From the NCBI GenBank assembly GCA_016211215.1, contig JACQSR010000033.1, forward strand, positions 4,766 to 68,765: a DNA stretch of 64,000 bases. Reading direction: 5' to 3'. Of the stretch, positions 1 to 64,000 are shown in pieces (positions within the stretch are counted from its first letter, which is position 1; each line of letters opens with the position of its first letter). Source of the DNA: Candidatus Woesearchaeota archaeon (lineage in GTDB: Archaea > Nanobdellota > Nanobdellia > Woesearchaeales > JACQSR01). The notes beneath the pieces are model-generated. The model saw only the letters and a list, made by a program, of their open reading frames with translations, searched no databases and had not been told where the DNA came from. The position numbers were made by a program, and so were the translations under genes.

Positions 1-37
1 CGTTGAGTTTACGGCATTTGTTCCCGATGATGTTTCT

Positions 38-253
38 TTGAATCCACTTTACCACAGGGATACCGAATACCATCATGTAAAAAAGGACTCCAAGGCAATT
101 CCGCCCAACTGGCTTGCAACCGAGGTAAAGGATTACATCTCATACATCAAGTTCAGGACAGTTGCCCAAAACACCCGCAATCTTAATCCTGCGCGGGGCA
201 TAATGGGCTGGCTTGAAGACCAGGGAAACATCGTTGTTAAGAAGCTGAAATAG
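38..253 (+). CDS. hypothetical protein, probably truncated by the left window edge (frame stays open back to nt 2); paralog of 303..749
   Basis: ORF track. The C-terminal block VKDYISYIKFRT aligns with VKDYVCYLEFRT of the next ORF. The listed start is TTG. No family recognised. Confidence 0.4.
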   Translation: MNPLYHRDTEYHHVKKDSKAIPPNWLATEVKDYISYIKFRTVAQNTRNLNPARGIMGWLEDQGNIVVKKLK

Positions 254-302
254 ATAGTTTTTTAAAATATATTCTGAAAGCAATGGATAGTGGGGATTTA
301 CC

Positions 303-749
303 ATGCAGGACTTTATGCCAGACATGAATAAGAATGATATGCAGACATACGAGATAGTCCTTCTTATGGAGAACTCTATGGAGCCTGAGCATATGACGCA
401 TATGACATATCCTTCAGTTGACGAAGAGGTTGCTTCCCCCAATGCGACGGAGATTTCTGATTTTGTGGGAGATGAGAAGCCTGAGACAGACAATGATGGT
501 GACCACGCTGTAGTTACCCACTCGATATACTGGCAGGTTCAGCAGAAATATCTCTTTGGAGAAGAGCATTATCATAAAAAGGAAAAAAGACTGCCCCAAT
601 TTAAGTTCACAGACGCTGTAAAGGACTACGTTTGTTATCTGGAATTCAGGACAGCCAGCAAGGAGCTCAGGAAGCTTACCCTTAATTTTGAAGTGATGAA
701 AAGATTTGAGGATACATTTATCATTGCAAAGTTTAAAAGTATAAAATAA
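303..749 (+). CDS. hypothetical protein with an acidic N-terminus; paralog of 38..253
   Basis: ORF track. Shares the motif H-x-KK...VKDY-x-x-Y-x-x-FRT with the upstream ORF. No family recognised. Confidence 0.45.
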   Translation: MQDFMPDMNKNDMQTYEIVLLMENSMEPEHMTHMTYPSVDEEVASPNATEISDFVGDEKPETDNDGDHAVVTHSIYWQVQQKYLFGEEHYHKKEKRLPQFKFTDAVKDYVCYLEFRTASKELRKLTLNFEVMKRFEDTFIIAKFKSIK

Positions 750-779
750 TCCGAACTATTCCTTGCCTTTGACAAAAAA

Positions 780-1043
780 TGGCGGTGGCGGGACTTTCAT
801 TAAGGGTTGCGTTTTTCCGAAGTTCGTGGGATTGAGCAAAGCGAAATCCCACTTACCCTGAAGTTCCATTGTGGAACGAAGGGTGCTGGAAACGTGAGTT
901 TCCATCAACTGCGGGGTGTATCGGGCGCAGCCCTTACTTTTGAACCCGCGACCTCTAGATAACCCGGTTAGAGTATCATCGGCTTACGCCTCAGCACTCA
1001 TTGATATGAGTCTAGCGCTCTAACCAAGCTGAGCTACACCGCC
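780..1043 (-). tRNA. tRNA with anticodon CAU (elongator Met or Ile2), carrying two introns
   Basis: Read on the minus strand. Acceptor GGCGGUG/CACCGCC plus A73; D arm GCUC-AGCUUGGUUA-GAGC; anticodon stem CUAGA/UCUAG with loop CUCAUA|A; T stem GCGGG/CCCGC with loop UUCAAA|U. Introns lie at 961..1004 (44 nt, after nt 37) and 794..938 (145 nt, position 59/60, strict BHB). The mature length would be 75 nt. A TATA-like TTATTTAAAAG sits at 1067..1077. Confidence 0.85.
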
Positions 1044-1125
1044 TTGAGAAGAAGTTCTGGGGGTAGTTATTTAAAAGTGTTGGTTTATCAAGCTTAGTCA
1101 GGCCGAAAAAAATTTTCAAAAAACC

Positions 1126-1542
1126 CTATAGGCACCCTAAAACCTTTCGCCTCATCTCTTCCATCTCTCCTGCGTTGTATTTCTTTGCGGGCCACGGAAT
1201 CTTGAAGTCATCTCCTTCAAATCTTGGAATGATGTGCATGTGCGCGTGAAAAACTGCCTGCCCTGATGCCTTGCCGTTGTTGAGCAGGTTGTTGACCCCT
1301 TCCACACCAGTCGCCAATTTTACTGCCTTGGTAACTTTTTTTGTAGCGGCAATCATGTCCTTAAGGACATCATCCGGCGTGTCGATAATTGTCACGTAAT
1401 GCCCTTTTGGAATCACCAAAGCATGACCTTGGTTGATTGGCCCTATGTCAAGGAAGCTTAGCACGTTCTTAGTCTCATACAGCTTTGCGCAGGGAATTTC
1501 CCCCCTGACTATTTTGCAGAAAATGCAGTCCATAGGTACCAT
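1126..1542 (-). CDS. HIT-family (histidine triad) nucleotide hydrolase
   Basis: HAHMHIIPR histidine-triad motif and an N-terminal CIFCKI motif. The likely start is MDCIFCK at 1533. Confidence 0.85.
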   Translation of the reverse strand: MVPMDCIFCKIVRGEIPCAKLYETKNVLSFLDIGPINQGHALVIPKGHYVTIIDTPDDVLKDMIAATKKVTKAVKLATGVEGVNNLLNNGKASGQAVFHAHMHIIPRFEGDDFKIPWPAKKYNAGEMEEMRRKVLGCL

Positions 1543-1578
1543 CTCCCTTATCGTTACTTATCAATTTAAATATGTTTA

Positions 1579-1805
1579 TGGACCAGTCGGGACTTTCATT
1601 GAGAGATTGTATGTTTCTACACCGCCAAAGTTCGTGGCATCGTAGATGCCACTTGACTGCCAGCGTGTGAAGCATCCGCATAGTTGTGGATGTGCTGGAA
1701 ACTCGTTGTTTCCATCAGGTGCAGTCCCTCACTTTTGAACCCGAAGCCTCCCCATTTTTGGTAATAAAGCCAATGGGGCACTCTACCAGGTTGAGCTACT
1801 GGCCC
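1579..1805 (-). tRNA. tRNA-Ala (GGC), carrying two introns
   Basis: Read on the minus strand. Acceptor GGGCCAG/CUGGUCC with the G3:U70 Ala identity pair plus A73; anticodon stem CCCCA/UGGGG; loop UUGGC..A. A 12-nt intron lies at about 1756..1767 (H helix UUGG/CCAA). T stem UCGGG/CCCGA is interrupted by a 141-nt intron at 1593..1733 (position 59/60, strict BHB). The mature length would be 74 nt. A TATA TTTATAAG sits at 1831..1838. Confidence 0.85.
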
Positions 1806-1843
1806 ATAAAACAGCTGAAAAAAGAATCCCTTTATAAGATTAA

Positions 1844-2056
1844 TCACTTAACAGCCAGCTTGATGTCCTCTTCCTGAACTGTCTTTCTGCCTGAATGCTG
1901 CGCAATCTTTGACGCCTGCAACGCTATCTTTTCCGTCATCTCCGTAATCACTTCAGCAAAGGCATCAACGGCATCAGCCGATACCCTTTTCGCACCGCAC
2001 TCCATCAGAATTCTCGCAACAGGAGCCTTCGGAATAACACTGGTCCTTCTCGTCAT
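1844..2056 (-). CDS. archaeal histone (HMf-type histone fold)
   Basis: IPKAPVARIL...AVDAFAEVITEMTEKIALQASKIAQHSGRKTVQEEDIKLA is a typical archaeal histone fold. Start trimmed to MTRRTS; the ORF track extends to 2095. Confidence 0.85.
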   Translation of the reverse strand: MTRRTSVIPKAPVARILMECGAKRVSADAVDAFAEVITEMTEKIALQASKIAQHSGRKTVQEEDIKLAVK

Positions 2057-2144
2057 AATCCCCTCTAAAAAACCACCCTGGTCTTTGTGGTACACCCTCC
2101 CTTCTCAAGCATATTTAAATAGTTTTCGGTATTATGCCTGCAAC

Positions 2145-3827
2145 ATGGACATCAACTCTTCAACAAGAAAGTACGCCCTGCATAACGCAGTAAAGTTCGG
2201 GGGAAAGGCGTCGTCCAAGGCTATAGTGGGGCGCATTCTGGCAGAATTTCCGGAATGGCGCAATAAACCGAAAGAGCTGTCGGAAAAGATTGAGCAGATA
2301 GTTTCCGAAGTCAACGCTCTAAGCCCCGAATCTCAGCTCAGGGAACTGCAGTCAGTTGCGCCTGAACTCCTTCATGAGCAAAAGAAAGAGAAAAAAACCG
2401 GTCTTCCCGACCTGGATGACGCAAAAAAAGTGGTGATGAGGTTTGCGCCTTCCCCATCCGGACCGTTGCACATCGGCCACGCTTATGTATTGTCCCTTAA
2501 CTCTGAGTTCTGCAGGAAATACAATGGAACACTTTACATAAGAATTGAAGACACCAATCCCGAAAACATAAACCCCGAATCCTACAAGCTCATCGAGGAA
2601 GATGCCCAATGGCTTACAAAGAACAATGTTGCAAAGGTTTTCATTCAGTCCGACAGGATTGAGGAGTATTACAAGTGCGCGGAAAAGCTTATTGGCATGG
2701 GCGCAGCATACATATGCACCTGCACGCCAGATGATTTCAGGTCAGCCGCCGTAAAAAAGAAGGCTTGCCCGTGCAGGGAATTGCCTCTTAAGGAGCAGAA
2801 GCACCGCTATCGAAGGATGTTCAGCGATTATGGGGAAGGGGAAGCAGTTATGCGGGTTAAAACCTCGCTTGATGACCCAAACCCTGCAATGCGCGACTGG
2901 CCGGCCATGAGGATAAACCTCCACGAGCATCCAAGGCAGAAAAGCAAATACCGTGTATGGCCGCTGATGAATCTTGCAGTTGCAGTAGACGACCACGATT
3001 TTGGAATAACGCACACCATAAGGGCCAAGGACCACATGGACAACGAGAAGAAGCAGCGTTTTGCATTTGAATACCTAAAGTGGAAAATGCCCCATCACCT
3101 CTATGTCGGCAGGATTAATTTCAAGGACATCAAGATAAGCGCATCTGAAACAAGAAGGGCAATTGAGCTGGGAAAATATGATGGCTGGGACGACATAAGG
3201 ATTCCATTCCTGCGCGCACTGAAAAGGCGCGGCTATTCACCCGATGCATTCATAAAATACGCCATCGACGTTGGAGTTACCCAAAACGACAAATATGTAA
3301 CCGGAGAAGAATTCTTCAAGAACCTGAACGCGTTCAACAGGGACGTCATAGACCCCATATCCAAAAGGTTCTTCTTCATACACGACCCCGCTGAAGTTGC
3401 AATTAAGGGAGCGCCAAAATCTTCTGTTGAGCTTGACCTCCATCCCGACAGCATAAAGGGCGGCAGGAAGTTCAGTGTTGGGGAAAAATTCATACTCTCA
3501 AAAAAAGACCTCTCGGAGCTGAAGGAGGGGGAGATTGCAAGGCTCATGGACCTTCTCAACTTCAGGAAGTCAAAAAATGAGTTCACATTCGACAGCAGGG
3601 AGTATGAAAAATACAAGAAAGAAGGAAAAAAGATTATCCACTGGCTTCCTGCAGATGGCAATATAAAAGTCCAGGTTAAAATGCCGGATGGAAGCATAAT
3701 TTCTGGATTGGGGGAAAGCAGCCTCAAGCTTGCAGAGGTTGATGATACGGTTCAGTTTGAGCGCTTTGGCTTTTGCAGGCTCGACAGCAAGAACGAAGTT
3801 TACACATTCTGGTTTGCGCACAAATAG
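2145..3827 (+). CDS. gltX: glutamyl-tRNA synthetase (archaeal GlxRS type)
   Basis: Class I HIGH motif (PSGPLHIGHA), RIEDTNPE, and the overall archaeal GluRS layout. The ATG at 2145 lies 25 nt downstream of the TATA ATTTAAAT at 2113..2120. Confidence 0.9.
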   Translation: MDINSSTRKYALHNAVKFGGKASSKAIVGRILAEFPEWRNKPKELSEKIEQIVSEVNALSPESQLRELQSVAPELLHEQKKEKKTGLPDLDDAKKVVMRFAPSPSGPLHIGHAYVLSLNSEFCRKYNGTLYIRIEDTNPENINPESYKLIEEDAQWLTKNNVAKVFIQSDRIEEYYKCAEKLIGMGAAYICTCTPDDFRSAAVKKKACPCRELPLKEQKHRYRRMFSDYGEGEAVMRVKTSLDDPNPAMRDWPAMRINLHEHPRQKSKYRVWPLMNLAVAVDDHDFGITHTIRAKDHMDNEKKQRFAFEYLKWKMPHHLYVGRINFKDIKISASETRRAIELGKYDGWDDIRIPFLRALKRRGYSPDAFIKYAIDVGVTQNDKYVTGEEFFKNLNAFNRDVIDPISKRFFFIHDPAEVAIKGAPKSSVELDLHPDSIKGGRKFSVGEKFILSKKDLSELKEGEIARLMDLLNFRKSKNEFTFDSREYEKYKKEGKKIIHWLPADGNIKVQVKMPDGSIISGLGESSLKLAEVDDTVQFERFGFCRLDSKNEVYTFWFAHK

Positions 3828-3839
3828 GGCAGAGAAAGA

Positions 3840-4340
3840 TTAGCCCATCTTACTTTTAACAAGCGACAGCCTCTTCCCTATTCTGGAAGCAGTTTTCCTG
3901 TCAACCGATTTTCTGATGCTGCCAAATCTCCTTTCAAGCGCCAGGAGTTTGCCCTTCATGCTTTCTTCATCCTTAACCACGCCCATTCCCAGCGCGGCAA
4001 TCTTGTCCCTGAGGCTGTCCATCGCCTGGGTGAGAAACACAATCCTGTCGTGCTCTTTGTCCAGGCTTTCCTTGACCTCAAAATCCCTCCTGCTGATTTT
4101 TTCCTCGATGTCATTCACCCTGCTGCGAAGCCCCGCGATGATGAACTCGCTCTGCCTTGAGACATTGTATGTGCGGTTCCCCTTCCTGCTTAGCCTGCTC
4201 AAATCAGACTTCATCATCCCTATTTCACGCAGCATTTCATCCCTGCTCATAGCGTGAACTTCTCCGGACTCATGCCTTGCCGCAGCAATGCACAGGTGCC
4301 TTACAAAACTCCTCAGCTTGTGCGGTGGAAAAGAATTCAT
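3840..4340 (-). CDS. hypothetical coiled-coil protein
   Basis: Heptad-rich charged sequence. Overlaps the upstream gene's stop by 4 nt (ATGA). An alternative start MSRDEML lies at 4250. Confidence 0.5.
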   Translation of the reverse strand: MNSFPPHKLRSFVRHLCIAAARHESGEVHAMSRDEMLREIGMMKSDLSRLSRKGNRTYNVSRQSEFIIAGLRSRVNDIEEKISRRDFEVKESLDKEHDRIVFLTQAMDSLRDKIAALGMGVVKDEESMKGKLLALERRFGSIRKSVDRKTASRIGKRLSLVKSKMG

Positions 4341-4981
4341 TTCTTGTGGATGAGCTTTGAGAAAAAGCCCTTCTTCGGCTCCTCCAAATCCAAAGGCGGC
4401 ATTTCCGGAAGGTTCTCCAAATCGCTTATGTCCAGCTTTTCACTGGGCTGAAAACTCGGTCCTGGAAAGGGCTTTGAATTAGGCGGTGGTTGCATGCCCG
4501 GCACCTGCCTTGGAGGGAACTGCTGAAAGCCCGGCTGGAAAACCTGCTGCGGTCTTGGAACTTCCGGTCCAAGCATGGGTTGTGGCATGGCCTCCGGCAT
4601 CTTTGGCCTTATCTTCGGCTGCTCTTTGACCGGCTTTTCCGCCTGGTCCATCCTGTGCAAAAGCTTGTCCACATCAGTGGTTATCATGTCATTCATCGAT
4701 ACAAGGGCCTCTGCAATGGTCTGGTTCTGCTCGATTACCTTGTCAAGCTTCTCAGAAATAGCCTTGTAGGAGCCGCCGCTGCCCTCCTCTTCCTTAATCT
4801 GCTCCGCGGCAAGCTTGAACACCTGCATCATTTCAGACATGTTCTTTGTAAGCTGGGATAGGGATTCAGTGAGGCTGTCAGCGTTAAACTTCTCGGACCT
4901 TTTCTTCAGCGATTCCACTTCCTCTTTTAGTCCCCTAATCTCCTCTGCAGGAATTATCTCGTATGGACCTTCTCTTGCCAT
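4337..4981 (-). CDS. hypothetical protein with a coiled-coil N-domain, a Pro/Gln-rich linker and a C-terminal amphipathic helix
   Basis: Start trimmed to MAREGPYEI; the ORF track extends to 5095. The P/Q-rich segment is followed by LDLEEPKKGFFSKLIHKK. Confidence 0.55.
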   Translation of the reverse strand: MAREGPYEIIPAEEIRGLKEEVESLKKRSEKFNADSLTESLSQLTKNMSEMMQVFKLAAEQIKEEEGSGGSYKAISEKLDKVIEQNQTIAEALVSMNDMITTDVDKLLHRMDQAEKPVKEQPKIRPKMPEAMPQPMLGPEVPRPQQVFQPGFQQFPPRQVPGMQPPPNSKPFPGPSFQPSEKLDISDLENLPEMPPLDLEEPKKGFFSKLIHKK

Positions 4982-5041
4982 TCTATCACGCTCTTTTAAC
5001 CTAACCTCCCATTTGGGTAAATTGTTTATAAATATTTCTAT

Positions 5042-7150
5042 TTGCAAAACGCAAATTATAAATATCCTCTGTTGGATTTTACATCTATTATTCACGAAAA
5101 AAAGGGGTTCATAGCGTTATTTATAGTGGGATTTATATTGGTATTCCTAGCCCAGGGCTCATTTGCCGTTAAGGTAGATACTGCCGTGGCAGATGGATTA
5201 GGCAATGATACAGTGCCGGTGATTATCTCCTTCCAGAAATACATTCCGCCTGACAGCGTCATGGCTTCTGTTGGAATCACCAGCACTAAGGCAGCATCCG
5301 CAAATTCACGCCCGGATTTGGTGATAAGGAAGCGGTACAGGAACTTTAACATGATAGCGGGCAATATCTCGAGGGAGGGCCTCAAAAAACTCATGGAAAA
5401 TCCCTCAGTCAAGTCCATCGAGATGGACGCAAGGGTTTCAATATTGCTGGACAAAAGCGCACCCCTTATCGGCGCATCAGAAGTAAATGAAATGGGCTAC
5501 AATGGCGCATTTCTCAGGGGAAATGGCGCATCTGTCTGCGTAATTGACACAGGAGTTGATTCCTCACATCCGGCCCTTTCTGTAATCGGCGGGTATGACT
5601 TTGTAAACTCCGACAATGACCCAATGGACGACAACGGCCATGGCACCATGGTTGCAGGAATAATATCCTCAAGGGACTCCAGATACACAGGTGTTGCACC
5701 TGAATCGGGCATAGTTGCATTAAAGGCTCTTGATTCAGCAGGCTCAGGCTCCTTCTCCGATGTTGTTGCATCAATAGATTACTGCATCACAAACAGGGAC
5801 AAGTTCAATATCTCCGCGATATCCATGAGCCTTGGTGTTTCCGGGTTCCGTACAAACGACTCATCCGAATGCGATTCATTGGCTGCAGGGAATGCCATAA
5901 ACACCGCAGTGCAGAACAACATCCCGGTTGTGGTGTCTTCAGGAAACGGCGGCTACCCGGATGGTATATCATACCCTGCATGCGCGTCAGGTGCAATTTC
6001 GGTGGGGGCAACTGACGACTACGACCGGATTGCAAGCTTCTCCAACTCAGCGTCATTGCTTGATTTGCTTGCTCCGGGCGTTGGAATAAAAACATCTTAC
6101 CCCGGCACGGAGTTTTTATCCGGCTCCGGAACATCTTTTTCTGCACCCCACATCGCAGGGGCTGTTGCATTGCTCAGGCAGATTGGCATGATAAATTCCT
6201 CGCTGAGCCTCTCACCATCCGAGGTGGAAAATCTGCTCAAGAATACCGGCGTGCGGCTAATCGATGGAAAAAACGGCCTTTCATTCCCCCGCGTGGACAT
6301 TAACGCGGCAGTGCTGTCATTGGCAGGAAATATGAACAGCCAGGAAACGCCGATGGCTGTAAGCATAGAGTCCCCAAAACCAATAGTTTATGCCTCAAGG
6401 TCCATCCCATTAATCATCTCCCTTACTGCAAAAGCAGACTCCATTGAATACTCTGCCAACGGAAGATTCGCAACATTGTGCAGCAACTGCAGGTATTTTA
6501 AGGACAATGTCGTTTTCAGTGAAGGCTCAAACGAGATTGTAGTCAGGGCCAACAGGAAAGGGGTGTCAAACTCAACAAATGTGTCATTCCTTGTGGATTC
6601 CATCAAGCCCAAGATTCATTCAACAAATTCAAATGGATGGAGCAACGGCACTTTTGCAGTTACATTCACGGAAGAAAACCCAAAGAACATTTCCCTGTGG
6701 ATTAGGGGCAACGGCAGTAATTTCTCCCGGTTTGAGATGAAAAACTGCGCATCCGGCAGGCGTGTCTCGTGCACAACAAATATTGGCATAAGCAATATGG
6801 AGAACCAGGCAATTGATTTCTATTTTACCATTGCAGACCTGATAAACGAGGTTTCCTCAAGGATACAGTCATCAGTAGTTGACACCACAAGGCCCAGTCT
6901 CATTATCAACTCGCCTATTGATGGAAGCGCTTATTACGGCAGGCTGACCCTCGATGCAATATCATCAGAGCCAGCAGCCATCTCCTATTCAGTAAACGAC
7001 GGGCCTCAAAAAAAGCTCTGCACATACTGCAGAACCGTATCAAGGAAGCAGGCATTTTCCACAGGCAATAACTCAGTTGCTGTTTACGCCGCCGACAGGG
7101 CAGGAAACTCCAACTCCAGGACGGTTTCATTCCAGACCAGCAATATTTAA
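5042..7150 (+). CDS. secreted subtilisin-like serine protease (peptidase S8) with C-terminal Ig-like repeats
   Basis: Catalytic triad motifs VIDTGVD (Asp), HGTMVAG (His) and GTSFSAPHIAG (Ser). N-terminal hydrophobic signal IALFIVGFILVFLAQGSFA. The start is uncertain (TTG at 5042 or 5072). A TATA TTTATAAATA sits at 5024..5033. Confidence 0.85.
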   Translation: MQNANYKYPLLDFTSIIHEKKGFIALFIVGFILVFLAQGSFAVKVDTAVADGLGNDTVPVIISFQKYIPPDSVMASVGITSTKAASANSRPDLVIRKRYRNFNMIAGNISREGLKKLMENPSVKSIEMDARVSILLDKSAPLIGASEVNEMGYNGAFLRGNGASVCVIDTGVDSSHPALSVIGGYDFVNSDNDPMDDNGHGTMVAGIISSRDSRYTGVAPESGIVALKALDSAGSGSFSDVVASIDYCITNRDKFNISAISMSLGVSGFRTNDSSECDSLAAGNAINTAVQNNIPVVVSSGNGGYPDGISYPACASGAISVGATDDYDRIASFSNSASLLDLLAPGVGIKTSYPGTEFLSGSGTSFSAPHIAGAVALLRQIGMINSSLSLSPSEVENLLKNTGVRLIDGKNGLSFPRVDINAAVLSLAGNMNSQETPMAVSIESPKPIVYASRSIPLIISLTAKADSIEYSANGRFATLCSNCRYFKDNVVFSEGSNEIVVRANRKGVSNSTNVSFLVDSIKPKIHSTNSNGWSNGTFAVTFTEENPKNISLWIRGNGSNFSRFEMKNCASGRRVSCTTNIGISNMENQAIDFYFTIADLINEVSSRIQSSVVDTTRPSLIINSPIDGSAYYGRLTLDAISSEPAAISYSVNDGPQKKLCTYCRTVSRKQAFSTGNNSVAVYAADRAGNSNSRTVSFQTSNI

Positions 7151-7175
7151 AAACCGGATAAGGATTTTGCTCTCC

Positions 7176-8072
7176 ATGTCCTACATATTTTCAAACATTC
7201 TCGGAACATTCATAATTGACAACAACCTAAAAATAATCGACAGGGTTGTTTATCAGCACGCTTCAGACGAAAAACGGCTTTTGCTGAAGCACGGGGCAGT
7301 TAAGCCTGACAATGATGCCCTGAAAAGTATTCTTGGCGTTTTCAAGGACAGGGCTTACTCGGAAAAGTTCCATTCCATCAACCTGGAGCTCACCAAGGCC
7401 GGAATCAGGGATTCTGTAACTGACGAGTTTTTAGTCATAGAGGCAGTCCACGCAATCGACGACATAACAAAGGTTTCAAATACCTTGATGAAAAGATTCA
7501 GGGGATGGTACGCTCTGCAAAATCCGGAATACGAGCATTCGGAAACCGATAATGAAATCCTTTTGGGCAATGTGCTGAAGGCAAACACCGTGAAGAAAGA
7601 AAAAATATCAATGGGCGCGCATTTCAGCAAAGAGGACATCGAGCCGGTAATGGAGCTTGGAGAAAAAATCCGCGTGCTCTACCGGCTAAGGTCATCGCAG
7701 GAAAAGTACCTTGATGGGGTTATGGGAAGGCTTTGCCCCAACGTTTCTGAAGTCGCGGGGGCCTTAATTGGCGCACGGCTTCTTGTGCATGCAAGGTCGC
7801 TCAGGAGACTCGCAATGATGCCCGCTTCCACCATACAGCTTCTCGGGGCTGAGCAGGCACTTTTCAGGCACATGAGAACCGGGGCAAGGGCTCCAAGGCA
7901 CGGTCTTATTGTAGCCCATCCCCTTTTGGTGTCTGCGCCGCAGAAAATGCACGGAAAGATAGCAAGGGGCCTGGCAGACAAGATTGCAATTGCGGCAAAA
8001 GTGGACTATTTCAGGGGAAAGTTCATAGGCAACAAGCTAAGGGAGGAGCTTGAAAAGAAGTTTGCAGCATGA
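7176..8072 (+). CDS. nop5: Nop5 (Nop56/58) C/D box snoRNP protein
   Basis: NOP domain motifs LIGARLLVHARSLRRLA, STIQLLGAEQALFRH and KHGLI. Translationally coupled to the fibrillarin gene. Start trimmed to MSYIFS. Confidence 0.85.
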   Translation: MSYIFSNILGTFIIDNNLKIIDRVVYQHASDEKRLLLKHGAVKPDNDALKSILGVFKDRAYSEKFHSINLELTKAGIRDSVTDEFLVIEAVHAIDDITKVSNTLMKRFRGWYALQNPEYEHSETDNEILLGNVLKANTVKKEKISMGAHFSKEDIEPVMELGEKIRVLYRLRSSQEKYLDGVMGRLCPNVSEVAGALIGARLLVHARSLRRLAMMPASTIQLLGAEQALFRHMRTGARAPRHGLIVAHPLLVSAPQKMHGKIARGLADKIAIAAKVDYFRGKFIGNKLREELEKKFAA

Positions 8073-8740
8073 AACAGTCATCAATATTTGAGGTTTATGA
8101 GGAGCAGAAAGGCAAGCGCAGATTCCTATACACAAAATCCATCCTGAAGGGCAATGATGTTTACGGGGAGAGGATAGTAAATGAAGGCAACGATGAGTAC
8201 CGCGAATGGAACCCCCAAAAATCAAAGCTTTGCGCTGCAATATTGAACGGAGTGCCCAACATATTCCTGAGGAAAGGTGATTTTGTGCTGTACCTCGGCT
8301 CGTCAACAGGGACAACCGTATCGCATGTATCCGACATTGTTGGCACCGAAGGCCTTGTATTCGCAATCGATATTGCGCCAATTGTAATGAGGGACCTTGT
8401 CTTTTTGTCGGAAAAAAGAAACAACATTGTTCCGGTTCTTGCAGACGCAAACATGCCTGAAACTTACCGGGAGAGAATTTCCCTCGTGGATTTCCTATAC
8501 CAGGATGTTGCCCAGAAGAACCAGGTTGAGATTTTCCTCAAGAACGCAAGGATGTATCTGAAGAAAGGGGGCTATGCGCTCATCGCAGTAAAGGCAAGAA
8601 GCATTGACGTCTCCAAGCGCCCAGGAGAGGTGTACAGGCAGGTATTCAATGAAATTGAAAAAAGCGGCATGAAGATTATAGACAAGAGAAACCTCGACCC
8701 CTTCCAGAGGGACCACCTGATGCTGTTCTGCAAGTATTGA
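8069..8740 (+). CDS. flpA: fibrillarin, rRNA/tRNA 2'-O-methyltransferase
   Basis: YREWNPQKSKLCAAIL and VLYLGSSTGTTVSHVSDIV (SAM-binding motif). ATGA overlap with nop5. Confidence 0.9.
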   Translation: MKQSSIFEVYEEQKGKRRFLYTKSILKGNDVYGERIVNEGNDEYREWNPQKSKLCAAILNGVPNIFLRKGDFVLYLGSSTGTTVSHVSDIVGTEGLVFAIDIAPIVMRDLVFLSEKRNNIVPVLADANMPETYRERISLVDFLYQDVAQKNQVEIFLKNARMYLKKGGYALIAVKARSIDVSKRPGEVYRQVFNEIEKSGMKIIDKRNLDPFQRDHLMLFCKY

Positions 8741-8804
8741 CTAATTCGCCGACAAACTGAGTACTGACCAAACATTTAAAAGCAGTTTCACATCCACTTC
8801 CGCC

Positions 8805-9680
8805 ATGGAAAAGGGCACAGACACTTTGAAGAAGGGGCTTGCGGAGATGCTCAAGGGCGGCGTTATCATGGACGTCACAAACGCCGAGCAGGCAAAAATA
8901 GCCGAAAAGGCCGGCGCTGTTTCTGTAATGGCCCTGGAAAGGGTTCCTGCCGACATAAGGGCTGACGGCGGAGTGGCAAGGATGGCAGACCCCTCGAAGA
9001 TAAAAGAGATAATGGAATCAGTCACAATTCCCGTCATGGCAAAGGTCCGTATAGGCCATTTTGTTGAAGCCCAGATTCTTCAGGCGATTGGCGTTGATTT
9101 TATAGACGAATCCGAAGTGCTTACTCCGGCTGACGACAAACACCACATTGACAAGCGCAAATTCTCCATCCCTTTTGTATGCGGCGCTCGCGACCTTGGC
9201 GAGGCGCTGAGGCGCATAAATGAAGGCGCTGCAATGATAAGGACAAAAGGCGAAGCCGGGACCGGCAACATCGTCGAGGCAGTACGCCACGTCCGCACGG
9301 TTGCAGAACAGATACGCAGCCTAAAGAAATTTCAGGACGGAATGCTCAGGAAAGAATCAGAAAAAATGAGGGTTCCTTACAGGCTTCTGATTGACACATT
9401 GCGCCTGGGCCGGTTGCCTGTCGTTAATTTCTCTGCCGGCGGTGTAGCCTCTCCAGCGGATGCCGCGCTTATGATGCAGCTCGGATGCGACGGTGTTTTT
9501 GTCGGCTCTGGAATATTCAAGAGCGAGGACCCAAAATCCATGGCCAGCGCAATCGTAAAGGCAACAACCTATTTCGACAAGCCTGAAGTTGTTGCAAAGG
9601 TTTCCGAGAATCTTGGCATGCCCATGAGCGGGCTCGAGATTTCCAAGCTTGACATAAGGCTTCAGGAAAGGGGATGGTAA
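8805..9680 (+). CDS. pdxS: pyridoxal 5'-phosphate synthase subunit PdxS
   Basis: [35 protein letters not shown] and [12 protein letters not shown] are PdxS hallmarks. Confidence 0.95.
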
Positions 9681-10246
9681 TGCGCATAGGTGTTCTTGCC
9701 CTGCAGGGAGCATTCAGGGAGCACTCAATAATGCTGCAAAGCCTTGGCGTGCAGCCTGTGCTTGTGAAAACCAAGGAAGATTTTTCCGGGCTTGACGGGC
9801 TTATAATTCCCGGTGGAGAATCTACCACAATCTCAAACATCATGTATTCAAGAGGCATAGATGCTTCCATCCTGAACCTCCACAAGCGGGGAATACCCAT
9901 CTATGGTACGTGCGCAGGCGCAGTTATTCTCTCAAAAGATTCAGGCTCAAAGGTTAAGCCCCTTGGAATTCTGGACATTTCAGTAAAAAGGAATGGCTAC
10001 GGCACCCAAAAGGATTCCTTTGAAGCGCCCCTTCAAATAAGGGGAATTGGGGATTTCAACGGAATTTTCATTCGTGCGCCCATTGTAACATCTTACGAAA
10101 ATGGGGCGGAGATTCTGTCAGAGCACGGCAATAGCCCCGTGATGATAAGGTCTGGAAACATACTCATTACAACATTCCATCCGGAACTTACGGAAGATTC
10201 AGGGGTTCATTCCATGTTTCTGGACATGGTCAAGCGCAACATTTAA
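9674..10246 (+). CDS. pdxT: pyridoxal 5'-phosphate synthase glutaminase subunit PdxT
   Basis: [19 protein letters not shown] and GTCAG (catalytic Cys). Overlaps pdxS. Confidence 0.9.
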
Positions 10247-10279
10247 GTATTAGGCAATCTACCTGTCTGTGTATCAAGA

Positions 10280-10516
10280 ATGGCCAAAGTAAAAGTTTAC
10301 ACCACACCCACGTGCCCCTGGTGCGTTAGGGCCAAGGAATTTCTTAACAGGCATAAGGTGAAGTACGCAGAAGTGGATGTGGCCAGTGACGATAAGGCAA
10401 GGGATGAGATGGTCGAGAAATCCGGCCAGATGGGCGTTCCGGTTATAGAAGTGGACGGCAAGATAGTGGTTGGTTTTGACAGGGAAGCCCTCACGAAGAT
10501 TCTAAAATTGCAGTAA
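10280..10516 (+). CDS. glutaredoxin-like protein (CPWC active site)
   Basis: 78 aa with a TCPWC motif, GVPVIEVDG, and thioredoxin-fold length. Confidence 0.8.
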   Translation: MAKVKVYTTPTCPWCVRAKEFLNRHKVKYAEVDVASDDKARDEMVEKSGQMGVPVIEVDGKIVVGFDREALTKILKLQ

Positions 10517-10580
10517 AAGCAAAAGGTTTCAACCATTGTGTAGCACGCCACAGAAACCTCAAGATTATAGCATTCCTGAT

Positions 10581-11555
10581 TTATTCGTATATCACTTTTC
10601 CCTTGTTTATGTCTTCATACGCAGAAAATGCCGCTATGACTCCTTCCGCAACCGCCGTAATTGCCTGCTTCCATTCGGTTTGTGTTATATCCCCCATGGC
10701 ATACACTCCTGAGACATTGGTCCTAGAATGACTGTCGATTACAACATCGCCTTTCTCATTAAGCCTTACACCCAGTTTCTTTGCAAGCTCGTTTTGGGGA
10801 AGATGCCCTATCTCAATGAAAAGTCCGTCGAGCTTGAATTCCCTGCTTCCATTGTAAGGCTTGTCAAATATCACATGGGTTAATTTTTTGTCGCCCTTAA
10901 TCTCGGCAACATTCGTAAAATTGATTATCTTTATGTTCTTTTTCTCGCTGATGCGCTCCATGTTTATGGGCTCAGGCCTGATTTTCTCGCCCCGGTAAAT
11001 GACGTACACCTCCTTTCCGTATTCTGACAGCAGCAACGCCTCCTTTGCCGCAGAATCGGACCCCCCAACAACGCCTATTTTTGCTCCCTTGAAAAACGCA
11101 GCATCGCATGTGGCGCAGTATGAAACGCCCTTTCCGTAGAACTCGCTCTCGCCCGGAACCCCAAGCTGCTTCCTTTTTGTCCCGGTTGCGATGAACACAG
11201 TTTTTGCGGAATACTCTGCACCGGAATTCAACACAACGGAGAAGTGGTCGTTTTTCCTTTTTACATCGGCAACTTCCTCCTCAAGGGTTTTAACGCCAAG
11301 ATATTCTGCATGCTCCTTAAAGCGGTTCCCGAGCTCCAGGCCGGAAATGGTTGAGAAAGCCGGATAATTCTCGACTACATGGGTAGTGGTTATCAGCCCC
11401 CCTACCTCTTTTGCTATAACAAGCGTCTTTAGGCGGAACCTCGCTGCATAAACTGCTGCCCCGTATCCTGCAACCCCGCCGCCGACAATAATCACGTCAT
11501 AAATCTCTTTTGCCATGCCAGAAGAAAGAAACGCCCCATTTATATAGTTTTTCAT
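10581..11555 (-). CDS. trxB: thioredoxin-disulfide reductase
   Basis: YDVIIVGGGVAGYGAA (FAD-binding), CATCDA redox centre and GGSDSA (NADPH-binding). An alternative start MAKEIYDV lies at 11516. Confidence 0.9.
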   Translation of the reverse strand: MKNYINGAFLSSGMAKEIYDVIIVGGGVAGYGAAVYAARFRLKTLVIAKEVGGLITTTHVVENYPAFSTISGLELGNRFKEHAEYLGVKTLEEEVADVKRKNDHFSVVLNSGAEYSAKTVFIATGTKRKQLGVPGESEFYGKGVSYCATCDAAFFKGAKIGVVGGSDSAAKEALLLSEYGKEVYVIYRGEKIRPEPINMERISEKKNIKIINFTNVAEIKGDKKLTHVIFDKPYNGSREFKLDGLFIEIGHLPQNELAKKLGVRLNEKGDVVIDSHSRTNVSGVYAMGDITQTEWKQAITAVAEGVIAAFSAYEDINKGKVIYE

Positions 11556-11574
11556 GAGACATCATAGAATATAT

Positions 11575-12312
11575 TCAGTCCTTGTTCAGCCATTCGTATC
11601 CCTCTTTCTCGAGATGGTTTATTAATTCAGGCCCCCCCTCGCGGACAATCCTGCCGCCCATCATAATGTATACCCTTGAAGGCTTTATGTAGTCAAGCAG
11701 CCTCTTGTAGTGCGTAATCACCAGCACTCCTGTGCCCCCTCTTGCAATGGAATTTATCCCATTTGCAACTATCCTTAAGGCATCTATATCCAGCCCGGAA
11801 TCAGTTTCATCCAGTATCGCTATCTTCGGCTTAAGCATCAGCATCTGCAGTATTTCAGCTTTCTTTTTCTCTCCTCCTGAAAAGCCCTCGTTAATGTAGC
11901 GCTCCGAAAAGCCCTCGTCTATCTTCAGCATGGCCATTTTTTCCCTTAGCAGATTCATAAACTCAGCAATGTCAATCGGCTTTCCGCTGTGCGAGTTTAA
12001 CGCGGTCCTCAAAAAGTTGGATATGGAAACTCCCGGAATCTCAAAGGGGTTCTGGAAAGAAAGGAAAAGCCCCTGCCTCGACCTTTCATCCGGCTTCATC
12101 TGTGTTATGTCCCTGCCATCCAGAAATGCAGAACCCTTGTCAATTTTGTACTTTGGATGCCCCATTAAGGCATAGGACAATGAGCTTTTTCCGGAAGCAT
12201 TTGGACCCATCAGCGCCACAACTTCCCCCTTGTCCACCTTCAAATTTACCTCTTTGACTATTTGCTCCCCATCAACGCTCACATTCACGCCCCTGACTTC
12301 GAGGTATGCCAT
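11575..12312 (-). CDS. sufC: Fe-S cluster assembly ATPase SufC
   Basis: Walker A GPNASGKSS, signature FSGGEKKK, and Walker B ILDETDSGLD. Start trimmed to MAYLEVRG, 1 nt after the sufU stop. Confidence 0.9.
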   Translation of the reverse strand: MAYLEVRGVNVSVDGEQIVKEVNLKVDKGEVVALMGPNASGKSSLSYALMGHPKYKIDKGSAFLDGRDITQMKPDERSRQGLFLSFQNPFEIPGVSISNFLRTALNSHSGKPIDIAEFMNLLREKMAMLKIDEGFSERYINEGFSGGEKKKAEILQMLMLKPKIAILDETDSGLDIDALRIVANGINSIARGGTGVLVITHYKRLLDYIKPSRVYIMMGGRIVREGGPELINHLEKEGYEWLNKD

Positions 12313-12313
12313 G

Positions 12314-12712
12314 TTAGATTCCATGCTCCCGCAATCCATATTTGTGTTTTGAGATTCCTGCAGTCATGACCTGGAAACCCAGCAAGGCGCACTTCATCCT
12401 TAATGGGGACAGCGGAATTCCAAGCAGCTTTATCACATCATCGCTTTTTATGCCTTTCACATCCCCAATATTCTTACCCTTGATTTTTTCCGTCAGCATC
12501 GAAGCCGAAGCCTGGGATATTGCGCAGCCATGGCCCTGGAATTTCACATCAGATATTTTTCCCCTGTCAATCTTGATTGTAATGCTTATGTCATCCCCGC
12601 ACAATGGATTATGGTCATGATGCTGTATGTCTGCATTCTCCACGACACCATAATTTCTTGGGTGCTTGAAATGGTCTATGATGTTTTCCAGGTACAGTTT
12701 TTCCATTCCCAT
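12314..12712 (-). CDS. Fe-S scaffold protein of the IscU/SufU (NifU N-terminal) family
   Basis: NPLCGD, GHGCAISQASAS and LRMKCALL cysteine motifs. Start trimmed to MGMEKLY, immediately after the sufS stop. Confidence 0.85.
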   Translation of the reverse strand: MGMEKLYLENIIDHFKHPRNYGVVENADIQHHDHNPLCGDDISITIKIDRGKISDVKFQGHGCAISQASASMLTEKIKGKNIGDVKGIKSDDVIKLLGIPLSPLRMKCALLGFQVMTAGISKHKYGLREHGI

Positions 12713-12713
12713 C

Positions 12714-13916
12714 TTACACCTTAAAGAGCTTTCTTCCCTTTTCAATTCCGTTTGCAATCCTGTCAGCATCTTCCTTCGTGTTGTATATGTAAAACGACGC
12801 CCGGGAAGTCCCATTGACGCCAAGGTATTTCATTAAGGGCATTGCGCAGTGGTGGCCTGCGCGTATGCATATTCCCTCCGCATCTAGGATGGCAGCCATG
12901 TCATGCGGCGGTATTCCCCTAAAGTCAAAAGATATTATGCTGCCCTTGTGTCTTGAGTTCCCGATTATTCTTAACCCTTCGATTTCAGAAAGCCTCCTTG
13001 TTGCATATGCAAGAATCATTTTTCCGTGGTCCCTTATATTGTCCATTCCAATGCTCCTCAGGTATCCAATGGCACGGTCAAACCCTATGGCCCCCGCAAT
13101 GTTCTGCGTTCCGGCCTCAAATTTCCAGGGAAGCTCGTTGAATTTTGCAGATTCATATGAAACCTCCCTTATCATCTCCCCGCCGTACAGGAAAGGTCTC
13201 ATCCCCTCAAGGATTTCCTTTTTCCCGTAAAGGCACCCGATTCCTGTTGGACCGAGCATCTTGTGCGCGGAAAACGCAAGAAAATCGCAGTCAAGCTTTT
13301 TTACGCTGATTTGGAAATGGGGAACGCTCTGGGCTCCATCAACCATAATCATCGCGCCATTGGAATGCGCAATCCTTCCAATCTCCCTGGCATCGTTTAT
13401 TGTCCCAAGGACATTTGACATGTGCGCAATTGAAACCAGCTTTGTTTTCCGCGAGATTGCTTTCTTTGCGCTCTCCATGTCTATGCTCCCATCTTCAAGC
13501 AGCTCAATGTATTTCAGCCTCGCACCGCTCATCTTTGCAACATGCTGCCACGGCACCAGATTTGAATGGTGCTCCATGCGCGAAAGTACTATCTCATCCC
13601 CCTTCTGAAATTCAGGCAGCAGGGAGTATGCGACAAGATTTATAGACTCCGTTGTGTTTCTTGTGAATACCATCTCCTGGAAGCCCGCATCAACAAATCT
13701 GCCGGCATTTTCATGGGCTTTCTCATACATCTCCGTAGCTTCCTCGCTTATCTTGTATATCCCGCGGTGTATGTTGGCATTGTGCATGGTGTAATAATCG
13801 TCCATGGCGTCAAGGACGCATTTTGGCTTTTGGGTTGTTGCGGCATTGTCCAGGTAAGCAATCTCTTTGCCGTTTATTCTCCTCTTCAGTATTGGAAAGT
13901 CTTTTTTTGCATTCAT
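12714..13916 (-). CDS. sufS: cysteine desulfurase SufS (class V aminotransferase)
   Basis: YLDNAATTQKP, the SAHKMLGPTGIG PLP-lysine motif, and RAGHHCA with the active-site Cys. Start trimmed to MNAKKDF. Confidence 0.9.
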   Translation of the reverse strand: MNAKKDFPILKRRINGKEIAYLDNAATTQKPKCVLDAMDDYYTMHNANIHRGIYKISEEATEMYEKAHENAGRFVDAGFQEMVFTRNTTESINLVAYSLLPEFQKGDEIVLSRMEHHSNLVPWQHVAKMSGARLKYIELLEDGSIDMESAKKAISRKTKLVSIAHMSNVLGTINDAREIGRIAHSNGAMIMVDGAQSVPHFQISVKKLDCDFLAFSAHKMLGPTGIGCLYGKKEILEGMRPFLYGGEMIREVSYESAKFNELPWKFEAGTQNIAGAIGFDRAIGYLRSIGMDNIRDHGKMILAYATRRLSEIEGLRIIGNSRHKGSIISFDFRGIPPHDMAAILDAEGICIRAGHHCAMPLMKYLGVNGTSRASFYIYNTKEDADRIANGIEKGRKLFKV

Positions 13917-13920
13917 ATTC

Positions 13921-14715
13921 TTAGCCCCATATGCCTGCCATTTTGCCATCCATAATCTCCCCAAGCATCTCTCTCATGCCTGAAGCCATGCCGCCGCCAA
14001 GAATAAATCCTTCCACAATCATTCTCTTCGCATCTTCTTCCAAAAGGCCGCGAGACTGCAGATAGAACATCTTTTCCCCGTCAACATGCGTCACTTTTGC
14101 ATCATGGGAGCACCTTACATCCGGATTCCTGATTTTCAGCAAGGGCAAAAACTGAATCCGTGCGTTATCGCTTAGTATAAGGCAGTTGTTGTCCTGGTAT
14201 CCGTCGCTGGACGAGGCATTTTTTTCAACCTCTATGAGTCCGGTGCACTTCGCATCCGCACGCCCGTCTACAATTCCCCTCGTCAAAAGCCTCGATGTGG
14301 AGTTTTTGCCGCTGTGGACAATTTTTACATTAATGTCAACTTTTTTCTCCCCGGTGCATATAAAGTATACCCTGTCCTCAGCCTGCGCATTGTCGCCCAT
14401 TTCAATTAGGGTCTCAGCAGCATCATTTCCGCCAAGATTGCAGCAAAAAAGCTTCAGCCCTGCATTATTTCCAACGTAAAAAGACGCAAAAGAAGGCAGC
14501 ATTGACGCAAATTCCAGCTCTGAATTCCTGTCAACATACACCCTGAGGCTATTGCAGTTTGGTTCCTTCTGGATTATCCTTTTCTTCACTCCGGGCTTGC
14601 AGTGCACAAGAAGATTTTCTCCACTGATTGTAGTTACATCGGGAGAATCTTCATCAATGGTTATTATCCTTGCATTTTTTTCATAGCCCCCGAAGTATTT
14701 CCTGATGTCTTTCAT
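13921..14715 (-). CDS. sufD: Fe-S cluster assembly protein SufD (short form)
   Basis: C-terminal SufBD beta-helix block (AKVTHVDGEKMFYLQSRGL..EDAKRMIVEGF). Lies between sufB and sufS. Confidence 0.75.
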   Translation of the reverse strand: MKDIRKYFGGYEKNARIITIDEDSPDVTTISGENLLVHCKPGVKKRIIQKEPNCNSLRVYVDRNSELEFASMLPSFASFYVGNNAGLKLFCCNLGGNDAAETLIEMGDNAQAEDRVYFICTGEKKVDINVKIVHSGKNSTSRLLTRGIVDGRADAKCTGLIEVEKNASSSDGYQDNNCLILSDNARIQFLPLLKIRNPDVRCSHDAKVTHVDGEKMFYLQSRGLLEEDAKRMIVEGFILGGGMASGMREMLGEIMDGKMAGIWG

Positions 14716-16100
14716 CCCACCGAGCCCCCCATTCCCATCTGGATTAGATTGTTGAGCTCAACTGCGTATTCCAATGGAAGTTCCTTTGCAACCGGCTCTA
14801 TAAATCCGCTTACAACCATCTGCATGGCCTGCTCTTCATCAATGCCCCTGCTCATGAGGTAAAACAGCATTTCTTCGTTTATTTTACCGACGGTAGCTTC
14901 ATGGCCAACATCTGCCCTTTCTGCATGCACGTCAATGTGCGGGTAAGCGTTAGCCTCGCTTGAGCTGCCCCTCACCAAAGAGTCGCACTTCACGCTTGAC
15001 TTTGAGTTTGCAGCATTCTTTGCTATCTGCACAATGCCCCTGTATGTTGTAATTCCCCCCGAGCTTATGCCCTTGGAGATTATGTTGGAGCTTGTTTCCG
15101 GGGCAAGATGGAACACCTTTGCGCCCGTATCCTGGTTTTGGCCCTTTGCGGCAAACGCTATGCTTATGTGGTTGGCGGAAGATTTCCTGCCAACAAGAAG
15201 TGTGCACGGATAAAGCATCGTAACGCCGCTTCCCAAATTGCCCCCTACCCATTCCATGACTGCATTCTCCTCAACAATTGCTCGCTTCGTGTTGAGGTTG
15301 TATGTGTTTATGCTCCAGTTTTCAACAGAGCTGTACCTTACCCTTGAGTTTTTCTTCGCAAATACCTCAACGCATCCTGCATGTATGGAATTTTCATTGT
15401 ATCGGGGCGCCGAACACCCCTCGACATAATGCACCCTGGCGCCTTCCTCCACTATGATTAGCGTATGCTCGAACTGCCCCATGCTTCTTGAGTTCATCCT
15501 GAAGTATGCCTGCAGCGGAAGCTTTACCTCAACCCCTTTTGGAACGTACAGGAACGTGCCGCCGGACCACACAGCACCGTGCAATGCCGCATACCTGTGC
15601 AAATTTGCAGGAACGCACTTCATGAAATATTTCCTGAACAGCTCAGGATGCTCTCTCAATGCGACATCACAGTCCTCAAAAATTACGCCCTGCTCGGTCA
15701 GCTCTTTTTTCATGTTGTGGTAAACAACATCGCTGTCAAACTGTGCTCCAACCCCGGCTAACGCGCGCTGTTCCGCTTCAGGTATCCCCAATTTCTCAAA
15801 TGTCCTCTTGATTTCAGGCTCCACATTATCCCAGCTCCTTGCATTCTTTTTCGCATCAGGCTCCAAAAAACAGGTAATCTTGTCCATGTTCAGCTTGCTT
15901 AAATCCGGCCCCCATCCGGGATTCTTCATGCCATTGTAAATTTCAAGCGAGCTCAGCCTGTGCTTTAGCATCCACTCAGGCTCATTTTTCTTCGCGGAAA
16001 TCTGCCTTACAACATCTTCAGTAAGCCCCGGTGCAGTCCTGAACTTAATTCCAACCTTGTCCACGTGGTCGTAAAGCTCCCTGTTTACTGAAATTTCCAT
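14712..16100 (-). CDS. sufB: Fe-S cluster assembly protein SufB
   Basis: Typical SufB blocks HEATVGKINEEMLFYLMSRGI, GCSAP and FEHTLIIVEEGA. First gene of the suf cluster. Confidence 0.9.
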   Translation of the reverse strand: MEISVNRELYDHVDKVGIKFRTAPGLTEDVVRQISAKKNEPEWMLKHRLSSLEIYNGMKNPGWGPDLSKLNMDKITCFLEPDAKKNARSWDNVEPEIKRTFEKLGIPEAEQRALAGVGAQFDSDVVYHNMKKELTEQGVIFEDCDVALREHPELFRKYFMKCVPANLHRYAALHGAVWSGGTFLYVPKGVEVKLPLQAYFRMNSRSMGQFEHTLIIVEEGARVHYVEGCSAPRYNENSIHAGCVEVFAKKNSRVRYSSVENWSINTYNLNTKRAIVEENAVMEWVGGNLGSGVTMLYPCTLLVGRKSSANHISIAFAAKGQNQDTGAKVFHLAPETSSNIISKGISSGGITTYRGIVQIAKNAANSKSSVKCDSLVRGSSSEANAYPHIDVHAERADVGHEATVGKINEEMLFYLMSRGIDEEQAMQMVVSGFIEPVAKELPLEYAVELNNLIQMGMGGSVG

Positions 16101-16103
16101 AGG

Positions 16104-16133
16104 AACTTAACGATAGTTAAGTTATTTATAAAT
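16104..16133 (-). promoter_or_regulatory. suf promoter: a TATA box (16124..16133) followed by a perfect 8+8 palindrome AACTTAAC-gata-GTTAAGTT (16104..16123) abutting the sufB ATG
   Basis: Read directly. The minus strand reads CATTTATAAATAACTTAACTATCGTTAAGTTCCT-ATG. Confidence 0.55.
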
Positions 16134-16146
16134 GTTTCGTGAATTT

Positions 16147-16401
16147 TCACCCATACCTTACTTTCAGAACTATCAGCGATATTGCAAGCACGGACTCAAT
16201 AACTGCACCCCCGACAAGAGGCCAGCTATTTATGCCTATTCCATAAACCAACCACAGAACCAGCCCAAAAATGTAAAGTGAATTCCATAGAATCGAAATA
16301 TCTTTTGTTGACTTTGTTCTCCACGATTTAATGACCTGCGGCGTCAATGACAGGGCCATCACAACCATGGCAGCGTATCCCACTAACTCTATTAATGCCA
16401 T
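16147..16401 (-). CDS. SemiSWEET / PQ-loop family small transporter
   Basis: 84 aa with three hydrophobic helices and the PQ motif LTPQVIKSW. Confidence 0.7.
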   Translation of the reverse strand: MALIELVGYAAMVVMALSLTPQVIKSWRTKSTKDISILWNSLYIFGLVLWLVYGIGINSWPLVGGAVIESVLAISLIVLKVRYG

Positions 16402-16449
16402 AGAGTCTATCTTACTCCTGTGCTTAAATATGTTTTTGTCCCAGCAGAA

Positions 16450-16713
16450 CTAAACAATCTTCTTCGTCTTATTCTCGTCCCAGACGCTTATCACATTAAC
16501 CGGGCATGACTGTGCAGCGTCCTTGTTTGCCGCAAAATCCTTCTCTTCTATTACTCTCTCCTCAGTGCCATCCGGCATTCTTTTCCCGCCCTTTATGGAA
16601 GACTTATCGTCTGATGCCATCTCCCAGTAATCAGGGGCAATTGCGACACATGCCGCGCACCCTATGCAGTTTGGCCTGTCATGCCTTAACATATATTTTG
16701 TCATAAAAATCAC
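16450..16713 (-). CDS. small ferredoxin (single 4Fe-4S cluster type)
   Basis: CIGCAACVAIAP plus a distal SCPVNVI cysteine. The start abuts the stop of the dehydrogenase gene. Confidence 0.7.
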   Translation of the reverse strand: MIFMTKYMLRHDRPNCIGCAACVAIAPDYWEMASDDKSSIKGGKRMPDGTEERVIEEKDFAANKDAAQSCPVNVISVWDENKTKKIV

Positions 16714-17832
16714 CTACAAATGCAGCCTCTTCGCATTGAAAATCCTTTCCTTCGCAATCTCTATTCCCGCTTCCCTCGGTGTTATGGAATTTCTCTTCGA
16801 GCGCTCGAGAACAAGCTTCGTGTTGGGGCATATCTTGCTCTCAACTATCGGAAAGACATCATCGGCCTTGCCCCCTATGTGCTCTACATATGATGATATG
16901 ACCCCTCCCGCATTCGCGATGAAATCCGGCACCACTATTGTTCCGGCCTGGTGCAGTTTTTTCTCAATCTCAAATGTTGCAGGTATATTCGCTCCTTCCA
17001 CAATAATCCTTGCCTTTACCTTGCCAACATTGCGCTCATTTATCACGTTTGGCTTTGCAGCAGGAATCAGCACATCAACTTCAATCTCAAATATTGCCTC
17101 CTGCGGTATTTTCATGACGCCAGAATATTCCACCACCGAGCCGCCCCTGCTCTTAATCCCAATCAGCTTTTGAACGTCAAGCCCCTTTTCATCCACAATC
17201 GCGCCCCTCGAGTCCGATACTGAAATTATCTTCGCGCCGGCCTTTGCCAAATATTCTGCAGCGAATGTGCCCACATTTCCAAACCCTTCAATTGCCACTG
17301 TTGCACCTGATACAGGAATTCCTGCATGCTCCAGCGCAACCAGTGTGGAATGGTAAACCCCATAGCCCGTGCTTCCAAGCTCGTGGGGAATCCCGCATGC
17401 GTAACCCTCGCACAAATCATTTGGCTTCCCCGTGGCAGATTTGATATTCCCGTTAGCCTTGACAAACACTTCCATTTCATGCTCGCCCATGTACATGTCC
17501 GGCCCGGCAATATAGGTTGATGGCACCAATCTTCTTATCGCCCTTGCAAAAGAAGCAACAATCCGGTCTTTCTCTTCCCTGCTCAGTTTCTTGGAATCCG
17601 CAATAATGCCTGATTTTGCTCCGCCAAAAGGAATCTCTGCAAGTGCGTTCTTGAAAGTCATGGCCCTCGCCAAAGAAGCAACTTCCTCAACGCTTACATC
17701 AGGCGTCATCCTTATGCCCCCTTTCCCAGGACCCAGCGTTGTGTTGTCTATAACGGTTATTCCCCTCATCCCCGTAACCGGGTCATAAACCTGAAGAACC
17801 TTTTCAGGGCCGAATTCATCAAAGACAACCAT
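16714..17832 (-). CDS. Glu/Leu/Phe/Val dehydrogenase family protein (probable glutamate dehydrogenase)
   Basis: GPGKGGIRMTP catalytic-lysine block, FGGAKSG, and the GFGNVG Rossmann motif. At 372 aa it is short for a GDH, so substrate specificity is uncertain. Confidence 0.75.
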   Translation of the reverse strand: MVVFDEFGPEKVLQVYDPVTGMRGITVIDNTTLGPGKGGIRMTPDVSVEEVASLARAMTFKNALAEIPFGGAKSGIIADSKKLSREEKDRIVASFARAIRRLVPSTYIAGPDMYMGEHEMEVFVKANGNIKSATGKPNDLCEGYACGIPHELGSTGYGVYHSTLVALEHAGIPVSGATVAIEGFGNVGTFAAEYLAKAGAKIISVSDSRGAIVDEKGLDVQKLIGIKSRGGSVVEYSGVMKIPQEAIFEIEVDVLIPAAKPNVINERNVGKVKARIIVEGANIPATFEIEKKLHQAGTIVVPDFIANAGGVISSYVEHIGGKADDVFPIVESKICPNTKLVLERSKRNSITPREAGIEIAKERIFNAKRLHL

Positions 17833-17910
17833 ACAAAGATGGGAAAAGAGGGGGTATATAAATTTTGCTCTAAACCTTAATGTGGTTTAAAATTTGAGTG
17901 GCACCCAGGC

Positions 17911-18513
17911 TCAAATCTTCCTCCCTTCAGTCAATACGGCAAGAATTCCAACGCGCTTCTGGCAGGCCACCTTAAGCCCTACATCCTCAAACAAAGATTT
18001 CATCTCACCTGGCGTATGCATGCCTGCATTGCCCGGCTCAATCCTTTCCATAAGCCTGTTGACGGAAGGAAACAGGAATTCGGGCTCTGAAACAATTACA
18101 AAACCATTCTTCCTGCACACCCTTTTCATCTCTTTAAGACTTTTCTCCTGCTGCTCAAAATGGTGGAACGCCTCGGTGCATATTACATAGTCAAACGAAT
18201 TGGCATTGTAAGGCAGGCTCTGAACCACGCCCATCCTTAGCCTGGCATTTTTCCCCATTCTCTTTTTTGCAATTGCAAGCATTTCAGGAGAAAAGTCAAT
18301 GCCGTGCAGCTCTGCTTTTGGAAAACGCTCATGCAGTTTTTGAAGCGCATAGCCCGTTCCGCATCCAATGTCAAGTATCTTAATATCTTTTCCCCTGATT
18401 CTTTCAATGGTTTTTTTCTGCAGCCACCTGAGCCACGGCGTGAACGGATGCCAGTCGTAAAACTTTGCAAATCCGCTAAACAGCTTCCTTGACTGCTCTT
18501 CTTTTTTTCCCAC
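17911..18513 (-). CDS. class I SAM-dependent methyltransferase
   Basis: ILDIGCGTG motif I and a Methyltransf_11-like layout. Confidence 0.8.
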   Translation of the reverse strand: MGKKEEQSRKLFSGFAKFYDWHPFTPWLRWLQKKTIERIRGKDIKILDIGCGTGYALQKLHERFPKAELHGIDFSPEMLAIAKKRMGKNARLRMGVVQSLPYNANSFDYVICTEAFHHFEQQEKSLKEMKRVCRKNGFVIVSEPEFLFPSVNRLMERIEPGNAGMHTPGEMKSLFEDVGLKVACQKRVGILAVLTEGRKI

Positions 18514-20234
18514 TAGTATCTCTCCAGCGTGCTTAAATCTCCGAGTGGCAATCCCAGCTCCTTTGCCTTCAGAACTCTCCTCATTATTTTCCCGCTCCTT
18601 GTCTTGGGCAATGATTCAACAACTTCAATCTCTTTCGGATAGGCATGCCCTGCAAGATTCTTTTTCACAAAAGCCTTTATGTCCTCGTACAGCTCATTGG
18701 AATATCTGTAACCAGGATTTAGCACCACAAATGCCTTTATGATTTCCCCGTACAATGGGTCCGGCTTTCCAATCACTCCCGCTTCAGCAATCGCAGGATG
18801 GGCAACAAGTGCAGATTCAACCTCAAATGGTCCTACCCTGTGGCCGGCCGTCTTTATAACATCATCAGCCCTTCCAATAAACCAAAAATAGCCGTCCCTG
18901 TCCTTTAATGCCCTGTCGCCTGAGATGTACCATTTTCCGGCAAAACAGCTTTTGTATTTCTTTTCATTCTTCCAGATGGTTTTCATCATGGAAGGCCACC
19001 CCGGCTTAATAGCAAGATTGCCCTCAACCCCTGCCCTGACGGCCTTTCCCCTGTCGTCAACAATCTCCGCAACAATGCCCGGGCATGGCTTCCCCATCGA
19101 CCCAAGTCTGATGTCCATGCACGGGAAATTTGCAATCAAAATTCCCCCTGTTTCAGTCTGCCACCAGTTGTCATGAATCGGCATCCCGTATTCCTTCATT
19201 CCAAATTTAATTGCCTCCGGGTTTAAAGGCTCACCAACTGATGCTATATACCTAAGTCCCCTGAACCTTTTCCTTTCTTCCGAGTTTCTCTTCTGCGCCA
19301 TTATCATCCTTACGGCAGTTGGTGCAGTGTACCATACGCTTACATTGTATTTTCTCAAAATGCCGTGCCATTTCTCGACTGAGAACTGCCCTTCATATGC
19401 CACCTGCGTAACCCTGTTTGACCACGGCCCTAAAATTCCGTAAACAACACCGGTAACCCATCCCGGGTCAGCGGTGCACCAATATATGTCATCTTCCTTA
19501 AGGTCCAGAGCATATTTCGCAGTCAGGTGAGCCTGCAGCATTGCGTAATGGCAGTGGACAATTCCCTTTGATTTTCCAGTAGTTCCCGAGGTGTAAAGCA
19601 TAAAGGCAAAATCCCCTTTTTTCATTGGCTCTGCATTGTATTTATCTGAAGCGCCAGCAATCTCCTTTTCGTAGCTTATCCCCCCCTTTCCACCGACAAC
19701 AAAAATATGCTTCAGCTTCGGCATCTGCCTCTTAACTTCAAGCACCCTATCCAGAAGGGAAACGTGCGTAACCAATGCAACAGCCTCGCTTTGGCCTATC
19801 CTGTCAACAAGCCCCTCCTTTGCAAACGCCGAGAACAATGTTCCTGCAACTGCGCCTCTCTTCAGGATTCCAAGAAAAGAGGTGTAGAGCTCCGGAACCC
19901 TCGGAAGAAACAGAAAAACCCTGTCCCCTTTCCTTACCCTGTATTTCTTAAGGACATTTGCGAATTTGTTCGACAGATTCATCACGTCTTCATATGTTAG
20001 GATTCTCTCTTCCTTCTCTCCAATCCATACCAATGCCTTCTTTTTCCCGAATCCGGCTTCAACATGCCTGTCTATTGCATTGTACGCGGCATTTAATTTC
20101 TTTCCCTTGAACCATCCCAGTTCATTCTCAGCGCTCTTGAATGAGAATGCCCTGCAGAACTTGCCGTAATCGGGCATATTGGGCTTTATCTTTAGATTCT
20201 TACTCTTGACTTTGATTACTTCAACTTTTTCCAC
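18513..20234 (-). CDS. AMP-forming acetyl/acyl-CoA synthetase
   Basis: YTSGTTGKSKG AMP-binding motif, WWQTETGG, GDRALKDRDGYFWFIGRADDVIK and SGKIMRR. Resembles Acs. Confidence 0.85.
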   Translation of the reverse strand: MEKVEVIKVKSKNLKIKPNMPDYGKFCRAFSFKSAENELGWFKGKKLNAAYNAIDRHVEAGFGKKKALVWIGEKEERILTYEDVMNLSNKFANVLKKYRVRKGDRVFLFLPRVPELYTSFLGILKRGAVAGTLFSAFAKEGLVDRIGQSEAVALVTHVSLLDRVLEVKRQMPKLKHIFVVGGKGGISYEKEIAGASDKYNAEPMKKGDFAFMLYTSGTTGKSKGIVHCHYAMLQAHLTAKYALDLKEDDIYWCTADPGWVTGVVYGILGPWSNRVTQVAYEGQFSVEKWHGILRKYNVSVWYTAPTAVRMIMAQKRNSEERKRFRGLRYIASVGEPLNPEAIKFGMKEYGMPIHDNWWQTETGGILIANFPCMDIRLGSMGKPCPGIVAEIVDDRGKAVRAGVEGNLAIKPGWPSMMKTIWKNEKKYKSCFAGKWYISGDRALKDRDGYFWFIGRADDVIKTAGHRVGPFEVESALVAHPAIAEAGVIGKPDPLYGEIIKAFVVLNPGYRYSNELYEDIKAFVKKNLAGHAYPKEIEVVESLPKTRSGKIMRRVLKAKELGLPLGDLSTLERY

Positions 20235-20276
20235 ACAGCTTTTTCAGAAAATAGACTATAAATTACTTTCGGAATA

Positions 20277-23057
20277 TTAACTATGCCCCGCATCAATAAA
20301 TCTGTGGGTAAGTTCTTTCGTTAACGCCCCAAATGCAATTGGAGGAATTTTTTTACCATCTCTTGTTACATAAAACATATTCAAATTCCCTTCACCCCAT
20401 ACTGTTGACTTTAGGGAGTTGATGTTGTAGCCTTTTTCAGAGAGGTACCTTGTTATCGCTGCAAGCTGCCCTCTTTCATCCTTTCTCACATCGAATAGTA
20501 TTCGTGTACAGATGCTATCGTCCTCGACTTTTATTTCCCCCGGAAATTTCATCTTGTAAAGGGTCTCTTCTTGATATTCCGAAAGAAATCTAGATAGTGG
20601 GTTTTCACCCTTATCATTTAACAACATAATTAAATTTTGCGTAAAGGCACTATCATATGGTCCCTGAATTAACAATCTGTCATAAACTCTAGAGCGTTCT
20701 TCTCCTTCCTTTTTGTTTTCAGATTCATTATTGTGATCCAACTCCTTTTTACCACCTAATTTAAGGGTGTGTATATCTGAAGAAACTATGTTGAATCCTG
20801 CAGCATACAACAACCCGGCAACTTTTGAAAGTAAACCTACTTCATCGTTTGCGATTATCCTAAGCTCGTGATAGCCAGGAATTACTTCCCCATGCATATC
20901 TTTGTACTCGCCGGGGATTACGGCTATGTGCTCTCCAGAGATTATCCTTGTATAATCGTTTCTAATATGCCGGGTGTCATCAGGGTCTATCCCAAGAACG
21001 AAATCAAAAGGCAAAGACCCCAAAAAGCTTATCACCTTATCGTCACCATAGAAAAATCTCTTAAGCTTGGTGATTTTTTCTTCTACAAAACTTTCTGCAG
21101 AAGTAATCGGATTTGTTTCCATCTTATCTAAAAGTGCCTTCAGATTGTTATAGAGCGAAGTTACTTGATTTGTCTCAAGCAACGCCCTTGGGCCCTCAAA
21201 CTTCACTAAGGTGTCAGCAACCGTGTACAAGTACAGCATGTCAAGTCTTTCCATGCTTCCAATCTCCTTTGCCAATTGATTAAGTGAATCAAAATCCCCT
21301 GTTATGCCAAGAGTTGCCCTTTGGTAAAGCTTGTTGTGATTTTCCATGAGCCATGCAACCAGCACAACATCGACTCCGGATTCTGGAAATCGGTTCGCAT
21401 AGGCTAATTCCAAAAAGATATCCCTCCCTCTAGCCTGGTGCTCTGCCCAGTTGGTATCAAATCCAACACCGATATCATGAAACAGCAATCCAAGGTACAC
21501 CTCTACAACCTTCTTCCCCAACCCATCATAGACCCTCTTGAATTCTTTATAAGATTTTGAAGGTTTGTACTCTTTTGTATTCACCCTTGATATTTCCTCA
21601 AGTTTCGCAATGCCTTCTAACGATTGTTTTAAAACGGTCTTCGAATGGGGTAATTTTCTCTTTCCCCGCTCATTACTATACTCAAAACCCAACCTTGTTT
21701 GGGGCAAATATGCAAATAACAAACCTGTATCAGCTAACATCTTCATCGCTGAATGAACTTCTTTTCCCTCAAATACCCTCTTGAATTCAGATGAAACGGC
21801 AACACAGTCATCGTATGGAACATCAAAATACTGTGCTTTTCCGATTAAGCTTCTGCGTAAACTTGAGCTGATGTTTAGTCCATAGTTGGAAGCCAACGAG
21901 AAAGCTTTCATAACCTGAAGGGCATCCAATGGAACGTATCCCATATACACCCTATTTTTTTTGATTTCAAATCCCCCCTTCATAATCGGCTCTTTCTCAT
22001 AATAATGATTTACAACACTCCTGGAAATATCTTGAACATCCATAGTTGCTTGGAACACGGCTTTCATAACCACTTCGCTTGAATCTGCAGGAACTTCTAT
22101 ACCTTTACGCCTCAGGAACCTTTGAATTGCTACAAGATAGGGGAATTTAGCGATATAAGATGCCCGTTCCCTATTCACCGACTCAATGAACCTATTTTCA
22201 TCAAACTCGTTCCTTGAAAAACCGCAATGAATCAAATGCCTAACCCCTTTCAAAATCTCAAGTGCAGAAGCATACCTCTCTTTCTCCTCATCGCTTAAAA
22301 TGCCCCTCATAGTAAGATTTGAAATGTGGGGCTCGTTTCCACCGCCGCTGTAAACCAGGTACAACCATCTTAAGAGATTGTCATCCCTGAATCCCCCTAT
22401 TGAGTCTTTTAGGTTAACTGCCTCCTTGTTATATGATACCGAGACACTATCAAATCTATCGAAGAGGTTCTTAACTGCAATTAACTTGTCGAGTTTCTCA
22501 TAGAAATTTTTTCTAAAGTTTTCAAGGACCAAAGGGTCTCCCTTTAAGAATCTCACCCCTAAATAAGAGTTTATTTGAGTGGGGTCTTTAAGATCAGACA
22601 TATCAAAGGTGTTATTCAAAACCGATGCCGTTTCCACCCTGCCATGAAAAAACGATTCTTTTACCCTTTCATAAATATCCATATGGATACATTTAAACTC
22701 CGAGATAACAGCCCCCTCTAAGTCGGAAGGTTTCTTTTCCGAGACAAATCTTAGGTCAACATCAGAGGCTAAACTTGGATCTCCACGCTCATAGCTTCCA
22801 ACAAATAATAGGGCTAACTTATTCTCTCCACTTGATTTTGAAGCAACGTGGTCGTATATTCTAGAAACCGCATCACCGTGCAATTCAACCAAACTTCTGC
22901 TGGTTTCACTTGGATTAAAACCGCTGCTTTCTATGAATTCTCTTATTTTCCCAAGTCCGCTAATTATAGAGGAACTGATCTCTTCTATTAATTTTCCCTC
23001 TTTTTGCTTCAACTCTTTCTCCACCGCGCTTTCTTCTTTCTCAATTATTTTCCTCAT
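20277..23057 (-). CDS. GlnD-like protein with nucleotidyltransferase, HD and two ACT domains (PII uridylyltransferase architecture)
   Basis: N-terminal pol-beta NTase motif LLFVGSYERGDPSLASDVDL. Central HD motif LLFHDIGVG. Two C-terminal ACT-like segments: IIANDEVGLLSKVAGLLYAAGFNI and DERGQLAAITRYLSEKGYNI. 926 aa. Confidence 0.7.
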   Translation of the reverse strand: MRKIIEKEESAVEKELKQKEGKLIEEISSSIISGLGKIREFIESSGFNPSETSRSLVELHGDAVSRIYDHVASKSSGENKLALLFVGSYERGDPSLASDVDLRFVSEKKPSDLEGAVISEFKCIHMDIYERVKESFFHGRVETASVLNNTFDMSDLKDPTQINSYLGVRFLKGDPLVLENFRKNFYEKLDKLIAVKNLFDRFDSVSVSYNKEAVNLKDSIGGFRDDNLLRWLYLVYSGGGNEPHISNLTMRGILSDEEKERYASALEILKGVRHLIHCGFSRNEFDENRFIESVNRERASYIAKFPYLVAIQRFLRRKGIEVPADSSEVVMKAVFQATMDVQDISRSVVNHYYEKEPIMKGGFEIKKNRVYMGYVPLDALQVMKAFSLASNYGLNISSSLRRSLIGKAQYFDVPYDDCVAVSSEFKRVFEGKEVHSAMKMLADTGLLFAYLPQTRLGFEYSNERGKRKLPHSKTVLKQSLEGIAKLEEISRVNTKEYKPSKSYKEFKRVYDGLGKKVVEVYLGLLFHDIGVGFDTNWAEHQARGRDIFLELAYANRFPESGVDVVLVAWLMENHNKLYQRATLGITGDFDSLNQLAKEIGSMERLDMLYLYTVADTLVKFEGPRALLETNQVTSLYNNLKALLDKMETNPITSAESFVEEKITKLKRFFYGDDKVISFLGSLPFDFVLGIDPDDTRHIRNDYTRIISGEHIAVIPGEYKDMHGEVIPGYHELRIIANDEVGLLSKVAGLLYAAGFNIVSSDIHTLKLGGKKELDHNNESENKKEGEERSRVYDRLLIQGPYDSAFTQNLIMLLNDKGENPLSRFLSEYQEETLYKMKFPGEIKVEDDSICTRILFDVRKDERGQLAAITRYLSEKGYNINSLKSTVWGEGNLNMFYVTRDGKKIPPIAFGALTKELTHRFIDAGHS

Positions 23058-23110
23058 TGGAAAAGGAAATGCAATAGAATTTAAATACCTTAAGTTTCTA
23101 TGATAACATT

Positions 23111-23947
23111 ATGGAAATCAACAGGATGCTCTTCGGCACTGCAGGAATACCGCTTTCAAGCATTCCGAGGACAACCGAGAACGGGATTGCGCATCTCAAA
23201 AAGCTCAACTTGGATGCAATGGAGCTTGAGTTTGTGCACAGCGTTAACATATCGCCGGACAAAGCGCCCATGGTAAAAAGAGCAGCAGAAAAAAGCAACA
23301 TTACGCTGACATGCCACGGACAGTATTACATAAACCTTTCTTCAAATGAAAACTCAATAATTGGGGCGTCGAAGCAGAGAATACTTAATGCGGCAAGAAT
23401 AGCAGATTTATGCGGCGCCTGGTCTTTGGTTTTCCACGCCGGCTTCTACCAGAAAAAATCACCGGGAGATGTTTACGGCATTATCAAAAAAGGCCTCGAA
23501 GAAATCTCCGGAATTCTGAAGGGGGAAGGAAACAAAATATGGATAAGGCCGGAAACTACGGGAAAACTGGCGCAATTCGGCACGGTTGATGAAATTTTAA
23601 GGCTCAGCCAGGAAGTTGATAATGTAATGCCCTGCATTGACTTTTCGCACCTGCACGCAAGGAGCAACGGGAAAATAAACTCCGAGAATGATTTTAGGCA
23701 AATTCTGGAAAAAGTTGAAAATGCATTGGGAAAAAACGGATTAAATAATATGCACATCCACCTTTCGGGGATAAATTACGGCGAAAGGGGAGAAAAAAAC
23801 CACCTAAACCTCGAAGAGTCGGACATCAACTACAAAGGACTCCTGAAAGTATGGAAAGACTTTAATATAAAGGGAGTTGTAATCTCGGAATCCCCAAACA
23901 TCGAAGGAGACGCAATGTTAATAAAGGGGCTCTTTGAAATCCTATGA
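23111..23947 (+). CDS. endonuclease IV-like / xylose-isomerase-like TIM-barrel protein (AP endonuclease family 2)
   Basis: FGTAGIP, the LVFHAG, IRPETTG and IDFSHLHA metal-ligand blocks, and HIHLSG. Confidence 0.7.
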   Translation: MEINRMLFGTAGIPLSSIPRTTENGIAHLKKLNLDAMELEFVHSVNISPDKAPMVKRAAEKSNITLTCHGQYYINLSSNENSIIGASKQRILNAARIADLCGAWSLVFHAGFYQKKSPGDVYGIIKKGLEEISGILKGEGNKIWIRPETTGKLAQFGTVDEILRLSQEVDNVMPCIDFSHLHARSNGKINSENDFRQILEKVENALGKNGLNNMHIHLSGINYGERGEKNHLNLEESDINYKGLLKVWKDFNIKGVVISESPNIEGDAMLIKGLFEIL

Positions 23948-24735
23948 CAATGTACGTACACAATATTGACCCAACTTTATTGCACATAGGCCCGTTGGAG
24001 ATTCGCTACTATGGCCTTGTTTACGTTCTCGGCTTTATCGCTTCATATTATGTCCTGATATGGTACCAGAAAAAGGGCTATCTGGAGCTGAAGAAGGACG
24101 ATGTTGAGAATCTTCTGCTCTACATAATGCTTGGTGTCATTTTAGGCTCAAGATTGGGGGAGGTTTTCTGGGAGCCGGCATATTACCTTTCTAATCCAAT
24201 TAATATACTCAAAATCTGGGAAGGCGGGATGTCGTTCCACGGCGGCTTAATCGGCGTCATAATAGCGGTGTACTATTTTTCCAGAAAATACAAAATAGGT
24301 TTCCTGGAGATTACAGACATCATTGCAATTCCGGCAGTCATCGCTCTTGCGTTTGGCAGGATTGCAAACTTCATCAACGGCGAGCTTTGGGGCACCGTGA
24401 CAAATGTTCCGTGGTGCGTCCAGTTCAAGAATGCCGAAGGATGCAGGCACCCAGTGCAGCTCTATGCGGCATTCGGAAGATTTGTTGCAGGCGGAATACT
24501 AATCCTGCTTGCAAGGAGCAGAAGAAAAACAGGATTCATATCATTTGCGTTCCTTACGCTGATTGGCATTGGAAGATTTTTTTCTGATTTCCTGAGGGAA
24601 GACCCAAGATTGTTTGGGTTAAGCTTAGGGCAGTATTTGTCATTGGCCATGGCCATAGCAGGCATATACATCTTGGCCAAGAGCTACAGGGAAGAATTAA
24701 TCAACATCTTTAAGCGCACTGACGTGTCTTCCTAG
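23944..24735 (+). CDS. lgt: prolipoprotein diacylglyceryl transferase (Lgt) homolog
   Basis: Lgt blocks IRYYGLVYVLGF, GSRLGEV, WEGGMSFHGGLIG, GRIANFINGELWG, RHPVQLY and GRFFSDFLRED. ATGA overlap with the upstream gene. Confidence 0.85.
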   Translation: MTMYVHNIDPTLLHIGPLEIRYYGLVYVLGFIASYYVLIWYQKKGYLELKKDDVENLLLYIMLGVILGSRLGEVFWEPAYYLSNPINILKIWEGGMSFHGGLIGVIIAVYYFSRKYKIGFLEITDIIAIPAVIALAFGRIANFINGELWGTVTNVPWCVQFKNAEGCRHPVQLYAAFGRFVAGGILILLARSRRKTGFISFAFLTLIGIGRFFSDFLREDPRLFGLSLGQYLSLAMAIAGIYILAKSYREELINIFKRTDVSS

Positions 24736-24962
24736 CTTCTCAACCTCGCCCTTTACGCTCAACTTCTTTTCCCTTAGGTCATTTATGTTTACTATGCTCT
24801 GCTGTATCTCAAAAAGTATCCCATCAAAAGAAGAAGCATTACCCCCAACGCGCTCCCTGACAGGCATACCTTTTATTAGCATACACCCTTTTTAAGTTTT
24901 CCGTTTGGTTTCCATATGCTGCGATATCAATAGAAGTACAAGTATACAATTGTCATCAACTA

Positions 24963-25901
24963 CTACCTGAAATGGTCATAGCCGGCCTTCTTCAGGATTT
25001 TTTCCTTCCCGTCCCCATACAGCGCAACCCCCTTTCCCTTCATTATCTCACCAATAAGGAAGCCCGGAACCTTTCCAAGGTTTTTCCCGGAAACAGTGTA
25101 CACCAACTCAAAATCCTCCCCGCCAAACAGGGCATAATCATAGGCATCATTGCCGCAAGCCTTGGCAGCCCTGAATGTTTCTTCGGATATGGGTATGTTG
25201 TCCCTGAACACCACTGCCTTGACCCCGCTCATGCATGCAATAGTTCTCGCTTCAGACGCAAGTCCGTCAGAAATGTCCTCCATTGCATTTATGTATTTGG
25301 AATATTTTCTGGAAAAGTCAAGCCTTGACTTGGGTTCCAGGTGGAAAAGCGTGCTTTTTCCCTCAAGCCCTTTTTTCAGCAGATTTAATCCTGCGGCAGA
25401 TTTTCCCAAGTCCCCTGAAACAAGTATGAAATCGCCCGGCCTTGCATCAGACCTTCTGCACATTTCCTTTTTGCTTACCACTCCAACAAGGGTTATTGTT
25501 ATGGATATCTCATTTCCGCTCGAAGTATCCCCCCCTATGATTGAGATTCCGTAACTCCTGCAGACTTTTCTCATGCCGCTGTAAAGCCCGTCAGCAAACT
25601 CAACTGGAGTACTTTTCCTAAACGTCAATGCTACAAAAGCATATTTTGGAATTCCGCCGATTGCTGCAATGTCCGAAACGTTGCTTTCCATCGCCTTGAT
25701 GCCTATCTGCACCGGACTGAAGTATTTCAGAGAAAAATGCCTCCCTTCAACCAAAGAGTCTGTTGTAATGCAAATTAATTTTTTCCCGATTCTGACAACA
25801 GCACAGTCATCTCCAATTCCAACTGCAACATCCTTTGGGGGTTTTCCCCTTGCAAGCCTTTTGATGAGCGCAAATTCCCCCCCAAGCTCGCTTATCTTCA
25901 T
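24963..25901 (-). CDS. thiL: thiamine-monophosphate kinase
   Basis: GIGDDCAVV, DSLVEGRHF, AIGG, GGDTS and GGEDFEL (AIR-synthase-like fold, ThiL pattern). Confidence 0.85.
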   Translation of the reverse strand: MKISELGGEFALIKRLARGKPPKDVAVGIGDDCAVVRIGKKLICITTDSLVEGRHFSLKYFSPVQIGIKAMESNVSDIAAIGGIPKYAFVALTFRKSTPVEFADGLYSGMRKVCRSYGISIIGGDTSSGNEISITITLVGVVSKKEMCRRSDARPGDFILVSGDLGKSAAGLNLLKKGLEGKSTLFHLEPKSRLDFSRKYSKYINAMEDISDGLASEARTIACMSGVKAVVFRDNIPISEETFRAAKACGNDAYDYALFGGEDFELVYTVSGKNLGKVPGFLIGEIMKGKGVALYGDGKEKILKKAGYDHFR

Positions 25902-25964
25902 GCCTTTCCCGAAGAGCCATAAGGTTTATAAACATTTACGTCTACAAAATTTAAGGGTGATGCT

Positions 25965-26186
25965 ATGGCAAAGGTGCTTATGGACTGCGTATTTCCAAAA
26001 AAACTGATAAAGGAGCCGGTTTTGTACAAGCTGACAACCAATCACGGAGTTATACCAAATATTCTGAAGGCTGATGTGACAAACCAGCGCGGCTACCTTG
26101 AGCTTGAGCTTTCCGGAAAAAAGGAAAAGATTGATGCTGCTGTGAAATACCTCAGGGCTCTCGAGGTCGGGGTAAAGCTCAAATGA
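25965..26186 (+). CDS. NIL-domain small protein
   Basis: 73 aa. The pattern FP..LIKEPVLYKL......PNILKADV....GYLELELSG fits NIL domains. Confidence 0.55.
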   Translation: MAKVLMDCVFPKKLIKEPVLYKLTTNHGVIPNILKADVTNQRGYLELELSGKKEKIDAAVKYLRALEVGVKLK

Positions 26187-26264
26187 TAAGGCTTATAAAA
26201 AGCCCCCGAATACCCGGGAAAATGATAACACGCTGTTGCTGTTAATTCTGTCATTGTACTAGCC

Positions 26265-26337
26265 GGGAGGGTAGCCAAGCGGCCAAGGCGATCGCCTGCA
26301 GAGCGATTATTCATGGGTTCGAGTCCCATTCCTCCCT
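26265..26337 (+). tRNA. tRNA-Cys (GCA), intron-less
   Basis: Acceptor GGGAGGG/UCCUCCC plus discriminator U73 (a Cys identity element). D arm GCC-AAGCGGCCAA-GGC. Anticodon arm AUCGC-CUGCAGA-GCGAU. T arm AUGGG-UUCGAGU-CCCAU. A T-run TTAATTTTTGT lies downstream. Confidence 0.9.
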
Positions 26338-26408
26338 CTTAATTTTTGTAAGGATTTGTTTGTTATAACATATAAATCTATAAAAAGATACCATGGTTAG
26401 TTATCCAA

Positions 26409-27032
26409 ATGACAACCCCAATTACATTCGGCAAAACTTTGGATGATCACTTGAGATTTATATCTGAAAGGGATAAGGGGATTGAGTTTCTTGCAAGAAA
26501 ATTGCCAAAAGGGAATGAAAGACTCGAACTTTGGCATCGCGTGTTCAATTACGAACAAGAGGTTGGTCTTGAGTCAGATGCTGTTCAAAGGGTGTCGCAG
26601 TATTGGAATGGTTTAGGCCCTGAATTGCAACTTGCTATGGAAAGAAAGGTAATGCCTTTGTTTGGATATAAAGGCGATGACCTTAGAATGCGCTTTGCAT
26701 ATTTCTTGGACAGGGCCGCAGAAGAGCTTAGGGATTTGAATGTCAAATATGAAGATTTACTCGAAAGAGTGTTTAAAGCTAAATCGGGAGCAAAGGCAGG
26801 GTTAGGTTTTGGTGTCGGAATCTCAGCTTATATGTTGGGTAGTATGGCATACGAAGCTGCAACTAATCCTCAGCTCCGCGAGGCACTTGGTAAAGAGCCA
26901 ATTCGGTATGCGGCTGCCGTCACCGTTATGACATTGGCCCTTTTAGGATACTCTATTTTGACAGGGGCTTTCATCGGAGCAGCAGGTAAATTAGTGAATG
27001 ACAAGATTTCTCAAAGCAGTTATAGGGGATAA
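26409..27032 (+). CDS. hypothetical membrane protein with a helical N-domain and a C-terminal glycine-zipper two-helix region; paralog of 63561..63986
   Basis: ERKVMPLFGYKGDDLRMRFAYFLD and KAKSGAKAGLGFGVG align with ERKNSPWLGRRGDSLGMRFAYFQD and DAKCGAKAGLVAGAA of the ORF at the right edge. Confidence 0.55.
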   Translation: MTTPITFGKTLDDHLRFISERDKGIEFLARKLPKGNERLELWHRVFNYEQEVGLESDAVQRVSQYWNGLGPELQLAMERKVMPLFGYKGDDLRMRFAYFLDRAAEELRDLNVKYEDLLERVFKAKSGAKAGLGFGVGISAYMLGSMAYEAATNPQLREALGKEPIRYAAAVTVMTLALLGYSILTGAFIGAAGKLVNDKISQSSYRG

Positions 27033-27161
27033 TCAAAAAGCAATGCTGGAAAATTGTCCCCATTCGCATAAAACTGGGAAAAGACAATAAACCGGTAAAA
27101 CCTTTATTTAATAGCAAAGCTTATATATAACCTGATATATATTAACTATAGTCAGTACATA

Positions 27162-27386
27162 ATGACACCAACAACAATCCAACTCGACAAGTCGCTTGTC
27201 AATGCTCTGAAATCTTCAAGAGAATACCCTAGACAGACATATAACGAGCTGATAAGAAACATGATGCACGTCTTCCATAGTGTGAAGAAAAGAAACCAGT
27301 ATGACGAGTTTCTCCACAAGGTTCAGCAGGCTAAGATGAAGGAGTTATGGGACAACAAGGAAGATGAGGTATGGGAAAATGCCTAA
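27162..27386 (+). CDS. type II antitoxin (ribbon-helix-helix-like), partner of the MazF/PemK-like toxin
   Basis: 74 aa. N-terminal TTIQLDKSLVNALK beta-strand/helix pattern. Overlaps the downstream toxin ORF. Confidence 0.6.
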   Translation: MTPTTIQLDKSLVNALKSSREYPRQTYNELIRNMMHVFHSVKKRNQYDEFLHKVQQAKMKELWDNKEDEVWENA

Positions 27387-27690
27387 GCCGGGGGATGTGG
27401 TTCTTGCCCAAGTCCAGTTTGTTGATACTTTTGAAGTCAAAAAGAGGCCAGCCCTCTTCCTCTTCGAAGAATACGACAATGTTGTCGTGGCAGGGATAAC
27501 AAGCAACACGGAAATGAAAGGCATATCATTGACAAAAAAAGAGGGCGCAATAAGGGATAGCGTTATCAAGTTAAATTACATTTTTACAATTTCAAAGGCG
27601 ATGATTGAAAAAGTATTGTTTTCTTTGACTAACGAGAAAAAAACACTGGTTTACAACGAACTGTTGAAAAAGTTGAGTGCTCTTAGATGA
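27364..27690 (+). CDS. MazF/PemK-family toxin-like protein
   Basis: PKPGDVVLAQVQF......KKRPALFL......VVVAGITSN is the PemK/MazF SH3-like core pattern. An alternative start MPKPGD lies at 27379. Confidence 0.65.
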   Translation: MRYGKMPKPGDVVLAQVQFVDTFEVKKRPALFLFEEYDNVVVAGITSNTEMKGISLTKKEGAIRDSVIKLNYIFTISKAMIEKVLFSLTNEKKTLVYNELLKKLSALR

Positions 27691-27763
27691 GATGGTTAAA
27701 GGCACAACAATTTTTTAGCCTTTTCCCTCAATCTTTAAATAATAACCGTCAGCAACATCCTTT

Positions 27764-28357
27764 ATGTTCAGCACCCTCAGGACAGCCTACAAGAAAGACC
27801 CTGCATTGCGCGGGATTAAGACAGCTGAAGTATTGCTCTATCCGGGCGTGCATGCAATATGGCTCCACAGGATTGCCCACCCCCTTTATAGGCTCCACAT
27901 TCCATTCATTCCGCGGCTAATGAGCCAGCTTTCGAGATTCCTTACAAAAATTGAAATTCACCCGGGAGCAAAGATTGGAAAAAGCTTCTTCATCGACCAC
28001 GGCATTGGGGTTGTTATAGGGGAATCTGCAGAAATTGGCAACAACGTCATGATGTACCACGGCGTTACTTTAGGCGGCCACGGATGGTGGGCTGATGAAA
28101 AGGGCTCAAAGAGGCACCCTACGATTGAAGATGATGTTACGCTGGGGATAGGCTGCTCCGTTCTCGGCCCTGTAACTGTCGGCAAAAACTCAAAAATTGG
28201 GGCGCACGCCCTCGTGATTAACGATGTCCCCCCTGATTCGATAATTGTCTCCGAGCTCGCATACAAGATAGTATCTCTTGGCAGGGATGTTTCCGGCGAA
28301 GATATAAGAAAGATTAAAATACCGCCGAAGGAATGGTTTGACGAAAAATGGCAATAA
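27764..28357 (+). CDS. cysE: serine O-acetyltransferase
   Basis: DPALRG..EVLLYPGVHAIWLHRIAH N-domain and hexapeptide repeats IDHGIGVVIGESAEIGNNV..GVTLGG. Confidence 0.85.
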   Translation: MFSTLRTAYKKDPALRGIKTAEVLLYPGVHAIWLHRIAHPLYRLHIPFIPRLMSQLSRFLTKIEIHPGAKIGKSFFIDHGIGVVIGESAEIGNNVMMYHGVTLGGHGWWADEKGSKRHPTIEDDVTLGIGCSVLGPVTVGKNSKIGAHALVINDVPPDSIIVSELAYKIVSLGRDVSGEDIRKIKIPPKEWFDEKWQ

Positions 28358-29697
28358 AAGTCTACAATACCCTGACAAGGAAAAAAGAGGCATTCAAGCC
28401 CATAAACCTAGGCAGGATAGGGTGGTACAACTGCGGTCCTACAGTTTACAACTACATCCACATAGGGAATGCCAGAAATGTTGTGTGCTTTGACATTATC
28501 CGCAGGTATTTTGAATACAGCGGTTATGAAGTAAAGTTTGCCCAGAACTACACAGATATAGATGACAAGATGATTAACAGGGCAAGGGAGCTTGGGATTT
28601 CCGTTCCAGAGCTTGCAGATAAATTCATCAGGCAGTACGAAAAAGATGCGGCAATGCTTAATGTCAGGCTTCCAACTGTAAGCCCAAGAGCCACTTACCA
28701 CATAAAGCAGATAATCGGGCAGATAAAGAAAATCCAGGAAAAAGGCTATGCATACGAAACAGAAGACGGAGTTTATTTTGATGTCTCAAAGTTCAGAAAG
28801 TACGGAAAGCTTTCAGGGCAGAACATTGACGAGTTGAAAAAAGGTGCGCGTGTCGACATTAACGAAAAGAAAAAAGACCCATTGGACTTTGCATTGTGGA
28901 AGAAGGAAAAGCCAAATGAGCCTTCATGGGATTCGCCATGGGGAAAAGGAAGGCCTGGCTGGCACATTGAATGCTCTGCAATGAACACAACCTATCTTGG
29001 AGACACATTTGACATTCATTCAGGCGGAAAGGACTTAATCTTTCCGCACCACGAGAACGAGATTGCGCAGGCCGAGTCTGCAACCGGAAAAAAATACGTC
29101 AAATACTGGCTCCACAATGCATTCCTCAACATAAACAGGGAAAAGATGAGCAAGAGCCTGGGAAACTTCATGACAGCCGATGAGGCATTAAAAAGGTTCG
29201 ACCCAAGGGCAATAAGGTTCTTCTTCCTTGAAACACACTACCGCTCCGAGATTGACTTTTCGGAAGAGAACATAACAACTGCAAAGCACTCTCTCGAAAG
29301 AATTGACAATTTCGTGTTTGCAAACAAGGATGCAGCTGAAAATCCAAAAGTCAGGAAAATTGTTGATAAATATAAGAAAGGATTCATTAAAGCGATGGAT
29401 GATGACTTTGAAACCCCGAATGCAGTTGCAGCGATATTCGAGATGATAAAAGAAGTCAACAAGATTGGAACAGGAAAGGAAGCTTATGATTTCTTGGTTG
29501 AAATTGATTCTGTCTTGGGCGTACTGAAAAAAGAAGAAGGAAAAATAAATGAAGATATTGAAAACCTAATCGAAGAAAGGGAAAATGCAAGAAAATCAAG
29601 GGATTTCAGGAAAGCAGATAATATAAGGGACGAATTAAAATCCAAAGGCATTATTCTTGAGGACACCGATAAGGGAGTTAGGTGGAAGAGAGTTTAG
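28348..29697 (+). CDS. cysS: cysteinyl-tRNA synthetase
   Basis: CGPTVYNYIHIGNAR (HIGH-type motif), GWHIECSAM, HHENE and KMSKSLGN. Overlaps cysE by 10 nt. Confidence 0.95.
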   Translation: MAIKVYNTLTRKKEAFKPINLGRIGWYNCGPTVYNYIHIGNARNVVCFDIIRRYFEYSGYEVKFAQNYTDIDDKMINRARELGISVPELADKFIRQYEKDAAMLNVRLPTVSPRATYHIKQIIGQIKKIQEKGYAYETEDGVYFDVSKFRKYGKLSGQNIDELKKGARVDINEKKKDPLDFALWKKEKPNEPSWDSPWGKGRPGWHIECSAMNTTYLGDTFDIHSGGKDLIFPHHENEIAQAESATGKKYVKYWLHNAFLNINREKMSKSLGNFMTADEALKRFDPRAIRFFFLETHYRSEIDFSEENITTAKHSLERIDNFVFANKDAAENPKVRKIVDKYKKGFIKAMDDDFETPNAVAAIFEMIKEVNKIGTGKEAYDFLVEIDSVLGVLKKEEGKINEDIENLIEERENARKSRDFRKADNIRDELKSKGIILEDTDKGVRWKRV

Positions 29698-29709
29698 TAT
29701 TTCCTCGCC

Positions 29710-30078
29710 TCAAAAGTTTGCAGCAACGGCCGGTACAGACCCTACTGATGACAAGTGAGGCGACCTTTCTTTTCTTACGTTCTTCTCCACAACAGCAGAA
29801 TCAACAACAGCCCAATAGTAGTCGATAAATTTGCTGACAACTGGATTCTTCAGATTAAGCTTGTACATCTTTGCCTTCCCGACAACCCTCATTTGTACAA
29901 TCAAGTTGTTCTTTCCGAACTCCTTCCAAAGCGACTTTAAAGTGGTGTATCCCACACCGGAAAATCTCGCGATGTCTTTCATGGAGTAGTCATACTCGGA
30001 ATGAACTATCAAAAAGCTCCACACCCTGTTTTTGGGGGTATTGCCTTCTTTCTCCAAAAAAAGTGATTTTTCAGTCAT
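29710..30078 (-). CDS. winged-helix DNA-binding protein (putative transcriptional regulator)
   Basis: The pattern NRVWSFLIVHSEYDYSMKDIARFSGVGYTTLKSLWKEF...MYKLN resembles an archaeal wHTH. Confidence 0.55.
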   Translation of the reverse strand: MTEKSLFLEKEGNTPKNRVWSFLIVHSEYDYSMKDIARFSGVGYTTLKSLWKEFGKNNLIVQMRVVGKAKMYKLNLKNPVVSKFIDYYWAVVDSAVVEKNVRKERSPHLSSVGSVPAVAANF

Positions 30079-30180
30079 GATGGTAGGTATATTCTTAGTG
30101 TATATAAATGTTTTTATTTTGACCCTTAAGGGACTATTTTTAGGCTAAATGGTTAAATATACCTGGCACCCCCTTCATTC

Positions 30181-30486
30181 ATGGCGCATGTTAAGAAGAG
30201 CGAATACATAAGGATTAGCAGGACTATAGTAAGGAAGCTTTTTGATAACAATTGTTTTGGGAAAGGTTCTGTGTATATCAATGTCCTTAAATCAGGAATC
30301 CCGAACGAAGATTTGGATAAGATTGAGATTGTATTGGATGCATTAATCAGACAAAATATTTGCTGCAAAAAGAAAAAAGAACACGGCTGGAAGTATTACC
30401 TCAACATGGACCGCTATGACAAAATCAGGGAGATAATAAAGGAAACCGGCAATAAATCCATCATACCCGTTTTATTGATGTTGTAA
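30181..30486 (+). CDS. hypothetical small protein
   Basis: ORF track. A TATA GGTTAAATATACC sits at 30151..30163, consistent with a leaderless ATG at 30181. No family recognised. Confidence 0.45.
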   Translation: MAHVKKSEYIRISRTIVRKLFDNNCFGKGSVYINVLKSGIPNEDLDKIEIVLDALIRQNICCKKKKEHGWKYYLNMDRYDKIREIIKETGNKSIIPVLLML

Positions 30487-30509
30487 ACAACCCGAAAAGA
30501 ATATTATGC

Positions 30510-30797
30510 CTAATCATCTCTCTGATAATCTTTCATTACATTTGGATCATAATGATGACAAGTTACACAATTAAAAGTCTCTTTGGATAAGTTTGTTTCT
30601 TGTGTGGCTCGTGGCCCTACATATTCATATCTTGTTTTAAGATCCGCATAATGCAAACTAGCGACAAAAACCGCCATTAATAATCCTTTTTTTACACCGC
30701 TAACCACATCTGCGGCAACTCTTGCTTTAAAGGAATCTTCCCCCAGTAATCTTTCGACTAATGTCTTTCTTCTTGTAGTTTCTGATAGGAGTTTCAT
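30510..30797 (-). CDS. hypothetical membrane-anchored protein with a single CxxCH motif
   Basis: Hydrophobic segment GLLMAVFVASL followed by ETFNCVTCHHY. A TATA-like AAATTAAATAAACC lies upstream. Confidence 0.45.
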   Translation of the reverse strand: MKLLSETTRRKTLVERLLGEDSFKARVAADVVSGVKKGLLMAVFVASLHYADLKTRYEYVGPRATQETNLSKETFNCVTCHHYDPNVMKDYQRDD

Positions 30798-30910
30798 TTT
30801 TTGTTCACACTTAAACAGGGTTTATTTAATTTAGCATATACGGTAGATACTAATATTTAAAGCTTTCGGTTTATTTACCACCTCTAAGGGACTATTAAAC
30901 CCTCAGGACG

Positions 30911-33331
30911 CTAAATCTCCACCGCGCACTCCACACTCTTCTTCGAATCTTTTGCCAATTGCTTGTAAGCCAGCTCTTCAACCCTTGCGGAATTGACTAT
31001 CTCTTCCCTTACGCTCTCAAATTCCTTCCCGGATATCTTGCCTTCCAAAAGCATCCTCTTTACTGGGCTTTTCAGGCTCAAATTGCTTTCTGACTTCACC
31101 CTTCTTGCAGACTCAACTGCATACAGGACAACTTCCGCAATCTTTTCGGCCTTTTCATCATTCATGCTCAAATCGGGCCATCTTGAAATGTGAATTGACT
31201 TTCTGCCCTCTTTTTCCGCAAAATAAATCTGGTATATCTCCTCAGTTATGTGCGGCATAATGGGCGCCATCAGTTTCAGGGTTGACAATAAGCCATGGTA
31301 CAGGCCGTATTGCGCGGATTCCCTTGCTTCCTTTCCCCTCCTGTCAGCATTGTAAAGCCTGTCCTTGATAATCTCAAGGTAATAATCGCAGAACTCATGC
31401 CAGAAGAAATTCTCAACATCCGCCTTTGTCCTTGAATATTCATACTTGTCAAAGCTCTCAGTGGAATTTTTTATTATTGCCGACAATCTCGACAGAAGCC
31501 ACCTGTCAACCGGCTCCAAAGCCACTTTCTTTTTCGTGTCAAAATCCTCAAGGTGCATGAAGCATAACTTTGACGCATTCCATAATTTGACGATGAATTT
31601 ATGCCCTGTAACAAGGTCCTTTTCCATGAACGGCAAATCTTCCCCCAGCTTCGAGCTTGCAGCCCAAAACCTCAATGCATCCGCAGAATATTTTTTTATC
31701 ATCTCCTGCGGCTCAACAACATTCCCAAGCGATTTTGACATTTTCTTTCCGCGTGGGTCCAAAGCATGGCCGGATATTATAACATCCTTCCACGGATTTT
31801 TTCCGTAATGCAGCCTTGATTTCACAACCGTGTTAAAGAGCCAGAACGTGATTATGTCATGCGCCTGAGGTCTCAAACTCATTGGAAACAGTTTTTTGAA
31901 TATTGGCTTGTCCCTGAATAATTCGGTTGCAATCTGCGGCGTCAGTGATGAAGTAGCCCACGTGTCCATAATGTCAGTTTCCGGCACAAACTCCGTGCAT
32001 CCGCATTTGGGGCACTTCCTGGCTTTCGGCTTTGAAGTGACAGGGTCAACCGGAAGTTCTTTTTCATCTGCAAGTATTACCTCCTCGCATTTCTTGCAAT
32101 ACCACACCGGAAAAGGCACACCAAAGAATCTCTGCCTTGAAATCAGCCAGTCCCACTGCAATCCCTTCACCCAATGGTCATACCTAACCTTCATGTGCCT
32201 TGGATGCCAGTTAAGCTCTTCTCCCCACTTGAGCATGTCTTCCCTTACATCAAGGTATTTGATGAACCACTGCTTTGACGGAATTATTTCAAGCTCTGCC
32301 TTGCACCTTTCATGCACATTAACAGCGTGTTTTATGGGCTCCTGCGAAATAAGGAGCTTACTGTCCTTCAAATCCTCAATAATCATCTTTCTTGCTGACT
32401 TTACGGAAAGCCCCTGGTATTTTCCTGCAAGTGATGTCATCTTTCCGTCCCCTGAAATTGCAACCCTTATGGGAAGATTATGCGCCTTCTGCCACTCCAT
32501 GTCAGTTTGGTCTCCAAATGTGCAGCACATCACTATTCCGGTCCCTTTTTCCGGGTCTGCCCTTTCATCCGGAAGTATCGGAACCTCGAGGCCAAACAGT
32601 GGAACTTCCGCCTTTTTGCCTTTGTATTCCTGATACCTTTTATCATCCGGATGGTAGAAGACAGCAACGCACGCCGGCAAAAGCTCCGGCCTTGTGGTTG
32701 CAATGACTAATTCCTTGCCATTAACCTTAAACACAATGTCGTTGAAATATGAATCAAGAATCTGGTCCTGGCATTCAACCTGCGAAACTCCCGTCTGGCA
32801 CGTTGGGCACCACATTGTCGGGGCATCCTTCCTGTATTCCCTGCCCTGTTTGTACAGTTCAATGAATGACCTTTGGCTTATCCTCTGGCAGTGCTCGTTT
32901 ATGGTTGTATAAAATATTGACCAGTCACAGCTCATCCCTATCCTCTTCCAGTCTTCCACGTACTTGGGCCTGAATTCGTTTTCAAGCGTCTCAAGGCATA
33001 GTTTTACAAACTCTTCCCTTGGCATGTCCCTTGCCCTCACCTTCTTTGTCTGCTCCACAAGCCTCTCAGTCGCAAGCCCGTTGTCATCTGTTCCGAACGG
33101 ACAGAATACATTCTTGCCCCTCATCCTTTGGTATCTTACCACAAAATCCTGCTGTGAAAAAGAAAACGCATGGCCTATGTGCATCTTTCCAGACACTGTT
33201 GGGGGTGGTGTGTCAACGGAATAAACCTCTGCCTTGCTTTCGGCATCAAACCTGAATATCCCTTCCTCCTCCCAGTACTTCTGCCATTTTGGCTCCGATA
33301 GGGCAGCGCTATAGTCTTTTGGAATGTCCAT
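30911..33331 (-). CDS. valS: valyl-tRNA synthetase
   Basis: PPPTVSGKMHIGHAFS (HIGH region), the editing-domain TTRPE block, and KMSKSLGN. Start trimmed to MDIPKDY at 33331, about 25-30 nt from the shared TATA. Confidence 0.85.
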   Translation of the reverse strand: MDIPKDYSAALSEPKWQKYWEEEGIFRFDAESKAEVYSVDTPPPTVSGKMHIGHAFSFSQQDFVVRYQRMRGKNVFCPFGTDDNGLATERLVEQTKKVRARDMPREEFVKLCLETLENEFRPKYVEDWKRIGMSCDWSIFYTTINEHCQRISQRSFIELYKQGREYRKDAPTMWCPTCQTGVSQVECQDQILDSYFNDIVFKVNGKELVIATTRPELLPACVAVFYHPDDKRYQEYKGKKAEVPLFGLEVPILPDERADPEKGTGIVMCCTFGDQTDMEWQKAHNLPIRVAISGDGKMTSLAGKYQGLSVKSARKMIIEDLKDSKLLISQEPIKHAVNVHERCKAELEIIPSKQWFIKYLDVREDMLKWGEELNWHPRHMKVRYDHWVKGLQWDWLISRQRFFGVPFPVWYCKKCEEVILADEKELPVDPVTSKPKARKCPKCGCTEFVPETDIMDTWATSSLTPQIATELFRDKPIFKKLFPMSLRPQAHDIITFWLFNTVVKSRLHYGKNPWKDVIISGHALDPRGKKMSKSLGNVVEPQEMIKKYSADALRFWAASSKLGEDLPFMEKDLVTGHKFIVKLWNASKLCFMHLEDFDTKKKVALEPVDRWLLSRLSAIIKNSTESFDKYEYSRTKADVENFFWHEFCDYYLEIIKDRLYNADRRGKEARESAQYGLYHGLLSTLKLMAPIMPHITEEIYQIYFAEKEGRKSIHISRWPDLSMNDEKAEKIAEVVLYAVESARRVKSESNLSLKSPVKRMLLEGKISGKEFESVREEIVNSARVEELAYKQLAKDSKKSVECAVEI

Positions 33332-33353
33332 TTTGCCCTGAGACCTATTTTTG

Positions 33354-33361
33354 TTTTTAAA
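33354..33361. promoter_or_regulatory. shared near-palindromic TATA element (GTTTTTAAATG) between divergent valS and rfc
   Basis: The core lies 23-30 nt from the valS ATG (33331, minus strand) and 30 nt from the ATG at 33391 (plus strand). Confidence 0.5.
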
Positions 33362-33390
33362 TGTTGATATTGTTGAACCAAACATTAATA

Positions 33391-34614
33391 ATGTATGATG
33401 CATCACAACACCCCATGAGCCTATGGACAGAAAAATACAAGCCTAAGACTGGAAAGGATATCATAGGGCAGGAAGATGCTGTCAATGCCGTTAAAAGATT
33501 TCTCGCGAACTTTAGGACTGGAAAAAAGGCAGCAATTCTTGTCGGTCCAACTGGCGTTGGAAAGACCTGCATACCTTATGCCATAGCATCAGACATGCAG
33601 TGGGAAATTTTAGAGGCAAACGCATCTGACTTCCGCGGCAAGGAGGAAGTTAACAGCACAATCGGCTCTGCATTGTTCCAGCGCTCATTGTTCTCTTCGG
33701 GAAAGATAATCCTTGTCGATGAGATTGACGCACTTTCCTCCAAAGACCGGGGCGGCCTTCAGGCACTTCAGAAGCTAATTGAGACAGCCCCATATCCGAT
33801 TGTCCTAACTGCCTCGGACCTCTCGGACTTCAAGTTCAACAGCCTGAAAAGAATCTCTGAAGTAATCGAGCTTGGGAAAATTCCAACCGAAAAGATTGCA
33901 GAGCACCTTATGGCAATCTGCAGCGAAGAGGGTATAAATTCCTCCCTTGAGGTTATGAAAAGCATTGCAAGGCGCTCAGGCAACGACATAAGGGGTGCAA
34001 TTAACGATGTTCAGAGCCTCGCAGGCAATCGGGAAGTCACGAGAGAAGATGTAGACCTTCTTTCGGAGCGCGAACGCACTGAAACCCTTGTAAACGCCCT
34101 CACAAGGATATTCAAGACAACTGATGTGCACATAGCCATGGCATCCCTGGACTATGTAAGCGAAGATGTAAACGAATACTTCCTGTGGATAGATGAGAAC
34201 CTTCCAAAGGAGTACGAAAGGCCAGAAGACATCTCAAATGCATACTCCTGCATATCCAAGGCAGACGTGTTCAACAGAAGGATAATATCGCGCCAGTACT
34301 TCAGGTTCCTTGTTTACATTAATGCCCTGCTTAGCGGGGGTGTTGCATTGTCCAAGGGTTCAAAGTACAAAGGCGTTGCCAAGTTTTCGCCGCCCGGACG
34401 TCTGCTTAAGGTCTATTGGGCAAAACAGAAGTCTGCAAAAAAGAAGTCCATTGCCGGGAAAATCCCAATTCCTACATCAGTCAGGAGCTTCATAAAAGAG
34501 GAATTTCCCTTCATCAGCCATATTTTTCGCCACAACAAAGGCATGGCAGCTGCCATGGCATCCGAGTTCAGGCTTGAGGAGGAAGACATACTGTTTCTAA
34601 AGAGAGACCACTGA
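33391..34614 (+). CDS. rfcL: replication factor C large subunit-like AAA+ clamp loader
   Basis: WTEKYKPKTGKDIIGQ RFC box, Walker A GPTGVGKT and Walker B VDEID. Start is either 33391 (leaderless spacing) or 33415. Confidence 0.8.
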   Translation: MYDASQHPMSLWTEKYKPKTGKDIIGQEDAVNAVKRFLANFRTGKKAAILVGPTGVGKTCIPYAIASDMQWEILEANASDFRGKEEVNSTIGSALFQRSLFSSGKIILVDEIDALSSKDRGGLQALQKLIETAPYPIVLTASDLSDFKFNSLKRISEVIELGKIPTEKIAEHLMAICSEEGINSSLEVMKSIARRSGNDIRGAINDVQSLAGNREVTREDVDLLSERERTETLVNALTRIFKTTDVHIAMASLDYVSEDVNEYFLWIDENLPKEYERPEDISNAYSCISKADVFNRRIISRQYFRFLVYINALLSGGVALSKGSKYKGVAKFSPPGRLLKVYWAKQKSAKKKSIAGKIPIPTSVRSFIKEEFPFISHIFRHNKGMAAAMASEFRLEEEDILFLKRDH

Positions 34615-34695
34615 AAAATGGTTATAGATAGGTATATACCTATTATATGCAATATGCAATAAGTATATATTTAATGGAAACATTATACTCTATTC

Positions 34696-34930
34696 GGGGG
34701 GTGAGGCACTGTAGGCTTTGAGGTGCTTTACCAATCACTTGGCGATGCAGAAATCGTTAAGCGAACTTGGTGACGATGAAATCACTGAGCGAAAATCTGC
34801 CATAGTAAGTGGTTGTAGAAAAAGTGCAGTGTTGGATGACAACATACGCAGCAATACCACGAAACGGGGATGGTAAAGCATAAATTGCCAACGAGGTGAT
34901 GAAAAGAGCCTGCAGGAAACCCCCTTCTTT
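34696..34930 (+). ncRNA. candidate structured K-turn-containing ncRNA; architecture resembles a minimal RNase P RNA, identity unresolved
   Basis: A TATA AAGTATATATTTAA (34661..34674) sits about 25 nt upstream of the G-run start. The 5' and 3' ends pair: GGGGG/CCCCC, then CUGUAGGC (34709..34716) with GCCUGCAG (34908..34915), then UGCUUUACC (34724..34732) with GGUAAAGCA (34872..34880). The unit ends in TTCTTTTGTT. No credible ORF is present. Confidence 0.55.
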
Positions 34931-34972
34931 TGTTGAGCAACATATAAATACCTCTGGGTTCCTGGAACCTGT

Positions 34973-35467
34973 ATGACATCAGGACTGTTTATCGGCAGGT
35001 TCCAGCCTTTTCACAACGGCCACCTTCTTGACATAAAGGAAGCGCTAAAGGAGGTTGACGAACTGATAATAGCCATTGGCTCTTCCCAGCACAGAAACAC
35101 CAAGGATAATCCTATGTCTTTTGAGGAGCGCGCCGAAATGATTGAGGATGTTCTGCTTTCAAACAACATAAAGAATTTCACAATCTTTCCTGTTCCCGAC
35201 TACCAAAACGACAGTAAATGGCTTAAGCACATTGAAACTTTGCTCCCCAAGTTTGACATCGTTTATACCGGCAACGACCGCGTCATCGGCATCTTCAAAA
35301 AGCACAAAAGATACAAAGTAAAAAAAGTAAAACTTCTGAAAGGGGTTTCAAGCACCATTATCCGGGATTTGATTAAAAAAGGGAAAGTCTGGAAACAACT
35401 TGTTCCGAAAGAAGTTGCTGGTTTTCTTGAGAAAAACAGAATCGTTGAAAGGATAAGGAAGCTTTGA
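34973..35467 (+). CDS. nadM: nicotinamide-nucleotide adenylyltransferase (archaeal type)
   Basis: GLFIGRFQPFHNGH nucleotidyltransferase motif and SSTIIRD. A TATA ATATAAATA lies about 25 nt upstream. Confidence 0.9.
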   Translation: MTSGLFIGRFQPFHNGHLLDIKEALKEVDELIIAIGSSQHRNTKDNPMSFEERAEMIEDVLLSNNIKNFTIFPVPDYQNDSKWLKHIETLLPKFDIVYTGNDRVIGIFKKHKRYKVKKVKLLKGVSSTIIRDLIKKGKVWKQLVPKEVAGFLEKNRIVERIRKL

Positions 35468-35753
35468 TGTTTTCCCCGGAATGCGTTTAAGTCTGCCCGA
35501 TATGCGTTGTTAAACAATTTGTTTTGATTGATAGTTGTTTTCCAAAATATTACCGGGACACACAATTCCATTTAGTAGAAAGGGGACGACGCATTTTTGA
35601 CACAATATATTTATACTAAACCGTACTTTAGATTAGTAAATGAAACAAAGTAAAAGTAAATTTATAAATAAGTTTGTAATCTTTTGGCAAAAACAAAACG
35701 AAACATTTAAATAGTACCTTATTTACTTGATAGTAATAACACTTCGAAGAGAT

Positions 35754-36101
35754 ATGAAAATGAAACGACCTAAATTATATTTTGATTGCAGAGTAGAACC
35801 TGGAAAAAGACGGGGGTTACGTACTGAAAACAGAACTGTAGATGCTATAATAACAGATGCATATTTTGGAAAATACCCTCAACCCGGACCATTTAGTATA
35901 GATGCACCTGTAGGATTAAATATAGATGTGAAATGCAATGGTGCGACTTATGGTCAAACGTTCACTGATATGGGAGATATTAGCGGAATCATGAATGATT
36001 ATGGGATTAATCTACCGGGTCAACTTAAAAACAAACCATGCACTGCTGTTTTTCCAGAAGATAGTGTAAGAATGATTGGTTTATATACAAAACCAAAATA
36101 A
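35754..36101 (+). CDS. hypothetical protein (orphan) in an AT-rich island
   Basis: ORF track, with the start moved to the ATG at 35754 downstream of the TATA CATTTAAATAG (35704..35714). No family recognised. Confidence 0.4.
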   Translation: MKMKRPKLYFDCRVEPGKRRGLRTENRTVDAIITDAYFGKYPQPGPFSIDAPVGLNIDVKCNGATYGQTFTDMGDISGIMNDYGINLPGQLKNKPCTAVFPEDSVRMIGLYTKPK

Positions 36102-36632
36102 TTTGTTTTTGCCTTTTATTCTTTTTAGTTTATTGAACTTCGTTCTTGATATACTTGCCCCTACGCGACTTTTCGGACGAAATTTTCCTTCACTTCGTAT
36201 GCAAAAAGAGTTTAACACCGCACGGATATGTTATGCTCAATAAGTTTGGAGCCCTAGAAAATCGAAAGGGGATTTTGATTACTCTACTTTTTCATATACA
36301 AAATCTCCTTTTCTATCTGGATGGTAACCAACTACCACCAAATCTAAATTCGGAAGATTTTGTTTGAAACTTGTTCCAACTCTTTTTAAGAAATCAATTC
36401 TATCTTGACTAGGTTCAAAATAAAGAGTAACGAATAGATTTCTGGATAAATGTCAAAACCTCTTAGATTCTGCATCTTAAGTGTCGCATTCCCCCATTTG
36501 ATAGAGAGTATTCACAAAAACCTTGCTTCGCACCAGGTTGCACCCCCATTTCATTCGTAAACTGGCGGTGAATGTAACAGCGCATACTTTAAACCCAATA
36601 AAAAATCAATTAATTAGCAGAATGTGCAAGAC

Positions 36633-36977
36633 TTATTTTAATTGAGACATGTCAATTTTCATCTTTTTATCATAAGTTGCATAAAGTTCAGCACCTGTTA
36701 AATCAACAAGTTTTCTGATAAGACCGCGTACTTCAGGAGTTAAAAGGTCTGCATCTTGGTGTGTTTGTAACAACAAGGGGGGATCACCTTGAGCATCATA
36801 ACTTACAACAGAAAAATTACTATTTTCTGCACCCAACCAAGACCTAGCGGGAGGCTCGCATTCTTGCTCTTCCATACCTACACCTCTACACAAATCTCCT
36901 ATTTCTTCAAGTTTTTCTTGTTTACATCTATCAAACCAATAGTATCCCATCGTATTGCTCGGAGATATAATCCCCAT
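36633..36977 (-). CDS. hypothetical protein (orphan) in an AT-rich island
   Basis: ORF track only. No family recognised. Confidence 0.35.
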   Translation of the reverse strand: MGIISPSNTMGYYWFDRCKQEKLEEIGDLCRGVGMEEQECEPPARSWLGAENSNFSVVSYDAQGDPPLLLQTHQDADLLTPEVRGLIRKLVDLTGAELYATYDKKMKIDMSQLK

Positions 36978-37097
36978 TATTAATCTTGCCCTTTTACCAA
37001 TTCGCCATTTGCCGACTCTGCTAACACAATTTTTCAGAACCTGTAAAAGACCATAACAAGCAATCGTATATTGGCAAAGAACTCCTTCACAAAAACT

Positions 37098-38174
37098 TCA
37101 CTCAAAAATCTTCCCGATAAAGCTTTTCTTGCCGGATTCCTTCTGGAACTCTTCCAAAAGCTCTTTCTGCCTTCTGCTTAATCTCTCGGGGACTTTTACA
37201 ACAACCTCGACTTTCTCCGAGCCATGCCCTCCATGCAATCCCGGAATGCCTTTTTCCTTCATCCTGAAGATTGTGTTTGACTGTGTGCCTGAAGGTATTT
37301 TCAGCGTGGCCTTTCCTGCAAGTGTTGGAACTTCTATTTCCCCTCCTAACGCGGCAGTTGCAAAGTCTATTGGGACACTAACAATAATGTCGTTTCCTTC
37401 CCGCCTGAAAGTATCATGCGGCTTTTCATGTAGAACCACAAATAAGTCGCCATTTAGGCCCCCTTTTCCGCCAGCCTCCCCTTCGCCCCTTAATCTCAGG
37501 TGCATCCCCTCCTCTGCTCCGGCAGGAATTTCAAACTCAATCTTCCTGCTTTTTCTTACCAGTCCTGTGCCGTCGCATTCAGCGCATTCGTTTTTGATGT
37601 ACTTGCCCTGCCCCTTGCATTTGGAGCATGTAGTTGTAGAGGCAAATATTCCAAAAGGGGTTCTCTGCTCCCTTCTTACAGCACCATGCCCGTTGCACCT
37701 GTCGCACGTTACAACATCCGATTCAGACTCTGCGCCAAGGCCTTTGCATTTTGTGCACTGCTCCAGCCTAGGAACATTTATTGTTTTTGCCGCTCCGGCG
37801 GCAGCCTCTTCCAGGGTCATATCCAAATCATATCGCAGGTCATTTCCCCTTGAAGGCCTTCTCTTCCTGAAACTGCCGCCAAGAAACTCGTCAAAAATGC
37901 CCTCCACATCAAATCCGGCGCCCATGAAGTCGCGGAAATCGAATCCGGAAAAAGGCTCACCTTCCACGTTTCCAGTCTGGTCGTACCTGCGCCTTTTCTC
38001 ATCATCTGCAAGAACCGATGCAGCCTCGTTTATCTCCTTGAACTTCTCAGCTGTGCCATGCTCCTTGTTCAGGTCAGGATGGTACTTCTTTGCCAGCCTT
38101 TTGTAAGCAGTCTTAATCTCCTCTTTTGAAGCATCCTTCCCAACGCCAAGTATCTGATAGTAATCCTTGGCCAT
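37098..38174 (-). CDS. dnaJ: chaperone DnaJ (type I Hsp40)
   Basis: J-domain YYQILGV...HPD, a G/F region, and four CxxCxGxG zinc-finger repeats. Confidence 0.95.
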
Positions 38175-38175
38175 C

Positions 38176-40044
38176 TTACTTCTTCTTTTTCCCTTTCTTT
38201 TCTTCGTCTACCTTGTATTCGGCATCAACCACATTTTCCCCTTCCTGTTCTTCCTCTGCTCCCTTGTCTTGCTTGGATGCTGAAGCATTCTGGTACAATT
38301 CCGTTGAAAGCTTTTGAACCGCTTCATTCACTTCATCCAGCTTTTTCTTCACCGCAGATACATCCTTTTTCTCCGGCTTAAGCAGCTCCTCAAGCTCCAT
38401 AATCATCCCCTTTACAGTTTCCAGGCCTTTTTTGTCCACCTTCCCCTCAAACTCCTTGAAAAGATTCTTTGTGGAATAAACAAGCGTGTCCGCATTGTTT
38501 ATTACCTCAATCTCTTCCTTTCTTTTTTTGTCTTCCTCGGCATGCTCTTCGGCCTCGCGCTGCATCTTCTTCACTTCCTCTTCGCTTAGCTTCTGGGTTG
38601 CGGTTATCTTTATTGACTGCTCCTTTCCGGTGCCAAGGTCTTTTGCACCCACATGCACAATTCCATTTGCGTCAATGTCAAAGGTAACCTCAATCTGCGG
38701 AATTCCCCTGGGCGCAGGAGGTATTCCTATTAAGTCGAATCTTCCAAGGCTTTTGTTGTCTGCTGCCATTGGACGCTCGCCCTGAAGCACATTAATGGTA
38801 ACTGCCATCTGGTTGTCTGCTGCTGTGCTGAATATCTGGCTCTTTTTTGTTGGTATTGTTGTATTTCTCTGTATTAGGGAAGTTGCCACCCCCCCCAAGG
38901 TTTCTATGCCCAATGTAAGCGGCGTTACGTCAAGCAGCAGTATGTCCTTAATCTCGCCGGCAAGCACTCCCGCCTGAATTGCCGCGCCCTGCGCAACGCA
39001 TTCCATCGGGTCCACGCCGCGCTCAGCCTTCTTTCCAATGTAATCCTCAACAAATTTCCTCACAATGGGCATTCTTGTTGGGCCCCCAACTAAAATTACC
39101 TTGCCAAGCTCCTGCGGCGTAAGCTTCGCGTCTTTTATTGCCTGCTCCAATGGGCCCCTGCATCTCTTTACTATGGGCTCCACAAGCGAATCAAGCTTGC
39201 TCCTCGTCAGCTTCAATGCAAGGTGCTTTGGGCCTTCATCAGTTGCAGTTATGAAAGGCAGGTTTATGTCAGTCTCCATCGTGGTGGAAAGCTCTATCTT
39301 CGCCTTTTCGGATGCCTCCTTTATGCGCTGCATGGCCATTGCATCCTTTTTCAGCTCAATTCCCTCCTTTGCCTTGAATTCCCTGGCAATGAAATCCACT
39401 ATGGCAGCATCCATGTCTGTCCCGCCAAGCTGCGTGTCTCCTGAAGTTGACTTGACTTCAAAGACTCCTTCTCCAAACTCCATTATGGTGCAGTCCAGTG
39501 TTCCGCCTCCAAGGTCAAACACCAGTATTTTTATGTCCTGGTCGGACTTGTCAAGGCCGTATGCAAGCGAAGCTGCTGTTGGCTCGTTGATTATCCTTAC
39601 AACGTCCAGGCCTGCAATTGTTCCTGCATCCTTTGTTGCCTGCCTCTGGTTGTCATCAAAATATGCAGGCACCGTAACAACAGCCTTCGTTACAGGCTCG
39701 CCGATAAACTCTTCCGCATCCTTCTTTATCTTCTGAAGTATGAATGCAGAAATCTGCTGCGGGGTAAATTCCTTGCCGTTTATCTTGTAGACATGCGAAG
39801 TCCCCATCTTTCTTTTTGCAGCGGAAATCGTTCTTTCAGGATTTGAAACTGCCTGCCTTCTTGCCGGCTCTCCCACAAGCATGGCATCATCTTTTGTAAA
39901 TGCGACCACGCTTGGAAATGCCTTTCCGTACTGCGTAACTCCTTCAGCGCTCGGGATAATTACCGGCTTTCCCGCCTGAAGCACCGATGCAGCCGAGTTT
40001 GAAGTTCCCAAATCAATTCCGATTATTTTTTCTTTCTTTGCCAT
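38176..40044 (-). CDS. dnaK: chaperone DnaK (Hsp70)
   Basis: [18 protein letters not shown] and [11 protein letters not shown]. Start trimmed to [13 protein letters not shown], which has a GGTGA Shine-Dalgarno sequence 5-9 nt upstream. The ORF-track N-extension to 40164 overlaps the upstream gene. Confidence 0.95.
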
Positions 40045-40054
40045 GTTTGTCACC

Positions 40055-40399
40055 TCACCCGAAATATGAGGGTGTCTCTGTCTTTGCCTCTTCGACCTTG
40101 CTCGCGGATTTTTCAAAATGTTTAACCTGCTTTGGTTTCTCAATCTTGCCGTATTCTTTCTCATACTTCTTGATTATGTCGCCCATCAGCTGGCAGATTT
40201 TCTTTGCATGATACGGGTCAACCAGGATTACATTATGCTTCAGGTTTATCGAAGCCTTTGTCTTTGACCTTGGGTCCACCCTTGGAGTGATGCACTTGAA
40301 GTCAAAAACAAACTGCAATGGATTAAAGTTTATCGACATCTCGTGCGCGAAAAAAGCGTCCCCTTCCACAATGTTCATGTTCACCCTTTCATCTGTCAT
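40055..40399 (-). CDS. small protein (DUF3467-like) inside the hsp70 operon
   Basis: 114 aa. The [18 protein letters not shown] pattern recalls DUF3467. ATGA overlap with the upstream gene, and the stop lies 10 nt before the dnaK ATG. Confidence 0.5.
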
Positions 40400-40707
40400 T
40401 CTTGCACACCCCCTTTTGATAATGCCTCCCTTCTAAGCTCTTCGACGCGCTCGTGCGTCAGCACCTGCTGCTCCCTTTTTCTTGGCAGGATTTCAACCAC
40501 CTCAAGCAGCTTTGTCAGCTTGTTGAGCTGGAACTTGTCGTACTGCTTGATGCTGCCCAGCGCTTCGTAAATGCTGTACCCGTCTGTAACCAAATCGACC
40601 TCGGCGCTCTTGCACATTATCAGTGTGTCCGTCTTGTCGTCGTCCGATATCAGGAATTTCAGTATGGTCTGGGGCGACACAAACAGCTTCTTCCTCATTT
40701 CATCCAT
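40396..40707 (-). CDS. hypothetical protein inside the hsp70 operon
   Basis: 103 aa. Tightly packed between flanking operon genes. No family recognised. Confidence 0.5.
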   Translation of the reverse strand: MDEMRKKLFVSPQTILKFLISDDDKTDTLIMCKSAEVDLVTDGYSIYEALGSIKQYDKFQLNKLTKLLEVVEILPRKREQQVLTHERVEELRREALSKGGVQE

Positions 40708-40709
40708 TT

Positions 40710-41156
40710 TTACCTCTCCAGCATCTTCCCGCCTGTTTTTGCGTAAATTTCATATTGCTCCCTTGATATCCTGCTTCCGTTGTCGACAAGGCAGTTCTCC
40801 ACGAACCATGCCATAATCTCATCGCCATACTCCTTGCACCCCATTGAAATTCTGCACTGCATGGGCTTTGCATCATGAATTTTGCACACGCCCTCGCGGA
40901 AAAATATGCACTTCCCGTACGGCTTGCCTTCCCTTAGCACCTTCGGCTTCAGGAAGGTTCTCCCAAACTGCTCTGTGCTTTCCAGATATTTTTCCTCAAG
41001 CTCCTTTTCCCCCATCTTCAGTAGTTTTGAAAGTTTTTTAATATCACTTCCTATGAGTATGCCGCTTCCGTAACTGCATCCATGTCTGCATGCATCACAG
41101 CTGCAATCACGCGCTAATTTCCTTACCTCCTCAAGCTTCATCCCGCTTTTTATCAT
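40710..41156 (-). CDS. YkgJ-type putative zinc/iron-chelating cysteine-cluster protein inside the hsp70 operon
   Basis: CSCDACRHGCS plus GKCIFFREGVCKIHDAKPMQCR, matching the CxxCxxCC-domain pattern. Start trimmed to the ATG at 41156, which overlaps the grpE TGA (ATGA). Confidence 0.6.
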   Translation of the reverse strand: MIKSGMKLEEVRKLARDCSCDACRHGCSYGSGILIGSDIKKLSKLLKMGEKELEEKYLESTEQFGRTFLKPKVLREGKPYGKCIFFREGVCKIHDAKPMQCRISMGCKEYGDEIMAWFVENCLVDNGSRISREQYEIYAKTGGKMLER

Positions 41157-41626
41157 TTCTTGCAGACCTTTACCTTGCTTGTCCTTATTACTGCATCTCC
41201 AACTCTGTATCCCTTCTGAAGCTCGCCAATAATTGTGTCTTCCTCTTTGTCGCACATTTCATGGAGCATGACCTCGTGGAGGAATGGGTCCAATTTCTTC
41301 CCCACGCTTTCTATTTCAGCAAGACCCTCTTTCTGAAGTACGGACTTAAATTCGCTGAAAATCATCTCAACCCCTTTAACGAAATTTTCGCTTTCCCTGC
41401 TTTGAAGCGCAAGCTCCATCTGGTCAAGTATGGGCAATAATCCCCTTATGAGCCCTATTTTGCCCCTCCTTTCATCATCCGCCTTTTTGCTTTCAACCCA
41501 TTTCCTGTAATTCTCAAAATCTGCCTGAAGGCGCTGCAGTGAGTCAGTAAGCTCTTTTATGCCCCGCTCTTCTTTTGCACTCTGCTCTGACTCCCTTTTT
41601 TCCTGTCCGACAATTTTTTTGCCCAT
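41153..41626 (-). CDS. grpE: nucleotide exchange factor GrpE
   Basis: LQADFENYRK, LLPILDQMELAL, the FDPFLHEV-type block (LDPFLHEVM) and the RTSKVKV C-terminus. Confidence 0.9.
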   Translation of the reverse strand: MGKKIVGQEKRESEQSAKEERGIKELTDSLQRLQADFENYRKWVESKKADDERRGKIGLIRGLLPILDQMELALQSRESENFVKGVEMIFSEFKSVLQKEGLAEIESVGKKLDPFLHEVMLHEMCDKEEDTIIGELQKGYRVGDAVIRTSKVKVCKK

Positions 41627-41772
41627 CTTGTTACGTTGACCTTAGCTCAACAGAACAATGGGTTAGATAAACAAGTATATAAACCTTTCGGGAAAGTTTT
41701 AAATACCTATCCCAAAAATAGGCTATTATGATTGTACAAAGGCGCATAACCATAGTCCAGATAAGAAAGCCA

Positions 41773-42129
41773 ATGGACAGCAATGTAAATCACCAGCTTC
41801 AATGGCTGGGGAGCTCCCTTGGTCTTTTCAGCCTTCGCGATAAAGACAAGAGCTGTTTCAGGATTTTCATAGAGCTTGTCAAGGCTTCCAAGAAAGGCAT
41901 TCCCATTTCCAGCGATGAAATTTCTGACAGGTCTAATTTGACCCGCGGCACAGTCGTGCACCACCTTAACAAGCTGATGGACGCCGGCATGGTCATGAGG
42001 CAGCGCAACGGCTATATTCTCCGGGACTCTGAGCTTTCCTCTTTGGTGGAGCAGATTGAGCACGACTGCTTGCGAATGTGCGAATCCCTCAAAGGCATCG
42101 CAAAGGATATTGACAAAAGCCTGTCATGA
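41773..42129 (+). CDS. winged-helix (ArsR-like) transcriptional regulator divergent from grpE
   Basis: ISSDEISDRSNLTRGTVVHHLNKLMDAGMV helix-turn-helix. Start trimmed to MDSNVNH. Candidate regulator of the hsp70 locus by position only. Confidence 0.55.
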   Translation: MDSNVNHQLQWLGSSLGLFSLRDKDKSCFRIFIELVKASKKGIPISSDEISDRSNLTRGTVVHHLNKLMDAGMVMRQRNGYILRDSELSSLVEQIEHDCLRMCESLKGIAKDIDKSLS

Positions 42130-42196
42130 GCTGCAATACGCCTATTTTGGTGAAAAAGCTACAACCAATCCCGGATGTTAAGAGGAACGTATTTTC

Positions 42197-43216
42197 TTAA
42201 GGATGTCGATTTTTTTCTTTCAAGCAAACGCTTTGAGTGAACCACTCTAATTTATGTTGAAAAAGCACATATTCAAAAGAATATTCTAGAATTTGTTCCC
42301 TGAACAGAGATACTAATTTATTCTCAAAGGTAATGAATTCTTTATGAGATTTTAAATGAATAAACGTCATAATTTCCTGCGCCGATGAGAGGATAGTATT
42401 GCATCTTTTTGTATCCGAGAAAAATTTGATAAGGTTTGCTCTTTGTGTGGGTCTTGATAGCTTTAATCTTACAAAATATGGTTCCAAACCCAAAGAAAAA
42501 GGGTCTATTGTTGTTTGGAACTTTGCAATTATACCTGAAGAAAAAAGCCGTTTTGTTCTGTAATAAATCATTTCTCTTGAGATGCCTAACTTCTTCGCTA
42601 TCTCAACCTTATTCGTACGAAAATTTTCAGATAATATGCGGAGGATTTTTACATCATGTTCATCTGCGTTGTACTCTCCGTCTTCTTGATTGATCCTGCT
42701 ATACGCTGTTTTAGGAAACAGTTCCCCAATATAATCAATCGGCGGGAATAGTATATTAACAGTAGAAATATAAAAATCTCTTGGAATTACTAAAGTGAGA
42801 ATATCTTCGCAAATCCTGTCCTGTTCCTCATCTTCCCTGTAATAGAATGCTACAAGAGTGTCGTATTTTCCTGTAAGTTCGAGAATAGAGAATACTGCTG
42901 GATGTCTGGATATCCTTTCCAGGAGTTGATGCTTTTCCTCTCGGAGATTTTGTGTGTGGAGAAGCAAGAAAGCAGTATTGATTCCTAATTTCGAAACGTC
43001 TATAAACGCATTATAACCGACAATAACCCCTTTTTCTTCAAGTAATGTAACTCTTCTTGCAACATTACTTCTTGATAAGCCAATTTGTTTCCCGAACTGC
43101 GAATACGATAGTGAGCCATTTGCTAGCAATAAAGAAATAAGTTTTTTATCCTTTACATCTAACCTTACTATGTCTCTGGGATAAAACTCTCCAATTGGCC
43201 TGTTTAGGCTAGCCAT
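42197..43216 (-). CDS. tandem (duplicated) Lrp/AsnC-family transcriptional regulator
   Basis: Two HTH_AsnC-like modules: LDVKDKKLISLLLANGSLSYSQFGKQIGLSRSNVARRVTLLEEKGVIVGY and DEHDVKILRILSENFRTNKVEIAKKLGISREMIYYRTKRLFSSGII. Each is followed by a RAM-like region. Confidence 0.7.
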   Translation of the reverse strand: MASLNRPIGEFYPRDIVRLDVKDKKLISLLLANGSLSYSQFGKQIGLSRSNVARRVTLLEEKGVIVGYNAFIDVSKLGINTAFLLLHTQNLREEKHQLLERISRHPAVFSILELTGKYDTLVAFYYREDEEQDRICEDILTLVIPRDFYISTVNILFPPIDYIGELFPKTAYSRINQEDGEYNADEHDVKILRILSENFRTNKVEIAKKLGISREMIYYRTKRLFSSGIIAKFQTTIDPFSLGLEPYFVRLKLSRPTQRANLIKFFSDTKRCNTILSSAQEIMTFIHLKSHKEFITFENKLVSLFREQILEYSFEYVLFQHKLEWFTQSVCLKEKNRHP

Positions 43217-43312
43217 TCATTCAAGAATGTAAGATTAATTTATAAATTTTACCATTTTGTTTCAAAATTAGCTCTACCCATCTTATAAAGGCAAGAAGCT
43301 TCCTAACCTACT

Positions 43313-44275
43313 ATGGCAAGTGGTTTTGGTTCATCATATGTAGTACGGGCAGCAGAGGGAAAGAGAGATCCCCTTATCATGAGTATTGAAATTAATAACA
43401 GATGCAACCTCTCCTGTCCTGATTGTTTCATATCTCCTGAGTTTGGCCATCCAACAGGGGAAATGCCGCTTGAGACGTTAAGACAGAAAATTGAAAAACT
43501 CAAAGAACATTATGTTTCTCGAAGCATAATCGTAGCATTTGCCGGAAAAGAGCCTCTCTTTAATCCTGAACGATTAGAGTATGCATACTCCGTTCTTTCT
43601 TACCTAGGCGGTTTTTCTGAGGTTGCTTTGGTAACAAATGGAAACGCAGAGTTAGTTACGCGCAACCTCCCGATACTCGAACAAATGAATGGCATTGATG
43701 TTTCTTTAAACGGGGGTACAGAAGAAGACAATGCACTTACCAGAGGAGCAGGTTCATTTAGCGATGCCATACAAGGAATAAAGGCATTAAAGGAGCGGGG
43801 GTTAGATGTAGGGATAAGTTACCTCATCTTGCCTAATAATGCATCTGCGATTCCTTCTTTTTATAAGGCAATAGACGCCACCGGGGTGCAGCGAGTTTCT
43901 TATTCTTTGGTTAGAGACAACTCTGGAAGAATACAATTTACTGATAATCAAGCAAGCGATCTGCTTGCACGAGCTGTCGAGCAGACTCCCCCAGATGTGC
44001 GCGTGCTTATTGAATCGGCAAAACCTGCGCATATATTATCATTAGTTCAAAGACTCCATGGTGCATATCAAAGCCCTGAAAGAGATGGACGCTATATGCT
44101 TCCAAAGATTGTTGGAACTCAATGGGATATAGTTGCACTAACACCAGAAACTGGACCACAGCACATGCGATTGCTTTCTGATGGGCACCTCATACAAAAA
44201 GCTGGCACTAGTGTTTTTGAAAGAGTTTCCATGAATGAGGCACTTGATGAGAAGGTCCAGAAACCAATTTTATAG
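43313..44275 (+). CDS. radical SAM protein of unknown function
   Basis: CNLSCPDC is the CxxxCxxC motif. It is followed by a GKEPL (GGEPL-like) block. No C-terminal SPASM cysteines. A TATA TCTTATAAAGG lies about 25 nt upstream of the ATG. Confidence 0.75.
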   Translation: MASGFGSSYVVRAAEGKRDPLIMSIEINNRCNLSCPDCFISPEFGHPTGEMPLETLRQKIEKLKEHYVSRSIIVAFAGKEPLFNPERLEYAYSVLSYLGGFSEVALVTNGNAELVTRNLPILEQMNGIDVSLNGGTEEDNALTRGAGSFSDAIQGIKALKERGLDVGISYLILPNNASAIPSFYKAIDATGVQRVSYSLVRDNSGRIQFTDNQASDLLARAVEQTPPDVRVLIESAKPAHILSLVQRLHGAYQSPERDGRYMLPKIVGTQWDIVALTPETGPQHMRLLSDGHLIQKAGTSVFERVSMNEALDEKVQKPIL

Positions 44276-44377
44276 TAAAATTACGAGCGACCAGTCATAG
44301 AGGAGGTGCATGCTCACTCCATTCGGGTTGCCGGGTATTATCATAAACTATTTAAATCACCATCTTTGAAGTTCCCC

Positions 44378-45196
44378 ATGGTCTTCGAATTTCTGATAAG
44401 CCCCAGGAAAGCCGAGAGAAGGCCCTGGGAGATGTTCTTCATAGGCGCTGTTTATTCCTCGCTTGCAGTATTCCTTGCCTACTGGATTTTCAAGGATTAC
44501 TCTTCCGTCGTTATGGTATTTCTTACTGTGTTGGCATGCATCCAGTTCATACACGGCGCAATTTCCCTTGAGGAAGACAAGGACAAGCAGAATGTGGGAG
44601 AGAGATTTCTTCTGAAGTCACACGGAAGAGCACTGAGCTATTTCATGTTCCTGTTCCTTGGCTTTACAGTTGCATTTGCAGCATGGAAGATTATATTGCC
44701 GAGTGACATGTCATCAACACTGTTTTTGGCGCAGGACAGCACCATACAATCAATCAACGCAAAGTTCACCGGCAACGCAATTTCTTCCGCAAAGGCGTTC
44801 ATGGTAATCCTGATGAACAATATAAGGGTGCTTTTCTTTGCATTGTTGTTCTCATTTTTTTACGGCGCCGGCGCAATCTTTATCCTGGCATGGAACGCCT
44901 CGGTAATAGGCGCTGCCATGGCTGGCCTTATGACATCCGTCATTGAAGGGGGCATTTTTTCCGCTTTCTCGCTTGCGTTCCTGCGCTACTTCACGCACGG
45001 CATACCGGAAATACTTGCATATTTTACGGCAGCATTGGCAGGAGGCATAATATCCATAGCCATAATCAAGCACGACTACAGGAGCAAAAGATTCAAGGAG
45101 ATACTTGTTGATTCCTTTGATTTGATAATCCTCTCGGTAGCCATTCTGGTAGTTGCAGCCCTGATAGAGGTATACTTAACTCCAATTCTTTTCTAG
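44378..45196 (+). CDS. SpoIIM-like (DUF95) integral membrane protein
   Basis: Multiple transmembrane helices, the WNASVIG block and HGIPEILAY. Start trimmed to MVFEFL, 25 nt downstream of the TATA ACTATTTAAATC. Confidence 0.65.
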   Translation: MVFEFLISPRKAERRPWEMFFIGAVYSSLAVFLAYWIFKDYSSVVMVFLTVLACIQFIHGAISLEEDKDKQNVGERFLLKSHGRALSYFMFLFLGFTVAFAAWKIILPSDMSSTLFLAQDSTIQSINAKFTGNAISSAKAFMVILMNNIRVLFFALLFSFFYGAGAIFILAWNASVIGAAMAGLMTSVIEGGIFSAFSLAFLRYFTHGIPEILAYFTAALAGGIISIAIIKHDYRSKRFKEILVDSFDLIILSVAILVVAALIEVYLTPILF

Positions 45197-45669
45197 GTCA
45201 ATCCACGCTCTGCGCGCCCCTTCTGGGAGATTATTCCGGCATAAACCCTGTCGTTCTGTATGGCCGGATGTCCCCTGTCAAGGAGTATTATCTCGTACCA
45301 CGCATGCTTGCCGTCCTGAAGCACAAGGTAGCTGTTGTAGACTTCGCAGTTTGGGAATTTTTTTGCAGCACGCTCCTCTGCAACCCACTGGTAGCTTTTT
45401 CCAATAACCTTTATCCTTCCAAAGCGCTTGGGCTTTCTTCCCTTCCGGTGTATTTCCTTGGTTCTTCCGCCCCTTGCCACCCTCTGGCGCACCATTATGA
45501 CCCCGGGCTTTGCCCTGTATCCTAATGACCTTGCCCTGTCCAGCCTTGTCGGCCTTTCTATCCTTATGGTGGAAGGCTCATCTCTCCATTCTATTAGCCT
45601 GCTCTTGATTGTTTCAGAATTCTGCGCTGGCGACTTCCAGATATCCCTTATGTATTTGTACATTCCCAT
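45193..45669 (-). CDS. rpl15e: 50S ribosomal protein L15e
   Basis: MGMYKYIRDIWKSP start and the ARSLGYRAKPG and RGGR blocks. The ORF-track N-extension to 45786 was rejected. Confidence 0.9.
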   Translation of the reverse strand: MGMYKYIRDIWKSPAQNSETIKSRLIEWRDEPSTIRIERPTRLDRARSLGYRAKPGVIMVRQRVARGGRTKEIHRKGRKPKRFGRIKVIGKSYQWVAEERAAKKFPNCEVYNSYLVLQDGKHAWYEIILLDRGHPAIQNDRVYAGIISQKGRAERGLT

Positions 45670-45818
45670 TTTAGCCTCCATTATTTGCTTTAGTCTCTTC
45701 AGGCAAGCCACGCCCACATTGAGATATGCTCTGGAGAAACTCTTCTTTTTTAAAGATTTGGGAATAGAAGGATAAGAGCCCTGCAATCTTTATAAATCAA
45801 TCTCCACCCCCCTCCAAG

Positions 45819-55302: not shown

Positions 55303-55598
55303 TGGCGGAGATTGCAGTTGCAGGCAGCAGCAGGTTCGTCCTTGGATTCCAGCTTGCCGGGATACAGCATACTTTTGAGACGGAAAGCCCGGAAAAGGTG
55401 CTTGAAGTCATGTCCGATAAGCGGTTCGGCATTGTGATAATAGACGGGGGCATAATGGGCAAATTCCAGGAGCACCAGAAGATGCGCGTACAGGAGTCAA
55501 TAAACCCTGTTGCAGTCATGCTTTCAGAAAATCCTATGGAAGATGATTTAAGGAAAATGATAATAAAATCAATAGGCGTGGACGTATGGAACAAATAG
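55302..55598 (+). CDS. atpF: A-type ATP synthase subunit F
   Basis: 98 aa with the IAVAGSSRFVLGFQLAGI pattern; assigned by operon position. Confidence 0.85.
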   Translation: MAEIAVAGSSRFVLGFQLAGIQHTFETESPEKVLEVMSDKRFGIVIIDGGIMGKFQEHQKMRVQESINPVAVMLSENPMEDDLRKMIIKSIGVDVWNK

Positions 55599-55621
55599 GG
55601 AGTTTTTACGGGTGATATAAA

Positions 55622-57352
55622 ATGGAAAAAGGAACGCTGTACAGGATTGCAGGGCCGGTAGTGGTTGCAAAGAACCTGAAGGCCCGAATGTATGATGTTG
55701 TAAGGGTTGGAAATGAAAAGCTCATGGGCGAGGTAATCCAGATAGACGGCGACAACGTCATAATCCAGGTTTACGAGGATACTTCAGGAATCAAGCCCGA
55801 TGAAGAGGTAATAAATACCGGAAAGCCCCTTTCGGTCGAGCTTGGCCCCGGGCTTCTTACTTCAATCTATGATGGAATCCAAAGGCCTCTGCCGGTGCTC
55901 AAAAATCTCATGGGCGATTTCATCAAGCGCGGAATTGACGCTCCTGGACTCGATAGAAAAAAGAAATGGGACTTCAAGCCACTGAAAAAGAAGGGAGACA
56001 AGGTTTCAGGCGGAGATATTCTGGGAGAGGTTGAAGAGACGGAAGGGATAATGCACAAGATACTTGTTCCCCCGAATGCAGGCGGAAAAATCAAGTCCAT
56101 AAACGCAGGAAAATTCACAGTTGACGAGCCTATAGGAGAGCTTGACGATGGCACCCATCTTATGCTGATGCACACATGGCCGGTAAGAAAGCCAAGGCCT
56201 GTAAAGCAAAAACTTCCGCCCATAACCCCATTGATAACAGGCCAGCGCATATTCGACGGATTTTTCCCCCTGGCCAAAGGGGGAGTTGCGGCTATTCCCG
56301 GTCCGTTTGGAGCCGGAAAGACAGTGTCACAGCAGCAGCTTGCAAAATGGTCGGACGCAGACATAATAGTTTACATTGGATGCGGCGAGCGTGGAAATGA
56401 GATGACTGAAGTGCTCACTGAATTTCCCCATCTTACGGACCCCAAGACCGGAAAGCCCCTCATGAACAGGACTGCCCTGATTGCAAACACGTCAAACATG
56501 CCTGTTGCGGCACGTGAAGTTTCAATTTACACCGGCATAACCATTGCCGAATATTACAGGGACCAGGGATTTTCCGTTGCTTTAATGGCGGATTCAACAT
56601 CAAGATGGGCTGAAGCGATGAGGGAAATCTCCTCAAGGCTGGAAGAAATGCCCGGCGAGGAAGGATATCCGGCATACCTTTCAACGAGGCTTGCGGAGTT
56701 CTATGAGCGCGCCGGCCGCGTTATTCCGTTCGGAACGGAAAAAGAAGGCTCAATTTCTGTTATCGGCGCAGTATCTCCTCCCGGAGGGGATTTTTCAGAG
56801 CCTGTAACACAATCAACATTGAGGGTTACAAAGACATTCTGGGCTTTGGACGCAAAGCTTGCCCAGAGAAGGCACTTCCCCTCAATCAACTGGCTTACAT
56901 CGTATTCATTGTACCTGAACCAGCTTGCGCCATGGTTCAAGGAAAGTGTTTCAGCGGACTGGAGTGATGCAATCGGCAGCTCCATGAAGATACTGCAGGA
57001 AGAGGATAAGCTTTTGGAGATTGTCCAGCTTGTTGGCTCGGATTCATTGCCTGAGAAGGAGCAGCTTACACTTGAAGTTGCGAGGCTGATAAGGGAAAAT
57101 GTGCTCCAGCAGAACGCATACCATGAAGTTGACACATACTCCCCGCTGCCAAAGACCTACAAGCTTGTTAAGACCATACTTCACTTCCAGAGCCTGGCAC
57201 AGGGCGCATTGGGGCGTGGCATAAGGATTAAGCAGATAATGGCAACAAGGGCAAAGGACAACATCGCCAACGCAAAGTTCGAGAGGGACTATGAAAAGCT
57301 CCTCTCAAATGTTGTTGCAGAGATGGAAGAAGAATTTAACAAACTTGGGTGA
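55622..57352 (+). CDS. atpA: A-type ATP synthase catalytic subunit A
   Basis: Walker [10 protein letters not shown] and the blocks [25 protein letters not shown] and [22 protein letters not shown]. No intein. Confidence 0.95.
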
Positions 57353-57357
57353 TTGAA

Positions 57358-58731
57358 ATGCTGAAAGAGTACAAGACCATAGAAAGGATTGCCGGTCCCC
57401 TGATTTTTGTGAAGAAGACAGAGCCAATAGGATATGCAGACCTTGTGCGTATTCAGCTCCCATCCGGGGAAATAAAAAACGGCCAGGTTCTCGATACATC
57501 CAGGGATACCGTGGTCGTGCAGGTTTTCGAGGGCACTTCCGGCATTGACAGGGAAACCAAAGTAAAATTCCTGGGGGAAAACATCAAGCTTTCAGTCTCC
57601 AAGGACATGCTTGGCAGGATTCTTTCTGGAGCCGGAAAGCCCATAGACAACGGCCCGGACATAATACCCGAAAAGCGCGTTGAAATAATAGGCGCTGCAA
57701 TAAACCCCTATTCGAGAAGTTCTCCTTCGGAATTTTTCCAGACGGGTATCTCAACCATAGATGCAATGAACACTCTTGTAAGGGGCCAAAAGCTGCCTAT
57801 TTTCTCAGGCTCGGGTCTGCCGCACAATGAAATTGCACTGCAGATTGCCCGTCAGTCAAAAGTTGTTGGAGAAGGCGCAAAGTTCGCAATTGTGTTTGCG
57901 GGAATGGGAATTACAAATGAGGAAGCCCAGCATTTTATGCGTGACTTTGAGGAAACAGGCGCGCTTGAAAGGGCGGTTGTATTCCTCAATCTTGCGGACG
58001 ACCCCGCAGTTGAAAGGCTCATTACCCCGAGGATGGCGTTAACAGCTGCAGAATATCTTGCATACGAGCACGACATGCACGTTCTGGTGATATTGACTGA
58101 CCTGACAAACTACTGCGAGAGCCTGCGGGAGATTGGAGCTGCAAGGGAGGAAGTTCCCGGACGAAGGGGTTATCCTGGATACATGTACACCGACCTTGCA
58201 TCAATCTACGAGAGGGCAGGAATGATTAAGGGCAGGAAAGGCTCCATTACACAGTTTCCAATCCTTACGATGATTGGAGATGACATTACGCACCCAATTC
58301 CGGACTTGACTGGTTACATTACGGAAGGCCAGATTGTGCTGTCAAGGGAGCTTCACCGAAAGGGAATTTTCCCGCCTGTTGATGTATTGCCTTCCCTGTC
58401 TAGGCTTATGAATTCCGGAATTGGCCCAAAAAAAACCAGAGAGGACCACAAGCAGGTGTCCGACCAGATGTATGCTTTCTACGCAGAAGGGCGTGATTTG
58501 CGCGGTTTAGTTGCAATTGTAGGGGAGGAGGCATTGTCCGACCGTGACAAGAGGCTGCTTAGGTTTGCCCAGGAGTTTGAGGAGGCATTTGTCCAGCAGG
58601 GAAGCAGAGAGGACAGAAGCATACAGCAAACCCTTGAGATTGGATGGAAACTTCTGTCAAAGTTTCCCAAGCGCGAGCTGACAAGGATTTCCAACGACTT
58701 TAAGGAAAAGCACTGGAAAGGGCAGGAATAA
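57358..58731 (+). CDS. atpB: A-type ATP synthase subunit B
   Basis: Blocks [25 protein letters not shown] and [15 protein letters not shown]. An ATG lies at 57358; a GTG at 57349 overlaps the atpA stop. Confidence 0.95.
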
Positions 58732-59348
58732 TGCCAGACGTAAAGCCAACAAGAAGCGAGCTTATAGCGCTGAAGAAAAAAATAAAGTTGGCCAAGTCCG
58801 GCTACAATCTGCTGAAGAAAAAGCGTGACGGACTGATACTGGAATTCTTCGAGGTTCTGAAGAAGGTAAAGGAATCCAGGGGGGAGCTTACAGAAATCTA
58901 CAGGGGAGCAATTTACAAGATGTCAGTTACGAGGACTATTGAGAATGATTTGCACATAAAGTCAATTGCGCTTGCCATTACGGAAGGCCCCGAAGTCTCC
59001 ATAGAGGAGAAGAACGTGATGGGCCTGAGAGTGCCGAAGATTTCCGGAAAGGCCCTTGAGAAGAATTTCATGGGGCGCGGCTACGGATTGCTGTCCTCTT
59101 CAATAAGGATAGACGAGACTGCGGATGCCTATGAGAGGGTTGTGGAGAAGGTCATAATCGCAGCCGAAGTGGAAATCACGCTGAAAAAGCTCCTGAACGA
59201 GATTGAAAAAACGAAAAGGAAGGTTAATGCGCTGGAGCAGATTGTCATACCAAGAATGGAGTCATCTGCCGCCTACATAAGGATGCGCCTTGAGGAGATG
59301 GAGCGCGAGAATTTCTCCCGTCTCAAGCTGATAAAGAAGAGGATTTAG
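58731..59348 (+). CDS. atpD: A-type ATP synthase subunit D
   Basis: VKPTRSELIALKKKIKLAKSGYNLLKKKRD is the typical subunit D N-terminus. Last gene of the operon. Confidence 0.9.
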   Translation: MPDVKPTRSELIALKKKIKLAKSGYNLLKKKRDGLILEFFEVLKKVKESRGELTEIYRGAIYKMSVTRTIENDLHIKSIALAITEGPEVSIEEKNVMGLRVPKISGKALEKNFMGRGYGLLSSSIRIDETADAYERVVEKVIIAAEVEITLKKLLNEIEKTKRKVNALEQIVIPRMESSAAYIRMRLEEMERENFSRLKLIKKRI

Positions 59349-59379
59349 CGTTGGGAAGATTATTTGTATACACTCAGAT

Positions 59380-60900
59380 TCACTTTTTCCCTTCCAGATA
59401 GCTTTTGAGCAGTTCCCTTCTAAGCAGCTTTCCGGAAGGCCCCTTCGGTATTGAATCGGCAAAAACAATCTCCTTTGGGCACTTGAACTTCTCAAGATGA
59501 TTCATGCAAAATTCCTTCAGCTCCCCTTCTTTTGCTTCCTTTCCCTGTTTCAGAACCACAAAAGTCACTATTTCTTCGCCGTACATCTTATCTGGAACGC
59601 CAATGGTTGCTGCATCCTGCACGGCATCATGCTGGTAGAAAACCCTGTCAATTGCAACCGGGGATATCAAAACTCCCCCTTTCTTTATTATTTCCTTTAT
59701 TCTGCCAGAAACATAATAATACCCTTCTTTATCCCTGTAACCCAAATCGCCGCTGTGGAGCCATCCGTTTTCAAGCGCCTTTTTTGTGGCTTCTGGGTTT
59801 CTGTAGTATTCCCTGAAAACATGCGGCCCTTTAATCATAATTTCCCCTTCTTCACCATCTTTGCATTCATTCCCATTTCCATCCACCACTTTCATTTCGG
59901 CTATGTCCATTGCCTTGCCTACAGAGCCCATCTTTATTTTTTCCTTCTCAACAGGGCTGATAGTCGTTAAAGCTGTGTTCTCTGTCAAACCATAAACCTC
60001 TACGATATGCACCCCAAAAGATTTTTCAAAGCTCTTCATTACATCAACAGGGACCGGAGCTGCGCCAGAACATACAAACCTCAACGATGAAGTGTTGTAA
60101 CTGCTTATGTCTTCAGGCGGATTCAATAAAAATGACAGCATAGTTGGAACGCACATAGTCCATGTTACCTTAAATTTGTCGACTATTTTCCAGAAATTAT
60201 TTTTGCTGAATCTTATCGGCAATACCATCGCTTCATTAGCGCAGGCATTTGACATGAAGGAGAAAAGCAAGCCGCCGGAGAAAAACAACGGCAGATTGAC
60301 GAAACCGACGGTTTCTGTGCTTAACCGCAATGCCCTCATAATACTGTAACCCTCGCATAGGAGATTTCTTTGGGTAAGCACAATTCCCTTCGGAAATCCA
60401 GTTGTGCCCGAGCTGTACATCAATATCGAATCGCAATCCAAGTTTATACTATGGTCATTAAAATCTTTGTGGAAACCATCAATCCTCGCAAGAAAATCAG
60501 TTCTGAATATGTTTTTGATTCTCCCCAGCTTGCCTTTCAACAGATTTATCTTTCTGAGATTTTCCTCATCTGCAAAAACGCAGATTGTGTCTGAATTGTC
60601 CAGAATGTAGCAAAGCTCGTCTTCGCTTAAGGAAGGGTTGACAGGATGGAAAACAGCCCCAATCTTCTGGCAGGCAAAAAACACATAAATAAACTCAAAA
60701 CAGTTCAGCGAGATGAATGCAACCTTGTCGTCTTTTTTTATTCCCAAGCTTGAGAGGAAATTTGCAGTTTTGCTTGCAATCGCATTGGCTTCGCCGTACG
60801 AGACCCTGCTGTCATCTTCAGGGTTAATCATCAATGTTTTATTCCCTATCCTGCCATCAAGAAATTCGCTGAAGTTTTTATAGTTGATTTCCGGAATCAT
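59380..60900 (-). CDS. AMP-dependent acyl-CoA ligase (fatty-acid-CoA ligase family)
   Basis: YSSGTTGFPKG AMP-binding motif, GYGLTE-like YGLTEN, GDLGYRDKEGYYYVSGRIKEIIKKGG and PSGKLLRR. Confidence 0.85.
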   Translation of the reverse strand: MIPEINYKNFSEFLDGRIGNKTLMINPEDDSRVSYGEANAIASKTANFLSSLGIKKDDKVAFISLNCFEFIYVFFACQKIGAVFHPVNPSLSEDELCYILDNSDTICVFADEENLRKINLLKGKLGRIKNIFRTDFLARIDGFHKDFNDHSINLDCDSILMYSSGTTGFPKGIVLTQRNLLCEGYSIMRALRLSTETVGFVNLPLFFSGGLLFSFMSNACANEAMVLPIRFSKNNFWKIVDKFKVTWTMCVPTMLSFLLNPPEDISSYNTSSLRFVCSGAAPVPVDVMKSFEKSFGVHIVEVYGLTENTALTTISPVEKEKIKMGSVGKAMDIAEMKVVDGNGNECKDGEEGEIMIKGPHVFREYYRNPEATKKALENGWLHSGDLGYRDKEGYYYVSGRIKEIIKKGGVLISPVAIDRVFYQHDAVQDAATIGVPDKMYGEEIVTFVVLKQGKEAKEGELKEFCMNHLEKFKCPKEIVFADSIPKGPSGKLLRRELLKSYLEGKK

Positions 60901-60978
60901 CTGATTCTCGGAGACGAACCAAATTTATAATACTTTGTATAGATACCTTAATAAATCTCATTTCTGCAGCAATAACTC

Positions 60979-61413
60979 ATGGAAGCCAAGCATTCCCAGT
61001 ACTTTGAAGGAATTCTGCAGTTGAGGAACCCTTCCAAGGAGATTCTGGCTTATGTAAACAAAGTGGAAGACCACCTCCAGAAGCCCATGGTTTCCCAGAT
61101 AAAGAAGGTGAAGAACGGCTTTGACATTTACTATGCCTCGCAAAGCTACCTCCAGGCATTCGGCAGGAAGCTGCAGCAGAAGTTCGGCGGCGAGATAAAA
61201 ATCAGCGCGAGGATTCACACAAGGGACAAGTTCACAAGCAAGGATGTTTATCGCGTCAATGTTCTCCTAAGGATGCCGTTCTACAAAGTAGGTGATATTG
61301 TTGAAGTGAAGGATGAACTCTACAGGGTAAACCTGCTCGGCAGGAAGGTTTTTGCGCAGAACCTGAACACGGGAAAGAAAGTGACCTTCAGGTATAATGA
61401 ACTGCCTGAGTAA
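60979..61413 (+). CDS. NMD3-related small protein (lacks the N-terminal zinc-finger region)
   Basis: YFEGILQLRNP and VYRVNVLLR patterns recall the NMD3 core. At 144 aa it is much shorter than full-length NMD3. Confidence 0.45.
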   Translation: MEAKHSQYFEGILQLRNPSKEILAYVNKVEDHLQKPMVSQIKKVKNGFDIYYASQSYLQAFGRKLQQKFGGEIKISARIHTRDKFTSKDVYRVNVLLRMPFYKVGDIVEVKDELYRVNLLGRKVFAQNLNTGKKVTFRYNELPE

Positions 61414-61419
61414 ATCCAC

Positions 61420-61902
61420 CTACACCCTTAAAAGATTAAGCTCAGTTTCCGGTTCCCATTTCAAGGAAGCGTATTTGCGCAACTCCTTTGTGAGCCCCAA
61501 AGAAAAAAGTACAGCCATGATGCGGCAGTCAATTGCCTCTCTCTCTTTTTCATCCATTCTCGTGCAATATACAAGACCATCTCTTGCATCCCTTATGCTC
61601 CTGAGCGCCTCTTGACCCTCTCCTCTTTCTGCAGATCTCTCTGCATTATAGATGTCTCTGTAAACGCATTGAGGAGATTCCCTAGTTCTAATTTCCCCCA
61701 TTTTGGATGAGATGTCAATGCCGGCATGCCTTGCATTCTCTTCAGCAGCAGCTAAATGGCGCTCCATAGGTTTTAAAAGCCCCATAAACCCTAAATCGCT
61801 GGCTTTACCCAGTTCAGAATCTGCAATTAGCCCATAAACTTCTTTCTGCCTTCCGTTTATTGCATTTACCATCTGACCACCCTCAACATATTGAATATTC
61901 AC
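61420..61902 (-). CDS. hypothetical protein; tandem paralog of 61905..62333
   Basis: The N-terminal pattern GG-x7-G-R-x-KE-x-x-GLI-x-x-S is shared with the upstream ORF. The gap between the two is 2 nt. Confidence 0.45.
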   Translation of the reverse strand: MNIQYVEGGQMVNAINGRQKEVYGLIADSELGKASDLGFMGLLKPMERHLAAAEENARHAGIDISSKMGEIRTRESPQCVYRDIYNAERSAERGEGQEALRSIRDARDGLVYCTRMDEKEREAIDCRIMAVLFSLGLTKELRKYASLKWEPETELNLLRV

Positions 61903-61904
61903 TT

Positions 61905-62333
61905 TTAACGTTTTGATTCTCTCAGTAAACGTTCTGATTTTCTCAATGAAAGCTGTGCTTGTATCAGCATCTCTACAACTTCGCCTATATCCTCTGGCGA
62001 AATTTCCCGGCGTGCAGCACGCGCAAAATCAACTGCATATTCAACCGAACCCAAAACCCTAGCTCCATCGCCCACGCGTGCATAATCTCTTGCACGGTAC
62101 AATGCCAGACAAAGCAGCACTTCATTAGCACGTTCCCTCAACCCTTTCTGGGACCCCCCATCCTCATCAGGTCCAAAAACAATGTAATTAGCCAACGCAT
62201 GAGCCAGTAATTTTGCTTCTGGCTCGTGTCCAATCGACCCCTTTATACTTGTCGATATTAGGCCTATTTCCTTTGGTCTGACACCTGCTAAATAGGCAAC
62301 TCCGCCATTATTTCCTTTACAGTCATACTTCAT
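61905..62333 (-). CDS. hypothetical protein; tandem paralog of 61420..61902
   Basis: ORF track, plus the shared N-terminal pattern (NNGGVAYLAGVRPKEIGLISTS versus VEGGQMVNAINGRQKEVYGLIADS). Confidence 0.45.
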   Translation of the reverse strand: MKYDCKGNNGGVAYLAGVRPKEIGLISTSIKGSIGHEPEAKLLAHALANYIVFGPDEDGGSQKGLRERANEVLLCLALYRARDYARVGDGARVLGSVEYAVDFARAARREISPEDIGEVVEMLIQAQLSLRKSERLLRESKR

Positions 62334-62468
62334 TCAATCCACCCTTGCTCCTGCATTCAAATGGACTATTTAAATCTTTCTGTTTGTAACCATTAACAAG
62401 TAGTTAAATATATGCCAAAACCATGGATTCATGCAATCTTTATAAAGCAGTTAAAAAACCTTTCTGCC

Positions 62469-63560
62469 ATGAGGATAATAGTTGCAACCCATGACCCTGT
62501 ATCGCCCATAAGGGGTGGAGGTGGGTTAAGGACTTTAAAGACAGCATTAGAACTCAAAAGGCGCGGCCATGAAGTTATGATTATCGCGCCTTCGGACAGA
62601 AAGCACATTGAAGGCGTTAGGGTAGAATCAATATACCACCCGTCAAAGGAAAAAAGCCCTTTGTTTGGCTCCGTTTATTTTTCTCTCAGGCTGTTCCTAA
62701 AGCTGTTCAAATACAATTGCGATGCATACTTTATACACAACTCGCTTGCATGCATCCCAGTAACATTTTACACCAGAATCTTCAGGAGAAAGGTGATTTT
62801 GGATGCAACGGACATCCACACGGAATACATGAGAGCAAAGAAGGGTAATTTCCTTATCAACATCTTCTCTTCCCTTGAATACTGGTGCTTCAGGAAGGCA
62901 AGGAAAGTTGTTGTTGTGTCGCACCAGATGAAAAATCTTCTCGTGAAGAAAGGGATTAAAGAAAAAAAGATTTTTGTGGTATACGACGGAGTCGAGGCCG
63001 GGAATTTTTCTCCAAAAAAGAGGAAAACCGGAAAACCAGTTATTATCCACCACGGCGGCATGGACGAGCAGGACGGTGTCCCCCTAATCCCAAAAGCCGC
63101 AAAGTTCGTGGAAGCAGACTTCATTCTTCTGGGCTCCGGCCAGCAGAGAGATATTGTTGAAAGTATCATAAAAAAAGAAAACATCACGAACGTAAGGCTT
63201 CTCGGCTGGAAGCCCTATTCTGAAATGAAAAATTGCCTTATGCAGGCGCAGATTGGCCTGATTGCAAGGCCGGACACGCTTCCAAACAACCTCGTGCTGA
63301 CATTAAAGCTTCTCGAGTATTGGGGCTCCGGAACAGCTGTTGTATCCTCAAGATTGGCGGCAATTGAAGAGGTTGCCGAAGAGGGAAAGGACATATTGTT
63401 TTTTGAGCCGGGAAACGAAAAAGACATGGCGGAAAAGATTAATCTTCTTCTGAAGAATAAATCCCTTTTGAAAAAGCTCCAGCGAAACGGCAGGATTAAA
63501 TCTTACGCATTTGACTGGAAGAGGTTAATACCTAAAATTGCTGATGTTGTTGAAAGCTGA
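62469..63560 (+). CDS. glycosyltransferase (GT4 / Glycos_transf_1 type, GT-B fold)
   Basis: N-terminal IIVATHDPVSPIRGGGG and the C-terminal E-x7-E-like region (KLLEYWGSGTAVVSS..EEVAEEGKD). The ATG at 62469 fits leaderless spacing from the TATA TCTTTATAAAG. Confidence 0.8.
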   Translation: MRIIVATHDPVSPIRGGGGLRTLKTALELKRRGHEVMIIAPSDRKHIEGVRVESIYHPSKEKSPLFGSVYFSLRLFLKLFKYNCDAYFIHNSLACIPVTFYTRIFRRKVILDATDIHTEYMRAKKGNFLINIFSSLEYWCFRKARKVVVVSHQMKNLLVKKGIKEKKIFVVYDGVEAGNFSPKKRKTGKPVIIHHGGMDEQDGVPLIPKAAKFVEADFILLGSGQQRDIVESIIKKENITNVRLLGWKPYSEMKNCLMQAQIGLIARPDTLPNNLVLTLKLLEYWGSGTAVVSSRLAAIEEVAEEGKDILFFEPGNEKDMAEKINLLLKNKSLLKKLQRNGRIKSYAFDWKRLIPKIADVVES

Positions 63561-63986
63561 CTAAATTGCTTGGTTCTTATTTTTAGAAAGACTATAATTT
63601 GGCTTAATTCTACCTACAGCCTGATTTAGAAAGCCCGCCATTGCGCCGCTAATAGCCACAAATAAATTCATCCCCGCTAACAGCGATACTTCAAACAACG
63701 CATATTCAACTGGGGATTGTGATACTGTTTCTCTATACCCTGGGTCTGTTATTGCTTTGTATCCCAGCCGCCCAAGATAAACCGCTGACGCAGCTGCCCC
63801 TGCAACCAGACCAGCTTTTGCTCCACATTTTGCGTCAAATTTCCTTTCGGCAAAATGTTGGATTCCAACTCCAGCATCCCTAAATGCTTCATGTAGGCTA
63901 TCCTGAAAATAAGCGAACCTCATCCCAAGGGAATCGCCCCTGCGACCGAGCCAAGGCGAGTTTTTTCTTTCTACAGCCACCCTCAT
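63561..63986 (-). CDS. hypothetical glycine-zipper membrane protein, paralog of 26409..27032; probably N-terminally truncated by the right window edge
   Basis: Aligned blocks with 26409..27032 (LGMRFAYFQD; KCGAKAGLVAGAA). The reading frame stays open upstream of the listed ATG to nt 63998. Confidence 0.5.
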   Translation of the reverse strand: MRVAVERKNSPWLGRRGDSLGMRFAYFQDSLHEAFRDAGVGIQHFAERKFDAKCGAKAGLVAGAAASAVYLGRLGYKAITDPGYRETVSQSPVEYALFEVSLLAGMNLFVAISGAMAGFLNQAVGRIKPNYSLSKNKNQAI

Positions 63987-64000
63987 TTCCCCGTTTTCTA

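What the first reader, a model, noticed from the sequence alone, without database searches (positions are those of the whole stretch)
794..1733. A family of homologous, structured ~140-nt introns sits at the identical T-loop position (59/60) of two neighbouring tRNA genes
**Shared splice geometry.** The 145-nt insert in tRNA(CAU) (794..938) and the 141-nt insert in tRNA-Ala (1593..1733) are both flanked by the same strict bulge-helix-bulge geometry. The T stem is followed by H helix UUCA/UGAA, a 5' bulge AAA and a 3' bulge AGU. Cutting after the second bulge nucleotide regenerates the T-loop UUCAAAU.

**Sequence homology (read on the minus strand).**
- Both start AAGU(A/G)AGGG and both end CAAUGAAAGU.
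- Both contain UGAUGGAAAC-N4/6-GUUUCCAGCAC, a hairpin with conserved flanks.
- Both contain AAGUGG-hairpin-CCACGAACUU(C/U)GG.
- Both have closing helices with different sequences but the same pairing: AAGGGcUGCG/CGCAaCCCUU versus GAGGGA..CUGCACC/GGUGUAG..UCUCUC.

**Interpretation.** Conserved primary-sequence blocks in loops and junctions, with stems that differ in sequence but keep pairing, point to a functional RNA rather than filler. Non-canonical and multiple tRNA introns are known in archaea, mainly Thermoproteales, where intron transposition has been proposed. Those at T-loop positions are usually short. A conserved, large, multi-hairpin intron family at 59/60 looks undescribed to me. 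It could be a mobile intron or a stable RNA with its own function, possibly circular after splicing.
Basis: partly seen in the sequence, partly recalled or inferred. Interest (0 to 1): 0.8.

Follow-up and report, generated by a model that had tools for sequence, protein, structure and literature searches.

The report
Mobile modular T-loop introns in tRNAs
Two neighbouring tRNA genes of an uncultivated Woesearchaeota (DPANN) archaeon carry related ~140-nt introns in the T-loop; these are short ancestral introns enlarged by small hairpin modules that have recently moved between tRNA genes and related genomes, and nothing shows they are an RNA with a job of its own.

Summary
Window 1579-1805(-) is tRNA-Ala(GGC) and 780-1043(-) is tRNA(CAU). 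Each has an anticodon-loop intron plus a 141/145-nt insert exactly between nt 59 and 60. Removing the inserts in silico gives perfect cloverleaves. The junctions form a near-canonical bulge-helix-bulge motif, and the two inserts are homologous.

Comparison changes the interpretation. The organism belongs to a clade of four Woesearchaeota genomes. There, every tRNA-Ala, tRNA-CAU and tRNA-Pro gene I could see has a 59/60 intron, but its length runs from 27 to 145 nt. The long introns look like a ~27-30-nt mini-hairpin intron that gained a ~55-65-nt hairpin element. The window copies gained a further ~50-nt two-hairpin module at two different internal sites.

Modules are 95-100% identical between genomes whose genes are only 75-80% identical. 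They sit in different tRNAs in different genomes. They also occur outside introns: 3' of tRNA-Val with a 16-nt duplicated tRNA end, 3' of tRNA-Ala, and after SRP54 with a ~60-nt duplicated gene end.

Best reading: spliced, selfish or neutral, recently mobile BHB introns. This is a DPANN counterpart of the intron transposition known in Thermoproteales. A separate RNA function is not supported. How the elements move is unresolved.

The parts
1579..1805 (-). tRNA-Ala(GGC) gene (G1 = 1805, discriminator A = 1579), interrupted by two introns
   Evidence: Sequence read. The in-silico spliced product is a perfect cloverleaf with G3:U70. The exons are 100% identical to the SMAG_U8158 orthologue.
1756..1767 (-). 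12-nt anticodon-loop (37/38) intron of tRNA-Ala
   Evidence: It is absent from the SMAG orthologue and is 47 nt in GCA_042577505.
1593..1733 (-). 141-nt T-loop (59/60) intron of tRNA-Ala (copy c2). BHB: Ha UUCA 1739-1736, 5' bulge AAA 1735-1733, Hb UGAA 1598-1595, 3' bulge AGU 1594-1592.
   Evidence: The covariance model R1 scores it 65.4 bits. Its 3' 85 nt are 95% identical to the tRNA-CAU intron of SMAG.
1672..1717 (-). 46-nt two-hairpin module found only in the window genome (UGAUGGAAAC-AACGA-GUUUCCAGCA plus CAUCC..GGAUG), inserted in the 5' strand of c2
   Evidence: It is absent from the otherwise 95%-identical copy c3 in SMAG. Stem pairing is shown.
1625..1660 (-). Core of the 'P3 element' in c2: GCAGUCAA-GUGGCAUC-UAC-GAUGCCAC-GAACUUUGG
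   Evidence: A 33-nt stretch is 100% identical in c3 and c5 of SMAG. The stem shows compensatory changes between subtypes.
780..1043 (-). tRNA(CAU) gene (G1 = 1043, discriminator A = 780). G1-C72 and no three G-C pairs in the anticodon stem, so elongator Met or Ile2, not an initiator. Interrupted by two introns.
   Evidence: The exons are 100% identical to the SMAG orthologue.
961..1004 (-). 44-nt anticodon-loop intron of tRNA(CAU), with CUGA (994-991) and GAUGA (980-976) boxes and complementarity to the tRNA's own anticodon loop and D-arm
   Evidence: It is conserved in SMAG, with a compensated change in the internal hairpin.
794..938 (-). 145-nt T-loop (59/60) intron of tRNA(CAU) (copy c1). 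BHB: Ha UUCA 944-941, 5' bulge AAA 940-938, Hb UGAA 799-796, 3' bulge AGU 795-793.
   Evidence: Its first 31 nt are 100% identical to copy c5 located 3' of tRNA-Val in SMAG.
856..907 (-). 52-nt two-hairpin module found only in the window genome (UGAUGGAAAC-UCAC-GUUUCCAGCA plus CCCU..GUUCCA-CAA-UGGAAC..AGGG), inserted at a different internal site than in c2
   Evidence: It is absent from c5 and c6, which otherwise match c1 on either side.
817..854 (-). Core of the 'P3 element' in c1: AA-GUGGGAUU-loop-AAUCCCAC-GAACUUCGG
   Evidence: A 21-nt stretch is 100% identical to the tRNA-Pro intron c6 of MAG nzgw43. Pairing is shown.

Best explanation
**What they are.** Both inserts are protein-spliced archaeal (bulge-helix-bulge) tRNA introns at position 59/60.

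**How they are removed (inferred).** In the pre-tRNA, T-loop nucleotides 54-57 (UUCA) pair with the last four intron nucleotides before the 3' bulge (UGAA). The intron ends then pair with each other to form an inner helix. The tRNA-splicing endonuclease would cut in the two 3-nt bulges, an RtcB-type ligase would join the exons, and the normal T-loop UUCAAAU is restored.

**How they became large (shown by comparison).** A short hairpin intron of about 27-30 nt at 59/60 is common to the tRNAs of this four-genome Woesearchaeota clade. In some copies it gained a ~55-65-nt hairpin element with the core GGCAGUCAAGUGG-stem-loop-CCACGAACUUYGG. The result is a rod-like ~90-nt intron. In the window genome both introns gained a further ~50-nt two-hairpin module, at different internal sites.

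**Mobility.** The modules are recently mobile. They are shuffled between introns of different tRNAs and between genomes, and they also land outside introns.

**Function and spread.** I take them to be selfish or neutral passengers, tolerated because splicing removes them. I do not think they are an RNA with its own function. My best guess for spread is DNA-level recombination or gene conversion. The conserved T-arm exon sequence and the shared intron ends would serve as homology, after DNA exchange among relatives. That step is inference only.
For: **Splicing competence**
- In-silico removal restores perfect cloverleaves for all seven interrupted tRNA genes tested.
- All nine inserts seen next to nt 59 share the same junction: UUC(A/G) then AA| on the 5' side, and (U/C)GAA then AG|U on the 3' side. 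These are window Ala and CAU; SMAG Ala, CAU, Pro and the bypassed tRNA-Val copy; nzgw43 Pro; GCA_042577505 Ala and Pro.
- The H helix covaries with the T-loop: UUCG pairs with CGAA in tRNA-Val and in GCA_042577505 tRNA-Pro.
- Exons are 100% identical between the window and SMAG, while flanking genes are 75-80% identical. This argues the genes are functional.

**Rod-like structure**
- RNAalifold on five cores gives one long hairpin of 27 pairs, 7 of them with double-sided changes. Per-copy minimum-free-energy folds agree.

**Growth from mini-introns**
- tRNA-Pro carries 27 nt (ACUAAGGG-UUGUAG-CCCUUAAUGAAAG) in SMAG, 30 nt in GCA_042577505 and 94 nt in nzgw43, all with the same 5' end.
- tRNA-Ala carries 28, 86 and 141 nt.
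- Five of the seven long copies (the six family copies plus I86) begin with a local hairpin of at least 4 bp, followed by the insert and a second copy of the 3' strand of the closing helix. One example is CCCUAAA at positions 15 and 82 of c6.

**Mobility**
- tRNA(CAU) carries subtype c1 in the window but the c2-like subtype in SMAG.
- c2 and c3 are 95% identical over 85 nt. c1 and c5 are 100% identical over 31 nt. The P3 hairpin of c5, c2 and c3 is 100% identical over 33 nt. The genomic background is 75-80%.
- Extra-intronic copies: one lies 3' of tRNA-Val with a 16-nt duplicate of the tRNA 3' end (identical in an independently deposited metagenome contig). One lies 3' of tRNA-Ala. One lies after the SRP54 stop codon with a ~60-nt diverged duplicate of the gene end.

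**Narrow distribution**
- A strict motif scan of 185,579 species genomes and of JGI metagenomes found true hits only in this clade.
Against: - No transcript data exist, so splicing is inferred.
- No endonuclease or ligase gene lies in the window, and the clade's EndA type was not examined.
- The inner helix starts with a mismatch, so a strict-specificity enzyme might not cut.
- The core GCAGUCAAGUGG..CCACGAACUU is invariant across copies whose loops and closing helices differ a lot. That could mean constraint rather than recency.
- The 'mini-intron plus insertion' history rests on short internal repeats (5-13 nt) and on four genomes.
- No recombinase, transposase or reverse transcriptase was found near any copy, so no agent of mobility is identified.
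- Both collection scans used one strict pattern, so diverged relatives elsewhere would have been missed.
Confidence: 0.7

Rival explanations
1. The intron, or its conserved P3 core, is a functional RNA in its own right. Splicing would release it, perhaps as a circle, and it would act as a guide, a protein-binding RNA or a regulator.
For: - The motif AGU-CAA-GUGG..CCAC-GA-ACU-UYGG is invariant or compensated in all seven copies (AGU/ACU becomes AAU/AUU in c4), while the loops differ.
- Modules are more conserved than the surrounding protein genes.
- The 5' strand of the closing helix can pair either locally or distally in most copies, which could act as a switch.
- Functional intron-encoded C/D RNAs are known in archaeal tRNA-Trp (PMC12558985).
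Against: - No Rfam family matches, even at E <= 10, and there are no C/D or H/ACA boxes.
- Orthologous sites in sister genomes hold 27-30-nt or unrelated introns.
- ~50-nt modules come and go between 95%-identical copies.
- The family was found in only three of four related genomes and nowhere else.
- Extra-intronic copies are truncated.
- High identity across diverged genomes is equally explained by recent transfer.
Confidence: 0.12
2. The unit of mobility is the excised intron RNA or a splicing intermediate. An RtcB-type ligase joins it to another RNA end, and the product returns to DNA by reverse transcription and recombination.
For: - Extra-intronic copies start exactly at the intron's first nucleotide: UU|AGUAAGGG after both tRNA-Ala and tRNA-Val, and A|CAUUUC after SRP54, which matches the 5' end of the SMAG 86-nt intron.
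- Two of them end exactly at the 3' splice site (..GAAAG|).
- In the tRNA-Val case the duplicated segment is the 3' exon plus UU. That is what a spliced pre-tRNA with its trailer, ligated to an intron-3'-exon intermediate, would give.
Against: - No reverse transcriptase was seen in about 150 kb of clade sequence examined.
- The SRP54 copy is antisense to the gene and is flanked by a ~60-nt diverged repeat, which does not fit.
- The tRNA-Ala and tRNA-Val flank copies could descend from a single event, copied through the shared CCAUU-AGUAAGGG junction.
- Gene conversion between T-arms also yields splice-site-precise boundaries.
Confidence: 0.12
3. The inserts are miniature DNA transposons, or scars of integrated elements that target tRNA and gene 3' ends. 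They survive in T-loops only because their ends happen to form a BHB.
For: - Direct repeats of target 3' ends flank two copies, 16 nt at tRNA-Val and ~60 nt at SRP54. This resembles attL/attR borders of archaeal integrative elements, the model used for intron gain in Caldiarchaeum (PMC3293823).
- Short internal repeats flank the inserted modules.
Against: - The T-loop copies have no target duplication: the tRNA sequence is exactly restored.
- Repeat lengths vary from 5 to 60 nt, and there are no terminal inverted repeats beyond the closing helix.
- The 'element' between the repeats is only 66-88 nt.
- No integrase or transposase is nearby, and IMG/VR has no true match.
Confidence: 0.1
4. The two genes are decaying pseudo-tRNAs disrupted by insertions, and functional copies lie elsewhere in the genome.
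For: Standard detectors miss them. Only 64 kb of the genome is visible, so other copies cannot be excluded.
Against: - Exons are 100% conserved against a 75-80% background.
- The spliced products are perfect cloverleaves with identity elements.
- The same interrupted arrangement is kept in all four genomes.
- The H helix covaries with the T-loop.
Confidence: 0.03

Closest known systems
Transposing tRNA introns of Thermoproteales (Fujishima et al. 2010, as reviewed in PMC4090602 and PMC4033280)
   Same: Near-identical BHB intron sequences occur in tRNA genes of different isoacceptors. This implies recent intron transposition and rapid intron gain. The mechanism is unknown there too.
   Different: - The lineage here is Woesearchaeota (DPANN), not Crenarchaeota.
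- All copies sit at one position (59/60).
- The introns are composite: a mini-intron plus nested hairpin modules, up to 145 nt.
- Copies also occur outside introns, with duplicated target 3' ends.
Intron gain at tRNA-Thr of Caldiarchaeum subterraneum through a mobile element (Sugahara et al. 2012, PMC3293823)
   Same: The state of a tRNA locus differs between very close relatives. Direct repeats of tRNA fragments flank inserted DNA. Intron gain is tied to mobile DNA.
   Different: In Caldiarchaeum the insert is 1.8 kb with a recombinase gene and the repeated piece is the tRNA 5' end. Here the inserts are 66-88 nt, no recombinase is seen, and the 3' end is repeated.
Non-canonical tRNA introns and broad-specificity EndA in ARMAN and other DPANN archaea (PMC3239211, PMC3488258, PMC5829648)
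   Same: DPANN archaea have tRNA genes with several introns at non-canonical positions. The cited work also notes that DPANN tRNA sets are incompletely predicted.
   Different: Those studies concern the enzymes and intron counts. In what I read, no homologous, mobile T-loop intron family is described for Woesearchaeota.
Functional intron-encoded box C/D RNA of archaeal pre-tRNA-Trp (cited in PMC12558985)
   Same: It is a large (~100 nt) structured BHB intron that is circularised after excision.
   Different: That intron has C/D boxes and guide sequences and is conserved at one orthologous site across many Euryarchaeota. The T-loop introns here have neither boxes nor orthologous conservation. 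The anticodon-loop intron of tRNA(CAU) in this window is the better candidate for that kind.

Membership tests
Archaeal BHB (endonuclease-spliced) tRNA intron | Two 3-nt bulges separated by a 4-bp helix at the exon-intron junctions, flanked by an outer and an inner helix | tested here: met
   T stem, then UUCA/UGAA, with bulges AAA and AGU, then a 6-7-bp inner helix. The first inner pair is a G.A mismatch, so the motif is near-canonical. The same geometry is seen in 9 of 9 inserts next to nt 59 in the clade, and the H helix covaries with the T-loop (UUCG pairs with CGAA).
Archaeal BHB (endonuclease-spliced) tRNA intron | Cutting after the second bulge nucleotide and joining the exons restores a canonical tRNA | tested here: met
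   ARAGORN finds perfect cloverleaves (Ala GGC with G3:U70; CAU) only after in-silico splicing (compared).
Archaeal BHB (endonuclease-spliced) tRNA intron | Cleavage by EndA and ligation by RtcB in the cell; an EndA able to handle non-canonical positions is present | not testable with these tools
   No transcript data are available. No EndA or RtcB domain appears among about 55 window ORFs. PMC5829648 reports loop-bearing alpha4 EndAs in DPANN linked to more disrupted tRNA genes.
Transposing tRNA intron family (Thermoproteales type) | Closely similar intron sequences in tRNA genes of different isoacceptors | tested here: met
   The family is found in Ala, CAU and Pro T-loops and next to Val and Ala. 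Modules are 95-100% identical against a 75-80% genomic background. tRNA(CAU) carries different subtypes in two genomes.
Intron-encoded guide RNA (box C/D or H/ACA) | C/D (RUGAUGA, CUGA) or H/ACA boxes, a K-turn, and guide complementarity | tested here: not met
   No Rfam hit falls in either T-loop intron at E <= 10. UGAUGG..CCAGCA is a plain helix with one A.G mismatch, not a K-turn.
MITE, transposon or integrase scar | Terminal inverted repeats plus a fixed-length target-site duplication, or att repeats with an integrase | tested here: inconclusive
   T-loop copies have no target duplication. Other copies are flanked by repeats of 16 and ~60 nt, and internal repeats of 5-13 nt occur. No integrase or transposase is nearby.
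Self-splicing group I or group II intron | A match to the catalytic core | tested here: not met
   No Rfam match. At 141-145 nt the inserts are too small.

The most novel reading that the evidence does not exclude
The excised BHB intron itself, or a splicing intermediate, may be the mobile unit. Extra-intronic copies begin and end at the splice sites. One locus reads [complete tRNA + UU][full intron][second copy of 3' exon + UU], as expected if a ligase joined a tRNA transcript to an intron-3'-exon intermediate and the product returned to DNA. If so, this clade preserves intermediates of archaeal tRNA intron transposition and of stepwise intron growth by nested insertion. That process has been inferred for 15 years without a mechanism.
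Probability: 0.15. Interest if true: 0.8.

Novelty: new variant of a known kind. Interest (0 to 1): 0.55.

Why it matters
How archaeal tRNA introns spread between genes is an open question. [quoted passage not shown]

This small clade offers closely related genomes in which the same tRNA gene carries a 27-nt, an 86-94-nt or a 141-145-nt intron at one site. The same modules also appear in other tRNAs and outside tRNAs, with duplicated target ends. These are the filled, empty and intermediate states needed to test models of intron gain.

There is also a practical point. Standard tRNA finders miss these genes, so the tRNA sets of such DPANN genomes will look incomplete.

Tried and rejected
- **More copies in the window.** Motif searches, blastn-short and a covariance model with filters off found only the two introns. 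The hits near 54.2 kb and 63.1 kb are chance matches in coding sequence.
- **Known RNA families.** Rfam at gathering threshold and at E <= 10 found nothing in the introns.
- **K-turn or C/D reading of UGAUGG..CCAGCA, and of the CAA/GA internal loop.** The registers do not fit the K-turn consensus (sequence inspection).
- **Integrase fragments 3' of tRNA(CAU).** ORFs 38-253 and 303-749 looked SAM-domain-like to me, but Pfam gives no hit.
- **Mobile-element or splicing genes in the window.** About 55 ORFs are housekeeping. The same holds around the SMAG copies.
- **A viral or plasmid source.**
  - Three IMG/VR scans were run.
  - Two found nothing.
  - The third gave two hits that are one phage coding sequence matching by chance.
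- **IS200/IS605 omega-RNA idea.** It was prompted by PMC12558985. There is no common target motif at the insertion sites, only one conserved hairpin, and no TnpB, so I dropped it.
- **The window contig beyond position 1.** The NCBI record is not in the look-up collection.
- **Possible second tRNA 3' exon after the tRNA-Ala flank copy (CCUAGAAGGGCACA).** No matching 5' half was found in the held loci, so it remains unverified.
Full report
**1. What is at the coordinates**

Read on the minus strand, window 1805..1579 is a tRNA-Ala(GGC) gene and 1043..780 is a tRNA(CAU) gene. A HIT-family gene (1542..1126) lies between them.

ARAGORN and Rfam at gathering threshold report only an uninterrupted tRNA-Cys at 26265. 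Each of the two genes has two inserts:
- tRNA-Ala: a 12-nt anticodon-loop insert and a 141-nt insert (1733..1593) between T-loop nucleotides 59 and 60.
- tRNA(CAU): a 44-nt anticodon-loop insert and a 145-nt insert (938..794) at the same T-loop position.

Removing them in silico gives sequences that ARAGORN accepts as perfect cloverleaves. Ala has G3:U70, and both have the T-loop UUCAAAU.

- T stem, then the 4-bp helix UUCA/UGAA.
- A 5' bulge AAA and a 3' bulge AGU.
- An inner helix of 6-7 bp formed by the intron ends.

The first inner pair is a G.A mismatch, so the motif is near-canonical rather than strict.

The two inserts are clearly homologous. The global alignment score is 89, against 7.2 +/- 8.0 for shuffles, and the shared blocks are visible. 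The precursors fold better than shuffled controls, with z about -4.4. No further copy lies in the 64-kb window.

**2. Whose genome**

The HIT protein is 100% identical to a protein that NCBI names as from a Candidatus Woesearchaeota archaeon. The window is ordinary chromosome: GluRS, histone, Nop5 and fibrillarin, the SUF system, CysRS, DnaK/DnaJ/GrpE and the A-type ATPase. It contains no integrase, transposase, reverse transcriptase, EndA or RtcB.

Searches with HIT and with ribosomal protein eL43 both recover the same small clade of four genomes:
- the window genome;
- MAG SMAG_U8158 (GCA_035289105);
- MAG nzgw43;
- GCA_042577505.

**3. Related copies**

I scanned 185,579 species-representative genomes and the JGI metagenomes with a strict motif, AAGTGG-N8-30-CCACKAAYTTYGG-N5-35-(Y)GAAAG. 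True hits came only from SMAG_U8158 and nzgw43. All other hits were chance matches in bacterial genes. Loci reached through neighbouring proteins added more.

The distinct copies are:

| Copy | Location | Size / note |
|---|---|---|
| c1 | window tRNA(CAU), 59/60 | 145 nt |
| c2 | window tRNA-Ala, 59/60 | 141 nt |
| c3 | SMAG tRNA(CAU), 59/60 | 96 nt; equals c2 without a 46-nt module |
| c4 | SMAG, directly after the tRNA-Ala discriminator plus UU | lacks the 3' closing strand |
| c5 | SMAG, after a complete tRNA-Val(GAC) plus UU | 88 nt; followed by a second copy of the tRNA's last 14 nt plus UU |
| c6 | nzgw43 tRNA-Pro(UGG), 59/60 | 94 nt |
| c7 | SMAG, just after the SRP54 stop codon, antisense | 66-nt partial copy; flanked by a ~60-nt diverged duplicate of the SRP54 3' end |

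The c5 locus is identical in an independently deposited metagenome contig.

**4. The same site in sister genomes**

Every tRNA-Ala, tRNA(CAU) and tRNA-Pro gene I could see in the clade has an insert at 59/60 with the same junctions. The content differs:

| tRNA | Genome | 59/60 intron |
|---|---|---|
| Ala | GCA_042577505 | 28 nt |
| Ala | SMAG | 86 nt, unrelated interior |
| Ala | window | 141 nt |
| Pro | SMAG | 27 nt, ACUAAGGG-UUGUAG-CCCUUAAUGAAAG |
| Pro | GCA_042577505 | 30 nt |
| Pro | nzgw43 | 94 nt |
| CAU | window | subtype c1 |
| CAU | SMAG | c2-like subtype (c3) |

The 3' strand of the H helix follows the T-loop. It is UGAA where the loop is UUCA. It is CGAA in two of the three cases where the loop is UUCG, and G.U in the third.

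Anticodon-loop introns are just as changeable, running 0, 12 and 47-51 nt at orthologous genes. So 59/60 introns are old and pervasive in this clade, and the long ones are derived.

**5. Anatomy**

RNAalifold on five cores gives a single rod-like hairpin of 27 pairs, 7 of which changed on both sides. From base to tip it consists of:
- the closing helix P1, which is also the BHB inner helix;
- a short P2;
- a helix formed by CCG/CUGG with UCGG/UUGG;
- a 3-bp helix AGU/ACU (AAU/AUU in c4);
- an internal loop CAA/GA;
- the hairpin GUGG..CCAC, whose distal part differs by compensatory changes.

The per-copy minimum-free-energy folds agree. This explains the 'conserved loop and junction blocks': GAACUUYGG is the 3' strand of two helices.

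The hairpin with 'conserved flanks' is a 10-bp stem with one A.G mismatch. It belongs to a ~50-nt two-hairpin module that exists only in the window genome. In c2 the module sits after CUGCACC. In c1 it sits after GCAGU. These are different internal sites.

Five of the seven long copies (c1-c6 plus I86) begin with a local hairpin of at least 4 bp made by the P1 5' strand. The insert follows, and then a second copy of the P1 3' strand lies next to UGAA. Examples:
- c6: UUAGGG-ACUGCA-CCCUAA, with CCCUAAA repeated at positions 15 and 82.
- The unrelated SMAG 86-nt intron: CAUUUCC-loop-GGAAAUG ... AAAUG.

This looks like a mini-intron that received an insertion, with duplication of the strand needed to keep the BHB. 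I rate that history as likely but not proven, because the repeats are short.

**6. Recent movement**

Window and SMAG genes are 75% (GluRS and histone) and 80% (HIT region) identical at the DNA level. Against that background:
- c2 and c3, which sit in different tRNAs, are 95% identical over 85 nt.
- c1 and c5 are 100% identical over 31 nt.
- The P3 hairpin of c5, c2 and c3 is 100% identical over 33 nt.
- c1 and c6 share 21 identical nt.

The copies are mosaics of modules. c7 joins the 5' hairpin of the SMAG 86-nt intron type to the P3 element. This is the signature of recent exchange and recombination, not of vertical descent at fixed sites.

**7. Mechanism**

- *Shown:* the sequence requirements for BHB splicing are met and covary; the exons are under strong constraint; the modules move.
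- *Inferred:* EndA and RtcB remove the introns, and the elements have no function of their own.

For the route of spread I favour DNA-level recombination or gene conversion. It would use the conserved T-arm exon sequence (for example CGGGTTCAAA and TCCCG, shared by Ala and CAU) and the shared intron ends as homology.

Two observations keep an RNA-level route open. The extra-intronic copies start at the intron's first nucleotide, and two of them end at its last. The tRNA-Val locus has the form [tRNA + UU][intron][3' exon + UU].

The SRP54 copy does not fit that route, because it is antisense and has a 60-nt diverged repeat. It resembles integration borders or homology-facilitated illegitimate recombination. 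No enzyme candidate was found.

**8. Comparison with what is known**

Non-canonical BHB introns at many tRNA positions, multi-intron tRNAs and 'large-scale intron transposition' are described for Thermoproteales, with the mechanism unknown (PMC4090602, PMC4033280).

Intron gain linked to a mobile element, with tRNA-fragment repeats, is described for Caldiarchaeum (PMC3293823). DPANN archaea are known to have disrupted tRNA genes and incompletely predicted tRNA sets (PMC5829648).

My full-text searches found no description of this family or of T-loop intron mobility in Woesearchaeota.

I therefore class it as a new variant of a known kind. The new features are the lineage, the single fixed position, the composite nested build-up to 145 nt, and the copies outside introns with duplicated target ends.

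**9. Verdict**

The 'functional RNA' half is not. Interest is moderate (0.55). The finding is not a new principle, but it is a compact natural series for studying how archaeal tRNA introns are gained, enlarged and moved.

Noticed in passing
window 961-1004 (-), inside tRNA(CAU): The 44-nt anticodon-loop intron carries CUGA (994-991) and GAUGA (980-976) boxes around a small hairpin. The stretch before CUGA pairs with the anticodon loop so that the fifth nucleotide upstream of the box faces C34. An 11-nt stretch, CUCUAACCGGG, is complementary to the tRNA's own D-arm, CUUGGUUAGAG. This looks like a cis-acting box C/D-type guide for Cm34. It is conserved in SMAG with a compensated hairpin change, and Nop5 and fibrillarin genes lie at 7077-8740.
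   Followed up: partly
L012:5562-5750 (MAG SMAG_U8158, DATDYF010000040): A 66-nt partial copy of the element sits antisense right after the SRP54 stop codon. It lies between the functional gene end (..LKGSKGDMSKMMKKLKMG*) and a diverged ~60-nt duplicate of it (..LKGSKGDMGKMMKKLKMSGM*). An intron-derived element is therefore found next to a protein gene, with a duplicated 3' end.
   Followed up: partly
L012:1455-1687 (-) (= L020): tRNA-Val(GAC) is complete and uninterrupted in the T-arm. It is followed by UU, a full 88-nt intron-like copy ending CGAAAG, and then a second identical copy of the tRNA's nt 60-73 plus UU (a 16-nt direct repeat). The same mature tRNA could form with or without splicing. 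This may be an intermediate of intron gain or loss.
   Followed up: partly
Orthologous tRNA-Ala and tRNA-Pro genes: window 1756-1767; L001:3284-3442; L005:2235-2383; L014:1789-2006; L037:9879-9992; L038:9888-9990: Anticodon-loop introns also turn over quickly in this clade. They are 12, 0 and 47 nt in tRNA-Ala and 51, 12 and 0 nt in tRNA-Pro among close relatives.
   Followed up: no
L001:3620-3997 versus window 1543-1578: SMAG has an aIF5A-like gene and a 138-aa membrane-protein ORF around tRNA-Ala. Both are missing at that place in the window genome, so there is a local rearrangement next to the intron-bearing tRNA genes.
   Followed up: no
window 684-780 (+): Weak Rfam box C/D snoRNA-like matches (E about 5-7, far below gathering score) lie just 3' of tRNA(CAU) on the other strand. 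They are probably chance.
   Followed up: no
window 38-253 (+) and 303-749 (+): Two ORFs of unknown function share a similar C-terminal motif (..VKDY(I/V)xY(I/L)(K/E)FRT..). Neither has a Pfam hit.
   Followed up: partly

What the first reader, a model, noticed from the sequence alone, without database searches (positions are those of the whole stretch)
34696..34930. An unannotated ~235-nt structured RNA gene has K-turns and an RNase P-like P1-P2-(CR-I)...(CR-V)-P2'-P1' layout
**Transcription unit.** Between rfc and nadM lies a TATA box (34661..34674), a G-run start about 25 nt downstream, and a T-run end (TTCTTTTGTT, 34925..34934). There is no credible ORF; only a 65-aa antisense ORF is listed.

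**Nested end pairing.**
- GGGGG (34696..34700) pairs with CCCCC (34920..34924).
- CUGUAGGC (34709..34716) pairs with GCCUGCAG (34908..34915).
- UGCUUUACC (34724..34732) pairs with GGUAAAGCA (34872..34880).

**K-turn signals.** The internal loop between the last two helices has K-turn signatures. On one strand it reads GGC-UUU-GA. On the other it reads GUGAUGAAAAGA-GCC, which includes a perfect C-box GUGAUGA at 34896..34902. Two further hairpin loops carry GAUGA.

**RNase P resemblance.**
- GAGCGAAAAUCUGCC (34787..34801) resembles the universal CR-I GAGGAAAGUCC.
- ACGAAAC-GGGGAU (34859..34871) resembles CR-V ACAGAA-N-GGCUUA and sits immediately 5' of the P2 3' strand, as in real RNase P RNAs.
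- AUCU(G)CC can pair with GGGGAU as a P4-like helix with one bulged nucleotide.
- Only about 55 nt separate the two P4-like strands, so any specificity domain would be almost absent, as in the minimal type T RNase P RNAs of Thermoproteaceae.

The identification is tentative. At minimum this is a new K-turn RNP RNA.
Basis: partly seen in the sequence, partly recalled or inferred. Interest (0 to 1): 0.75.

Follow-up and report, generated by a model that had tools for sequence, protein, structure and literature searches.

The report
Unclassified structured RNA gene in Woesearchaeota
Between the rfc and nadM genes of a DPANN (Woesearchaeota) archaeon lies a real, independently transcribed, highly folded RNA gene of about 230 nt that matches no known RNA family; the suggested kinship with RNase P and the K-turn do not survive comparison with three related genomes.

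Summary
In detail: window 34696-34930 (+) is a stand-alone structured RNA gene. It has a TATA box about 28 nt upstream, a G-run start and a T-run end. It folds far better than shuffles (z -5.15). Homologues lie directly downstream of rfc in three other Woesearchaeales genomes (z -4.9 to -6.0).

A hand alignment of the four copies supports seven helices: a P1-P2-P3 stalk, a side hairpin and crown hairpins. 94.5% of cells are paired, 14 pairs change on both sides, and 0 of 500 shuffles reach these values.

The interpretation does not hold.
- No RNase P, SRP or other Rfam model matches any of three copies tested, even at E<=10.
- The CR-I-like string lies in a window-specific, unalignable stretch.
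- The "AC" of the CR-V-like string is GU in the homologues. The string also sits 5' of the stalk strand, whereas real P4-3' lies 3' of P2-3'.
- No conserved long-range P4-like helix exists.
- The K-turn (GGC-UUU-GA/GA-GCC) is absent from all three homologues.

Best reading: a new, lineage-restricted, trans-acting structured ncRNA, probably a protein-bound scaffold, of unknown function. A radically remodelled RNase P RNA is not excluded (about 10%).

The parts
34661..34672 (+). TATA box / promoter of the RNA gene (AAGTATATATTT), centred about 28-30 nt upstream of the first G
   Evidence: The same ATAAGTATATAT / ATAGATATATAT element sits at the same distance in L003, L004 and L083.
34696..34930 (+). 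The RNA gene itself (about 230-235 nt; homologues 177-196 nt)
   Evidence: z -5.15. Homologues found by nhmmer and by covariance model. No Rfam match.
34696..34702 (+). P1 5' strand GGGGGGU; pairs with 34919-34925 (ACCCCCU)
   Evidence: 7 pairs, invariant in all four copies, so neither supported nor contradicted by covariation.
34703..34708 (+). J1/2 internal loop GAGGCA, invariant; faces GAA (34916-34918; AAGA/AAAA/AUA in the homologues)
34709..34717 (+). P2 5' strand CUGUAGGCU; pairs with 34907-34915 (AGCCUGCAG)
   Evidence: 9 pairs, 6 vary, 2 with changes on both sides (G-C/A-U; U-A/A-U), 97% paired.
34724..34734 (+). P3 5' strand UGCUUUACCAA; pairs with 34870-34880 (AUGGUAAAGCA)
   Evidence: 3 pairs with changes on both sides (U-A/C-G, A-U/C-G, A-U/U-A). 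The lower half is degenerate in L083 (79.5% paired overall).
34738..34761 (+). Hairpin A: CUUGGCGAU-GCAGAA-AUCGUUAAG; conserved loop GCRRAR on an invariant GAU/AUC stem top
   Evidence: 3 pairs with changes on both sides.
34766..34789 (+). Hairpin B (CUUGGUGA-CGAUGAAA-UCACUGAG), an insertion present only in the window copy
   Evidence: Absent from L003, L004 and L083.
34800..34812 (+). Hairpin X: CCAU-AGUAA-GUGG; AGUAA loop conserved in 3 of 4 copies (lost in L004)
   Evidence: stems CCAU/GUGG, CAG/CUG, CCAA/UUGG..
34829..34845 (+). Hairpin C: GUGUUG-GAUGA-CAACAU, probably sitting on a short stem GUG (34824-34826) / CAC (34858-34860)
   Evidence: Four compensatory pairs between the window and L003. 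Homology to the GAUGU-GAAAA-ACAUC hairpin of L004/L083 is uncertain.
34858..34869 (+). Conserved element CACGAAACGGGG (CGUGAAAUGG.. in the homologues): 3' strand of a short stem, then the single-stranded AAAYGG junction leading into P3 3'.
   Evidence: The CRYG part covaries with an upstream partner (CAUG/CGUG, CACG/CGUG, CGCG/CGUG, GUG/CAC), read directly from the sequences.
34884..34906 (+). Hairpin D at the P2/P3 junction: AUUGCC-AACGA-GGUGAU followed by GAAAAG. Nearly invariant.
   Evidence: 6 pairs, one G-U/A-U change.
34925..34934 (+). Oligo-T terminator TTCTTTTGTT immediately after P1
   Evidence: T-runs at the same place in L003, L004 and L083.
34941..34952 (+). Context only: separate TATA box (CATATAAATACC) about 27 nt upstream of the nadM ATG (34973). 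nadM is therefore a leaderless transcript of its own.
   Evidence: Equivalent TATA upstream of nadM in L003, L004 and L083.

Best explanation
This is a stand-alone gene for a stable, complex-folded non-coding RNA that founds a family not represented in Rfam. So far it is seen only in a small Woesearchaeales (DPANN) lineage.

Shown:
- It has its own TATA promoter, starts at the G-run and ends at an oligo-T tract.
- Its two ends are locked together in a roughly 27-bp three-part stalk (P1, P2, P3).
- The stalk is interrupted by an invariant internal loop (GAGGCA / RAA).
- A nearly invariant side hairpin (AUURCC-AAYGA-GGUGAU, then GAAA) branches at the P2/P3 junction.
- P3 opens into a multiloop 'crown' of two to four hairpins, depending on the copy. 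Their stems covary and their number and length vary.
- The crown hairpins carry purine-rich loops (GCRRAR, AGUAA, GAUGA/GAAAA).

Inferred: the RNA acts in trans as a folded particle. The invariant unpaired nucleotides around the stalk loop, the three-way junction and the AAAYGG junction strand form the functional surface. The crown hairpins are peripheral.

My best guess at mechanism is a protein-bound scaffold (RNP core), rather than a guide RNA, a cis-regulator or a canonical RNase P ribozyme. The biochemical function is not known.
For: **Folding.** z-scores are -5.15, -4.86, -6.01 and -4.85 for the four copies, with 0 of 200 shuffles as stable in each case. The antisense strand gives only -2.6.

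**Conservation.**
- Homologues lie directly downstream of rfc in L003 (=L144), L004 and L083 (=L084).
- Their RFC proteins are only 56-65% identical to the window's.
- The first 16 nt of the RNA, hairpin D and the junction strands are nevertheless invariant.

**Covariation**.
- 53 pairs in 7 helices, 94.5% paired against 85.3% in shuffles.
- 14 pairs change on both sides.
- 0 of 500 shuffles reach any of the five measures.
- Partners slid by 1-3 columns give 36-48% paired.
- RNAalifold on the alignment recovers P1, P2, P3 and hairpins A, C and D.

**Independent transcription.**
- Conserved TATA at about -28 and a T-run after P1 in all four copies.
- nadM has its own TATA 27 nt before its ATG.
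- In L083 a minus-strand gene separates the RNA from nadM.

**Not coding.** ORFs differ in strand, frame and sequence among the copies, and copy lengths differ by amounts that are not multiples of three.

**No known family.** The whole window at gathering thresholds gives only tRNA-Cys. Three copies at E<=10 give only noise of 9-20 bits.
Against: - Only four distinct sequences exist, all from one lineage. The changes are not many independent events, and the alignment was fitted by hand to the structure, which inflates pair counts.
- P1 and most of hairpin D never vary, so they rest on thermodynamics and conservation only.
- Homology of the crown hairpins between the window/L003 and L004/L083 is uncertain.
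- There is no expression data.
- 'Protein-bound scaffold' is an inference from anatomy. No protein-binding motif was identified. A ligand-binding or catalytic RNA would look similar.
- A housekeeping role (RNase P) cannot be excluded, because the rest of these genomes could not be searched.
Confidence: 0.55

Rival explanations
1. A radically reduced or remodelled RNase P RNA. The stalk would correspond to P1/P2, hairpin A to P3, the A-rich stretch after it to J3/4-CR-I, and GAUGAAA before the P2 3' strand to CR-IV. The RNA, with Pop5/Rpp30/Rpp29/L7Ae-type proteins, would remove tRNA 5' leaders.
For: - It is a stable-RNA-type gene of the right size class (type T RPRs are about 200 nt).
- tRNA-Cys in the window has its best TATA about 65 nt upstream, so it probably carries a leader that needs RNase P (inference).
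- DPANN genomes were reported to lack the protein-only HARP enzyme and to carry RNP-type subunits (PMC6380272).
- There is precedent that a new RPR type escapes existing models: type T scored 'not detected to 10.2 bits' with RF00373 (PMC3579882).
- The nanoarchaeon Nst1 has an RPR shorter than type T that cannot be folded canonically (PMC3655853).
- Weak string resemblances exist: GGAAGCUCC (L083) and GGAAAAACC (L004) after hairpin A against GGAAAGUCC; invariant GAUGAAA just 5' of the P2 3' strand against CR-IV AGAUGAAU before P2 3' (consensus from my own knowledge).
Against: - No RNase P model of Rfam 15 (archaeal, type T, bacterial or nuclear) appears at E<=10 for any of three copies.
- No conserved long-range helix crosses the stalk. 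All conserved pairings are nested, and candidate P4 strands differ in place and register from copy to copy.
- The CR-I-like string of the window is unalignable.
- The 'AC' of the CR-V-like string is 'GU' in three copies, and its G-run is GUGG or GGAC in two.
- That element lies on the wrong side of the stalk 3' strand.
- Type T RPRs keep the universal P4, J2/4 and J15/2 nucleotides (PMC3579882). This RNA does not.
- The invariant 5' 18-mer occurs in only one further true copy in the JGI metagenome collection. That points to a rare lineage-specific RNA rather than a universal one.
- No RNase P protein gene was found among 46 window ORFs scanned.
Confidence: 0.1
2. A cis-acting leader or riboswitch that controls nadM (NMN adenylyltransferase) by regulated termination at the T-run.
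For: - The RNA lies 40-50 nt upstream of nadM, on the same strand, in three of four genomes.
- P1 is followed directly by a T-run.
- Repeated GGUGA / UUACC elements allow alternative pairings conserved in all four copies.
Against: - nadM has its own conserved TATA box 27 nt before the ATG in all four genomes, so it is leaderless.
- In L083 a convergent gene lies between the RNA and nadM, yet the RNA is intact.
- The association that is conserved in all four is with the 3' end of rfc.
- Crown size varies by about 60 nt, which is unusual for an aptamer.
Confidence: 0.06
3. A K-turn RNP guide RNA (an atypical long C/D or H/ACA sRNA) bound by L7Ae, Nop5 and fibrillarin or by Cbf5.
For: - The genome encodes Nop5 (7077-8072) and fibrillarin (8069-8740).
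- GUGAUG is invariant.
- The weak Rfam noise hits are mostly C/D snoRNA models.
- The window copy has a perfect K-turn consensus at J2/3.
Against: - All C/D hits are 9-19 bits against thresholds of 42-70.
- No conserved D box (CUGA) partners the GUGAUG.
- GGUGAU is Watson-Crick paired in hairpin D.
- The K-turn is missing in three of four copies.
- There is no ACA/ANA box after any hairpin, and the internal loops are too small for a pseudouridylation pocket.
Confidence: 0.05
4. A diverged SRP (7S) RNA.
For: Ends paired in a long stalk with hairpins at the top. It is a stable-RNA-type gene.
Against: - No hit to Archaea_SRP or any SRP model at E<=10.
- No helix-8 type internal loops or GGAA...AGCA motif in any crown hairpin.
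- A side hairpin on the 3' strand of the stalk has no SRP counterpart.
Confidence: 0.02
5. Not a functional RNA: a chance-structured spacer, a small protein gene or a degenerate mobile-element remnant.
Against: - Four z-scores below -4.8.
- Compensatory changes in five helices.
- Conserved promoter and terminator.
- No conserved ORF.
- A single copy per locus between housekeeping genes.
Confidence: 0.02

Closest known systems
Archaeal type T (minimal) RNase P RNA, Rfam RF02357 (Thermoproteaceae)
   Same: - About 200 nt.
- Stand-alone stable RNA gene.
- 5' and 3' ends paired in a long terminal stem followed by further helices.
- A hairpin directly after the stalk's 5' strand.
- A purine-rich stretch after that hairpin.
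- A GAUGAA-like string before a stalk 3' strand.
   Different: - No P4 pseudoknot.
- No conserved CR-I or CR-V nucleotides.
- An extra hairpin (D) on the 3' side of the stalk.
- No covariance-model score.
- All conserved helices are nested.
Archaeal SRP (7S) RNA, Rfam RF01857
   Same: Long stalk closing both ends, with hairpins at the distal end.
   Different: - No helix 8 or helix 6 motifs.
- No Alu-domain loops.
- About 100 nt shorter.
- No model match.
K-turn RNPs (box C/D and H/ACA sRNAs; L7Ae sites in archaeal RNase P)
   Same: A GUGAUG(A) string. One consensus K-turn in the window copy only. The C/D protein machinery is encoded in the same window.
   Different: - The K-turn is not conserved.
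- No D box and no ACA box.
- GUGAUG is base-paired in a plain hairpin.
- The RNA is three to four times longer than a C/D sRNA.
Orphan complex-folded bacterial ncRNAs found by comparative genomics (e.g. raiA motif, OLE, ROOL/GOLLD classes)
   Same: - Found only through conservation and covariation.
- Multi-helix junction architecture with conserved junction nucleotides and variable peripheral hairpins.
- Function not deducible from sequence.
   Different: Archaeal (DPANN), much narrower distribution (four genomes), smaller than OLE/ROOL/GOLLD, and no sequence or model similarity.

Membership tests
RNase P RNA (any type) | Scores with a curated RNase P covariance model (RF00373 archaeal, RF02357 type T, bacterial or nuclear models) | tested here: not met
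   No RNase P family is listed at E<=10 for the window, L004 or L083 copies, nor at gathering score in the window. Caveat: type T itself was invisible to RF00373 (PMC3579882), so this alone is not decisive.
RNase P RNA (any type) | P4: a conserved long-range helix whose 3' strand lies 3' of the P2 3' strand (a pseudoknot with P2), flanked by CR-I and CR-V | tested here: not met
A column-wise search for helices conserved in all four copies finds only nested helices and trivial alternatives. A per-sequence search of crown against 3' region gives different partners and registers in each copy.
RNase P RNA (any type) | CR-I (GNAANNUCNGNG / GGAAAGUCC) conserved after P3 | tested here: not met
   Window GAGCGAAAAUCUGCC lies in an unalignable, partly window-specific stretch. 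L083 has GGAAGCUCC, L004 GGAAAAACC and L003 AAGAAGCC. This is a purine-then-C-rich tendency only.
RNase P RNA (any type) | CR-V (ACNNNANNNGNNUA) conserved, immediately 5' of the P1 3' strand | tested here: not met
   ACGAAACGGGGAU in the window is GUGAAAUGGGGUU, GUGAAAUGUGGAA and GUGAAAUGGACAC in the homologues. The element lies inside the stalk, 5' of the P3 3' strand.
RNase P RNA (any type) | CR-IV-like J15/2 (AGNNNNAU) just 5' of the P2 3' strand | tested here: inconclusive
   GAUGAAA(A/C) is conserved 5' of the P2 3' strand in three of four copies (GAUGCAAAAAA in L003). A 6-7 nt resemblance without the surrounding core cannot be evaluated.
RNase P RNA (any type) | Being the only RNase P RNA of the genome; pre-tRNA 5' cleavage activity | not testable with these tools
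   Only 64 kb of the genome and +/-4 kb of the related loci are available. About 430 kb of other Woesearchaeales rfc loci held no Rfam RNase P or SRP hit, which is uninformative.
Kink-turn (L7Ae-binding) RNA | Canonical stem, 3-nt bulge, tandem sheared G.A/A.G, conserved among homologues | tested here: not met
   GGC-UUU-GA / GA-GCC occurs only in the window. The bulged-strand GA and the non-bulged GA are both absent in L003, L004 and L083. J1/2 (GAGGCA / RAA) does not fit the consensus either.
Box C/D sRNA | C box RUGAUGA and D box CUGA brought together by a terminal stem; guide regions; length 50-70 nt | tested here: not met
   Best C/D model scores are 9-19 bits against thresholds of 42-70. 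No conserved CUGA. GGUGAU is paired with AUURCC.
Archaeal SRP RNA | Match to RF01857; helix 8 with symmetric and asymmetric loops and a GNAR loop | tested here: not met
   No SRP family at E<=10. The crown hairpins are plain stems.
Riboswitch / 5' leader of nadM | Part of the same transcript as the regulated ORF in all members | tested here: not met
   nadM has its own TATA 27 nt before its ATG in all four genomes. In L083 a convergent gene intervenes. These are sequence inferences, not transcript mapping.

The most novel reading that the evidence does not exclude
This is the founding member of a new functional class of complex-folded, trans-acting archaeal RNA, specific to a DPANN (Woesearchaeales) lineage and unrelated to RNase P, SRP or guide RNAs. 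It would have its own biochemical role, such as the core of an unknown RNP, a ligand-binding RNA or a ribozyme. The extreme sub-case is that it replaces the canonical RNase P RNA with a core that lacks P4.
Probability: 0.55. Interest if true: 0.7.

Novelty: categorically new. Interest (0 to 1): 0.55.

Why it matters
Archaea have very few known large structured RNAs beyond rRNA, tRNA, RNase P, SRP and guide sRNAs. DPANN genomes are tiny, so a conserved, strongly promoted 180-235 nt RNA with a seven-helix fold is unlikely to be dispensable baggage.

If it is a new RNP core or ribozyme, it adds a class of functional RNA. If it turned out to be a P4-less RNase P RNA, it would change the definition of that ribozyme's universal core.

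Practically, the four-sequence alignment and model give a handle for finding more members, and a short, easily synthesised RNA for biochemical tests.

Tried and rejected
1. Rfam cmscan, at gathering score on the whole window and at E<=10 on three copies: nothing relevant.

2. Widening the family:
   - 80 Woesearchaeales rfc loci from genome contigs searched with nhmmer single-sequence and profile queries. Only L003 and L004 matched.
   - Two further RFC relatives at 50-51% identity lack the RNA.
   - Most other loci have less than 100 nt after rfc. The longer gaps hold unrelated sequence.
   - The metagenome scan with the invariant 5' 18-mer gave 60 loci, of which only L144 (identical to L003) is real. 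In hindsight a 3'-half or gapped pattern might have reached further.
   - Core covariance model R1 against 673 kb (window plus 83 loci): only the four known copies. The window copy is split because of its long crown.

3. Looking for a canonical RNase P or SRP RNA in about 430 kb of Woesearchaeales loci, and for GGAAAGUCC in all loci: none found. The single L050 hit is not an RNA gene.

4. Pseudoknot / P4 search: none conserved.

5. RNase P protein genes in the window: none among 46 ORFs scanned.

6. Ideas considered and dropped:
   - SRP Alu-like 'CUGUAGG' (it is CUGCAGA in three copies).
   - A BHB or circular RNA.
   - An H/ACA pocket.
   - A small ORF starting at the AUG inside GGUGAUGAAA. 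The frames differ among copies, so this is not coding.
   - An anti-Shine-Dalgarno role for the invariant GAGGUGAU. It is an 8-nt complement of the 16S 3' end, but it is sequestered in hairpin D. Left as an unexplained observation.

7. The literature search found no description of such an RNA in DPANN.
Full report
**What is in the window.**
The 360-nt spacer between the replication factor C large-subunit gene (33361-34614, +) and an NMN adenylyltransferase-type gene, nadM (34973-35467, +), holds several signals (Pfam; sequence):
- an AT-rich promoter region with a TATA box (AAGTATATATTT, 34661-34672);
- a run of six G starting at 34696;
- about 230 nt of mixed sequence;
- CCCCC followed by TTCTTTTGTT (34925-34934);
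- a second TATA box (34941-34952) 27 nt before the nadM ATG.

RFC homologues identify the organism as a Woesearchaeota (DPANN) MAG.

- The + strand folds to -84.4 kcal/mol against -59.4 +/- 4.9 for dinucleotide shuffles (z -5.15). The - strand reaches only z -2.6.
- nhmmer found homologues directly downstream of rfc in three further genomes. These are L003 5308-5486 (a 'Nanoarchaeia' MAG, identical to metagenome locus L144), L004 2330-2518 (a single-cell genome) and L083 2505-2700 (GCA_023255615.1, identical to L084).
- Their RFC proteins are only 56-65% identical to the window's. Even so, the TATA box, the first 16 nt of the RNA, several loops and junctions, the 3' CCCCC and the T-run are conserved.
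- Each homologue folds far better than its shuffles: z -4.86, -6.01 and -4.85.
- No ORF is shared among the copies.

**Structure.**
I aligned the four RNAs by hand (entered as the N-padded alignment A5). The common architecture is:
- P1: GGGGGGU/ACCCCCU, invariant.
- An invariant internal loop GAGGCA facing RAA(A).
- P2: 9 bp.
- A three-way junction carrying hairpin D on the 3' side (AUURCC-AAYGA-GGUGAU, followed by GAAA).
- P3: 10-11 bp.
- A multiloop 'crown'.

The crown holds hairpin A (invariant GAU/AUC top, loop GCRRAR) and hairpin X (loop AGUAA, lost in L004). It also holds one or two further hairpins and the conserved strand C-R-Y-G-AAAYGG leading back into P3. The window copy has an extra 24-nt hairpin B and longer linkers, which explains its 235 nt against 177-196 nt for the others.

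On this alignment 94.5% of cells are standard pairs, against 85.3% in shuffles and 36-48% with slid partners. Fourteen pairs change on both sides, and 0 of 500 shuffles reach any of the measures. RNAalifold on the same alignment recovers P1, P2, P3 and hairpins A, C and D.

Caveats:
- There are four sequences from one lineage.
- The alignment was fitted to the structure.
- P1 and hairpin D are invariant.
- The lower half of P3 is degenerate in L083.
- The GAUGA-loop hairpin of the window/L003 may not be homologous to the GAAAA-loop hairpin of L004/L083. An alternative is that the homologous unit is the hairpin whose 3' strand is CRYG. That strand covaries with its partner in all four copies (CAUG/CGUG, CACG/CGUG, CGCG/CGUG, GUG/CAC).

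**It is a gene of its own, not a leader.**
- All four copies have the TATA box centred about 28 nt before the first G and a T-run right after P1.
- nadM has its own TATA 27 nt before its ATG in all four genomes, so it is leaderless.
- In L083 a convergent gene lies between the RNA and nadM.

**RNase P hypothesis.**
1. No RNase P family of Rfam 15 appears for the window, L004 or L083 copies, even at E<=10 with permissive filters. The lists hold only 9-20-bit noise, mostly C/D snoRNA models.
2. The CR-I-like GAGCGAAAAUCUGCC lies in the window-specific or unalignable part of the crown. The homologues show only a purine-then-C tendency (GGAAGCUCC, GGAAAAACC, AAGAAGCC).
3. The CR-V-like ACGAAACGGGGAU is GUGAAAUGGGGUU, GUGAAAUGUGGAA and GUGAAAUGGACAC in the homologues. 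The 'AC' and the G-run needed for the proposed P4 are therefore not conserved.
4. A search for helices conserved in all four copies, and a per-sequence search for crown-to-3'-region helices, found no consistent long-range pairing. All conserved helices are nested.
5. In genuine RNase P RNAs the order is P1-P2-P3-P4(5')...P2(3')-P4(3')-P1(3'). CR-V therefore follows the P2 3' strand and P4 crosses P2 (established knowledge of the family). Type T RNAs retain the universal P4, J2/4 and J15/2 positions (PMC3579882).

In favour of keeping the idea alive:
- Type T was itself invisible to the archaeal model.
- Nanoarchaeon Nst1 has an unusually short, non-canonical RPR.
- DPANN reportedly lack protein-only RNase P.
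- The window's tRNA-Cys seems to have a leader.
- GAUGAAA before the P2 3' strand recalls CR-IV.

I could not search the rest of the genomes. I put this reading at about 10%.

**K-turn hypothesis.**
The window's GGC-UUU-GA / GA-GCC is a textbook K-turn consensus. The corresponding positions in the three homologues carry no GA on either strand, and the window's own MFE extends P2 through it.
- GUGAUG is invariant, but it is the 3' strand of hairpin D.
- Hairpin B with its GAUGA loop exists only in the window.
- Hairpin C has GAUGA in two copies and GAAAA or CAGAAAA in the other two.
- The genome does encode Nop5 and fibrillarin, so L7Ae-type proteins are expected. Nothing conserved in this RNA looks like their binding site.

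**Distribution.**
- Seventy-six other Woesearchaeales rfc loci lack the RNA by nhmmer and by a core covariance model.
- Most of these loci have no room for it after rfc.
- The invariant 5' 18-mer occurs only once more as a true copy in the JGI metagenome collection.

Within the data reachable here, the family is confined to one small lineage with four species-level representatives. More diverged relatives at other loci cannot be excluded.

**Conclusion.**
This is a genuine, independently transcribed, complex-folded ncRNA of a family not in Rfam and not found in the literature searched.

The anatomy consists of a closed stalk, invariant junction and internal-loop nucleotides, and variable peripheral hairpins with purine-rich loops. 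It suggests a compact trans-acting particle. I favour a protein-bound scaffold, with low confidence in that specific role. The RNase P and K-turn-RNP identifications are not supported.

Noticed in passing
window 34892-34899 (GAGGUGAU) and the equivalent in L003, L004, L083: The invariant GAGGUGAU in hairpin D is an 8-nt perfect complement of the conserved 16S rRNA 3' end (AUCACCUC; my own knowledge). Its partner strand AUURCC resembles that rRNA end, so hairpin D looks like a Shine-Dalgarno/anti-SD duplex mimic. This may be coincidence.
   Followed up: partly
window 34700-34705, 34727-34732, 34885-34889, 34895-34899: Two GGUGA elements (5' end and hairpin D) and two UU(U/A/C)ACC elements (P3 5' strand and hairpin D) allow three alternative 5-6-bp pairings that are possible in all four copies. 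This could be a folding intermediate, a switch, or simply repeated sequence.
   Followed up: partly
window 7077-8740 (+): A Nop5 (PF01798) and fibrillarin (PF01269) gene pair. The organism has box C/D RNP machinery, yet no C/D sRNA reached an Rfam threshold in the 64 kb.
   Followed up: partly
window 23944-24735 (+): A bacterial-type prolipoprotein diacylglyceryl transferase (Lgt, PF01790, 228 bits) in an archaeal genome. It is adjacent to an AP endonuclease 2 / xylose-isomerase-like TIM-barrel gene.
   Followed up: no
window 26191-26338: tRNA-Cys (26265-26338) has its clearest TATA-like element (GCTTATAAAAAG) about 65 nt upstream. This implies a 5' leader of about 40 nt and hence a need for RNase P activity in this organism.
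   Followed up: partly
window 34619-34660 and the equivalent upstream regions in L003, L004, L083: The roughly 70 nt upstream of the RNA's TATA box are also conserved (GGTATATAC...ATATAT...ATATGC). In the window they include the palindrome ATAGGTATATACCTAT. This may be a regulator site or the rfc terminator.
   Followed up: no
L038 3520-3819 and L034 5266-5400: The rfc-downstream spacers of two other Woesearchaeota share a palindromic element (ATGTCGGAA...TTCCGAGCAT.CTCAAAAACC...GGTTTTTGACAA), repeated within L038. It looks like a MITE or a repeated RNA motif and is unrelated to the RNA studied here.
   Followed up: no
L026 5240-5400: The rfc-downstream spacer holds a long, nearly perfect inverted repeat (GGCTTAGTAGAAAAAGTCC...GGACTTTTTCTACTAAGCC) enclosing further hairpins. 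It may be another structured RNA or a terminator in a different Woesearchaeales lineage.
   Followed up: no
window 35727-36101 (+): A 124-aa ORF downstream of nadM has no Pfam match and is not present at the equivalent place in L003, L004 or L083.
   Followed up: no

Follow-up and report, generated by a model that had tools for sequence, protein, structure and literature searches.

Archaeal Hsp70 systems are usually seen as plain three-gene imports from bacteria, and the locus studied here raises the question of what three added small genes are doing in the hsp70 operon of a groundwater DPANN (Woesearchaeota-type) archaeon. The window, that is, the whole 64,000-nucleotide stretch of DNA analysed, carries on its minus strand, in this order, grpE, the gene for a YkgJ/CxxCxxCC protein (hereafter the Cys protein), an orphan gene (U103), the gene for a DUF3467 protein, dnaK and dnaJ (Table 1). 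Direct reading of the sequence bore out the gene order, the three small genes, their co-orientation and the tight junctions proposed in a sequence-only reading of this DNA, the successive junctions measuring, 5' to 3', -4, +2, -4, +10 and +1 nt. A mechanical list of open reading frames puts the dnaK start at 40164; homologues, together with the Shine-Dalgarno sequence, favour the ATG at 40044, and GGAGGTGA-type motifs stand ahead of start codons in related loci. The best PDB match of the window DnaK is annotated as chaperone protein DnaK, and a T-rich stretch lies 3' of the dnaJ stop codon. Canonical DnaJ and GrpE are both already encoded in the operon, and searches of the three small proteins for a J domain (PF00226), a GrpE domain (PF01025) or a PADLOC entry gave no match. 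Among the sequencing runs searched, the locus was matched in DNA metagenome runs only and in no RNA runs. Our literature search found no publication describing this hsp70 module, in agreement with the earlier statement that none was known.

Table 1. Positions of the operon genes, their junctions and the control elements within the window.
Feature	Position	Strand	Remarks
grpE, operon gene 1	41153..41626	-	157 aa; PF01025, E 3e-36
YkgJ/COG0727-type Cys-cluster protein	40710..41156	-	148 aa; PF03692, 28.5 bits (cutoff 23), residues 20-120; translationally coupled to grpE
grpE/Cys protein ATGA overlap	41156..41153	-	direct reading
Cys protein/orphan gap, 2 nt	40709..40708	-	direct reading
Orphan U103	40396..40707	-	103 aa
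Orphan/DUF3467 ATGA overlap	40399..40396	-	direct reading
DUF3467 protein	40055..40399	-	114 aa; PF11950, 33.5 bits (cutoff 25), residues 17-87
DUF3467-dnaK spacer ggtgacaaac, 10 nt	40045..40054	-	Shine-Dalgarno-like GGTGA at 40054..40050, before the dnaK ATG
dnaK / Hsp70	38176..40044	-	622 aa; Pfam HSP70, E 6e-224; best PDB match 2v7y
dnaJ, final operon gene	37098..38174	-	358 aa; Pfam DnaJ, DnaJ_CXXCXGXG and DnaJ_C; 1-nt gap after dnaK
Candidate operator GTTGAC-CTTAG-CTCAAC	41635..41651	.	inverted repeat 6-5-6, one mismatch
grpE operon TATA box TTTATATA	41676..41683	-	direct reading
Imperfect palindrome AACCTTTCGGGAAAGTT	41682..41698	.	coordinates verified
Divergent regulator TATA box TTTTAAATA	41697..41705	+	direct reading
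Divergent winged-helix regulator, Lrs14/ArsR-like	41728..42129	+	133 aa; PF01022 HTH_5, 27.3 bits (cutoff 22)

The distribution of the arrangement was determined in 77 species-level (species-representative) Woesearchaeota-type genomes possessing this DUF3467 subfamily, the starting point of the survey being DUF3467 and not DnaK. In 75 of them the DUF3467 gene adjoins grpE/dnaK, and this recurrence of the gene set places the arrangement far above chance. At least four gene orders were observed: (i) grpE-Cxx-(U103)-DUF3467-dnaK, where Cxx denotes the Cys protein gene, (ii) grpE-DUF3467-dnaK, (iii) DUF3467-grpE-dnaK, and (iv) dnaJ-dnaK-grpE, divergent from a DUF3467-wHTH pair. The conservation of DUF3467 over 57 loci (mean identity 56%) matches that of DnaJ (55%) and exceeds that of GrpE (47%). 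The two other genes are clade-restricted. The Cys protein, found in 47/77 loci, nearly always lies directly 3' of grpE, with a median gap of 3.5 nt, while the orphan, found in 19/77 loci, touches DUF3467 in all 19.

Beyond these genomes, DUF3467 occurs in several other settings. A bacterial contig (L165) carries a CIRCE-hrcA-grpE-DUF3467-dnaK-NUDIX operon, whose DnaK is 49% identical to that of the window and shows in the alignment a nucleotide-binding-domain insert of about 24 residues that is absent from the window protein; such divergence, together with the 24-residue indel, makes en-bloc transfer of grpE-DUF3467-dnaK from an L165-type bacterium unlikely, and the L165 operon is, as judged from these sequences, an independent occurrence of the DUF3467-hsp70 association. 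In 16 other archaeal contigs cdc48 is followed by DUF3467 within 7-8 nt, and in 12 bacterial loci (Ignavibacteria-type) the order is TPR-DUF3467, with hslU and/or hslV in the locus for 6 of the 12. In Bacteroidota the gene sits between rpoC and rpsL-rpsG-fusA (L168 Echinicola, L136, L152), and these, along with many others (e.g. L082-L084), are DUF3467 genes that have no chaperone neighbour. DUF3467 is consequently not Hsp70-specific, in view of its cdc48, TPR/hslUV and rpoC-rpsL contexts elsewhere. In Porphyromonas gingivalis, a DUF3467 protein was up 5-fold alongside GroES under chlorhexidine stress (PMC11986949).

Could the three genes be ordinary parts of a general stress regulon, stress-island passengers in a permissive, highly expressed operon, with no direct connection to Hsp70 and with unrelated roles, for instance in redox/metal, small-molecule or RNA handling? 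Many unrelated inserts do occupy the same junctions of related hsp70 loci (HD, 33 ORFs; FMN-reductase, NUDIX, GNAT, MBL, CYTH, IMPase, methyltransferase and Hsp20), so that membership of the operon is by itself weak evidence for a chaperone-specific role, and the case for a cofactor is less strong with the Cys protein and with the orphan, which are absent from 30/77 and 58/77 loci, respectively. However, no other insert is as constant as DUF3467, whose linkage is kept through changes of gene order in 75/77 genomes and which recurs in the unrelated bacterial hrcA operon and behind cdc48; the junction between grpE and the Cys protein gene is also tight in most loci (30/44 gaps of 30 nt or less). 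We consider both the passenger status and the unrelated roles unlikely. The linkage with hsp70 genes is repeated in other genomes; a lack of it, joined with a lack of any interaction, had been named by the earlier reading as grounds for giving up its proposal. DUF3467 shows the linkage most strongly (75/77 genomes, more than one gene order and an independent bacterial operon).

With respect to control of the operon, the window contains a single perfect GTTGA-N7-TCAAC site. This candidate operator lies where transcription of grpE is predicted to start, beginning 24 nt downstream of that gene's TATA box. The corresponding motif, GTTGAC-N5-GTCAAC, was found upstream of grpE in 73/82 hsp70 loci; 68 perfect sites were counted in 1.01 Mb of loci, about 59 of them beside grpE, wHTH or DUF3467 starts, and three remaining perfect sites lie upstream of an hsp20-type gene (sequence cluster 2, Pfam HSP20). 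The motif is absent before the cdc48-DUF3467 operons, which points to a separate regulon. A TTTAWATA element occupies the position equivalent to the grpE TATA box in related loci. The palindrome AACCTTTCGGGAAAGTT, to which a regulatory function had been attributed from the window alone, is only partly conserved: its exact CTTTC-N-GAAAG form occurs in 0/62 related intergenic regions, and a looser CTTTTCCGAAAG in approximately 10/62, directly upstream of the TATA box. We therefore rejected it as an operator in favour of the conserved GTTGAC-N5-GTCAAC, and it is better interpreted as back-to-back BRE-like GAAAG elements of two divergent TATA promoters.

The regulator gene served by the second of these promoters most likely starts at 41728 and not, as previously annotated, at 41773, the 15 added N-terminal residues being kept in homologues (matches of about 399 nt). 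Its TATA box ends 22 nt before this ATG, a distance suggestive of an mRNA with little or no leader. The winged-helix (wHTH) product scored 29 bits against NCBIfam Lrs14 (cutoff 90), had as its closest solved structure PDB 2d1h (a 109-aa hypothetical transcriptional regulator; E 4e-4) and gave no match to the HrcA domain PF01628. The gene is present in 55/77 loci, and in 17 it lies directly downstream of DUF3467 (16 gaps measured; median -1 nt, all 12 nt or less).

Such proximity brings in a second explanation, namely that DUF3467 would act as a regulatory partner of the wHTH protein (co-repressor, anti-repressor or unfolded-protein sensor), feeding chaperone status to transcription, as HspR-DnaK and HrcA-GroEL do in bacteria. 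DUF3467 and wHTH form an operon of their own, divergent from grpE-dnaK-dnaJ, in the 17 genomes just mentioned, L082 has a different regulator (HTH_5+V4R) 35 nt upstream of DUF3467, and the operator-bearing control region always drives DUF3467. Nevertheless, no such regulator accompanies DUF3467 in the cdc48, TPR/hslUV, rpoC-rpsL or HrcA-controlled settings, and in the window itself the two genes are five genes apart; we regard this explanation as distinctly unlikely.

To our knowledge, DUF3467 has no known function or structure. The PF11950 pre-annotation is found on 120/120 close homologues of the window protein, and the AF2 model (pLDDT 79) consists of a four-strand sheet and one long helix, followed by a flexible linker, about 27 residues long and rich in Lys (K/E-rich in homologues). 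The core motifs shared across the family, bacterial members included, are a DF in strand 3, the KHN histidine and two that bracket the helix, AK where it starts and YEKxFGxI where it ends. Most of the invariant residues are polar (His, Asp, Arg, Asn), which is not what a plain hydrophobic holdase would present on its surface. The window protein ends in ...PSYFG, and a Y-x-[GSA] C-terminal end is present in 117/120 close homologues and 105/121 family representatives; these tails read Y-[FILM]-[GS]-COOH, a nearly invariant Tyr-hydrophobic-Gly with Tyr third from the end. Since this motif is identical beside dnaK and beside cdc48, its target may be neither.

A Foldseek search for solved relatives of the fold gave none that was significant (best E 0.7), and the protein consequently has no structural tie to any known chaperone. 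SecB was considered because of the sheet-plus-helix topology and was rejected (hhalign probability 0.1 versus E. coli SecB, which was not in the best 50 Foldseek PDB matches). The proteasome-activator HbYX tail consists of a hydrophobic residue, Tyr and any residue, so that Tyr must be penultimate; the DUF3467 tail, where it is third from the end, does not qualify. A phage origin was likewise discarded, only a weak match to phrog_7919 and no IMG/VR relatives being found, and a search for viral structural relatives gave none that was significant. The idea that DUF3467 is a ribosome or gene-expression factor, acting for example on nascent chains or the translation apparatus in stress, with its hsp70 and cdc48 linkages secondary, would suit the Bacteroidota position between rpoC and rpsL-rpsG-fusA, a Lys-rich linker of archaeal forms that could bind RNA, and Foldseek neighbours among the RNA-binding ssRNA-phage coat proteins, but these structural matches are weak and non-significant (E of about 0.07 or more), the linker is missing from bacterial forms, RpoC or RpsL is matched in 0/77 Woesearchaeota-type loci, and the only archaeal contig with RpoC-/RpsL-like ORFs (L102) has them 1.3-3 kb off on the opposite strand, which leaves the idea very improbable.

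In the Cys protein of the window, the cluster reads C18-x-C20-xx-C23-xxx-C27, the first Cys of the CC pair being replaced by Gly and C18 being extra. The consensus over the window sequence and 52 locus homologues is CxxCxxCC; conservation is 98-100% for it and for four further Cys, of which C83, C91 and C101 are invariant and C107 is 98% conserved. The orphan gave no match in Pfam, NCBIfam, PADLOC or PHROG, and a search of 5.8 billion proteins brought up only 17 homologues. Its AF2 model (pLDDT 85) is a truncated PIN-like alpha/beta domain without the catalytic acidic set, about 30 residues shorter than PIN domains; the top Foldseek matches (VapC20, PAE0151, HARP and Utp24) are weak (E 0.04-0.7, TM 0.4-0.5), the best being VapC20 (E 0.044, TM 0.48), and no PIN family was matched by the 17 members even at E<=10. 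Only one of its invariant columns (L19, T28, L39, Y47, A49, K54, N62, L64, K66, E69, R87, V88 and R92) is acidic. An anti-phage defence or toxin-antitoxin role for a PIN-like orphan with a small neighbour was rejected, there being no PADLOC match and the catalytic residues being missing.

Taken as a whole, we lean slightly towards a model in which Woesearchaeota-type DPANN archaea have an expanded Hsp70 heat-shock operon peculiar to their lineage, represented here by the locus, and in which DUF3467 is a proteostasis cofactor. The operon would be expressed from its TATA promoter as one tightly coupled transcript, most likely repressed by the Lrs14/ArsR-like wHTH protein, which would bind GTTGAC-N5-GTCAAC at the transcription start and block RNA polymerase until heat or unfolded-protein stress lifted the block. 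From their sequences and gene context, the small proteins may have a co-chaperone or cofactor role. DUF3467 would be the core addition, an adaptor or holdase presumably docking via its C-terminal peptide and delivering or holding clients for ATP-driven machines, with DnaK as its probable partner here and Cdc48 in other DPANN lineages. The eight-Cys YkgJ-type protein, apparently produced stoichiometrically with GrpE, probably serves the same stress response as an accessory dependent on metal or redox state, and the PIN-like orphan may be a narrow-range partner of DUF3467. As DUF3467 lies beside protein-quality-control machines in dozens of genomes, it is a good candidate for an unrecognised chaperone helper. 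A broader reading, which we hold only tentatively and think rather doubtful, makes DUF3467 a widespread and so far unrecognised family of archaeal and bacterial proteostasis cofactors that dock onto ATP-driven machines by a conserved C-terminal aromatic-Gly peptide and that in DPANN archaea may join the Hsp70 system, of bacterial descent, to the native Cdc48/proteasome route of degradation, the gene being placed in the hsp70 operon if DnaK is present and behind cdc48 if there is no hsp70 gene within 8 kb; equally tentative is the accompanying proposal that the Lrs14-like wHTH protein and GTTGAC-N5-GTCAAC form a new archaeal heat-shock repressor-operator pair.

A whole archaeal lineage would then have remodelled its hsp70 operon to take in additional small proteins of strong conservation, and placed it under an archaeal-type candidate repressor with its own candidate operator. 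If DUF3467 is a cofactor, a new class would be added to a very well-studied chaperone network, and as members of the family occur in tractable bacteria (Porphyromonas, Echinicola), direct testing is possible even though the archaeon is uncultured.

Among known systems, the zinc-centre chaperone modules, such as the DnaJ CXXCXGXG domain and the Hsp33 redox switch, resemble the Cys protein in that it is small, Cys-rich, probably metal-binding and encoded in an Hsp70 operon; it belongs, however, to PF03692 (YkgJ/COG0727), a family for which we know of no proteostasis function, and has no sequence kinship to the DnaJ domain or Hsp33. Short-linear-motif cofactors include the EEVD/TPR co-chaperones of Hsp70, the HbYX tails of proteasome activators and proteins docking C-terminally on p97/Cdc48. 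DUF3467 is built alike, a flexible charged linker joining its small folded domain to an invariant C-terminal peptide, and its genes adjoin those for Hsp70, Cdc48 and TPR proteins, whereas its Tyr-hydrophobic-Gly-COOH end fits none of these three tails. The heat-shock repressor Phr of Pyrococcus furiosus is a wHTH protein that blocks recruitment of RNA polymerase from a site overlapping the transcription start. The window regulator, too, belongs to the small winged-helix proteins, with the candidate operator lying at or just after the predicted start of the chaperone operon; the differences are that the motif is another one, that the genes encode a bacterial-type Hsp70, lacking in Pyrococcus, that binding by the window wHTH is predicted, and that none of its PDB sequence matches at E<=1 is named Phr or heat-shock regulator. 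Finally, the bacterial hrcA-grpE-dnaK-dnaJ operon of the HrcA/CIRCE system, of which contig L165 has both HrcA and CIRCE, differs from the window in its regulator (HrcA, versus a divergent 133-aa Lrs14/ArsR-like winged helix), in its operator (TTAGCACTC-N9-GAGTGCTAA for CIRCE, versus GTTGAC-N5-GTCAAC) and in that the window operon has an archaeal TATA/BRE promoter and three inserted genes, while the two share the chaperone genes and their order, a repressor gene at the 5' end and an inverted-repeat operator at the promoter or start.

Both strands of positions 37098-42129 were read directly, and the genes found there are collected below with other features of the window. The gene order and junctions described in the sequence-only reading, with three small genes lying between grpE and dnaK, stood throughout when re-read from the sequence, the junctions from grpE to dnaJ being, in order, an ATGA overlap, a 2-nt gap, an ATGA overlap, a 10-nt spacer carrying GGTGA and a 1-nt gap. 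The one exception was the start codon of the divergent winged-helix (wHTH) gene beside grpE, which we moved from 41773 because the N-terminus is conserved among homologues.

Features of the expanded hsp70 operon and of the rest of the window
Feature	Coordinates	Strand	Assignment
grpE	41626..41153	minus	Pfam GrpE
Cys protein, 148 aa	41156..40710	minus	PF03692 (CxxCxxCC/YkgJ), 28.5 bits, cutoff 23
Orphan, 103 aa	40707..40396	minus	read from sequence
DUF3467 protein, 114 aa	40399..40055	minus	PF11950, 33.5 bits, cutoff 25
dnaK	40044..38176	minus	Pfam HSP70
dnaJ	38174..37098	minus	three DnaJ domains in Pfam
wHTH regulator, divergent	41728..42129	plus	HTH_5, 27.3 bits
339-aa protein adjoining wHTH	42197-43216	minus	two AsnC/Lrp-type HTH domains
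GTTGA-N7-TCAAC site	41635-41651		candidate operator
TTTATATA	41683..41676		
Palindrome of the sequence-only reading	41682-41698		
SufBD	14712-16100	minus	Fe-S assembly protein
tRNA-Cys(GCA)	26265-26338	plus	
A-type ATPase subunit I, catalytic A subunit and adjoining ORF	51640-58731	plus	

The remaining window is ordinary chromosomal DNA, with genes for aminoacyl-tRNA synthetases, SufBD and A-type ATPase subunits as well as a subtilase and a single tRNA-Cys; nothing unusual was noticed in the SufBD, ATPase and tRNA-Cys content, and the ORF adjoining the ATPase genes is probably subunit B. As both GC (0.43-0.51) and GC3 (0.56-0.70) of the three extra genes are near, or somewhat higher than, the values of the neighbouring genes (0.45-0.49 and 0.51-0.63), it seems unlikely that they were inserted recently from a foreign source. 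Close homologues are labelled Woesearchaeota, Nanoarchaeota or Nanoarchaeia by their sources, and the sequencing runs containing the locus are groundwater metagenomes only. In other samples, too, contigs of this organism (L001, L002) have the 339-aa AsnC/Lrp-type gene beside wHTH, but only 1 of 77 related genome loci (L019) has a match nearby.

One genome per species was scanned with a DUF3467 profile, which yielded these 77 loci, every one from a Woesearchaeota-type MAG or SAG; their ORFs were searched with the proteins of the window. The linkage to hsp70 genes, on which the sequence-only reading had staked its proposal, proved recurrent: DnaK was found in 73 loci, GrpE in 70, DnaJ in 61, wHTH in 55, the Cys protein in 47 and the orphan in 19. 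Only two loci have neither grpE nor dnaK; one (L041) lies on a contig ending 190 nt upstream of DUF3467, and the other (L075) is the only locus with long flanks yet without an hsp70 gene. Four linked orders were seen, namely (i) wHTH divergent from grpE-Cys protein-(orphan)-DUF3467-(orphan)-dnaK-dnaJ, the commonest, (ii) grpE-DUF3467-dnaK-dnaJ, (iii) DUF3467-grpE-dnaK-dnaJ, and (iv) dnaJ-dnaK-grpE divergent from DUF3467-wHTH (17 loci), where the gap between the last two genes has a median of -1 nt and is at most 12 nt in all 16 measured cases. The gap from grpE to the Cys protein gene has a median of 3.5 nt, and the orphan, wherever present, directly adjoins DUF3467 on one side or the other. 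Across 57 loci the mean identity to the window protein is 56% for DUF3467, 55% for DnaJ, 47% for GrpE and 71% for DnaK, figures that point to a constraint on DUF3467 comparable to that on accepted co-chaperones.

Among 1.84 billion representatives a profile search recovered just 224 members of the family (E<=1e-3); contexts outside this lineage came from a metagenome scan with more distant members, followed by neighbourhood analysis. In 16 DPANN-like archaeal contigs (L087-L104, L113; example, L099:1930-4996) DUF3467 begins 7-8 nt after a gene for a Cdc48/VAT AAA+ ATPase, with the Cdc48 N domain present, a histone-fold gene on two of the contigs (L099, L101) and no DnaK within 8 kb. The order NUDIX-cdc48-DUF3467 occurs in three of these, and in five DUF3467 is followed by a gene for a 166-aa HExxH protein, matching Zincin_1 at only E 0.06. 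Bacterial-type members (Ignavibacteria, Bacteroidota) usually follow a TPR-repeat protein of about 460-530 aa (12 loci), with hslU and/or hslV in the same locus in 6 of the 12. Loci of this kind include L169:2383-8389 from Ignavibacteria, where hslU and/or hslV is convergent with DUF3467 and clpS is nearby, and also L133, L137, L151 and L154-L156. Bacteroidota also show rpoC-DUF3467-rpsL-rpsG-fusA (Echinicola vietnamensis L168:1519-6810; L136, L152), which places DUF3467 within a core transcription/translation gene block. Taken as a whole, the family is associated with machines of protein quality control and, among Bacteroidota, of gene expression, and the Hsp70 link is a lineage-specific, very stable version of that association.

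A low-GC bacterial contig (L165:1-4574) carries hrcA-grpE-DUF3467-dnaK-NUDIX, with a CIRCE element ahead of it at about 76-102 that has a single mismatch (TTAGCACTC-N9-GAGTGATAA). Since its DnaK shares 49% identity with that of the window and contains 24 additional residues in the nucleotide-binding domain, missing from the window protein, this operon is a distinct case in which DUF3467 stands between grpE and dnaK, and the repressor there is an unrelated one. A few members have no chaperone neighbour (L082, L083, L084). One of these (L083:1-16345) lies amid about 25 small same-strand ORFs without known function, plus eRF1/acVLRF1, NYN and HNH, a region that may be a mobile or viral element; DUF3467 weakly matches phrog_7919 (E 3e-4), and no relative was found in IMG/VR.

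On balance we lean towards reading the locus as an expanded Hsp70 heat-shock operon under common regulation, with DUF3467 as a true functional partner of the ATP-driven machines of quality control. The three genes might instead be passengers of a permissive stress operon, given the many unrelated insertions in these hsp70 loci, but the constancy of DUF3467 and its independent bacterial occurrence are hard to reconcile with this explanation, which we consider unlikely. Nucleotide and phosphate hydrolase genes gather in the Woesearchaeota-type loci (L008-L081) at the grpE-dnaK or dnaK-dnaJ junctions (L011:11745-12326, L008:7116-7535 and L028:8742-9317, for example), comprising HD domain (33 ORFs, mostly at dnaK-dnaJ), NUDIX (10), MBL (6), CYTH (5) and inositol monophosphatase (4) genes; FMN reductase, GNAT, methyltransferase and Hsp20 genes are inserted as well. 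NUDIX genes also go with DUF3467 in cdc48 operons and in the bacterial hrcA operon. A link of heat shock to alarmone or nucleotide metabolism is possible.

As to regulation, the aligned wHTH-grpE intergenic regions of related loci share an inverted repeat that is strongly conserved, GTTGAC-N5-GTCAAC, located downstream of the TATA box facing the chaperone genes; of 82 hsp70 loci, 73 have it no more than 800 nt upstream of grpE. Perfect GTTGA-N7-TCAAC sites number 68 in 1.01 Mb of loci, about 59 of them beside grpE, wHTH or DUF3467 starts; three of the other sites precede an hsp20-type gene (assigned through its sequence cluster, shared with Pfam HSP20 ORFs), there located between wHTH and grpE. 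The window has exactly one such site, beginning 24 nt downstream of TTTATATA, and archaeal transcription is expected to start at about that distance from a TATA box. By analogy with archaeal regulators of the Phr type, repression would act by blocking the start site. The candidate operator is absent from the cdc48-DUF3467 operons. The palindrome first proposed as the regulatory site, which sits between two TATA boxes, did not hold up, none of 62 related regions having its exact form; about ten of these contain a looser CTTTTCCGAAAG immediately upstream of a TATA box, and we read the palindrome as two back-to-back BRE-like elements. The wHTH protein resembles Lrs14/ArsR proteins (2d1h, E 4e-4), with no PDB match at E<=1 named Phr or heat-shock regulator, and it is not HrcA. 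That DUF3467 is a partner of this repressor, as the tightly coupled DUF3467-wHTH operons and the L082 member behind an HTH_5+V4R regulator might suggest, is rather improbable in view of its many contexts without any regulator.

The AlphaFold2 model of DUF3467 (72 sequences; pLDDT 79, pTM 0.53) has four antiparallel strands (7-11, 20-26, 29-41, 49-60), then one long and one short helix (62-83 and 90-100), and ends in a disordered tail. Foldseek gave no significant match in PDB or BFVD, and sequence and profile searches of PDB, including with a bacterial member as query, were empty. Beyond the YEKxFGxI motif lies a linker (median 27 residues, 34% Lys, 16% Glu), and the chain ends in Y-[FILM]-[GS] in 117 of 120 close homologues and Y-x-[GSA] in 105 of 121 family representatives; bacterial members have no Tyr-type end and keep an FGF-type motif near the C-terminus. 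Invariant residues of the Woesearchaeota type are mostly polar (H19, E20, D33, R40, D42, R44, H55, E80; H64 nearly so), those from H19 to H64 (protein residues 16-66) lying at strand ends and in loops, and are more reminiscent of a pocket for a ligand or partner than of a hydrophobic surface that binds clients. The Cys protein has the CxxCxxCC consensus and four further Cys, 98-100% conserved among 52 locus homologues and the window sequence; in the window copy Gly replaces the first Cys of the CC pair, and there is one additional Cys two residues upstream. The orphan, with no match in Pfam, NCBIfam, PADLOC or PHROGs and only 17 homologues among 5.8 billion proteins, is modelled (pLDDT 85) as a strand-helix repeat fold whose best structural matches, albeit weak (E 0.044, TM 0.48), are PIN/VapC domains, without the PIN acidic catalytic set. 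None of the known co-chaperone classes fits the three proteins, as the J-domain, GrpE, SecB-like, HbYX and PIN catalytic tests all failed.

In the quality-control partnership that we favour, DUF3467 would be an adaptor or holdase docking via its C-terminal peptide; the Cys protein, produced together with GrpE, would be a metal or redox accessory specific to the clade, and the PIN-like orphan a narrow-range partner of DUF3467. Against a cofactor role stand the unassignable fold of DUF3467, a tail motif that is constant whichever machine is the neighbour, and the polar, not hydrophobic, character of the conserved surface. That DUF3467 is a factor linked to the ribosome or to expression, as the rpoC-rpsL context in Bacteroidota might imply, we regard as improbable.

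Archaeal hsp70 genes have been described as clustered as in bacteria (PMC3564930), and a single paper was found to name DUF3467, listing it in a proteomics table as a protein induced by stress (PMC11986949); a literature search for PF11950 returned nothing. It can be advanced only tentatively that DUF3467 represents a cofactor family both widespread and truly new. Among known systems, the bacterial hrcA-grpE-dnaK-dnaJ/CIRCE operon and archaeal repression of the Phr type come closest; the window operon would work as they do, but it differs from both in having another regulator, another operator and three extra genes.
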